Below, one piece after another: positions 1 to 36,112 of a DNA stretch of 36,112 bases (its first letter is position 1; every line of letters starts with the position of its first letter). This DNA is from a virus (lineage: Duplodnaviria; Caudoviricetes). The position numbers and the translations under genes are program-made. The DNA lies in IMG/VR virus record IMGVR_UViG_3300048599_000769, positions 1 to 36,112 of that record. The stretch is one strand, 5' to 3'. The notes beneath the pieces were generated by a model. It did not search any database. It saw only the letters and a program-made list of their open reading frames with translations, and was not told the origin of the DNA.

Positions 1-240
1 CTAGACGTACTGCGTCACGCCCGGCAACTCGGGCGCCTGATCGACCACGCGCCCATCCTGCACGAACACGCCAGCACCCGTCGTCCAGACCTGTCCGGGC
101 AGCGGCCGGGCGCGAATTGTAGCCCCGTCGGAGGTCGCGACGGTCACGCTGCCGTCGACGTTGATCGCGATCACGTTGCCCTTGACGTAGCGGCCGGACG
201 GGATGATTCCGACGATGTCGGTCCACAGGTTAGTTCGCAT
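1..240 (-). CDS. small phage tail-module protein (79 aa)
   Basis: ATG 238-240, TAG 1-3; overlaps the end of the upstream tail gene; beta-rich (GNVIAINVDGSVTV). Confidence 0.6.
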   Translation of the reverse strand: MRTNLWTDIVGIIPSGRYVKGNVIAINVDGSVTVATSDGATIRARPLPGQVWTTGAGVFVQDGRVVDQAPELPGVTQYV

Positions 241-2032
241 CGCTGAAATGCCTCTCTACGGTCACCGTGTGCTCGACGACGAGCGCGCCGCTCGATACCT
301 GCACCTGCACCTCGACCGCGACAGCGAGCCCCTTCCACGGCGTCGGCTCGACGATCTCGACCAAATGCAACGGCAGCACGAGGCCCGGCTGCCCGGCCGC
401 GCCAGTCGGAAACAGCGGGATGGTCACGTCGACGGTCGCCTGCTCGCCTCGATCGGCCAGCACGTTGCGCCCGCGTTCGAGAGCGACGGGGTGCGTCGTA
501 ACGAGCGGGTCGACGACCATCGGCGCACGCACTTCGCCAGCGCTGCCGGCGCGCAGAATAGGGTCGCTGACGCCGGTCTGTTCGCCGCTCACGAGCACAT
601 AGTCGTAAAAGGGCTTGCTCGCGATCCGCATCTGATCGCGCAAGATGATGTCGTCCTGAATCTGTCGGTCGGGCGCGCTCGTCGGCCAATCCCACGGGCT
701 GACGGGATAGCGCGGTGCGATACGAATCACCTTGTCCCAGGCATCGCTCTGCGCGATCGCGCCTGCGGCGGCAGCGATGTCGCGCACTGCGGCGATCGGT
801 GTCTTTCCGTCGTAGTGCCACGTGCCGCCGGGAACTAGCCAGGTCAGCGTATCGTACGCCGCCGTGAAACCGGTGAGGCTCAATTCCTCGTCGACCAGTT
901 GCTGCGCCTGCCGCTCCTCGTTCTGCACCTTGGAGCGAGCCGGCGCGTACGGCGCATCGAGCAGCGCGCATTGGCTTCGGCCGCTCAAGCTGACCAACCG
1001 GCCGGGGAACTGGCGATCTTGGCTGTAGCCCTCGACCAGCGCCGTCCACACATATCCATTCACCGTGATCTCGACGACCTTCGGGCCGCCGGCATCGGCG
1101 AGCAGTAGCGCAAGGTGCGCGGGATTCGCGAGCGAGAAGGTAAACGCCCACACGACATCGTCGACGCTTGCGCGCATGGTGATCGACTGGACGTCGATCG
1201 GCGTTCGTTCGGGCAAGCGAACGACCGTGGCGGTGTTCAGAATCATATAAGTCCTCTGCCTCGGCCACGCCCAGTAGCACGCCGCCGGGCCGAGAGGTAC
1301 GGCGACATTCGGGCTCTCGTGAGAGAGCTGCGGACACGTCAGATTGAGCCGTACGTGGTTGCCCGGCGGCGGCGTGTAGTGCGGCGGCTCTGGTGGCTCC
1401 GGCGGATCGACGCCGGGGCCGGTGAACTGCCACCGCACGCGTCGCGCGCGCTCCCACGGCAACCACCAGCGGCGACGTCGAGATTCGGGCGCGAGCCACG
1501 CAGTACCAATGTCGCGCCCGAGCGTGGCCGGCATCGACCACGCCATGGCGGCAGAGCGCGGCAGAGGCGGCGGCGCCGACCAATGAACCTCGGCGGCATG
1601 GCTGAGAACGCCCGGCCTCGACCACGGGAGGGACGCCCCCGCCGCGCTGCGCTCGATGCGCTCCCAGCCAACCGATGAGGCGCGCGTTATGTTCGCGCCG
1701 CGCCCCCAAGGCGCCCGCGCCGATCGTTGCTGCGATGGGGCGATCGATAGCGGCATGTCGACATCGCGACGCGTCACGTCGCCGTACGACCAGCGCAACA
1801 CGGTCGCGCGCTCGACGGATGCGCCAGTTCCGAGCCGCAGTCGCGACGAGCGCTGGCGCTGACCCGCTACCGCCCAAGGCGCGGCGAACGCACGCGCGGC
1901 GTAGCGTACGACCGGCGGCAAAGGCGGCCCAGGGTCGCGCAACGCGAGCGCGACGAGGTTGCCTGCCGGCGCCGAGTATGCGCCCTCAAGTCGCAATGCA
2001 ACCGCATTGCCGAGCGGCGGGGTATACGGCAT
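230..2032 (-). CDS. phage tail/baseplate-hub-like structural protein (600 aa) with N-terminal 14-residue Trp repeats
   Basis: Start reassigned to MPYTPP (ATG at 2032, TGATG overlap with upstream stop); position in tail module. Confidence 0.65.
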   Translation of the reverse strand: MPYTPPLGNAVALRLEGAYSAPAGNLVALALRDPGPPLPPVVRYAARAFAAPWAVAGQRQRSSRLRLGTGASVERATVLRWSYGDVTRRDVDMPLSIAPSQQRSARAPWGRGANITRASSVGWERIERSAAGASLPWSRPGVLSHAAEVHWSAPPPLPRSAAMAWSMPATLGRDIGTAWLAPESRRRRWWLPWERARRVRWQFTGPGVDPPEPPEPPHYTPPPGNHVRLNLTCPQLSHESPNVAVPLGPAACYWAWPRQRTYMILNTATVVRLPERTPIDVQSITMRASVDDVVWAFTFSLANPAHLALLLADAGGPKVVEITVNGYVWTALVEGYSQDRQFPGRLVSLSGRSQCALLDAPYAPARSKVQNEERQAQQLVDEELSLTGFTAAYDTLTWLVPGGTWHYDGKTPIAAVRDIAAAAGAIAQSDAWDKVIRIAPRYPVSPWDWPTSAPDRQIQDDIILRDQMRIASKPFYDYVLVSGEQTGVSDPILRAGSAGEVRAPMVVDPLVTTHPVALERGRNVLADRGEQATVDVTIPLFPTGAAGQPGLVLPLHLVEIVEPTPWKGLAVAVEVQVQVSSGALVVEHTVTVERHFSDAN

Positions 2033-2334
2033 CAGTAAGGCGCCGGGCTCACCCGCGACACGATCGCATCGTTGTACGTCCCGGTGTAGTCGCGGGCGAC
2101 GACATCGACGAGCGCTGCGGGATTGAGATTGTCGATGCGATACGTGCCGTTCGCCGCCGACCACGTCGCGCCGATGACGACGCGCGACGCGCGATCAACG
2201 GCATAGACGTAGCGTTGCGCTGGTGCCGTGTTGACCGTCACCAGTCCGTCGGGCGCCTCGCCAGCGATGTATCCCGGTCCGTTCCAGTAAGCGCCGCCGC
2301 CGTTGAGGCGCGCGTTGAATGCAAATCCGGCCAT
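2032..2334 (-). CDS. tail fibre-associated small protein (100 aa)
   Basis: MAGFAFNARL start at 2334 with TGATG coupling on both sides; TWSAANGTYRIDNL motif typical of small proteins next to phage tail fibres. Confidence 0.6.
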   Translation of the reverse strand: MAGFAFNARLNGGGAYWNGPGYIAGEAPDGLVTVNTAPAQRYVYAVDRASRVVIGATWSAANGTYRIDNLNPAALVDVVARDYTGTYNDAIVSRVSPAPY

Positions 2335-3296
2335 CAGGTCAGTTCCGCGCCAGTCTCGGCGATGACAATGCCCGACCCGCCGTTGTTGTATGCCGCCGAC
2401 GGCGTGAGTGTCGCACCGGGCATGCCAGACACGCCGGTGATCGGACTCCACGGCGTCAAGCCCGAAGAGTGCAATGGCGCGTGGATACCACGCAGACGTC
2501 CACGCGGCATGTTGATTTGGTGGACAAAGATCGGCGTGGTCAGCAAGCCGCTCACGATCGCGGCCGGGTATGCCGGCGCACCGGAGAGAAGTCCCGGCGT
2601 GACGTTTCCTGCCCATGCAGTGACATGTCCAAGCGCAACGCTTTTCGCGATCTGGTCGTACGAGCGAGCCGCATAGGACGCCGAGTTCGACGATGTTCCA
2701 ACCGCGCCGATTGAGACCATGTGCAACGAATCCGGAATCGAACCGGCATTGTTGATCGACGTTCCGCCGTAGATCATGCAATTGAACATGTCGCCTGCTT
2801 TCGCCGAATGAAAATCGCCGAACCCGTACAACGATGCGAAGTTACCCCCGTAGTAGTTGACCATGAGATGAAACGTCCGGCCGTCACCCCACAACCACCA
2901 CGGCACAGCCGTCGAGTTCAGGTTCTGGCTTTTCCGCCAGACGATACCCGTCGACAACTGGGCCGTCGTCGGGAACCGATCGGTCAACGCGTCGACACTG
3001 GTCGCAGACTCGCACCCAACAACAAGCGCTTCGCGGTACGAGCCCGCGTCGCTGCCACTGTCGTCGATGCGCAGGAGCATTTGCGTCGACGTGAGCTCAC
3101 CCTTGAAAACTGCCTTGTCGGTCGATTCGTATTCGATCGACCAGCCCAGCGACGGCTTTTGGTTGCCGCCAGTCCCGTACGCGACGCCGGCGGTTCCCAC
3201 AAGTACCTTTTTCAGCAAATCCTTGAGCGCACCCTGCTGTCCCGTGAGAACGGGCGCGCCGGTGTCCGTGTGAGCGTAGATGCGTCCGATACTCAT
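2334..3296 (-). CDS. virion structural / tail fibre-like protein (320 aa)
   Basis: Gly/Ser/Thr-rich; N-terminus DTGAPVLTGQQGALKDLLKKVLVG resembles tail-module proteins; synteny. Confidence 0.6.
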   Translation of the reverse strand: MSIGRIYAHTDTGAPVLTGQQGALKDLLKKVLVGTAGVAYGTGGNQKPSLGWSIEYESTDKAVFKGELTSTQMLLRIDDSGSDAGSYREALVVGCESATSVDALTDRFPTTAQLSTGIVWRKSQNLNSTAVPWWLWGDGRTFHLMVNYYGGNFASLYGFGDFHSAKAGDMFNCMIYGGTSINNAGSIPDSLHMVSIGAVGTSSNSASYAARSYDQIAKSVALGHVTAWAGNVTPGLLSGAPAYPAAIVSGLLTTPIFVHQINMPRGRLRGIHAPLHSSGLTPWSPITGVSGMPGATLTPSAAYNNGGSGIVIAETGAELT

Positions 3297-3303
3297 GGTG
3301 CCC

Positions 3304-6300
3304 TCAGTGCGCGTTGCCGTAGACTTGGAACCGGACCTGGTCGTCTTCGACCGTGATCTCGCCGGGCAGGGTTACGCGCGCGAGCCACGTCGGCTCGGTC
3401 GCCGATACAGTGTTGAAGCGGAACACGTTCTGCGCCGCCCAACCGCTTCCCCAGCCGTCCGCATCGATCGTGAAGTACGGCTTGCCCGAAACCGGATTCG
3501 TCGGCGCGATGTCGCTCGTGATCGAGCCCGAGAAAATCTGCCCGACTGTCTCGCCAATCACGGCGACGACCGTCGGCGCGCTGAACACCACCGCCCATCG
3601 CTCGTCGATCGCGCTATCGTTTTCCACCGCGATCGGATAGTTGACGTCGTTGTAGGTGGCGCCGGCCGGCGCGCCCACGAGATCGTCCGACCACACGCCC
3701 GGCTGGTACGTCTGCTGATCGAACAGATTATGCGCGCGCGCCTTGAGGTCGCCGACCTGTATCGCGCTCGACACCAAGGTGCCGGCCGGGAATGCGTGGC
3801 TGATCGCGCGCTGCAGCGACAGCTCGCCGGTGATCTGCACGTCCGCGCACAACACGGCATCTTCGATGCGATGCCTGATGAGAATCGGCGTCGTGTAGGC
3901 GCTGAGATTGAGCGGATTCGTCCAGGTCAACACGCCCGCGGTCAGGTCGACGGTAAACCATGTATCGAGCACCGCCGTGCCGGTGGAGTCGTAGACTTCC
4001 GCGAACGCGAGGCGTCCCCGCCCGAGGTTCGTTGTCGAGCCGGCCACGGGCGCGGCGACCGACGTCACGGCCGTGTGGTGCACGACGACAAGATCGCCCG
4101 GCCGATAGACCAGCACGCGCCCGTCATCCGGCAGGCGCACCGGGTCGAGGCCGAGAATCGCCGGATTCAGCGGGATGGCGCGAAAGACGACCGTTCCGAA
4201 AAAGATGGTGGCGGGATCGATCGGCTCGGGCTTCCAAATCTGGCCGCCGACCACGTACTCCGGCCGATACCACGGCGCCCCCTCGTTGCCCGCTGCCGTG
4301 ACGAGCGCGCCGAATACCAGCTCGGTGAGCCCGGACTGCCAGTCCACCTTCCCCTTGACCAGCGATCCCGTGATATTGCCGTTGATGTCGGCCGCCCCGG
4401 TCAGCGTCGTGCCCGACATGGTCGTCGCGCGCACTGTGAACGACCCAGCTTTGAGCGGTGCGCCGGGGGTACGGAACATCACGCCGTTCACCGACGGCTC
4501 GATGTACCTCGTCAGCATGGACCCGATCGATACGGCGTTGCTCGTGCCGGCGCCGATCTCCGTCACCGTTGCCGTGTTCGTGGTGTAGTCGAACGTGCCG
4601 CCGACTGTGCCAGCGTTCGTCGACGCCGACACGCCGTAGACGAGCGAGCCCCCGCGATCGACATAGGTTCTGCCGCGGAACGAAAACCGCAACGAGCCGG
4701 GCACTGTCGGGCCGGCCGCGCCGTCGCCGAGGTAAATACGAATGGCCGGCAGCGGATGTCCTTCGCTGGTCGCCGTCACGGACGCGCCTTGTTCAATGTA
4801 GCGAACGACGAGCGGCGTCCCGCCCTCGAACTTGGCCCCCGTGTCGCCGAGCGTGTAGCCGGAAACGTACATACAGGTGCCGCCGGTCGTCTCGTTCTGC
4901 CGCGTCGCGTACTGCGGAATCCACGCAGGGATGTCCGACTCGACGGTCAGCACGATCGCGCCGGTCCCGTAGTTGATGGCGTTCGTGCCGGGAAAGCCGG
5001 CCAGCCAGCCGCCGACGCCGTCGTCGACGGCACTGATGCTGACTGATCCCTGCACGCCAGCCAATGCGGCGTCCGCGGTGTAGGTAATGTTCCACTCGGC
5101 CCATACCGTGTGCTCGGCTGCCGGATGCGCAAGCGTGAACGACACCGCCCCGCCCGCCGGTGTGGGCGTAAATGTTTCCATGTGCATCTTGTCGGTCGGC
5201 ACATGACTATGCGAATAGCTGATGTTGGCATCCGGCAGTGCCGAGGTCGTGAACTCCACGATGCCGGCGGCGTGGTCGACAGTGCCCGCGGCATCGCCGC
5301 TGATCGCCCCCGACGCCGCGGCGGTCGCCGATTTCGCGACGCCGCCCGACAGCCACGACATCGTCAACGTGCCGGGAACGATGCCCGTGTGATTGAGCTG
5401 TTGCCGGTACTTCGGAGTCGGAATCGTGATCTCGCCGGACGAGTTCCGCGCGCGCACGTCGACGCCCCACGACGCGATCAGCGCCGTGTCGACATCCGGT
5501 AGCGCGCCGAGCGTCGCCGCGACGGTGCCCGTTGCGTAGTTAATGGTCGCACTGCCCTCGCCCGCATTGCCCGCGAGCTGGCCCGCACCGTTGTCCGCGA
5601 GACGAATCCATTTACCGAGCGCGCGATAGTCGAGCACGGCCGTGCCCGGTGCCGGCCGCGACGGGAGCTGGATCACGTAGGACTGCTGACGGTTCGCCCC
5701 GGTGATCGACAGCGTCTGGCTGAAGCCCTGCTGCAGCACGCCACCGGCCGGCGTCGCGGTCGCCACGACAGAGCCCGTAAAACCGATGTCCCGGCTGACC
5801 GAGAACGCGCCCGTCGAATAGTCCGCCACGCCGCCCCAGCCGGTGCTCGCGGGGTCGACGGGCACGATATCGCCGTTGCCGTTGTCTCGCAGAGCGACGC
5901 CGCCGACCGTGAGGTTCAGTGACCGCCGCGTGTAAGGCGTGCCGAAATATCGCGTGGCCGTGACGCCCGGCGCCGCCGTGATCGACTCGCTGTAGGTAAG
6001 CGTCGCGGCGGCACCGCTCTGCACCATCGCGAACGTCCCAAGCCCCGCCAGAACGTCGGTCAGCGCCGTTTCAGCCTGCGTGCTCGGCACGATCGGCAAA
6101 TACGGATCGGCCACCTGCACGACCAAGTCACCCACCTGCGGCGCCACGGTACACGGCTTGACGGAGTAGTACCGCGCGCTGTCGGCGACCTGCGTTGCGC
6201 GAACGACCGTCGGCGACGCGTTCAGGATTGTGTAACGCCTCGGGTCTTCAACACCCGGAAACTCGAACTGCAAGGGCGCCGATATGCGAATGACGAGCAC

Positions 6301-6864
6301 GTCGCGCTTGAATTCGCCACTCTCGTCCTCGAACGTGATATTGATGCGACTCGTGACCTCCTGAACCTTGACCGCCTGCTGATTCGCGGGGTACCCGCTC
6401 TGCTCGATCGAGAGCAGCAGCACGTCCCCGATGTCCGGGCTCGCGATGTTCTCGCGGCAAAAAACCTGCAACGTCTGCTGGCCGGCAAGGTGGCGGCCGT
6501 ACAGCGTGAACTGCGTCTTGGTGCCCGGCAGCCGGTAGTTCTCGATATAGCGCTGCGCCGCGACACGCTCGTCTGTCGGACTTGCCGTGTCGAACGCAAT
6601 CACGTGGACCAGCGGGTCGGCGGGCGGATCGGTCAGGAAGACGAACGCGCCAAGGAACGTGTCGGTGTTGGCCGTCGCGATCTGCGTGAAAATCTTCCGG
6701 AGACTCACGCGCCCCACGATCGCGTCGAGATCGGAACGGTCGGCGAATACGTTGTTCACCACGCCGTCGACGATCTCGACGGCCGACATGCGCCCGCCGC
6801 CGTCCGCGAAATCGGTCATCCGCTCCGACTGCCTGAGCTTCAGGTTTACCGACAGAATCGTCAT
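3304..6864 (-). CDS. large phage tail-tip/virion structural protein (1186 aa)
   Basis: Long ORF with repeated G-x-(V/I)-(D/N)-Y-x-T-G beta motifs; second gene after the tape measure. Confidence 0.7.
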   Translation of the reverse strand: MTILSVNLKLRQSERMTDFADGGGRMSAVEIVDGVVNNVFADRSDLDAIVGRVSLRKIFTQIATANTDTFLGAFVFLTDPPADPLVHVIAFDTASPTDERVAAQRYIENYRLPGTKTQFTLYGRHLAGQQTLQVFCRENIASPDIGDVLLLSIEQSGYPANQQAVKVQEVTSRINITFEDESGEFKRDVLVIRISAPLQFEFPGVEDPRRYTILNASPTVVRATQVADSARYYSVKPCTVAPQVGDLVVQVADPYLPIVPSTQAETALTDVLAGLGTFAMVQSGAAATLTYSESITAAPGVTATRYFGTPYTRRSLNLTVGGVALRDNGNGDIVPVDPASTGWGGVADYSTGAFSVSRDIGFTGSVVATATPAGGVLQQGFSQTLSITGANRQQSYVIQLPSRPAPGTAVLDYRALGKWIRLADNGAGQLAGNAGEGSATINYATGTVAATLGALPDVDTALIASWGVDVRARNSSGEITIPTPKYRQQLNHTGIVPGTLTMSWLSGGVAKSATAAASGAISGDAAGTVDHAAGIVEFTTSALPDANISYSHSHVPTDKMHMETFTPTPAGGAVSFTLAHPAAEHTVWAEWNITYTADAALAGVQGSVSISAVDDGVGGWLAGFPGTNAINYGTGAIVLTVESDIPAWIPQYATRQNETTGGTCMYVSGYTLGDTGAKFEGGTPLVVRYIEQGASVTATSEGHPLPAIRIYLGDGAAGPTVPGSLRFSFRGRTYVDRGGSLVYGVSASTNAGTVGGTFDYTTNTATVTEIGAGTSNAVSIGSMLTRYIEPSVNGVMFRTPGAPLKAGSFTVRATTMSGTTLTGAADINGNITGSLVKGKVDWQSGLTELVFGALVTAAGNEGAPWYRPEYVVGGQIWKPEPIDPATIFFGTVVFRAIPLNPAILGLDPVRLPDDGRVLVYRPGDLVVVHHTAVTSVAAPVAGSTTNLGRGRLAFAEVYDSTGTAVLDTWFTVDLTAGVLTWTNPLNLSAYTTPILIRHRIEDAVLCADVQITGELSLQRAISHAFPAGTLVSSAIQVGDLKARAHNLFDQQTYQPGVWSDDLVGAPAGATYNDVNYPIAVENDSAIDERWAVVFSAPTVVAVIGETVGQIFSGSITSDIAPTNPVSGKPYFTIDADGWGSGWAAQNVFRFNTVSATEPTWLARVTLPGEITVEDDQVRFQVYGNAH

Positions 6865-6878
6865 GTATATTTTTCCTT

Positions 6879-7283
6879 TTATATCTGCATCAATCGCAGG
6901 ATCAGCGTGTACGGCAACATGTCTCGCAGGCCGGTGTCAGCGGTCGCCATGAACATCACCTGTTCCGCCTCGAACGGCACCGCCTCGTGGTGACGCCCCG
7001 TAACCGTGAACGTGCGCCCGTCGACGAGGGTAAGCGTCAGCGTTGCACCGGGTGGGGCGAGCACAGTCCGCAGTTCGTCGATGACGCTCTTGGCGAGCCA
7101 TACGTGGTTATCGCCCTTAGCTTCGAGCGTGATCGGCCGCCCGGCTTGCATTGCGCTCGCCTGAATGACGAGCGCTCCGGTGAGCGTCCGTGAAACCTGC
7201 TGCCCCACCGGGGACCACCGATACTCGTCGGTCCATTCGAGATCGCCGGGCAGTTCGATGTCGCCGAGGAAGGTCGAGGGCAT
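6879..7283 (-). CDS. putative distal tail protein (134 aa)
   Basis: Directly follows tape measure; LPGDLEWTDEYRWSPV..RTLTGALVIQ..GRPITL pattern. Confidence 0.6.
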   Translation of the reverse strand: MPSTFLGDIELPGDLEWTDEYRWSPVGQQVSRTLTGALVIQASAMQAGRPITLEAKGDNHVWLAKSVIDELRTVLAPPGATLTLTLVDGRTFTVTGRHHEAVPFEAEQVMFMATADTGLRDMLPYTLILRLMQI

Positions 7284-7285
7284 CC

Positions 7286-10200
7286 CTATCTCCCGCCGCT
7301 ATAGCCGGCGTTGCGCATCGCATCGCGCAGGCTGTCGGCAAAGTAGCGACCAAGCTTTCCAGACTGTCCGGCATTCCGCAGCAGCGCGTCGAACTCGACC
7401 TGGGTCATGGAGTGCCCGCCCTGTGCCTCGACCTTGTGCACAAGCTCAACGCGCGCCACCCCGCCGCCCGAGGCCGACGCGCTGCCGTTGCCCTGCGACT
7501 GCTCTTGCTTGCGTCGCTGCGCTTCCTCGTCGCGTCGGCGGATGTTCTCGTCGAGCGCGCGCTGCTCGTCTGCGAGGCGGCGCAACGCCTCGTCGCCCAG
7601 GTAGGTGAACTGGTTCCGCAACGCCTCGATACGCTGCGCCTGCTCGTCGTAAGCTGAGTTCTGTTGCTGCAACGACCGCAGCAGATCGTCGGCGGCCTGC
7701 CGCTGACGGGTCAGCTCCGCGAACGCAATGCGATCGAGGCCGGCTGCGCCGTTGGCTGCGTCCGCAAACGCTTTGCTGACGTCGCCTAGCGCAAACGCGG
7801 CATCGGCGCCGCTACTGGCGACATTGTCGAGAGCGTCGGCCGCGCGCGAGCCGCTGTCCGAAAGGTCCGATGCGCTGTCGGCAGCATCGTCCGCGGCGCC
7901 CTTGAGGTTGCCGAGAGCGGCGGCGGCATCGTTCGCCGCGGCGGCCGTATCGGCGCCGGCCTGCGAACCGGCCGAGCCCATGGACTTCAACACATCCGTC
8001 AGGCCCAGCGCCGTTGCACGGGCCTGTAGCTGCGCCTCGACCTGATCGCGAACCGCCTGCGTCGACTGCGCCGCAGCGTCACGCGCGGCACGCGCGTACG
8101 CCTCGAACGCGCGCCGGATATCTTCCTGCGCCGCCAAGCCCCGGCGTGCGCCGTTTACGACAGCCTCGAATGCGTCGCGAGCGGCATCGCGCGCATCGTT
8201 CAACGACGCTTGCGATCGGATGCCGAGTTTCGAGAACTGGTCGGCCAGCGGGTCGGTTTCGGCGCGCAGCTCGCGAAGACGGTTCTTCAGCGATAGCATC
8301 GCGCGCTCGGTTTGCTCGAACCCGATGCGCCCCTCGTCGGCCGCCCCCTTCAGTGCCTTGCCGAGCGCTTCGAGATCGGCCGTCGTATTGGCGGACTTCG
8401 TCGCCGCCGTGAACGCCGCCTCGATCTGGTTGGCGGTCGCCAACGCGTTCTGCGTGATCGCCGTGAACGCCGCGACGGAATCGCGACCGGCGGCGCTCAT
8501 GCCCATGCCGAACTTGCTCGGCGCCACCCCGAGCTTTTCCAGCGACACCAGCAACGTCGTGCGCAAGATCACGTCGGCGTCGGCCGCGCTGACCCGGAAT
8601 TGCAGGAACGCACCCTGTGCCGCCGACTGGAACCGCTGGATATCCTCACCGCTCAGCTTGCGCAGCTCGCCAGCCAACCCCTCGCGAACCGCCAGACCGG
8701 CAAGCCTCGATTCTCGCGCTACGTCAACAAGGCCAAGCGCAACATCGCCGAGCGAATCCGACGCTTTGAGCTGATCGAAATCCTTAAACAGCTCGCCGAG
8801 CTGATCGGCCACGGCGGCGGCGTTGTCGGCCGCACCAGCGAATGAATCCGCGACCTGCCGAGCCGCCGGACTCACCTTGTCGCTCAATGCGCTGCCGGCG
8901 GTCTGCGCGGCCAACTGGGCCGCCTCAAGCGCTCTTGTATACTGTGCTATTTTTTCCGTTGCGCCTGCAAAGCCGGCAGCATCGTTCGCATACTTGGCCT
9001 CCGTGCGCAATGCCTGATAGAACCTGATCGCGCCAGACAACTGTTGCTGGTACTGTGCGAGTTGTTTTGCAGTCTGCTCTCGGACCTGCTCGGTCGTCAG
9101 AACCGCCGTGTCCGCAAAACGCCGATTCTCCGCCGTCATCGCGGCGATCTTTTCTGAGAGAGCCCGCTTTGCTTCGGCGGCTTCCTCGTCTGCCTGTTTA
9201 GCGGCTCGCTGCGTTTCAACGTACTCACCCAGCACGCCGACGAGTTCGACGATCAACCCCGACGTCACGGCCGCCGCGGCGGCCACCGCGGCAAGCAACG
9301 GGTTCAGTCGCAACGCGGCCGTCACGGCAACGAGGGCGCGCCCGAGAAGTCCGAAGCCAGCCGCACCCGCCGCTGCCGCCGCGCCAGACGCCGACGTCGC
9401 GGCCGTCAGCGCCACCGTCGCCGCGAGCGACGCCGCCATGCGTTGCGCCACCGCGGCGAGGCTGACCACGAAAGATGTGACCTTGATCGCCGCGTAGACC
9501 TTGCCGAGCGCGAGCAACGCGCCGCTATAGTCGTATACAAATTTTATTGCCGAGCCGATCGCCTTCGCCGTTGCGACGATTCCATTCGAGATGTTCTGCG
9601 CAACCTGCTGTAGCTTGCCGCTCTCGGCTGCCTCGCTGACCGAGGCGTTGAGTCGTTCCAGCTCGGAGCGAAAAAAGTCGAGCGCGCCGGATCGAGCGAT
9701 GTCCGCGAGAAACCGATTCGCGGTGTCGCGAATCTTTTGCAACTGGCCGTCGAGGTCGCCCAGTTCACCCTCGGCCGCGCCGGCACGCAGCTTGCCGATT
9801 TCCGTTACGAGCTGACGAATCGATTCCTTGCCGAGCTGCCCGGTTTCAGCGAGTCGCCGTAGCCGCTCCTCGCTCATGCCGGTCGCGCGCGCCAACAGCT
9901 CGAACACCGGGATGCCCTGCTGCGTCAGGCTCACGATCGCCTTCATGCTCAGCTCGCCCTTGATGTTGGCTTTGCTGAGCGTTTCGACGGTCGACGACAG
10001 CTCTTCGGTCGATTTGTCGAGTGCCTGCTGATTGTCGATCAGCGCTTGTAGCGTGCCATCGAACGGATCGAATCCGCCCTCGCGCAGCTTGATCGCCTCC
10101 TTCGCGATGTCTTCGAGCGCGTTCGGCACGCCCTTCGCGAACTCCGCCAGGCGTTCGAGCGCTATCTGCCCTTCCTCGACGCCGCCGAACGCGGTCGCCA

Positions 10201-10495
10201 GCACCTTATCGAGATCGTCGAAACGCTCGCCGGTTTCGAGGACCGCGACCAGCTCGTCTTTGACGCGCGACAGCCCGACGAACGCGCCCAGTGCCACGAT
10301 CGCGTTTCGGAATTTCGCGATACCTTCGGCCGACGCCGCGTACGACGCCGACAGGCGATCGTTGTTGCGGTTGACGGCCGCCGTCGTGCGGTCGGATTCA
10401 GCCTTGTGCCCGCGCAGGGCGTCGCCGATATTCCGCAGCTTGCCGACGACGTTGTCCTTCAGGTCGTAGACCGCCTGGACGATGCGATTCGCCAT
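7286..10495 (-). CDS. tail tape measure protein (1069 aa)
   Basis: Ala-rich helical protein, N-terminal tape-measure domain (QQGIPVFELLARATG), hydrophobic central segment. Confidence 0.9.
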   Translation of the reverse strand: MANRIVQAVYDLKDNVVGKLRNIGDALRGHKAESDRTTAAVNRNNDRLSASYAASAEGIAKFRNAIVALGAFVGLSRVKDELVAVLETGERFDDLDKVLATAFGGVEEGQIALERLAEFAKGVPNALEDIAKEAIKLREGGFDPFDGTLQALIDNQQALDKSTEELSSTVETLSKANIKGELSMKAIVSLTQQGIPVFELLARATGMSEERLRRLAETGQLGKESIRQLVTEIGKLRAGAAEGELGDLDGQLQKIRDTANRFLADIARSGALDFFRSELERLNASVSEAAESGKLQQVAQNISNGIVATAKAIGSAIKFVYDYSGALLALGKVYAAIKVTSFVVSLAAVAQRMAASLAATVALTAATSASGAAAAAGAAGFGLLGRALVAVTAALRLNPLLAAVAAAAAVTSGLIVELVGVLGEYVETQRAAKQADEEAAEAKRALSEKIAAMTAENRRFADTAVLTTEQVREQTAKQLAQYQQQLSGAIRFYQALRTEAKYANDAAGFAGATEKIAQYTRALEAAQLAAQTAGSALSDKVSPAARQVADSFAGAADNAAAVADQLGELFKDFDQLKASDSLGDVALGLVDVARESRLAGLAVREGLAGELRKLSGEDIQRFQSAAQGAFLQFRVSAADADVILRTTLLVSLEKLGVAPSKFGMGMSAAGRDSVAAFTAITQNALATANQIEAAFTAATKSANTTADLEALGKALKGAADEGRIGFEQTERAMLSLKNRLRELRAETDPLADQFSKLGIRSQASLNDARDAARDAFEAVVNGARRGLAAQEDIRRAFEAYARAARDAAAQSTQAVRDQVEAQLQARATALGLTDVLKSMGSAGSQAGADTAAAANDAAAALGNLKGAADDAADSASDLSDSGSRAADALDNVASSGADAAFALGDVSKAFADAANGAAGLDRIAFAELTRQRQAADDLLRSLQQQNSAYDEQAQRIEALRNQFTYLGDEALRRLADEQRALDENIRRRDEEAQRRKQEQSQGNGSASASGGGVARVELVHKVEAQGGHSMTQVEFDALLRNAGQSGKLGRYFADSLRDAMRNAGYSGGR

Positions 10496-10504
10496 GTGTG
10501 CTCC

Positions 10505-11092
10505 TTAGATCAATCCGGCTTCGGAGAGCGCTCGATCACACTCGTGTTCAAGCTCGATCGGTAGCCGTGTATTCCATGCGTCCGCGCCAGCCTGTTGAAT
10601 GGCGTCCTTCACGTACTGACTCAGAACGTCCGGGCCGTAAAGTTTTTCGATGGGCTCGCGCAACTTGCCGGTATAGCGGCCCGCCTTCATCACGCGCTTG
10701 GCACCGCCTGTGCGCCGGAAGACTTGCAGATTGTTGCCGTAGCCGCGGGCCATGAACGCGTCAGCCACGATCTTGCGACCGCTCGCGCGCAGCACCAGAA
10801 CGGACACGCCCTTGCCCGTCTGCCGCGCACCAAACTCGCGCAAGGCAATACCTTCGCCTCGGACCTCGAAGGTGACGCGGGGCTGGTCCGCCGACGGCTG
10901 CTGCACCGTTCGTATACTTTTCTTTATCGTGGACACTTTCAGGTTGACGACCTGCGCGATGGCGCGCGCCTGTTGCGCGACAACCGAAACACCGCTGCGC
11001 CGCACCGCGCGGACCTCGGCGCGTGCCATCAGCGCCGCGGCCTTGCGATAGGAGCGTTCGAGATCGTCGAGGCCTTGGATGGAAAAGCTCAT
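10505..11092 (-). CDS. minor tail protein, lambda gpZ-like
   Basis: Basic 195 aa protein with AFMA..VFRR..REPIEKLYGP pattern; tail module. Confidence 0.65.
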   Translation of the reverse strand: MSFSIQGLDDLERSYRKAAALMARAEVRAVRRSGVSVVAQQARAIAQVVNLKVSTIKKSIRTVQQPSADQPRVTFEVRGEGIALREFGARQTGKGVSVLVLRASGRKIVADAFMARGYGNNLQVFRRTGGAKRVMKAGRYTGKLREPIEKLYGPDVLSQYVKDAIQQAGADAWNTRLPIELEHECDRALSEAGLI

Positions 11093-11109
11093 GCGCCGCC
11101 CAGATAGAG

Positions 11110-11137
11110 CGGCGGGGCGACATTGTCCGCCCCGCCG
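11110..11137 (-). terminator. GC-rich hairpin after major tail gene
   Basis: cggcggggcg-acattgtc-cgccccgccg, 10-bp stem; no U-tract. Confidence 0.4.
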
Positions 11138-11144
11138 ATTACGC

Positions 11145-11894
11145 TCAGGAATCGAGCAAGGTGATTTCGGCCACCGGCGCGCCCGCGATCGACAGGGCAG
11201 TGCCCTTGAGCGCGGCGACGAGGAACTCGCTGCCGAGCAGGTCGAGGCCGCCGGACGGCGAGAGCTTCGCCTTCGCCACGTTGACGTGAATCATCTTGCC
11301 GGTCGCGAGATTGCGCATGTCGCCTTCGATGCAGACCTGCAAGCTCGAGCGCGTGCCGACGCTGACCTTCTTTCCGGTGAGCGCTGCCGCGGTGTAGTTG
11401 ATCTTCGGCAGGCTGGCGTCGACGATCGCGCCGGCCTCGGTGATTTTGATCATTCCGGCGGCGGCGTCGACGAGGTAGTCCGTGCCCGCGACGTACGTCG
11501 TCGCGCCGGCGTTGTCGGTCACGGTCACCGCACTGATGCTCCGATGCGGCAGGCGAATCCACTGGCCCTTGTGCGCCGTGTACGCCGTCGGCGTCACCGT
11601 TGCCGACGCCTGCGTAAAGTTCGCGGGCGTGCCGTTGACGGCCCAGCCGAGCACTTCCTGATCGCCGACGTCGTCGGTCGAGAACTCGATCTCGGTCGGC
11701 TTCGGCTGGAAAATCTGATCGAGCGCCTGACCGTACGAGTCGTTCATCTTCGACTGGCGCGTCTTGGCGTCGGGGTCGGGAACGTTGATGGACAGTTTCA
11801 CCGGATTGACCACGCCGATGAACCCGCCGGTCGGCACGCCGTCGGCGTCGACGTAGGCGATGCGGACGTTGCCGGAGCACAAAAGACCACTCAT
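11145..11894 (-). CDS. major tail (tube) protein
   Basis: MSGLLCSGNV start with GAGGTG RBS; 249 aa; includes GTDYLVDAAAGMIKI motif. Confidence 0.75.
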   Translation of the reverse strand: MSGLLCSGNVRIAYVDADGVPTGGFIGVVNPVKLSINVPDPDAKTRQSKMNDSYGQALDQIFQPKPTEIEFSTDDVGDQEVLGWAVNGTPANFTQASATVTPTAYTAHKGQWIRLPHRSISAVTVTDNAGATTYVAGTDYLVDAAAGMIKITEAGAIVDASLPKINYTAAALTGKKVSVGTRSSLQVCIEGDMRNLATGKMIHVNVAKAKLSPSGGLDLLGSEFLVAALKGTALSIAGAPVAEITLLDS

Positions 11895-11925
11895 GTTGCA
11901 CCTCGTTGTTTGCGCCCCGGAGGGG

Positions 11926-12390
11926 CTACGCGTAAACGGCACACGTGAGCTTGCAACTCACCTGCACCACCACATAGTCGAGCCCATCGACGCGACGACG
12001 TATCGCGCTTTCGGGACCGAGTTCCAGCTTGTTGACGACGCCCAGCGCAGCCGGGATATTGGCGAATGCGCCGGGCGAGACCTTGTTCAGCGCCCGCAGC
12101 AGGTCGGCGCGGAGACGGTGTGCGACGGACTCGGCGTCTCGACGCTTGGCTGGGATGTATCCCTCGCACATGACGGTCTGATCGCCGATGACGCTGGCCG
12201 CCGATCGCGACGAAATCGAGAAGTCGGTTTCAACGACCACGACGCGCGGAAAGGCGTCGGCCTCCCCGAACTCGCGCAGCTCGGTATCGACGCGACTGCC
12301 GGCATCCGTGTGATACGGCGCAGCACCCTGAATGACCGCCAGCGACGCGGCAATGACGCTGACCGTCTGCATCGTGAAGGGCTCAGCCAC
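11926..12390 (-). CDS. tail terminator / tail completion protein (gpU-like)
   Basis: Position between head-tail joining and tube genes; start uncertain (GTG 12390 or ATG 12372). Confidence 0.55.
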   Translation of the reverse strand: MAEPFTMQTVSVIAASLAVIQGAAPYHTDAGSRVDTELREFGEADAFPRVVVVETDFSISSRSAASVIGDQTVMCEGYIPAKRRDAESVAHRLRADLLRALNKVSPGAFANIPAALGVVNKLELGPESAIRRRVDGLDYVVVQVSCKLTCAVYA

Positions 12391-12709
12391 GGCCGACCAC
12401 CCAGCGTGCATATGCCTCGTCGTCGCTCACCAGCGATTCGAGGACGTACGACATCGCACCGATCGTCACGATAGCGCCCTCGACCGGCGTCCCGACCTCG
12501 GCTTTCCGCATGCCGAACTCGGCACGTGCCGCGCTGACGCGCGCGAACTCGCCGAGCGATTGCAGGTCACGGCTCGACAACACCGTGCACGACACCGGGT
12601 CCGCGCCCTCGTCGCTCTGATACACCGCGCGATAGGACATGCCGGCCGCGCCGAAAGCATCGAACGCGCCCTCATAGAAGTCGGCCAGCAAGTCGTCTTG
12701 GTCGGTCAT
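12383..12709 (-). CDS. head-tail joining protein (gpFII-like)
   Basis: MTDQDDLLADF start overlapping upstream stop (ATGA); 108 aa acidic, beta-rich. Confidence 0.55.
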   Translation of the reverse strand: MTDQDDLLADFYEGAFDAFGAAGMSYRAVYQSDEGADPVSCTVLSSRDLQSLGEFARVSAARAEFGMRKAEVGTPVEGAIVTIGAMSYVLESLVSDDEAYARWVVGRG

Positions 12710-13005
12710 GGCTCGCTCTCGCGCTGGCCAAGCGCGCGAACGCGTGCACGATGGTCGTTGCACATGTCCACGGTTTCGCCACGAACATGAGCAACACGCA
12801 CCGCTTCGCCACACGTGTCGTTCGCGGGCTGCTCTTTCGGCAGCGGGTCGGTGAACTCGCTCGGCATCGGAGCGAACTGCATCCATGGCACCTTCACCGC
12901 CACCGGAACCGAGCCGAAGCACTCGCGCGGCTCGGGCCTCGCGGCCCACTGGCAGGCGGACAGCAGTGTCGCGAACGCGATCAGTACGGCAGGACGGAAG
13001 GGCAT
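12706..13005 (-). CDS. o-spanin (Rz1-like lipoprotein)
   Basis: Signal peptide plus lipobox LLSAC, Pro-rich; GGAGG RBS; overlaps 3' end of i-spanin. Confidence 0.75.
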   Translation of the reverse strand: MPFRPAVLIAFATLLSACQWAARPEPRECFGSVPVAVKVPWMQFAPMPSEFTDPLPKEQPANDTCGEAVRVAHVRGETVDMCNDHRARVRALGQRESEP

Positions 13006-13394
13006 AGCTTCGCCTCCAGAGTTCGAGCGCAGTCGTGGTCGGCACGGGCAGCGTCGAAATGGCGCTGCCACGCAGCACGCTCCGTCAACAGGCGCGCTTG
13101 CTTGTCGCGAGCATCCGCCGCGGCCCGGCGACCGGCGTCGGCCGCGTCGTCGCGCTCGCCGACGCATAGCTTCAATGCGCCCTGCACCGTATCGACCGTG
13201 ACCTCCCATCCATTGTTGGCGGCCTTGCACGTGCGCACGTCGTCGTTGATGGCGTTGCGCTCGCGCGTCAATGCGTCGAGGTCGATCTGCAACGCGTCAC
13301 GCTTACCGCCGACATACCACGCGTAGCCGCCGACGCCGACGAGCAGCGCGCCGAGAACGACGCAGAGATAGAGCGGCAGCTTGTCGAGGATCAT
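12981..13394 (-). CDS. i-spanin (Rz-like)
   Basis: N-terminal TM helix then coiled coil with C-terminal Cys; follows endolysin. Confidence 0.75.
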   Translation of the reverse strand: MILDKLPLYLCVVLGALLVGVGGYAWYVGGKRDALQIDLDALTRERNAINDDVRTCKAANNGWEVTVDTVQGALKLCVGERDDAADAGRRAAADARDKQARLLTERAAWQRHFDAARADHDCARTLEAKLCPSVLPY

Positions 13395-13867
13395 GTTTTC
13401 CCCTTTTCACAGAGCGAGCGTTCGAGTGCGCGCCGCTTGACGAGGCCGGCGAGCCGCACGCCGCTCGCATACACCCACCGATCGAGTTCGGCGCACCACT
13501 CCGACGGCTTCGCCCCGGCGTTCGCTTTGCGCGCGAGCGTCGATTGGCACAGCGCCTTGCCGCCGACGTTGTACGTAAACGACACCAGTGCCGCCGCCTC
13601 GTGCGGCGCCAAGCGGACAACGACACAGCGCTGCACGGCTGACAGCGCGATGGCGAGATCGCCGTGCAGCAGCGCTTCGCATTCGTCCCGAGTCGCTGTC
13701 CGCCCGTCGATGACGTCTGCGCCGGTATGCCCGTAGCAGATGGTCGGGATGCCGATCGGGTCCGCATACGTGCGCGGCACGTAGCCCTCGACGTACGCGA
13801 CCAGCGGCGTCGCCAGCGCGAGCACTGCCGCCGCAAAGCCCGTCACGGTGCGCGGATTCACTGCCAC
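13391..13867 (-). CDS. endolysin, GH24 lysozyme, probable SAR type
   Basis: EG..YADPIGIPTICYGHT catalytic E/D/T triad; SFTYNVG; GLVKRR; Ala-rich N-terminal hydrophobic segment. Confidence 0.92.
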   Translation of the reverse strand: MAVNPRTVTGFAAAVLALATPLVAYVEGYVPRTYADPIGIPTICYGHTGADVIDGRTATRDECEALLHGDLAIALSAVQRCVVVRLAPHEAAALVSFTYNVGGKALCQSTLARKANAGAKPSEWCAELDRWVYASGVRLAGLVKRRALERSLCEKGKT

Positions 13868-14163
13868 GGCGCACCCGCCGCGATGCCGGTCACTCTCTCG
13901 AACTCGCGCATGCGACGCTCGATCGCCTCGAACCGGCGCACCGCATCGGCCTTGTCGCGTGCCGCATCGCCGACGCGATACGTTGTCGACAACTGAACGT
14001 CCATGCTCGCGACGCGCTCGTCGATAACGGCGGTTCGCTTGTCGACCTCGACCAGCGTGCGCGCCATCCAGCCAATGAGCACCAGCGCGCCCGTCAGCAA
14101 CACCGACTGCAAGCGCCGCTCGAACGCGCGGCGCCGTTCGGCAACCTGTGGATCATTGGACAT
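13858..14163 (-). CDS. putative holin/antiholin-like membrane protein
   Basis: One TM segment plus coiled coil; overlaps endolysin start. Confidence 0.45.
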   Translation of the reverse strand: MSNDPQVAERRRAFERRLQSVLLTGALVLIGWMARTLVEVDKRTAVIDERVASMDVQLSTTYRVGDAARDKADAVRRFEAIERRMREFERVTGIAAGAPWQ

Positions 14164-14181
14164 TGTTGCTCCCGACTGGAA

Positions 14182-14210
14182 GCGCCGCCGACGCGCAACG
14201 TCGGCGGCGC
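14182..14210 (-). terminator. hairpin after major capsid gene
   Basis: Perfect 12-bp stem gcgccgccgacg/cgtcggcggcgc, 5-nt loop; only a short U run follows. Confidence 0.55.
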
Positions 14211-14218
14211 CGGTTGCG

Positions 14219-16084
14219 TTACTGCGTCAGCGCATCGAGCATCGCGCTGAACGATTCGGCGTGGCGCACGGCAACGTCGACGTCCTGCAGGGTGACGATG
14301 CGGACGGTGCCCGACGTGCTGTGGGTGTAGGGATCGACGAACAGGTCGAGGCCGCCCCACATGCCGATGATGAGATCGGCCCAGTTGCCGAACACGATCG
14401 CCGAGCACACGCCCGTGCTGGTGCCCTTGTCGAGATTGCTCGGCACGGCGTTGGTCACGCCCGCCGAGTAGCCGTTCAGCGGCGTATCGCCCTCGCCCCA
14501 CACCGGCGCGCCGTTGCTGCTCGCGAACTTCTGCGTGCCCTTGAGCTTGCCGCGCACCTTCGCGTTCGTGAGGTAGCCCAGCGTGCCGATGTCCGCGTTC
14601 GCCACCGACACGTCGGTTTCGAGGTCGATGATGTGCTGCCACGTCGGCGCCAGTCCGTTCGTACCGCCCGCGACATCGCCGATGCCGACCGTGCCGAGAA
14701 CGCCGACCGGCTCGTTCGAGCCGCCGCCCTTGATGCCTGCGGCCTGAATCGCCAGACCGAGCGTTTTCGCGAGATCGGTCTGCACGAACCCTTCGGCGTC
14801 GATCGACGATTGAAGCAGCAACTTGCGGCTGATGTCGGTGTACGCGCCGACCGTCTTCGGCGACATCGCCACCTGGTCGAACGCCTGCTGGCTCTCGGTC
14901 GGGGCGTTCGATTCCGTGACCCAGTACGCCGTGGCGCCGCCGGTCTGGCGCGGGATCGCGATGTTGCCGACGAGGCCGGTCAGCATGCGCGCGCCCATGC
15001 GGTCGATGACCATCGAATTGCGCAGCATGTCGATGAAGCTGCCGGATTCGAGGATGGTCGCGACCGTGTGGCCGCCGGCCGTCGCCGTGCCCTTGGTGAG
15101 ATCGCGCTGAGCGCTCAGGATGTCGAACGGCACGAGAATGCCTCGCGGCGGCTTCGAGGCGCGCTCCGCGGCGGCGGCGCCGCATTCGATCTCGAACTCT
15201 GCCGCCTTGCGGGCGCGCGCGTCGGTCGGATTGGCGAGGTAGTTCAGGGCGCGGAGCAGACTGTAGCGCTTGACCTCGGCTTTCGACATGCCGATTTCGG
15301 CAGTCGGTTTCGGAGCGGCAGTGAGTTTTTCCATCGCCCTCGCGCGGAACTCGTCGACGCTCATGCCCGTCGTCACGGCCTCGCGGGCGAGTTCGTCGAG
15401 ACCGAACTTCGCGTACTGCGTGGCAATCGCCATGATGTCGGAACTGCGCTTGCGCTCGGCTTCCTGACCTTTGCGTTCGTGTTCGATGGTGTTGACCGGC
15501 GGCGCCGGGGGGTTCGTGACTTCGGGCATTGCGGCATCCTCGGTTCGGGTTTGCGACGCAGCGCTACGGCCGACACCGACTTCGATGTCGGCCGGCACGC
15601 TGACCAAGCTGATTTCATAGGGTTCCCAGTCGGTCACGCGATACGTGCCGACGCCGTCCTTTTCGGATTCGAGGATCGCGTCGTAAATCCAATACGCGAC
15701 GGAAACGTTGCCTCGAATCCCATCGATCACGTCCTGAAACACTTCGCTGGCGCGCGCGCTTTTCCCAAAGCGCACCACGGCCCGGCCAACCTTGTCCGAA
15801 CCGATCTGCACCGACTCGATCACGGCGACGTGGTCCGTGCGGTCGTGATCCATGAGCACTGGCCCCGAGCGCTTGAGGCGATCGAGTCGGATGCTGCTGC
15901 TCTTGTGGTCGAGGATTTCGACGCCCCACCACAGGGCGACCGGCGTCTCGCTCGAAAACGCCAACTCCACGGTTCGAGCTGCCTCGTCGACCGAGCCCCG
16001 CACGACCTCGATCTGCATGTCGCGCGAATCTCGCCGCGCCTTCGCGCCGGGTCTTAGCTGTTCGGGGATGATGATGTCAGGCAC
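14219..16084 (-). CDS. prohead protease-major capsid fusion (HK97 fold)
   Basis: GTG start with GGAGG RBS; N-terminal protease motifs (VLMDH, NVSVAY, WEPYEISLVSVPAD) followed by capsid (AYWVTES, FGNWADL). Confidence 0.88.
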   Translation of the reverse strand: MPDIIIPEQLRPGAKARRDSRDMQIEVVRGSVDEAARTVELAFSSETPVALWWGVEILDHKSSSIRLDRLKRSGPVLMDHDRTDHVAVIESVQIGSDKVGRAVVRFGKSARASEVFQDVIDGIRGNVSVAYWIYDAILESEKDGVGTYRVTDWEPYEISLVSVPADIEVGVGRSAASQTRTEDAAMPEVTNPPAPPVNTIEHERKGQEAERKRSSDIMAIATQYAKFGLDELAREAVTTGMSVDEFRARAMEKLTAAPKPTAEIGMSKAEVKRYSLLRALNYLANPTDARARKAAEFEIECGAAAAERASKPPRGILVPFDILSAQRDLTKGTATAGGHTVATILESGSFIDMLRNSMVIDRMGARMLTGLVGNIAIPRQTGGATAYWVTESNAPTESQQAFDQVAMSPKTVGAYTDISRKLLLQSSIDAEGFVQTDLAKTLGLAIQAAGIKGGGSNEPVGVLGTVGIGDVAGGTNGLAPTWQHIIDLETDVSVANADIGTLGYLTNAKVRGKLKGTQKFASSNGAPVWGEGDTPLNGYSAGVTNAVPSNLDKGTSTGVCSAIVFGNWADLIIGMWGGLDLFVDPYTHSTSGTVRIVTLQDVDVAVRHAESFSAMLDALTQ

Positions 16085-16092
16085 GGCGCCTC

Positions 16093-17625
16093 CTACTCGT
16101 CGACCGGTTCGGTTTCGTTTTTCAGTTTCTGCTGCGCCGTCGCGGCGGTGCCGAGCACGACACCCTTCGCGGCAACAAGCGCCTGGAACGCGGCGATGTC
16201 GTCCAGAATGTCTTCGACGTCGCGGCCCGACTGCGCGGCGATCTGCTGCGGACTGGCGAGTGCGCGGTCGATCGCGAGCGCGCTCGCCTGAATATCTTTG
16301 AGCGGATCGACCCACGCCCACCGCCGGCCCTGCCACGCGTGTTGACGAAACTTGAAAAGTTTCGATGCCGGCAGCGCGGCGCCGTTCGGCAGTTTGATTG
16401 CGCCCGCGAGCAGCGCGGTTTCGATCCACTCCTCGTACACCGGTGTGAGCAAGGCGCTCGTGAGCCAGTTCTGAATCGCCATCCATTCCTCACGCTCGTC
16501 GAGCACACCGGCGCGAATACTGGAATAATTCACACCCTCCAAATCGTTTGCGAGCGTGTGATAGGCGACGCCGACGCCGCTCGCGATGCCGCGGAGGGCG
16601 GCCTTGCAGAAGGCGTCGAACTGGTCATGCGGATAGGTCGGATCGAAGGTCTGGAACTCATAGCCGGCCGGCATAACCTCGAACTCGCCGGGCGACGCCT
16701 GCCGAATCAGGTTGCCATCATCGTCGGCATCGTCAGCGTCCGGCCCGCCCGCGCCCTCGGGCTGTTTGTAGAAGCCCATCTTCGACGCACCAATGCGCGC
16801 CGCGATGACGGCCGCCTCGCGGTATCCATGCAGGTCGTTCACCATGCGCATGGCGGCGTGCATCAGCGGAACGCCACGCGTCTGTTCATCCTCCATCGGA
16901 ATGAACTGGTGAATGATTTCGGCCGCGGGCACGCGCTCTCGCTCGCGCGATAGCCGGCCCGACGCGGCGGGCGCGGTCCAGATGTGGTAGGCAACAGGCC
17001 GGCGGTACGGGTCGAGTTCGACGCCCATCACGATCGCGTTCTGTCCGGCCGCGGCCTCGCGGTTCAGTGTCGTGTCGAGGCGTGAAACGTCGAGCGATTG
17101 GAGCTGGTACGAGAACTCGCCGCGACCGGTGCCACGCACCTTGCGAAACAGGAACTCGCCATCGCGCGCGAGCGCAGTCACGGCGCCGCGCACCATGTCG
17201 GGGAAGCTGCGGCGGCCGGTGACGTCGCAATTCTCCGGTCGCGACCAGCGCCAGAACGCCGCCTCGATCGCGCGATTGGCTGCCGTGTCCGGCTTGTCGC
17301 CGACATCGACGACGCGAACCTGTAGCGTGAAACCCTCGGCACCGACGATGTTGTTGCGGAACATCCGGCCGAACTTCGCGGCGTACGGATTGTTCTTGAA
17401 CATGTCGCGCGAACGCGCGCGCAAGAGGTCGAGCTGTCCACGCAGTTCCTGATCGATCGCCGCCCCGGTCGCCAGCCACGAGGCGGTCAAGCGGTCGACG
17501 ACAGCCGCGTCGAATTTGCGCATCCCGCCGCGGGGCGGCAGACGGCGTGTCGCGCGTACGCGGTCAATCTCCGCGCCCAGCTCTTGGGCGCGCGACGACG
17601 GCGACGTTTTGCGCAGGCCGAGCAC
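16093..17625 (-). CDS. portal protein, lambda family
   Basis: LRARSRDM..NNPYA, QTRGVP, NYSSIRAG, WVDPLKD motifs. Confidence 0.92.
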   Translation of the reverse strand: MLGLRKTSPSSRAQELGAEIDRVRATRRLPPRGGMRKFDAAVVDRLTASWLATGAAIDQELRGQLDLLRARSRDMFKNNPYAAKFGRMFRNNIVGAEGFTLQVRVVDVGDKPDTAANRAIEAAFWRWSRPENCDVTGRRSFPDMVRGAVTALARDGEFLFRKVRGTGRGEFSYQLQSLDVSRLDTTLNREAAAGQNAIVMGVELDPYRRPVAYHIWTAPAASGRLSRERERVPAAEIIHQFIPMEDEQTRGVPLMHAAMRMVNDLHGYREAAVIAARIGASKMGFYKQPEGAGGPDADDADDDGNLIRQASPGEFEVMPAGYEFQTFDPTYPHDQFDAFCKAALRGIASGVGVAYHTLANDLEGVNYSSIRAGVLDEREEWMAIQNWLTSALLTPVYEEWIETALLAGAIKLPNGAALPASKLFKFRQHAWQGRRWAWVDPLKDIQASALAIDRALASPQQIAAQSGRDVEDILDDIAAFQALVAAKGVVLGTAATAQQKLKNETEPVDE

Positions 17626-18152
17626 TACAGTCTCGTCAAGATGCGGGCGCTGCGCGAACCTTCCTCGCGCGCGACGATCGCTGCGTAGTGATCACGGAGC
17701 GTGAGCAGTTCGGTAAGCGGGTAGTGCTGTAGTTGCCGGTCGCCAAGCTGCCACGAGGCAACGGCGGGGGCCTTCCGTTCGAGCCACGCATTGATGTTGT
17801 CGAGCACCTTGCGTGCGTGCGTGCGCGTGTCGATGCCCGTCGTTGCGGCAGCCAGATTCGGCGCGACGACGACGTCGCATGCGCTCAGCGTGTGGCGTCG
17901 ATCGCCGTTGGTGACGTACTCGACGACACGGTACGTGCCGGGCTGCCATGCGGCAGACATCCCCGCGGACACGCTGACCGCGAAACCGTCATCGTCCGAC
18001 GCGGCGGTGATCGAATAGCTCGCGACGCTGCCGACCAGCGTATAGCCGAGCGACCATCCGTCGGCCGCCCGATACTTCGGCAGCACGCGCGACCATTCGA
18101 TCGTGTCGCCCGCCGTGACCCGCGTTGGAATTTTCGCTGCATCTTCGACCAT
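17625..18152 (-). CDS. head completion/adaptor-like protein (C-terminus gpW-like)
   Basis: Immediately upstream of portal; C-terminal SWQLGDRQLQHYPLTELL. Confidence 0.55.
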   Translation of the reverse strand: MVEDAAKIPTRVTAGDTIEWSRVLPKYRAADGWSLGYTLVGSVASYSITAASDDDGFAVSVSAGMSAAWQPGTYRVVEYVTNGDRRHTLSACDVVVAPNLAAATTGIDTRTHARKVLDNINAWLERKAPAVASWQLGDRQLQHYPLTELLTLRDHYAAIVAREEGSRSARILTRL

Positions 18153-18271
18153 GCAACGAATGATGCCCGCGTCACCGCGACACGGTAAGACAAAGAAATG
18201 GCGCGGAATCTAAACCTGTTTCCGTAATTTTGACCGGTCTAACTTGCTGATTTTTCTACTACACCTAAACG

Positions 18272-18556
18272 CTACTTATTTTCCAAGATACGCTGAATTG
18301 ACCGCTTTGAAATTCCATACCGTCGGGCTAAAAGAACCACACGCTCGCCTCGCATGTAGTCGGCACGAACCCGCTCATCCCGTGCCGAACGGATGTTTCG
18401 AGCGGGCACTTCGCCTACTCGCGCGATGTACGGGCGCTCTCCACCCCAGTCTCGCCGAACGTCGCGGTCGATCCGCTCGACGACATCGGGGGGCAGTGCC
18501 GCAGTTGCGGCAACACGGCCGAGGATGTCCGCCACGATGTCGTCCTCGATAACCAC
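18272..18556 (-). CDS. Mor/C-family transcription activator
   Basis: WGGERPYI, RDERVRADY..G, LARRYGISKRSIQRIL match the Mu Mor/C pattern; GTG start 1 nt after terL stop. Confidence 0.75.
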   Translation of the reverse strand: MVIEDDIVADILGRVAATAALPPDVVERIDRDVRRDWGGERPYIARVGEVPARNIRSARDERVRADYMRGERVVLLARRYGISKRSIQRILENK

Positions 18557-18557
18557 G

Positions 18558-20525
18558 CTACCAGTTCGTGGCGAAGCCGCCGCTGGCCCGGCGGGGTCGA
18601 GCAGCGCGCCTTGGGCTGGGCTGGCTGGTGGCGGGGGTGTCGCTTGTTTTGCTTGGCGTTGTTTCACGTGGAATCTCTCCGGAGGGCGGCGCGAACATAT
18701 CGGCTGTTGCAGGTTCTAGTTTTTCTTCAAGGCGCGCCCAATCCTTGTCGCGCTTGACGTGGACGCGCACGGTCGGATGGCAGGCCGCGGCGTATGCGTA
18801 CACGACGCCGTCCAACGCTTCATTGCGCACGCCGCTGCGCTTGACCCAGCGCTTCAGTGTGGGGTGATAGACCTCAGAGACAAGCTGCGGATAAAACTCT
18901 TCGGGCAGGTCGGCCGGGAACTGGAACCGCTGCTCGTCAATCTCACGGCCGAAGTCGTTCGACAGGCGCTGCATCAGCGTCGATTTTGCGGCGTTGACAC
19001 CGACAGTCCAGAGCATCACGCCGTGCTTGATGACCTTGCCGCGAAAGTTCACGTCCTGCGGCGTCGGCCGGCCCACCAGCGGCGCGATCGAATTCTTCGA
19101 GCCCTTGACCGCGATGACGCCCAGGTGTTGCTTGCGCCGCACCCAGTTGTAGACCTCGTGTGTCCAGTTGCCGGAGTCGATCGCGACACACTGCGGTTTC
19201 ATGGCGACGCCGGCACTGTTCACGATCGGCTCGAATACCGCATCCAACACATCCCAGTCCTTTTCGCATGTCGGGTCGCCCGGCAGCTCGACCCAGTCGA
19301 TGATCCAGCAGCGCTCGTTGCGCCCCCATGCGCACGTCACGACGGACCAGCGATTGTGCTGCACGTCGATGCCAACGGTGAGCACGAGTGCTCCACGCGG
19401 AATCGTGCGACGAACCCACTTGCCTGCGCGCTGTTTCAGCTCGTCGAGGTCTAGCTTCTGGCCGCCAACGTCATGGGGCAGGCCAAGAATCGTATTGTCG
19501 AACGTGACCTGCAGGTCCGGATTCTTGCGTGCTGCGGAGCGCTTCTCGGCGATTTCGAGCCAGCTATAGCCGAGGCCGATCGGCGAGTACAACGCGTTCA
19601 GGTGATAGCTGCGCTTCGTGCGCTCCGGGTGCGTCGGCACCCACCTGCCCCACTTCAGCATCGCAGGCTTGTGGTGTTCGGCAATCAGCTTGCCGCAATC
19701 TCCATGTTCACAAAGATACAGTCCGTCGTCCGTAAGCTGCTCGATGCGGAACACGAGGTCGCCGCCGCAGTGCGGGCACGGCATCGTGTAGTGCCGCTGG
19801 TCGCCTTCGAGCCACTTCGCCTCGATGTTGCTCGCGCCCTTGATGGTCGGCGTGCTGACGTCAGCCACCTTGCGGCGCATGAAGTTCGCCGTGCGGCGAT
19901 CGGTGAGTTCCAGCACGCTGCCCTGTTCGTCGAGGTCCGACTCATACTCGTCGATCTCGTCCCGGCCCAGATTCTTGATCGGGTTCGAGCGCAGGCTCGC
20001 CGTGCTGTTCGCGCCGCTGATGATGATGATGCCGCCGGGGAATTCCTTCAGCAGCGTGGTATTGCCGCTGTCGCGCGATCGGGCGGGTGCGATCTTTTCC
20101 GATAGCACCGGCATTTCCGCGATCATCGGCGCGAACCGTTGCTTGGACCAGCGCTCGCCGGTGTCGACCGTTGGCAGGATTGCCATCGTCGGGCCGGGCG
20201 CGAAGTGCACGATGTAGCCATACCAGTTCAGCAGCACTTCCGTGCCGCCGACCTGCGTGGACTTCATCAGCGCAACCTCCCGCACCGGAGAATGCGCCGA
20301 GAGGCAGTCCATGATCTCGCGCAGGTACGGCGTGCGATCGGTGCACCAGTCACCCGGCTCCGGGCTCGACGTACGCGACAGCTTGCGATGCTGATCCGCC
20401 CATTCGCTGACCGTCATCGGGGGTGCGATCGTCCAGCCGCGCACCCACGCGCCAGCGCAGCTCACGCGGCCATCCGCCAACGCGAAGTCGCCCAGGTCGA
20501 TTTCCGGCACATGCAGCAACGTCAC
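18558..20525 (-). CDS. terminase large subunit, lambda gpA family
   Basis: RTPYLREIMD, KSTQVGGTE (Walker A), DEIDEY, STPT, CPHCG, GIDVQ, RNEALD. Confidence 0.95.
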   Translation of the reverse strand: MTLLHVPEIDLGDFALADGRVSCAGAWVRGWTIAPPMTVSEWADQHRKLSRTSSPEPGDWCTDRTPYLREIMDCLSAHSPVREVALMKSTQVGGTEVLLNWYGYIVHFAPGPTMAILPTVDTGERWSKQRFAPMIAEMPVLSEKIAPARSRDSGNTTLLKEFPGGIIIISGANSTASLRSNPIKNLGRDEIDEYESDLDEQGSVLELTDRRTANFMRRKVADVSTPTIKGASNIEAKWLEGDQRHYTMPCPHCGGDLVFRIEQLTDDGLYLCEHGDCGKLIAEHHKPAMLKWGRWVPTHPERTKRSYHLNALYSPIGLGYSWLEIAEKRSAARKNPDLQVTFDNTILGLPHDVGGQKLDLDELKQRAGKWVRRTIPRGALVLTVGIDVQHNRWSVVTCAWGRNERCWIIDWVELPGDPTCEKDWDVLDAVFEPIVNSAGVAMKPQCVAIDSGNWTHEVYNWVRRKQHLGVIAVKGSKNSIAPLVGRPTPQDVNFRGKVIKHGVMLWTVGVNAAKSTLMQRLSNDFGREIDEQRFQFPADLPEEFYPQLVSEVYHPTLKRWVKRSGVRNEALDGVVYAYAAACHPTVRVHVKRDKDWARLEEKLEPATADMFAPPSGEIPRETTPSKTSDTPATSQPSPRRAARPRRASGGFATNW

Positions 20526-21124
20526 GGCGCACCGCCTGTGTCGTCGCCTGCGGCCTCAACGCCGAACGTTGCGATCGTCGTGACCACACGCCGCAGTTCC
20601 GCTTCGAGAAGCGCGTAGACGGCAGCAGGATCGCTCTCGCCCGCGAGCTGCGCCGCCAACCGGTCAGGGATCGCCATGAGCGCTTCCTGCGCTTGGCGTG
20701 CCCGCGCGAACGCCTCTGCCTCGACCTCGTCGCGCCGGCACAGCAGCCCCTCTTCGAGCGCGTTCTCACGCCGCTTCTCGCGCAGCTTCTCGATCTTTTC
20801 CAGCCGGATCACGTCTTGCAGCGATAGCGAGGCGATCGACTGCGTAGCGGGCCGCTGCGGCGGCGAGGCCGCGGTCGTCGCGCCAGCGGGAACAGCGCTT
20901 GCGCCAGCGGCAGCCGCCGCGTGCTTGCCTGTGCGATCACCGCCGCGCGTCGGATCACGAGTCTGCGCGATCAATGCGTCAGTCGCCGCCACGATGACCC
21001 GCCCGTCGGCATCGAGCACCAGTCGCCCGCGCTTCCCGAGGCGCGAAACGTACGCATCGGACACGCCGCGCATGCGCGCGTATTCGGCTTTCGAGACGAT
21101 CGGAGGCGTGCTGACCGACGTCAT
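20522..21124 (-). CDS. terminase small subunit (Nu1-like)
   Basis: N-terminal wHTH (SKAEYARMRGVSDAYVS); overlaps terL start. Confidence 0.8.
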   Translation of the reverse strand: MTSVSTPPIVSKAEYARMRGVSDAYVSRLGKRGRLVLDADGRVIVAATDALIAQTRDPTRGGDRTGKHAAAAAGASAVPAGATTAASPPQRPATQSIASLSLQDVIRLEKIEKLREKRRENALEEGLLCRRDEVEAEAFARARQAQEALMAIPDRLAAQLAGESDPAAVYALLEAELRRVVTTIATFGVEAAGDDTGGAP

Positions 21125-21182
21125 GCACCGATCTCCGAACCATGCCGAACCAAAGCTAAACCCCTGTCGCTAGAGGGTTTCT

Positions 21183-21223
21183 GCGCTCTTTGTGCCCGCA
21201 TTCCCAAGGCTCGGGGAGGACCC
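21183..21223 (-). other. putative cos site (cosQ-like GGGTCCT plus cosN-like dyad)
   Basis: Minus-strand GGGTCCT (21217-21223), identical to lambda cosQ, followed by TGCG-N11-CGCA, just upstream of terS. Confidence 0.45.
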
Positions 21224-21274
21224 GCGCGATCGGACACGCCGAGACGCGGCGCCCCCCACCGACAGACCCGACCA

Positions 21275-21505
21275 TGCAACACCCGCAACACCGTCGATTC
21301 GGAGGTGTTGCACCCGGATCGCGAGCGGCGACAAAGGGATGCAATACCTGCAATACCTGCAATACCTTTTTTAAAACCTATGGAGTGCAGCGCAGCGATA
21401 GACAATGTGTGCGCGAAGAAAAGGTGTTGCAGGTGTTGCATGGGCGCGCCCCGCATGCGTTTGCGGGGTGTTGCACCGGGTATTGCACGTGTTGCAGGTG
21501 CTGCA
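21275..21505. repeat. 12 iteron-like 9-mers (TGCAAYACC / GGTRTTGCA); probable replication origin
   Basis: Copies at 21275, 21284, 21304, 21340, 21349, 21358, 21424, 21433, 21467, 21479, 21488, 21497; both orientations around a T6A4 tract. Confidence 0.75.
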
Positions 21506-22867
21506 CTAGAAGGGCACATCATCGCCCTCCTGCTCATTCTCGGGGCGATACCAGCGGTTCGCGCGACGCCCTCCAATGAGGCATTGGCGCTTCGCCCATC
21601 CGGCCCTGCGCAATATAGCCGCAACGCGCATCTGGTCTTGCCGAGTGTGCTTGCCCACATCCATCACGAGAGCCCACGACATAACCTGAGAGATCGTCAC
21701 GCTGCGTATCCCGCCGCCTTGCGCAGGCTCGCGCCAATCTAGGTCGTCCGGGTACCGCATTGCATTGAGCGTACCCGAGAGCCATCGCTCTATCGGCTCA
21801 GACCATGCGTCCGCTAGGTATCGCGCGTCTTGCTGCTGCGCCGCGCCCGCGGGCAGCGTCCACCAATCAACGCCCTCGCGATATCGCTGGAACGCCTCAG
21901 CCCAAATCTGATCGCGATCCGCAGCCAGCCGCTTAACGTCCACCCCGCTTACGCGAACCGGCAGGAATCGACGCGCGCCGGTGGCGTCCCGTAGATACTG
22001 ATCGTCATTGGTTGTGCCAACGAATACGCACTGCCGCGGGAACTTCCGGGCATATCGCCCGTACGAGGGGCGGTAGGTGTCATCCTGAGCGCTCAAGGCT
22101 TGCTTTACTTTGTTCACTTCTGCCTTGGTGAATGATTCCATTTCCCCAATCTCAATCCCCCATCGCCCCGCCAAGCACTGATAGAAATCTTTCGACGATG
22201 GGCTTTCCATTGCCTCGGCAGACCAGTCGGTCCCAAACAGAGTTCGCACGGCGCGCGTCTTGCCAGCGCCCTGTGCACCTTCCAGCACAATCATCACGTC
22301 AGCTTTCGCCCCGGGCACGAGCACCCGAGCAACGGCGGAAAACAAAAGAATCTCGCTGGCGCGCGTCGTGTAGTCAGTCGCCTCTGCGCCGCAGTAGGCC
22401 GAGAGCAACGTCGGGACGCGCGACGCGCCATCCCACTTCAGGCGGTCGAGATACTCGCGCACAGGATGGAAACGATGCCGGCGCGCAATGGCTTCGATCG
22501 CCTCAGCAACGACAGAACTCTTGGCGTGCAGGCGGTATCGTTCGGGATGCGCAAGCCACGCGGCCAGCTCAAAAGCATCTTCCTCAGCGAACTCGGTTCG
22601 CGTCGCGTCCGCCCACGGCGTCGAGCGCCGCAAGACGATACGATTGCCGAACTCGTCGAACGCAAACAACCCCGCCATGACCGCGTCGTTCTCAAGTATC
22701 AGTGCGAGATTGTGCGCGGTCGCGCGCACATCGCCGTCGCGCGAGTAGACGAGCGATGTCCTCCAATCTTCAGCGCCCCGGCCACCTTCCCCGCCACCAC
22801 CCCGCTTGCGCGGGCCGTCATCCTTACCGCCGACGATCACGGTCATACGATCTTTCGGCACGCTCAT
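21506..22867 (-). CDS. VapE/VirE-family DNA helicase (primase-associated)
   Basis: FHPVREYL..WDG, Walker A GAQGAGKT, YRPSYGR..PRQCVFVGTTN, DATGARRF; ATG 22867 overlaps primase stop. Confidence 0.9.
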   Translation of the reverse strand: MSVPKDRMTVIVGGKDDGPRKRGGGGEGGRGAEDWRTSLVYSRDGDVRATAHNLALILENDAVMAGLFAFDEFGNRIVLRRSTPWADATRTEFAEEDAFELAAWLAHPERYRLHAKSSVVAEAIEAIARRHRFHPVREYLDRLKWDGASRVPTLLSAYCGAEATDYTTRASEILLFSAVARVLVPGAKADVMIVLEGAQGAGKTRAVRTLFGTDWSAEAMESPSSKDFYQCLAGRWGIEIGEMESFTKAEVNKVKQALSAQDDTYRPSYGRYARKFPRQCVFVGTTNDDQYLRDATGARRFLPVRVSGVDVKRLAADRDQIWAEAFQRYREGVDWWTLPAGAAQQQDARYLADAWSEPIERWLSGTLNAMRYPDDLDWREPAQGGGIRSVTISQVMSWALVMDVGKHTRQDQMRVAAILRRAGWAKRQCLIGGRRANRWYRPENEQEGDDVPF

Positions 22868-23919
22868 ACCGCCTTCCTGTCGGGGTCGACAGCAACGTCC
22901 AGCGCAACGACACGCGAGCGCGCCCAGGTCGCGAGCTGCCGTGGCGACCAGCCATCGGCATGCAGCGCGTCGTAGATATCCCAGCCTTTCGGTTGGCACG
23001 CCGTGTCGACAAGGCGCAGCGAGCGGGCGCCCTCACGAAAGGCGCGCTGCGCTATGCCCTCGACGAGTACGCCGGCCGGATTGATGTATCCCAGCATCGC
23101 GTCCCGCCCTCCCTTGTCGGCATCGGGCCAGAGCACAACATCGCGTCCCGCCAGCGGCGACCAGTCGACATGCCGCATGCCCTTGGTGCCGCCCGGCCAA
23201 CAGATGACGACGTACATCGGCAGCGCCGCCCTGCCGGCCTCACGACACTTTTCGCCCTCGACGATCAGCACCGGCGCTTGCGGACGAAGGGCAAGCTCGT
23301 CGAGTCCACATATCGGCCGCGGCTTCGAGAACGGCCACAAGCACCAACGCTGATCGCCAGCAGGGCCAACGCACCACGTAACCTGCGGCGTGATCTTCCC
23401 GTCCTCCATGTCGACCCGGAGGACGTACCCGAGCAGCCGGCCGCGTGCGTCGCGATACTCGTCAGCGCGCGACGGGGTGAGCTTCCACCACCGGCGCGGC
23501 TCGGGGCGGTCATGACGCTTCGGGTTGTAGATGCGGATCGCGACGCCCTTCCGAATCTCGGGCGCGTCCTGCGGGACAGGGATCACCGGCACCCATATCT
23601 CGCGTGACGTCTTTCGCGCTGCGCGAGGCGGCGCACATCGCCGCACAGCCCTCGCGACATCCGCGCCGCCTAGCAGCTCACAGGCTTCAAGGAACGGCAG
23701 GCATTCATACGCCATCACGAAACGGATCGCGTTCCCGTGAAAGCCACAGCCGAAGCAGTGAACAAATTGCTTTTGCTGACTTACGGTGAACGACGGCGTA
23801 CGCTCGTCGTGGAAGGGGCACAACGCCTCGTACTCACTGCCAGCTCGACGCAGGTCAATGCGTTTCCCCACAACGTCGACGACGTCGATCGAACCCAGAA
23901 GCGCCTCGACGTCGATCAT
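22864..23919 (-). CDS. DNA primase (CHC2 zinc finger plus TOPRIM)
   Basis: CPFHDERTPSF..HCFGC; IVEGEK; WPDADKGG. Confidence 0.9.
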   Translation of the reverse strand: MIDVEALLGSIDVVDVVGKRIDLRRAGSEYEALCPFHDERTPSFTVSQQKQFVHCFGCGFHGNAIRFVMAYECLPFLEACELLGGADVARAVRRCAPPRAARKTSREIWVPVIPVPQDAPEIRKGVAIRIYNPKRHDRPEPRRWWKLTPSRADEYRDARGRLLGYVLRVDMEDGKITPQVTWCVGPAGDQRWCLWPFSKPRPICGLDELALRPQAPVLIVEGEKCREAGRAALPMYVVICWPGGTKGMRHVDWSPLAGRDVVLWPDADKGGRDAMLGYINPAGVLVEGIAQRAFREGARSLRLVDTACQPKGWDIYDALHADGWSPRQLATWARSRVVALDVAVDPDRKAV

Positions 23920-24101
23920 GGGAACCTCAGCGGCAACGGTTGCTGTGGTGTTTCGGCGGTGTCTGGCGGCGTCGAACATACGCTCGCTGCCGCTGCCAGC
24001 TCGTCGGCACTTGCTTGCCGGTCACACAGCGCAACGGCATTCGCGAGGCGGTCGGCTTGGCGACGTCGTTCTGCCGGCGACAGATCGGATGCTGTCGTCA
24101 T
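23916..24101 (-). CDS. hypothetical protein
   Basis: 4-bp overlaps on both sides; GGAGGA RBS. Confidence 0.5.
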   Translation of the reverse strand: MTTASDLSPAERRRQADRLANAVALCDRQASADELAAAASVCSTPPDTAETPQQPLPLRFP

Positions 24102-24505
24102 CCGGTCCTCCATTCGCGGAGCAGGCGCATTTCGATGGCGCGCTCGTGGCGCAATCGCTCGTTCTCCTCTCGCAGTTCCCGAATCTCCCGATCCTTGTCG
24201 TCTTCGAGACGGCGCAGCGATCGAGGGTCATAGTTGCGGCGTATGAGCAGCCAGAACAGCGGCGCTTCGTTTCCGCATCGCGTCATCAGCGCGTCGAGCT
24301 GTTCAAGGCTCAGGGAGTTGTCCCCCTTCTTGACGCGGGACCACACCGATTCCTGCGCGCCGATATCGGCGGCAATGATCTTGTCGAGCAGGCCGGACTT
24401 CGATGCGCACAACGCGACAGCACCGGCGCCGGTCGGCTGCCGCTGGATTTCGACCAGGTCGATCACGACCGGGGAGCCTTTGGGGGTAAGGGCAAGCTGA
24501 GTCAT
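24098..24505 (-). CDS. CII-like HTH regulator
   Basis: HTH-like IIAADIGAQESVWSRVKKG plus C-terminal coiled coil; between cro and replication genes. Confidence 0.6.
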   Translation of the reverse strand: MTQLALTPKGSPVVIDLVEIQRQPTGAGAVALCASKSGLLDKIIAADIGAQESVWSRVKKGDNSLSLEQLDALMTRCGNEAPLFWLLIRRNYDPRSLRRLEDDKDREIRELREENERLRHERAIEMRLLREWRTG

Positions 24506-24540
24506 GGGAATTGACGAGCGTTGACGTACGAATTCGGGGC

Positions 24541-24570
24541 AAAAAAGAGGCCGCGGAATACCCGCGGCCC
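24541..24570 (-). terminator. intrinsic terminator (tR1-like position)
   Basis: Minus strand ggccgcgg-gtatt-ccgcggcc then ctttttt-type U tract. Confidence 0.65.
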
Positions 24571-24600
24571 TGTGGTCCATCGAGCTACCGATGAAAGCGA

Positions 24601-24972
24601 TTGGTGAACAAGGATGCAAAGTCGAGAGCGCTCCGGCATGCTCCGGGCTCAACGCCACAGAACCATCCAGAGGCTCCCTTGAAAATCGACGAAGAACAGG
24701 CGCGACTGATCGGTACGGCGCTAGGTCGCATCGCAGCAATAGAGCGAACAGTCGGCATCGTCATTGCGACGCACCCCGCCCCAGTCGCGCTAGAGCGCGC
24801 TTGGCAAGACCTATCAGCCGCGTTCGCAGCCGAATTTGCCAAGCCGCCAACCGACGCGGCGGCTTCGGCTTACAACAACGCGGGTGCGCTGGCGTTGGAG
24901 CGGTTTGCGAAGACGATTGCATCTGCTGCGCAAGCTGCCAGCGCCCGACCTCGGCAGCCCAAGAATCATTGA
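24601..24972 (+). CDS. hypothetical protein (antisense to early right operon)
   Basis: 123 aa helical-looking ORF; start uncertain; competes with minus ORF 24761-25186. Confidence 0.4.
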   Translation: MVNKDAKSRALRHAPGSTPQNHPEAPLKIDEEQARLIGTALGRIAAIERTVGIVIATHPAPVALERAWQDLSAAFAAEFAKPPTDAAASAYNNAGALALERFAKTIASAAQAASARPRQPKNH

Positions 24973-25182
24973 CGTACCGCGCCCGCGCCGCGCACACCCA
25001 ATCGACCACCGAGGCGCCCCAGGTGTCGTCGACGTACCGTTCATCACTGGAGAATTCGGCGCCAGACTCCGCTGCGCGGAGCACAGAAAAACGGACAATG
25101 CGCAGACACCGACCGCCTTTTTTTGAAGAGCGGGTGACGATCGGCAGCGCACCACCCAGGAAGTCGCGGGTCACGTCGTTGG

Positions 25183-25404
25183 TCATGCCGCGACCCCCGC
25201 CTCGGAGGCGCCGAAGACGTCGGGCCTCAGGTCGTTACGCGTAACCCGCCCTCCGGAAGCCTTTTCGATTGCGATGCACTTTCCCGGCGGGATGGGGCGA
25301 CGCCCCTTCACCCACTGCGAAACCGCCTGAGGCGAAATCCCCAGCTCGACAGCGAGCTTCGCCTGCCCGCCGACCACTTCGATTGCCCGCTCGATAGCGC
25401 TCAT
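25183..25404 (-). CDS. cro: Cro-like repressor (YdaS family)
   Basis: GGQAKLAVELGISPQAVSQW..LRPDVF; divergent from cI. Confidence 0.88.
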   Translation of the reverse strand: MSAIERAIEVVGGQAKLAVELGISPQAVSQWVKGRRPIPPGKCIAIEKASGGRVTRNDLRPDVFGASEAGVAA

Positions 25405-25410
25405 GCCATC

Positions 25411-25494
25411 AGTAAAGCATAGCTTTACATTTCCATCAAGCATCGGTTGCTTGCCCTCGCCCTGCGCAAAGCCTGACGATCAAGCAATGCTTGA
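25411..25494. promoter_or_regulatory. OR region: pR promoter and operators
   Basis: Palindromes TAAAGCatAGCTTTA-type at 25413-25427 and TCAAGCaatGCTTGA at 25480-25494, degenerate copy 25436-25450; minus-strand TTGATG-17bp-TTTACT. Confidence 0.7.
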
Positions 25495-26164
25495 CGAACT
25501 AACCAACGAAGAACTCGCAGCGCGGGTTCGCGCCACCCTCGACTCTCTTCCGATCTCGAGGGCGCAGTTCGCAGAGAAGGTTGGCGTGTCGGCTCAAGCC
25601 ATCACCGGCTGGCAGACGACAGGTCGAATCAGTCGACAGAAGCTGCGGGCTTTGGCCGACATTAGTGGGCGCCCACTGGAATTTTTCCTTTTGCGAGATT
25701 GGGAAAAACCAGCCCCTAGTCGCGACCCGCCAGAGATCGAATGGACCGACATTCTCGCGAGCGCTCAACAGGTATCTCTCGGAAGCGGGTCCGAAGCGCA
25801 AGAGTACGCAGAGACACATCGCCTGAAGTTCCGAGCGGATAGCCTGCGCCGGAAGGGCTTGCACGCCGACAAGCTCGTCGTCTACTACGCAAGGGGCGAC
25901 TCAATGGAGCCTCGCATTCATGCAGGTGACGCCGTGCTGTTCGATACCAGCGACACGAAACCTCGTGACGGTGACGTCTTCGTCATCGAATGGCGCGGTG
26001 AACTATTCGCAAAGCGGGCCAACGTGATTGACGGCACCGTATACTTCGAGAGCGACAATCCGAAAGGCGATCACAATTGGACAAAACCGCGTAGGATAGA
26101 CGACCCACGTCATCCAATAAACGTTCTGGGGCGCGTCAGATGGATTGGTAGCTGGGAGGGGTAG
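25487..26164 (+). CDS. cI: CI-like repressor (HTH plus S24 peptidase)
   Basis: HTH (FAEKVGVSAQAITGW); GDSMEP catalytic Ser, FAKR Lys; VLGRV. Confidence 0.9.
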   Translation: MLDELTNEELAARVRATLDSLPISRAQFAEKVGVSAQAITGWQTTGRISRQKLRALADISGRPLEFFLLRDWEKPAPSRDPPEIEWTDILASAQQVSLGSGSEAQEYAETHRLKFRADSLRRKGLHADKLVVYYARGDSMEPRIHAGDAVLFDTSDTKPRDGDVFVIEWRGELFAKRANVIDGTVYFESDNPKGDHNWTKPRRIDDPRHPINVLGRVRWIGSWEG

Positions 26165-26169
26165 CGGGC

Positions 26170-26790
26170 ATGGACAAAACTTGTCCTAAGTGCAATCACG
26201 TCAACACGTCAGCGACAGGATTGCCCTCAGAGGCATGCCCAGCCTGTGGGTTGATCTACTCCAAATTCGGAACGCGCCCGCCGCCGCGACCCGTGCAGGC
26301 CGGCGCCGAGACTCGATCCGCTCTCACTCGCATTGCTATAGTGGTTACCGGGCTCGTGCTGCTCGGCTCGGTCGGGCTGTTCGCGTGGCGCGCGTACGCC
26401 GACCGCGTTGCAAAGGTGCAGGACGCCGAAGTAGCGGCAAGAAACGCGACCGACCTCGCGAAATTGCGCGGGGACGTCGATCGCTGGCAAGACGCTGTGA
26501 AGGTCGCCGCAAGCACCAGTCGAATCGCTCTCCCCGGACCAGTCGCCACGCTACAGAGTATCCGCCGGGAAACCGCGTCACTTTCGTTAGAGGGCTGCCC
26601 CTCTCGTGCGCGAGAAAAGCTGATTGAACACATGGATCGAACAATCGATTCGATGCTTGCGTTCATGCGCAACAACGAGAGCGAGAGCACGCGCTTGACG
26701 AATGAAGCCGGGGACCTTGCCGGTGAAGCGGCAGCTTACCTCCAAGCATGCGATCACTTGCAAAGCAAGTCCGCTTCAAACACGAAATAA
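26170..26790 (+). CDS. zinc-ribbon plus single-TM membrane protein (possible lysogenic accessory gene)
   Basis: CPKC..CPACG, TM IAIVVTGLVLLGSVGLFAW, helical C-domain; 5 nt after cI. Confidence 0.7.
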   Translation: MDKTCPKCNHVNTSATGLPSEACPACGLIYSKFGTRPPPRPVQAGAETRSALTRIAIVVTGLVLLGSVGLFAWRAYADRVAKVQDAEVAARNATDLAKLRGDVDRWQDAVKVAASTSRIALPGPVATLQSIRRETASLSLEGCPSRAREKLIEHMDRTIDSMLAFMRNNESESTRLTNEAGDLAGEAAAYLQACDHLQSKSASNTK

Positions 26791-26827
26791 AGCATAGCTT
26801 GACAGCATCATAAAGCGATGCTTTACT
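26788..26827 (+). promoter_or_regulatory. OL region: pL promoter with two operators
   Basis: TAAAGCataGCTTGA 26788-26802, TAAAGCgatGCTTTA 26811-26825; TTGACA (26799-26804)-17bp-TTTACT (26822-26827). Confidence 0.75.
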
Positions 26828-26864
26828 TGCCCCGTCGCGCCACTCGGCGCGAGGGGGCAAGTCG

Positions 26865-27200
26865 ATGAGCTCGAACAGCAAGACCGATCCTGACGTCCGC
26901 CAAATCCGCGCGATCCTCGCGCGCTGGGACGCGATCGCCTATGCCCAGCTCACCGCCGAAGCGGCGCGTTTGAGCGACCTCGTCGACGAGCTCCGTGACG
27001 ACGCCAGTCGGGCCGACGCAGACGCCGAATTCTGGAACCGCTCGTTCCACGACCTCGAAGAACAGTTGGAAGAACGCGGCGGTGCCCTCGGCATCACGCC
27101 CGACTGCCGTTTCGTCGCCATCGACCAGCCCGCCGGTTCACCTATCCACGATTCCACCTTTCCCGGCCAGCCGTCCGGCTGTGCCAGCACGACCAACTAG
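26865..27200 (+). CDS. hypothetical early protein
   Basis: First ORF after pL; coiled-coil-like; GAGGGG RBS. Confidence 0.6.
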   Translation: MSSNSKTDPDVRQIRAILARWDAIAYAQLTAEAARLSDLVDELRDDASRADADAEFWNRSFHDLEEQLEERGGALGITPDCRFVAIDQPAGSPIHDSTFPGQPSGCASTTN

Positions 27201-27209
27201 GAGTTTTCC

Positions 27210-27638
27210 ATGCGCTACTACAAGATCGGCGCCGATGGCGCTCGCCTCCCCGACGACGCGACGGACTTCGTCGCGACCGAGGACACCGTTACCGGCTTGA
27301 TGTGGTCGGCGACGCTCGCCGAAGACGTCAAGCAGGCCGAACTCGAACGGATCGCTACCGCGTGCGTCGCGGCCGGCTTCGCCGACTGGCGCCCGCCGAC
27401 GGTCGACGAACTGGCGACGCTGCCCGATCGGACGCGCGACGAGCCCGCCATCGACACCAAGTATTTCCCGGATACCCGGCCGGATTGGTACTGGTCGTCG
27501 TCGGCCTGTGCGGGCGGCCCCGGCGACTGCGCGTGGCTCGTCGACTTCTACTACGGCGTCGTGCGCTGGTACCACCGGCACTATCGCGCCTGCGTGCGTG
27601 CCGTGCGCTCGGTCGCGTCGCCCGTCGCCGGTCAGTAG
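27210..27638 (+). CDS. DGR target 1, DUF1566/Lcl C-terminal domain protein (142 aa)
   Basis: DTVTGLMW, DWRPPTVDEL, WYWSSS, AWLVDF, VRAVR; AGGAG RBS; ends in VR1. Confidence 0.9.
   Translation: MRYYKIGADGARLPDDATDFVATEDTVTGLMWSATLAEDVKQAELERIATACVAAGFADWRPPTVDELATLPDRTRDEPAIDTKYFPDTRPDWYWSSSACAGGPGDCAWLVDFYYGVVRWYHRHYRACVRAVRSVASPVAGQ
27495..27638 (+). repeat. DGR variable repeat VR1
   Basis: Colinear with TR; 17 mismatches over 138 nt, all at TR adenines. Confidence 0.95.
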
Positions 27639-27692
27639 TTGGCCTCTCGGCACATTCACATGTGCACAAACGATCAATTTTCGGAGCATTCC

Positions 27693-28121
27693 ATGCGCTA
27701 CCACAAGATCAGCGCCGACGGCGCTCGCCTCCCCATCGAAGCCACGGAGTTCGTCGCGATCGAAGACACGCAGACGGGCCTCATGTGGTCGCTCACCCTC
27801 GCTCGCGAACAGACTCAGGCCAAGGCCGCCAAGGTCGCGAAAGCGTGCAAGGTCGCCGGGCATGCCGACTGGTCGCTGCCGAGCATTCAGCAGCTCGAAA
27901 CCCTGCGCGACCTGTCGCGCCACGGACCGGCCACGCCCGAGATTTTCGCCGCGGACACCCGCAACGACTGGTACTGGTCGTCGTCGGCCTATGCGGGCGG
28001 CCCCGACGACTACGCGTGGATCGTCAACTTCAGCCTCGGCGGCGTGCTCTGGAACCTCCGGCACGTTCTCGCCTGCGTGCGTGCCGTGCGCTCGGTCGCG
28101 TCGCCCGTCGCCGGTCAGTAG
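27693..28121 (+). CDS. DGR target 2, DUF1566/Lcl domain protein (142 aa)
   Basis: Paralogue of target 1 (MRYHKISADGARLP vs MRYYKIGADGARLP), same length; GGAG RBS; ends in VR2. Confidence 0.9.
   Translation: MRYHKISADGARLPIEATEFVAIEDTQTGLMWSLTLAREQTQAKAAKVAKACKVAGHADWSLPSIQQLETLRDLSRHGPATPEIFAADTRNDWYWSSSAYAGGPDDYAWIVNFSLGGVLWNLRHVLACVRAVRSVASPVAGQ
27978..28121 (+). repeat. DGR variable repeat VR2
   Basis: 14 mismatches to TR, all at adenines. Confidence 0.95.
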
Positions 28122-28144
28122 TCGGCCTATCGGATCGCTCCCTC

Positions 28145-28489
28145 ATGAGCACGACTAAGCCCGTACTGGCGATCGTCCTGTCGCGCACCGTTGAAAAGAT
28201 CGCATCCGCGATCAACGAGGCCGACATCGCGTACCACGAGGTCTACGGACTCGGCGCTGTCGACGGGGTTTTCGAGTGCGGGCAGGCAACGCACGCGAAC
28301 TTGGTCGCAGCAGAGGGAGCGATCCGACGCGCCGCAGTAATGCGGCGCGTCGAACTCCATACGCCGCGATCGATCGATCGCGAGCAGTCCGTTCACGCGC
28401 CCCGCGACGAACCCCCTCCCTGCGGCCTTCCCCCTGGGCCGTTGCCTCACTCGTCGCGGGGCGCCCTTTCTTCGGAGCACCGCACATGA
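28145..28489 (+). CDS. hypothetical protein
   Basis: MSTTKPVLAI start; stop overlaps next ATG. Confidence 0.5.
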   Translation: MSTTKPVLAIVLSRTVEKIASAINEADIAYHEVYGLGAVDGVFECGQATHANLVAAEGAIRRAAVMRRVELHTPRSIDREQSVHAPRDEPPPCGLPPGPLPHSSRGALSSEHRT

Positions 28490-28761
28490 TCAAACGCATC
28501 TTGTCGGCCCCGGCTCACCGCTTCCTGCTGTGCGCAGGTTGCGGCCGGGCGCCGCGCCACGTCGCGAGCTATGGTCGCGCGGCAAGCGAGCCGACGATGG
28601 TCCCCGGTGAGAATACCGAACGCCATCGCCTCGAATGTCCGCCGTGCGCGCGAAGCACCGGGCGTCATCTGACCATCGACGCTGCCGAGCGCGAATGGGG
28701 CGAGAAGTGGGCGCAGTTGCCGCTCAGCTTGCCGGCGCTTTCGCGTAAGGAGGCGGCATGA
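28486..28761 (+). CDS. small zinc-finger protein (Lar-like CxxC..CxxC)
   Basis: CAGCGRAP..HRLECPPC..AEREW; GGAG RBS. Confidence 0.6.
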   Translation: MIKRILSAPAHRFLLCAGCGRAPRHVASYGRAASEPTMVPGENTERHRLECPPCARSTGRHLTIDAAEREWGEKWAQLPLSLPALSRKEAA

Positions 28762-29048
28762 GCGCGCCCATGATAGCCGCCGTTGCGCTGCTGCTCGTCG
28801 CTCTGACCGTGCTCGCCAAGTTCGCTGACTTCGGCGCGAGTGCGCGCCGGCAGCGCGACGCCGCACTTGACGCGCTCCGCGAGCTGGTCGCTGCACGCAC
28901 GGCGCGAGGCTTGGATGCCGGCTCCTCCGCCCGCGAGGCGCGTGCGTGGGCGCGAGCAATCGCCGTTGTACGGGCGCACGAGCAGACGTTTGCCGCTCGA
29001 CATGCGCACATCCCGCCACCGATGGAGCGCGAGCGTCGTGCTCGGTAG
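28758..29048 (+). CDS. hypothetical protein with N-terminal TM segment
   Basis: AGGAGG RBS, ATGA overlap. Confidence 0.55.
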   Translation: MSAPMIAAVALLLVALTVLAKFADFGASARRQRDAALDALRELVAARTARGLDAGSSAREARAWARAIAVVRAHEQTFAARHAHIPPPMERERRAR

Positions 29049-29328
29049 CCATTTCCCGCCCGTGATCGGCGAGCGCATCCGCGACGCGTTCCGATCCCTG
29101 CTCCCTCGGGCGCAGGAAACCGCGTCGCCCTCCATCGATCCCGCAGCGGTCTGCACCGCAATCGCCAAGTACGCCAAGGCGATCGGCTGCACCGATTCCA
29201 ACGCGAGAGCAGCGCAGTCGTACGGCCTGCGCTGGGGCGGCAACACGCTGACGTGCATTCGCGTCGGCAAGTTGCGCGCCGAGAAGCTGCGACACCAGCA
29301 ACCCGACACGCCGCTCGACGCGGCATAA
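29038..29328 (+). CDS. hypothetical protein
   Basis: Probable GTG start overlapping the previous gene; fills operon gap. Confidence 0.4.
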   Translation: MLGSHFPPVIGERIRDAFRSLLPRAQETASPSIDPAAVCTAIAKYAKAIGCTDSNARAAQSYGLRWGGNTLTCIRVGKLRAEKLRHQQPDTPLDAA

Positions 29329-29344
29329 CGCAGAGGTTTCCACT

Positions 29345-29707
29345 ATGGGAAAGACCGTCACGCAGGTCATCGCGGAACACCGCGGAGGCGTCATCGCCAA
29401 CGCGCTGGACGAGGCGATGTCGCAGCTCGTCGAGCGTGTTCAGGAGTCCGGCAAGAAAGGCAAGCTGAACATCACCTTGCAGCTTTCGCCGCACGGTCGG
29501 GCCAACAAGGAGCTGCACGTGCGCGTGTCGTTCACGTCGACGCTGCCGCCGCCGGCCGATCACGCCGACGAATCGATCTGGTTCGGCGTCCGCGGCGAGT
29601 TGCAGCGCGACGACCCGGATCAGCGCGAGTTGTTCGGCCCCCGCGAGGTCGACGGTGCCGACGGACGCTCTCCCGCAGAACACGCCGCCGCCATCGGCGC
29701 GCGGTAA
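29345..29707 (+). CDS. conserved phage hypothetical protein (usual upstream partner of DUF2303)
   Basis: GKKGKLNITL..GELQRDDPDQREL pattern; GAGG RBS. Confidence 0.7.
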   Translation: MGKTVTQVIAEHRGGVIANALDEAMSQLVERVQESGKKGKLNITLQLSPHGRANKELHVRVSFTSTLPPPADHADESIWFGVRGELQRDDPDQRELFGPREVDGADGRSPAEHAAAIGAR

Positions 29708-29752
29708 CGGCGCGGCGCCGTCGCGCCGCATTCTCCACAAGAGGACTTGTCA

Positions 29753-29944
29753 ATGAGAATTCCGTTTTCCTTTTCGTTGCAGCAGCGCGTCGTGATTCAC
29801 GACAGCAGCCGCAACGGCGTCGTGCGCAGCCTGTGCGCCGACGATTCCGGCGCCAAGACGGCTCGCGTCGAGTACGTCGACGAGCGCGGTCGCGTCGTCA
29901 TCGAATGGTTCGACGAGGCCGCCCTCGGCCCCGTCGGCAAGTGA
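29753..29944 (+). CDS. hypothetical protein
   Basis: GAGGA RBS; SH3-like beta pattern (VEYVDERGR..EWFDE). Confidence 0.55.
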   Translation: MRIPFSFSLQQRVVIHDSSRNGVVRSLCADDSGAKTARVEYVDERGRVVIEWFDEAALGPVGK

Positions 29945-29951
29945 GGACGCC

Positions 29952-30653
29952 ATGATCGACGCCATCAACAACGTGCTGGCCCATGCCGGCATCAAGATCA
30001 TCAGCGTGGAGGCCGGTCAGGCCGCCGTCGTGCCCGACGGCTACAAGCTGGCTGATCTCGAACAGTTCCTCGCGAAGCCGCGCCGCGTGCGCGAGAAGGT
30101 GAAGCTCTACAACGTCGCCGACTTCGTCGCCTACGTGATGCGCTTCAAGACGCCGCAGTCGACGATCTTCGTGACGCCCAACCTCGACGACGTCGGCGCC
30201 GCGAAACCGCTCGCCATCGCGGTGATCGACTACCACGGCGACGAGCCGACGTGGAACGACCACACCGCCTCGCTGATCCCGACCAAGAGCCCGGCCTACG
30301 AGGCGCTCGTCGCTCTCGATAAGGAAGGGCTGATGGCGCAGGACCAGTTCGCGCTGCGCCTGCGCGACCTCGCTCGTTTCTGCGCGTCTCATCCGGCTGC
30401 GGAAATCCTCGAAATCGTGAGCACAATGACGCTCACGAGCACGGGGGCGTTCGCGAGCCTCAGCGACGACGCGAGCGGGTCGATCCGCCTGCCGGCGGAC
30501 CTCCTGTACCGCGTCCCGAAGCAAGCCGGGCAGCCGGTGCAGCTCGGCATCCGGCTGCCCGAGCGTCGCTGGCTCGAACTGGAACTCGTTCGGCAGGTCG
30601 CCGACGACGTGCGCCAGCAGACGAGCCTCATGACGATTGTCGGAACGAGGTAG
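29952..30653 (+). CDS. DUF2303/YfdQ-family protein (possibly internally deleted)
   Basis: DLEQFLAKPRR, DFVAYV, AVIDYHG..PTWNDHTA, MAQDQFA. Confidence 0.75.
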   Translation: MIDAINNVLAHAGIKIISVEAGQAAVVPDGYKLADLEQFLAKPRRVREKVKLYNVADFVAYVMRFKTPQSTIFVTPNLDDVGAAKPLAIAVIDYHGDEPTWNDHTASLIPTKSPAYEALVALDKEGLMAQDQFALRLRDLARFCASHPAAEILEIVSTMTLTSTGAFASLSDDASGSIRLPADLLYRVPKQAGQPVQLGIRLPERRWLELELVRQVADDVRQQTSLMTIVGTR

Positions 30654-30662
30654 GAACACGCC

Positions 30663-30929
30663 ATGACGAGCACCAAGAGCGTTGTCGTCTTCGGCCCGCA
30701 GGGGTGCGGGAAGTCTCGGTACGCGGGGGCATTCCGCGAGCACTTCGGCTTGACCGAGGTCGTGGACGACTGGTCACCGGGCGATGACGCGCCGCGCACG
30801 GGCGCCCTCATCCTCACGAATGCCGACTTGACGCATCAGCGCGCGCGAAACGATTGGCGGCGCGTCTATTCCTTCAACGAAGCGCTGGCGCTGATTGGCG
30901 GCGCGCGCGACAGGAAGGTGCCCGCATGA
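30663..30929 (+). CDS. small P-loop protein (88 aa)
   Basis: VVVFGPQGCGKS Walker A; VVDDW; LILTN. Confidence 0.65.
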   Translation: MTSTKSVVVFGPQGCGKSRYAGAFREHFGLTEVVDDWSPGDDAPRTGALILTNADLTHQRARNDWRRVYSFNEALALIGGARDRKVPA

Positions 30930-31114
30930 CGGCCGTCCGCATTACGCACATCGGTCCCACCGCGAGCCAACCGCTCGCGGTGTCGGTCTACCGCCCGGAC
31001 ATGCCGGCCGGCGAGCCCGGAGCGCTCATGCGCGACGTGACCGTCAAGCCCGGAGAGTCCGTACAACTCGACGTCCCCGCGCTCGCGTGCGTGGTCGTCA
31101 GTCAACAGCCTTAG
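30926..31114 (+). CDS. hypothetical protein (62 aa)
   Basis: ATGA overlap; AAGGTG RBS. Confidence 0.5.
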   Translation: MTAVRITHIGPTASQPLAVSVYRPDMPAGEPGALMRDVTVKPGESVQLDVPALACVVVSQQP

Positions 31115-31129
31115 TGGAGAACGCGCACT

Positions 31130-31678
31130 ATGGAAAACATCACCATTCGCATCACCCCGGACGCGATCGTCGTCCATGCCGAGCGCGATAGCGCCCCGGC
31201 CGTCGCGCTCGAACCCGTTTCCGCCGTCCTCGAACTCGCCGATCCGCCGACCGGCTTCGTCAAGCTCGACGTCAGCGGCAATGAACTGCCGGACGACGCG
31301 GCGGACTGGCCGTTCGTGCTCGATCGCGCGCAGGGCCTTATCTGGTCCGCCGATGACACTCGCGATTCCTGCGACTGGGCAAACGCGGACGCCGCGTGCC
31401 GCGCTGCGGCCATCTGCGGTGCGCCCGGCCGCCTGCCGACTCGCGAAGAACTGCGCGGCATCGTCAACTACGACGAGGCCAATCCGGCGGCGTACACCCG
31501 GTATTTCCGCAACGTGAAGCCGCGGGCCTACTGGTCGTCGTCGGCCTTTGCGGGCTACCCCGACGACTGCGCGTGGCTCGTCGACTTCTACTACGGCGGC
31601 GTGTACTGGGGCAACCGGCACGATCACGCCTGCGTGCGTGCCGTGCGCTCGGTCGCGTCGCCCGTCGCCGGTCAGTAG
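31130..31678 (+). CDS. DGR target 3, DUF1566/Lcl domain protein (182 aa)
   Basis: DRAQGLIW, RLPTREEL, YWSSS, VRAVR; ends in VR3; adjacent to avd-TR-RT. Confidence 0.9.
   Translation: MENITIRITPDAIVVHAERDSAPAVALEPVSAVLELADPPTGFVKLDVSGNELPDDAADWPFVLDRAQGLIWSADDTRDSCDWANADAACRAAAICGAPGRLPTREELRGIVNYDEANPAAYTRYFRNVKPRAYWSSSAFAGYPDDCAWLVDFYYGGVYWGNRHDHACVRAVRSVASPVAGQ
31535..31678 (+). repeat. DGR variable repeat VR3
   Basis: 13 mismatches to TR, all at adenines. Confidence 0.95.
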
Positions 31679-31711
31679 TCGGCCTCTCGGGAAAGGACTG
31701 ATCGACCGCCC

Positions 31712-32121
31712 ATGACCAACCAGTCGCCGCCCATCGTCCGCCTCGCCGAGCGCTTGCTCGTCGACGTCGAGGAAGCCTCAACCCGGTTCGTTCGTCGCCA
31801 TAAGTATACTTTTGGCGACAAACTCCGAAGCGTGCGTGGCGCGAACGGAGCCGAACGGCGGCGCTGGTTGCCGAGCTGGCCGTGACCTTCGACCGCTTCA
31901 AGCTCCGGCTCTTGCTCGGCAAGCGCATTCACGCCTTCCGTTCGTTCGCGGAGTTCGAGAGCTTGGCTCGGCTTTCCGTCGATCTCGGCCGCCAGATTGG
32001 CGGCTGGTATCGCCAGTTGCACCCTACGCGACAGAACCCGGCGGCCCAATCCGGCCCGCCGGGGCGTTCGCAGATACTGAGTACCCGCGCCGCCTCGCAC
32101 TCTGCCGAGGCCACGTCATGA
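31712..32121 (+). pseudogene. avd: DGR accessory variability determinant (four-helix bundle), frameshifted near 31830
   Basis: Frame 1 MTNQSPPIVRLAERLL..RFVRRHKYTFGDKLR stops at 31885; the -1 frame continues RAWRER..LGRQIGGWYR to TGA 32119-32121. Confidence 0.8.
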
Positions 32122-33593
32122 CGACGCCGCACTACCACCTACACGGATGTTCGGCCGGGTCCAAAGAGCGCGGGGAAGCGTCGTCGTCGGCCTATGCGGG
32201 CAACCCCGACGACTACGCGTGGATCGTCAACTTCAACAACGGCAACGTGAACTGGAACAACCGGCACAATCACGCCTGCGTGCGTGCCGTGCGCTCGGTC
32301 GCGTCGCCCGTCGCCGGTGAGTATCAGGGTGCATACGAGCGCGACGGCACGGTCAGCCTGCGCTCGCTCTACGCGGCATGGTCGGACGCTCGTCGCGGCA
32401 AGCGACCGAGCGTCGACCAGTTGCGTTTTGAGACGCGCGCGATCGACGAACTCGCGGTGCTGCACGAACAACTCAACGCGGGCACGTGGCGGCCATCGAC
32501 AACCACGTGTTTCGTCGCCACTCGCCCCAAGGCGCGCGAGATTCATGCGCCATCGTTTCGGGATCGGGTCGCACATCACTGGCTGGTGCCACAACTCGAA
32601 CGCCTCTATGAGCGCATGTTCGTGCACGACAGCTATGCGAATAGGCCGGGTAAGGGCACGCACGCGGCCGTCCGCCGACTCGAATCGTTCGTGCGGCAGG
32701 TCCACAGCGGACAGGGTGGCGGTCACTTTCTGCAACTTGACATTCATAACTTTTTCAATTCGATACATCGCGGCACGCTCTACGCGCTATTGAAGCGGCG
32801 CATGGTCGCGCGCGCCCTGCCGCTGCCCGCGCAGCGCGCCACGCACGCGCTGCTTAGCAGGTCGCCGACGGACTACGGCGTCGTCACGCGCGCGACACCC
32901 AGCGAACGTGCGCTCGTGCCGCTGCACAAGCGGCTCGACCATGCCCCGAAAGGCTGCGGGCTTCCGATCGGTAATCTTTCCAGTCAGTTTTTTGCGAATG
33001 TATACCTTCACGAACTGGATGCGTTCGTTAAGCACGTGCTTAAGGCCCGCAGGTACGTTCGCTATGTCGACGACTTCGTACTCGTCCACGAGAGCCGCGA
33101 CCAGCTCGACCTCTGGCGCCGCGAGATCGAGAGATTCCTTGCAAGCCGGCTGCGCCTGTCGCTCAAGCCGGACATCAAGCTTCGGCCGCTGACGGCTGGC
33201 ATCGACTTTCTAGGCTACGTCGTGCGCCCGCGCGGCACTCTCGTGCGCGATCGGGTCGTGCGCCACGCCCGCGCTGCGCTGCGCTCGTGGCAACAGGCCC
33301 ACGTCGGCATCGCCGCGATTCGCGCCACACCGGCCGCATATCGTCGCGTTGCCTCGATATGGGGCAGCTATCGCGGCCATTTCCTGCACGCCCGTGCTCG
33401 GCGTTTGCAGGCCGACTTCCACCGCCGCTTCCCGTGGCTCGCCCAGGTCGCAGAGCGACGGCTGCGATTCGACTACCGCGCCGAAGGGCGCGTCATTCAG
33501 ATTCGGAGAGCTTCATGCTCAGAACCATCGAAACTGCCGCGCAACAGCTCGCGCACGAGTTCGTCGCCGCGTTCGAGGCTTTGCGCGACGTGA
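32118..33593 (+). CDS. DGR reverse transcriptase, with TR encoded in its N-terminus
   Basis: KAREIHAPSFRDRVAHH, GKGTH, LDIHNFF, GLPIGNLSSQFFANVYL (DGR-type SQ), YVRYVDDF, GIDFLGY; ATG overlaps avd TGA. Confidence 0.95.
   Translation: MTTPHYHLHGCSAGSKERGEASSSAYAGNPDDYAWIVNFNNGNVNWNNRHNHACVRAVRSVASPVAGEYQGAYERDGTVSLRSLYAAWSDARRGKRPSVDQLRFETRAIDELAVLHEQLNAGTWRPSTTTCFVATRPKAREIHAPSFRDRVAHHWLVPQLERLYERMFVHDSYANRPGKGTHAAVRRLESFVRQVHSGQGGGHFLQLDIHNFFNSIHRGTLYALLKRRMVARALPLPAQRATHALLSRSPTDYGVVTRATPSERALVPLHKRLDHAPKGCGLPIGNLSSQFFANVYLHELDAFVKHVLKARRYVRYVDDFVLVHESRDQLDLWRREIERFLASRLRLSLKPDIKLRPLTAGIDFLGYVVRPRGTLVRDRVVRHARAALRSWQQAHVGIAAIRATPAAYRRVASIWGSYRGHFLHARARRLQADFHRRFPWLAQVAERRLRFDYRAEGRVIQIRRASCSEPSKLPRNSSRTSSSPRSRLCAT
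32181..32318 (+). ncRNA. DGR template repeat (TR)
   Basis: AAC-rich master copy of VR1-3 with 25 adenines; diverges at 3' end (ggtGAGTAT vs ggtCAGTAG), consistent with IMH* vs IMH. Confidence 0.93.
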
Positions 33594-33670
33594 TCGGCGC
33601 GGCTGCTGCGCTGCTCGACGCGCGAGTTCAGGCGGCGCGCCGCAATTACCTGTGCGCGAGGCTGGCATGA
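33515..33670 (+). CDS. hypothetical protein (51 aa)
   Basis: GGAG RBS, ATG 33515; overlaps RT 3' end; stop overlaps next ATG. Confidence 0.45.
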   Translation: MLRTIETAAQQLAHEFVAAFEALRDVIGAAAALLDARVQAARRNYLCARLA

Positions 33671-33852
33671 CCCGCGATTGGAATCGCGAGCGCATCATCC
33701 TGCGCCGCCACGCCGAGGGCGAAACCCTCGTGTCGATCGCGAAAGACTTCGGCCTCACTCGCGAGCGCGTGCGGCAAATCGTCAAGCGAAACCAAACTGC
33801 CGCGCCGGGCGACAGCTCTCCGGCCGCAGGCACACCTGCGCCGAGGAAATGA
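33667..33852 (+). CDS. small HTH protein (sigma-70 region 4-like)
   Basis: GETLVSIAKDFGLTRERVRQI. Confidence 0.7.
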   Translation: MTRDWNRERIILRRHAEGETLVSIAKDFGLTRERVRQIVKRNQTAAPGDSSPAAGTPAPRK

Positions 33853-34064
33853 CTATGCGCGGCTCGATCCTCGAAACCGCCGACCTGCTCGCCATCACCG
33901 GGTACGCGCGCGCGGGTGATGCTGCGCGCTGCCTGCGTTCGCAAGGCATCCACGTGTTCGAGGGCAAGGACGGCCCGTGGACCACGGTCGAACTCATGAA
34001 CGCCGCGGGCGGCCTCCGAGCCACCGCGAGCAACGATGCGTACAACCCGGACGACATGGGATGA
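33849..34064 (+). CDS. putative excisionase (DUF4224-like)
   Basis: DLLAITGY..RCLRSQGI..GPWTT; stop overlaps integrase start. Confidence 0.65.
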   Translation: MTMRGSILETADLLAITGYARAGDAARCLRSQGIHVFEGKDGPWTTVELMNAAGGLRATASNDAYNPDDMG

Positions 34065-35203
34065 CCCGAGGCCGCAAGCGCCAGCACGACCCCACCATAC
34101 CGGCCCACATCGATCAGAATGCGCTGCCGCGCGGCGTCTACTGGGACCGAAGCGGCTCCGGCCACTGGTATGCATTTGAAACGGGGCCGGACGGAAAGCG
34201 CCTGCGCCGTAAGATTGCGAGCGCATCAGCTCGAGTATCTGAGCTACACGCACTGATAGAGGATCGGGCCGGCGTCGACCGCGAGAGCTTGGCGTGGCTG
34301 CTAGATCAGTACCACGGCAGCCAAAAGTTCAAAGCGCAATCACCGCGCACCCAGCGCGACCGAAAGGGCTACCGCAAAGTCGTACTGGCCTACCAGACGC
34401 GCATAGGGCCACTTGGCGGACTGGCACATCGACGCCTGACCACCGCAAGTATACAACGCATCATTGACAACATTGCAGAGTCACACCCGACGAAGGCGAA
34501 TCACATCCATCGCTATCTGCGTCTGGTGTTCAGTTGGGGCATTCGTCGGGGTCACTGCGCGGCAAACCCCGCAAGGGGCGTCGAGCAGGCAAAGGAGCGG
34601 CGGCAGCGAGCCGTGCCGACCGTCGAGACAATGGAGCGCGTCATCGCCTTTGCACGCGTCCGGGGCTGCCTCAAGGCGCACACCAAAGGTTCCGTCTCGC
34701 CCTACCTCTGGTTCGCCTGCGAATTGGCGTACCTTTGCCGGCTTCGCGGCGTAGAGCTGTTTTCGCTCACCGATGCGTGTGAAACGTCGACGGGACTTGC
34801 GGTCGAGCGCGCGAAGGGCTCGAGGGGGAACGTCGTCAGGTGGACGCCACGACTACGCGCCGCTTGGGATGCTGCGCTCGCCTATCGAGCTCGCGTTGTG
34901 CCGGCATCGGCGCCCGTTCCGATCGACCCCGAGAAGCGCGGCGTCCTCGTGACCGAGAGCGGCAGCCCGCTGGCGCAGTCCAGCTTCGAGAGCGCATGGC
35001 AACGGATGATTCTCGCGGCCATCAGCGCGGGCATCATCACGCCCGAGCAGCGGTTCGCGCCGCACGCGTTCAAGCACCGTGGGATCACAGACACGCCCGG
35101 CAATCGCGCCGACAAGCAGCAGGCGAGCGGGCACAAAAGCGCCTCGATGCTTGACATCTACGACCACGAGATACCGACCGTCGATCCAGCCGGCGAGTCC
35201 TAA
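34061..35203 (+). CDS. int: tyrosine integrase
   Basis: LCRLRGVE (catalytic R), RAKGS, HAFKHRG, SGH..IY; points toward tRNA 3' end. Confidence 0.9.
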   Translation: MTRGRKRQHDPTIPAHIDQNALPRGVYWDRSGSGHWYAFETGPDGKRLRRKIASASARVSELHALIEDRAGVDRESLAWLLDQYHGSQKFKAQSPRTQRDRKGYRKVVLAYQTRIGPLGGLAHRRLTTASIQRIIDNIAESHPTKANHIHRYLRLVFSWGIRRGHCAANPARGVEQAKERRQRAVPTVETMERVIAFARVRGCLKAHTKGSVSPYLWFACELAYLCRLRGVELFSLTDACETSTGLAVERAKGSRGNVVRWTPRLRAAWDAALAYRARVVPASAPVPIDPEKRGVLVTESGSPLAQSSFESAWQRMILAAISAGIITPEQRFAPHAFKHRGITDTPGNRADKQQASGHKSASMLDIYDHEIPTVDPAGES

Positions 35204-35271
35204 TTTTACGGACGATTTTACGGGAAGGTTGCTTATCCACAGCGCAAAGCTGCGCAACCCATTGATTATAG
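35203..35271. promoter_or_regulatory. att arm: direct repeats and IHF site
   Basis: ATTTTACGG at 35203 and 35215; minus-strand AATCAAtgggTTG at 35255-35267 matches IHF consensus WATCAANNNNTTR. Confidence 0.6.
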
Positions 35272-35347
35272 TGGTGGGCCGTGATGGACTCGAACCATCG
35301 ACCAACGGATTAAAAGTCCGCTGCTCTACCAACTGAGCTAACGGCCC
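35272..35347 (-). tRNA. tRNA-Lys (UUU); probable integration site
   Basis: 76 nt GGGCCGTTAGCTCAGTTGGTAGAGC..CTTTTAA..GGTTCGAGTCC..CCA. Confidence 0.97.
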
Positions 35348-35395
35348 AAAAGGTCTGCGGCGTTCGCCGGAACGGCTTGCGCGCGAGGGACGCGA

Positions 35396-35424
35396 ATTCT
35401 AGGGCCTGCGGCTGCGTCGCACAA
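35396..35424 (-). promoter_or_regulatory. probable sigma-70 promoter of tRNA-Lys
   Basis: TTGTGC-17bp-TAGAAT on minus strand. Confidence 0.5.
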
Positions 35425-35443
35425 GCCGCATGACACCGGATCG

Positions 35444-36112
35444 CTAGCGATAGCGCGTCGGATCGGCGATGCCCGCGTCGCGAAAGCCTTCGGCACGCAG
35501 CCGGCATGCGTCGCAGTGCGCGCAGGCACGGCCGTCGTCGTCGGCCTGGTAGCACGACACCGTCGCGCCGAAATCGACGCCGAGCCGCACGCCTTCGCGC
35601 GCGATGTCGGCCTTGCTCATGCGCATGAGCGGCGCGTGCACGCGGATATGCGCGCCCTCGACGCCGGCCTTGGTCGCCACGTTCGCTAGCTGCTCGAAGC
35701 TTTCGATGAACGCCGGGCGGCAGTCGGGATAGCCCGAATAATCGACCGCGTTGACGCCGCACCAGATGTCGTTGGCGCCGAGCACCTCGGCCCAGCCGAG
35801 CGCGATCGACAGCATGATCGTGTTGCGCGCCGGCACGTAGGTGATCGGGATGCCCGCACCGCCCTCTTCCGGTACGTCGATATCGGCCGTCAGCGCCGAT
35901 CCGCCGATGCTGCGCAGGTCGACCGTCACGGTCTTGTGCGCCGTGACGCCGAGCATCGCGCAGACGCGGTCGGACGCGGTCAGTTCCGACAGATGCCGCT
36001 GGCCGTAGGCCACGGAGAGCGCATAGCACTCGAAACCCTGCGCGCGCGCCATCGCCAGCGCCACCGCCGAATCCATGCCGCCCGATACCAGAATCACAGC
36101 GCGTTTCGTCAT
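35444..36112 (-). CDS. queC: 7-cyano-7-deazaguanine synthase (host gene)
   Basis: [38 protein letters not shown]. Confidence 0.97.

Follow-up and report, generated by a model that had tools for sequence, protein, structure and literature searches.

A prophage early operon carries a three-target diversity-generating retroelement whose RNA is predicted to be primed from upstream

The window analysed here is the whole of IMG/VR virus record IMGVR_UViG_3300048599_000769 (Duplodnaviria; Caudoviricetes), 36,112 nucleotides (nt) long. It contains a diversity-generating retroelement (DGR) in which one template repeat (TR) is accompanied by three target genes, each with its own variable repeat (VR), in an operon between the CI and xis/int genes of a Tahibacter-like prophage. 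The genes, repeats and flanking features, all on the plus strand, are as follows.

25403–26164, plus strand: CI-like repressor (HTH and S24 peptidase; PF00717, phrog_4)
26788–26802 and 26811–26825, plus strand: two operator-like palindromes, flanking a perfect TTGACA at 26799–26804
27210–27638, plus strand: target 1, 142 aa, stand-alone Lcl_C/CLec2 protein (PF07603, E 7e-25)
27494–27632, plus strand: VR1, 17 A-to-N mismatches against the TR
27693–28121, plus strand: target 2, 142 aa (PF07603 Lcl_C, E 3.5e-21), tandem paralogue of target 1 with 62% identity
27977–28115, plus strand: VR2, 14 A-to-N mismatches
31130–31678, plus strand: target 3, 182 aa (PF07603 Lcl_C, E 1.6e-23)
31534–31672, plus strand: VR3, 13 A-to-N mismatches
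31712–32121, plus strand: avd, frameshifted in the window
32118–33593, plus strand: DGR RT, 491 aa (PF00078; phrog_1423, E 6e-97), its ATG overlapping the avd stop
32180–32318, plus strand: TR, 139 nt, with 25 adenines and 16 variable codons
33849–35203, plus strand: excisionase and integrase, the end of the operon, adjoining tRNA-Lys (35272–35347) and host queC

The locus is a DGR: it combines adenine-only differences between TR and VRs, a DGR-type RT, IMH and IMH* sequences, and VRs at the C terminus of a C-type lectin fold. The original prediction had counted one TR and three VRs with 17, 14 and 13 mismatches, every one at a TR adenine, and the recomputed alignment returned identical counts. 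All 44 mismatches (22 to G, 15 to T and 7 to C) fall on TR adenines and none on any other base, a placement with a random probability of (25/139)^44 = 1.6e-33. A repeat search of the whole window for further VRs yielded the TR and the three VRs as the only full copies; therefore no visible tail gene bears a VR, as had been proposed. The claim that two targets lie more than 4 kb upstream of the TR also holds, and VR replacement would reach up to 4.7 kb. The computed diversification capacity of the TR is about 6e14 protein variants, none of them with a stop codon.

This layout is that of a large conserved family, which we assembled as 91 non-redundant loci (about 640 stretches in the viral collection match the RT patterns) and which includes the cultured phages Magia, Haboob, Cruim01 and QDWS. 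It has already been catalogued, both as type B1/d of Wu et al. 2018 and in phage Magia. With its avd–TR–RT order and DUF1566-only targets, the window falls into the B1/CLec2/category d group, for which, together with the Stenotrophomonas sp. SKA14 DGR, the available passages (PMC5758913, PMC6602519) describe the same avd–TR–RT core, several short, DUF1566-only, non-adjacent targets and no post-IMH hairpin, a hairpin that they report in only 34% of DGRs. Those same passages neither place the targets in phage early operons nor describe the RNA topology. Burkholderia phage Magia (MT701587; PMC7883833), likewise temperate, has a DGR in the order target–avd–TR–RT whose lectin-fold targets are short and lie in the interval from the immunity repressor to the integrase, with RecT and nuclease genes as neighbours; one target is non-adjacent. 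The Magia RT is only 42% identical to that of the window and, unlike there, its annotated start shows no coupling with the stop of avd. The Magia paper assigns the targets no function and gives no RNA model (PMC7883833). Multi-target DGRs and DUF1566 targets are thus in print, as the original prediction had stated, including short DUF1566-only, multiple, non-adjacent targets and the early-region targets of Magia.

At the repeat ends, GT-CAG (IMH) closes about 97% of 190 family VRs and GT-GAG (IMH*) all 91 family TRs. In the window, CAG-stop comes directly after each VR, and then a conserved tag that is rich in pyrimidines and has no hairpin. A GC-rich hairpin 3′ of the IMH did not exceed shuffles among the family VRs (z ≤ −2 in 10 of 190, mean z 0.18); the three window VRs gave −1.3, −1.4 and +1.5. 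A direct repeat shared by the beginning of the TR and the post-VR sequence, 10 nt long in the window, was discarded as a family feature, since it reaches at least 7 nt in 22 of 190 family VRs and in 11% of shuffles. At AAY codons, Tyr, Gly and Ser are in excess and Cys, Arg and Ile in deficit (chi-square 990). This bias was rejected as proof of selection because exported outgroup targets show the same pattern and an intrinsic AAC bias of the RT has been published (PMC12875486).

The RT retains intact YVDD and GNLSSQ motifs. The retron RT model scores it at 51.5 bits, far below the cut-off of 235 bits for the retron class, and we take the likeness to retrons to be confined to topology, namely an upstream branching base. 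The first ~70 codons of the RT frame cross the RNA module described below and the TR, and the RT domain match starts 22 nt past the TR. This frame is open across the TR in 91 of 91 loci and coupled to the stop of a long avd-type frame in 88; AlphaFold without an alignment modelled the leader–RT protein at pLDDT 35, too low for use. The avd gene is 31 nt shorter at 31826/31827 than in a near-identical contig from run X1, in which the longer form is one frame. Against a profile built from the avd genes of 88 family members, the window among them, the window avd piece scores E 2e-36; the window pieces have no Pfam, PHROG or NCBIfam match, and the avd genes of relatives match phrog_3206. Both the avd frameshift and the inclusion of the TR in the RT frame had been missed in the earlier reading.

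Because avd is frameshifted and VR2 and part of VR3 are unchanged in a contig from run X2 (a comparison at contig level), the window copy may be inactive. It could even be a frozen relic, with avd truly broken and VRs that record past activity only. We regard this as a substantial though minority possibility, to which the X2 identity and two internal window deletions (31 nt in avd and 114 nt in DUF2303, relative to run X1) lend weight. However, the X1 contig is identical over several kb and has both missing stretches, which fits an assembly error or a very recent loss, and there is zero non-A drift across the VRs. In X1, moreover, target 1 is nearly identical upstream of the VR, yet 14 listed VR1 sites differ, all of them TR adenines, suggesting recent DGR activity in the lineage. 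Runs X3, X4 and X5 contain only small shares of the window sequence and yield no evidence on habitat, and a metagenome scan gave no near-identical match to target 3.

The end of avd, 5′ of the TR, carries a set of RNA elements that, with the TR 3′ end, form a candidate priming module.

32028–32071, plus strand: long stem-loop with an internal loop, covarying across the family, immediately upstream of the primer strand; candidate element for Avd binding
32073–32081, plus strand: predicted primer strand; 32073–32078 pairs with 32320–32325 and A32080, the predicted priming nucleotide, with U32318, followed by G32081
32084–32174, plus strand: multi-stem junction with covarying P1, P2 and P3
32084–32090:32168–32174, plus strand: P1, the predicted cDNA stop, 5 nt before the TR
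32092–32111, plus strand: P2, followed by CAA in the family consensus
32126–32155, plus strand: P3, a stem of the junction
32317–32329, plus strand: IMH* and predicted primer-binding site; G32317 is the predicted first copied base

The reference for this module is the BPP-1 DGR RNA (RF03022; Handa et al., bioRxiv 10.1101/2023.10.23.563531). It shares with the window A-specific retrohoming, a G as first template base and the element order of stem-loop, primer ending in A then G, stop strand, short hairpin and adenosines. In BPP-1 these all lie in a 140-nt spacer 3′ of the TR, whereas in the window they lie 5′ of it, inside avd, and the TR runs straight on into RT coding sequence. Covariation across the family recovers the elements of the BPP-1 spacer upstream, in that same order: a stem-loop, the primer strand, the stop duplex and a small hairpin with AA. 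RF03022 itself has no match in the window, although the BPP-1 control matched, and the window has neither a late-module tail target, nor a 3′ non-coding primer spacer, nor a GC-rich post-IMH hairpin of the BPP-1 type. We predict that this DGR RNA is a circular permutation of its BPP-1 counterpart, with the primer upstream of the template, and consider priming from 5′ of the TR likely. The literature searched contained no description of a 5′-of-TR primer and stop arrangement.

Several family-wide patterns point to upstream priming. The primer helix is perfect upstream in 74 of 91 loci and downstream in none, with GAG always next. At the active-site end, the pairs G/G, A:U or G:U, G/G, U:A, C:G and A:U are invariant in 90 anchored loci, so there is no covariation at that end within the family. 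The variable pair of the helix keeps its pairing in 87 of these 90 loci (10,000 shuffles gave a mean of 40 and a maximum of 57), and its types AT, CG, TA, TG and GC recur across separate RT lineages. The junction is 93% paired with 108 double changes (0 of 500 shuffles), and none of 164 VR 5′ ends crosses P1, 130 of them lying 3–9 nt from it. Single-sequence folding of the window gave the primer helix a probability of 0.92–0.94, but A32080:U32318 only 0.16 and P1 only 0.18; the junction folded alone had a z-score of −0.24. A geometric scan that recovered the published BPP-1 primer downstream, as a positive control, placed a primer upstream in four of four other isolated phages; among family loci it did so in 87 of 91, and in the outgroup in 31 of 43 loci; downstream it matched 6 of 43 outgroup loci against 9 expected from shuffles, and in the GC-rich family its background is high (46 of 91 downstream against 34 expected, with Cruim01 also matching downstream).

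Alternatively, the long-range helix could be a cPRT Stop duplex or an mRNA-folding feature, with priming elsewhere, either within RT coding sequence further downstream or in trans. Handa et al. do assign the role of stop element to conserved upstream–downstream duplexes, which they report for 207 of 278 DGRs (bioRxiv 10.1101/2023.10.23.563531), and a duplex-energy primer scan was uninformative: it did not distinguish the upstream side from the downstream side (39 of 91) and missed the BPP-1 control. This account is nevertheless unlikely: the downstream strand of the helix begins with the final base of the TR, the position to which the primer binds in BPP-1; the upstream strand lies about 100 nt from the TR; the VR 5′ boundary is already marked by a separate helix, P1; none of the 91 loci has a perfect downstream partner; and the A–G primer end and G first base mirror the BPP-1 geometry.

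The same upstream primer geometry recurs in Magia, and the sister group carries Rfam RT-15 (matches in Cruim01 and QDWS). RT-15 (RF03018; Weinberg 2017, PMC5737381) is a multi-stem RNA that lies between the avd gene and the TR in DGRs of related phages; passages in the main text of its source go no further than speculating that DGRs use other RT motifs. The Rfam model has no long-range helix, and in four of four isolates examined an unpaired conserved stretch of RT-15 pairs with the TR 3′ end. RF03018 has no match at E ≤ 1 in window positions 26700–33700, and the window module resembles RT-15 by position and geometry, not by sequence.

The three targets had been described as stand-alone DUF1566/Lcl-type proteins of 142–182 aa without an evident signal peptide. 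Both points bear out: PF07603 Lcl_C is the sole domain match in each, and hydrophobic N termini occur in 3 of 184 family targets versus 45 of 66 targets of related cellular DGRs. Target 3 is predicted to have an N-terminal beta-hairpin (residues 3–18), a flexible linker and the Lcl_C domain. No conserved cysteine pair was found in family targets. The closest solved fold is the C-terminal domain of Legionella Lcl (PDB 8q4e; Foldseek E 2.5e-4, profile E 6e-4); this extracellular adhesin domain and the LdtA-type cellular CLec2 targets belong to exported surface proteins, whereas signal peptides are absent from the phage targets. A search for proteins that carry the target profile within a longer fusion gave only one multi-Lcl protein with a signal-like N terminus, which is weak evidence.

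The operon setting suggests when these proteins are made. The operon lies on the strand opposite to that of all late genes. Sister operator-like sites occupy the cro–CI interval (25413 and 25480), and the pattern has five matches in the window against 0.2 expected (0 of 100 shuffles). The stretch 26788–26825 is likely a CI-repressed early promoter; a sigma-70 scan found no site reaching threshold. The left end of the window falls in the tail module and a second att copy was not found; part of the prophage may therefore be missing. In relatives, operon neighbours are recombination and methylase genes; counting against a non-structural setting, two ORFs downstream of the RT have a terminase-labelled best match and one RecE protein a weak virion-protein match. 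All 38 of 38 whole virus records have no Lcl match outside the early operon, and phages that differ in morphology and infect unrelated hosts, the myophage Magia among them, keep the same position. The original prediction of hypervariable intracellular binders made early is supported in part: for non-virion, early targets the support by comparison is good and comes from position between CI and xis/int, palindromes, neighbours, the 38 records and N termini. The binding part stands as likely: within the infected cell, the targets would bind proteins in a changeable manner. That their ligands are host-defence or host-takeover proteins is a proposal we hold at slightly under even odds.

For cellular DGRs, Dore 2024 proposes cytoplasmic CLec sensors that take part in conflict systems, and several paralogues with independent VRs would suit a repertoire directed against rival phages or mobile elements, by exclusion or sensing, within the cell or after lysis; this is improbable here, as the operon looks CI-repressed and lysogens should therefore not express the targets, and no effector domain was found fused to or beside them in the window or relatives. 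Least probable are virion accessories (capsid or tail decoration, or auxiliary adhesins) made early, loaded later and tuned for surface binding as in BPP-1, for although phage CLec DGR targets are mostly structural (Roux; tentaclin paper), tail fibres and virion proteins also bear Lcl_C folds (search ranks 3, 22 and 49) and the target 3 hairpin could dock onto a particle, the operon is preceded by operator-like sites and occupies the other strand from all late genes, its position is constant across phages with unrelated hosts and different morphologies, and the window targets, unlike the BPP-1 receptor-binding protein, are outside the late module, in which none of the 38 records has an Lcl match.

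We favour, with a probability of about 0.62, a three-target prophage DGR that varies early intracellular lectin-fold binders through a permuted RNA with an upstream primer. On induction or infection, the CI-repressed operon would co-transcribe targets, avd, TR and RT. The RNA would fold into the stem-loop (32028–32071), primer strand (32073–32081), P1, small hairpin with AA, and TR, and the TR 3′ flank would pair back onto the primer strand. RT and Avd would then extend A32080, through a 2′-OH branch by analogy with BPP-1 Sp A56 or through a nick, starting opposite G32317 and halting at P1, 5 nt before the TR. The A-mutated cDNA would replace the VR of any gene within 4.7 kb that ends in the IMH GT-CAG-stop and pyrimidine tag, and selection would then favour those protein variants that bind a changeable ligand inside the cell, for which host defence or regulatory proteins are the most plausible candidates. 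More tentatively, the whole CLec2/DUF1566 DGR lineage, phage and cellular, might use a permuted RNA in which the avd end supplies Avd grip, primer and stop and the TR is a translated RT leader, with lambdoid prophages of Proteobacteria deploying 2–4 small intracellular binders on induction to neutralise variable host defence proteins, an antibody-like adaptive counter-defence.

The RNA model names the priming base, first copied base and stop helix to the nucleotide. It would give the orphan Rfam motif RT-15 a job; the same geometry places RT-15 in the DGRs of four isolated phages. Upstream elements may also explain some of those DGRs, 71 out of 278, for which Handa et al. did not find elements downstream (bioRxiv 10.1101/2023.10.23.563531). 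A compact, multi-target, hairpin-free DGR is also an option for directed-evolution tools. Because cultured members exist, the ligands of intracellular DGR targets are testable now. Phage DGRs are taught as tropism switches; here, a temperate-phage family, hundreds strong, would hypermutate early proteins rather than tropism determinants.

The element in the window is a real DGR of an already-catalogued type. A repeat search returned four copies of one repeat family in the window, namely the template repeat (TR) and the three variable repeats (VR1–VR3) at the ends of targets 1–3, so no VR was found beyond those originally predicted.

Repeats of the DGR, from the in-register alignment
32180–32318, plus strand: TR, 139 nt with 25 adenines
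27494–27632, plus strand: VR1, 17 mismatches to TR
27977–28115, plus strand: VR2, 14 mismatches to TR
31534–31672, plus strand: VR3, 13 mismatches to TR

The original prediction had placed all of these mismatches at TR adenines, and the computed alignment bears this out: all 44 changes fall on adenines (22 to G, 15 to T and 7 to C; chance under random placement, 1.6e-33) and non-adenine mismatches are absent. The TR holds 16 variable codons, which allow about 6e14 protein variants and from which a stop codon is unreachable. A contig from sequencing run X1, anchored in target 1, shows 16 differences over 27400–27610, and all 14 of those listed are TR-adenine sites in VR1. In run X2, VR2 and part of VR3 are identical to the window, and this run may be its source or the same lineage. 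The avd gene is frameshifted in the window where an X1 contig holds 31 more bases, and the DUF2303 gene (29952–30653) is 114 nt shorter than in the X1 contig, with the break at 30490/30491; because the contig, identical over several kb, has both stretches, the gaps are either assembly errors or recent deletions. Immediately 3′ of each VR lies a conserved, hairpin-free tag (27633–27650, 28116–28133 and 31673–31690), in family consensus CAG-stop followed by pyrimidine-rich sequence with a period of about 8 nt, which is a candidate target-recognition signal.

Most of a lambdoid prophage lies in the window. Its minus strand carries the tail, head, terminase, helicase and primase genes and cro; its plus strand carries CI, the targets, avd, TR, RT, excisionase and integrase and runs up to tRNA-Lys and queC, whose product shares 95% identity with Tahibacter soli QueC. 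The tRNA-Lys gene (35272–35347) marks the right prophage end; the left end lies outside the window, because no repeated att core of at least 12 nt was found in it. A 15-bp palindrome has five matches in the window (0.2 expected). Because two copies flank a perfect TTGACA before the target operon and two recur between cro and CI, the arrangement suggests a repressor-controlled early promoter ahead of the targets. Between CI and these operators, a 206-aa ORF (26170–26790) with zinc-ribbon-like CxxC pairs, one transmembrane stretch and a coiled coil gave no match in family searches; it is probably co-expressed with CI and is a candidate exclusion or defence gene. A relative in run X1 has the DGR region in common with the window but diverges upstream of target 1 (26832–27139; 35 differences over 294 nt plus a 204-nt insert), a mosaic exchange on the immunity side.

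Searches for the RT yielded 80 viral and 80 genomic loci; from these and the window, 19 were dropped for having no TR/VR pair in the available stretch and 6 as duplicates, giving a family of 91 loci (RT identity at least 52%, window included) and an outgroup of 45. Across 38 whole virus records, 25 of them at least 90% complete, every one of the 86 target-type matches is on the same strand as TR and no more than 7,445 nt away from it; 6 of the matches span contig ends, and one partial TR match was excluded from the count. The isolated phages Magia, Haboob, Cruim01 and QDWS share the layout of the window. Magia gene 46, annotated as hypothetical (L161:7909–8373), carries a third VR (8263–8353; 11 A-mismatches); the Magia announcement (PMC7883833) names only genes 47 and 57 as targets. 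One family member has a target 3′ of RT (L059:11364–11801).

Lcl_C/DUF1566 is the only match of targets 1–3 (142, 142 and 182 aa), as expected of the stand-alone proteins first proposed. AlphaFold (pLDDT 87.5) models target 3 as an N-terminal beta-hairpin joined by a loose linker to a C-type lectin domain, which is nearest to Legionella Lcl-CTD. Where 9 kb of upstream sequence was available (76 family loci), 55 loci encode two targets, 15 three, 5 one and 1 four. With start codons picked by script, 182 of 184 scored family targets have at most 250 aa (median 145). Export signals are absent, in line with the predicted lack of a signal peptide: a strongly hydrophobic N-terminal stretch occurs in 3 of the 184, versus 45 of 66 in the outgroup, and no conserved cysteine pair was found. 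In about one-third of the family targets the N-terminus is extended, usually by a beta-hairpin and sometimes by a helical piece, which could confer avidity. In the long targets of eight loci (L001, L003, L028, L045, L052, L073, L080 and L088) an amphipathic helix takes the place of the beta-hairpin.

Position, size, fold, absence of export signals and independent VRs of the targets were observed; we infer that the targets are expressed early in the lytic cycle and bind a protein inside the cell. Neighbours of the DGR in 10 relatives (138 of 240 called ORFs scanned) were CI/Cro, RecE/RecT/Erf, SSB, methylases and integrase. We give a probability of about 0.45 to the targets binding changeable host proteins, defence proteins first. 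Action against rival elements is a distinctly weaker contender, and a role as virion accessory proteins is more doubtful still. Counter to an early position are a terminase-labelled best match for two ORFs 3′ of RT (first 200 residues only), one RecE with a weak virion match and one opposite-strand gene with an endolysin-like match.

A covarying RNA junction without an Rfam match emerged when the end of avd and the leader were aligned (93% of cells paired, with 108 double changes; 0 of 500 shuffles; 26–43% in slid controls). In a long-range scan, 32075 covaries with 32323 (97% paired, 41 double changes, 82 loci). The corresponding helix, 32073–32078:32320–32325, is perfect upstream in 74 of 91 loci and downstream in none of the 91; most of the other 17 retain it through a G:U pair. 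Anchored counts over 90 loci gave invariant G/G, A:U (3 G:U), G/G, U:A, C:G and A:U, with the variable pair paired in 87 of 90 (shuffle mean 40, maximum 57) and its pair types recurring in branches that lie apart on a quick RT tree. In the predicted pairing, A32080 pairs with U32318 and G32081 lies opposite G32317. The stem P1 (32084–32090:32168–32174), the predicted cDNA stop, starts 3 nt past the primer end and closes 5 nt before TR; CAA follows the second stem, P2 (78, 87 and 90%), and a covarying long stem-loop lies 5′ of the primer strand. None of 164 VR 5′ ends crosses P1, and 130 lie within 3–9 nt of it. A duplex-energy test gave neither support for nor exclusion of the upstream primer. 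An unpaired, nearly invariant junction stretch (32159–32166; AAG in 100% of 82 loci) is a candidate RT contact.

The RT frame runs uninterrupted across TR in all 91 family loci. In 90 an ATG precedes TR, in 88 that ATG is coupled to a long avd-type frame through the stop codon of the latter, and in 85 the stretch separating TR from the RT core contains no start codon. In the outgroup, 21 of 43 are open through TR and 3 of 43 coupled. In two loci (L001:9827–10002 and L012:9833–10008) a different frame of the RT leader reads through TR, and length changes on either side of TR compensate for the shift; because these loci keep the ATG-to-RT frame, translation rather than the TR peptide seems to be the conserved feature. 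Overlap of TR with the annotated RT ORF has been published as a class of its own (DiGReF group 3).

In the BPP-1 primer described by Handa et al. (bioRxiv 10.1101/2023.10.23.563531), Sp A56 pairs with TR U118 and G57 lies opposite the first copied base, G117, followed by a stop duplex, a short hairpin and adenosines, an arrangement that we confirmed against the BPP-1 sequence. A56:U118 and G57/G117 correspond to A32080:U32318 and G32081/G32317 in the window. A geometric scan recovered the BPP-1 control primer downstream and nothing upstream. All 4 other isolates gave upstream matches, as did 87 of the 91 loci of the family and 31 of the 43 in the outgroup; downstream matches occurred in 46 family (34 expected) and 6 outgroup loci (9 expected). 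Several outgroup upstream matches switch the priming pair to U:A, among them cellular CLec2 DGRs with exported targets (L114, L128, L136, L143, L145, L148, L158, L159 and L160); because these share the upstream geometry, a lineage-wide RNA type is suggested. Rfam RT-15 is the upstream module in Cruim01 (L164:2187–2379) and QDWS (L165:2227–2409), between avd and TR and ending at the TR start. A literature search, mostly of papers outside subscription, found no upstream or permuted DGR primer and no function for these targets; supplements (Handa Table S3/Fig. S18, Wu 2018 Table S1, Weinberg 2017) might already record the helix or the RT-15–DGR link. By comparison with BPP-1, the window RNA would carry its RNA elements in circularly permuted order. 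This rearrangement is well supported, and it is directly testable.
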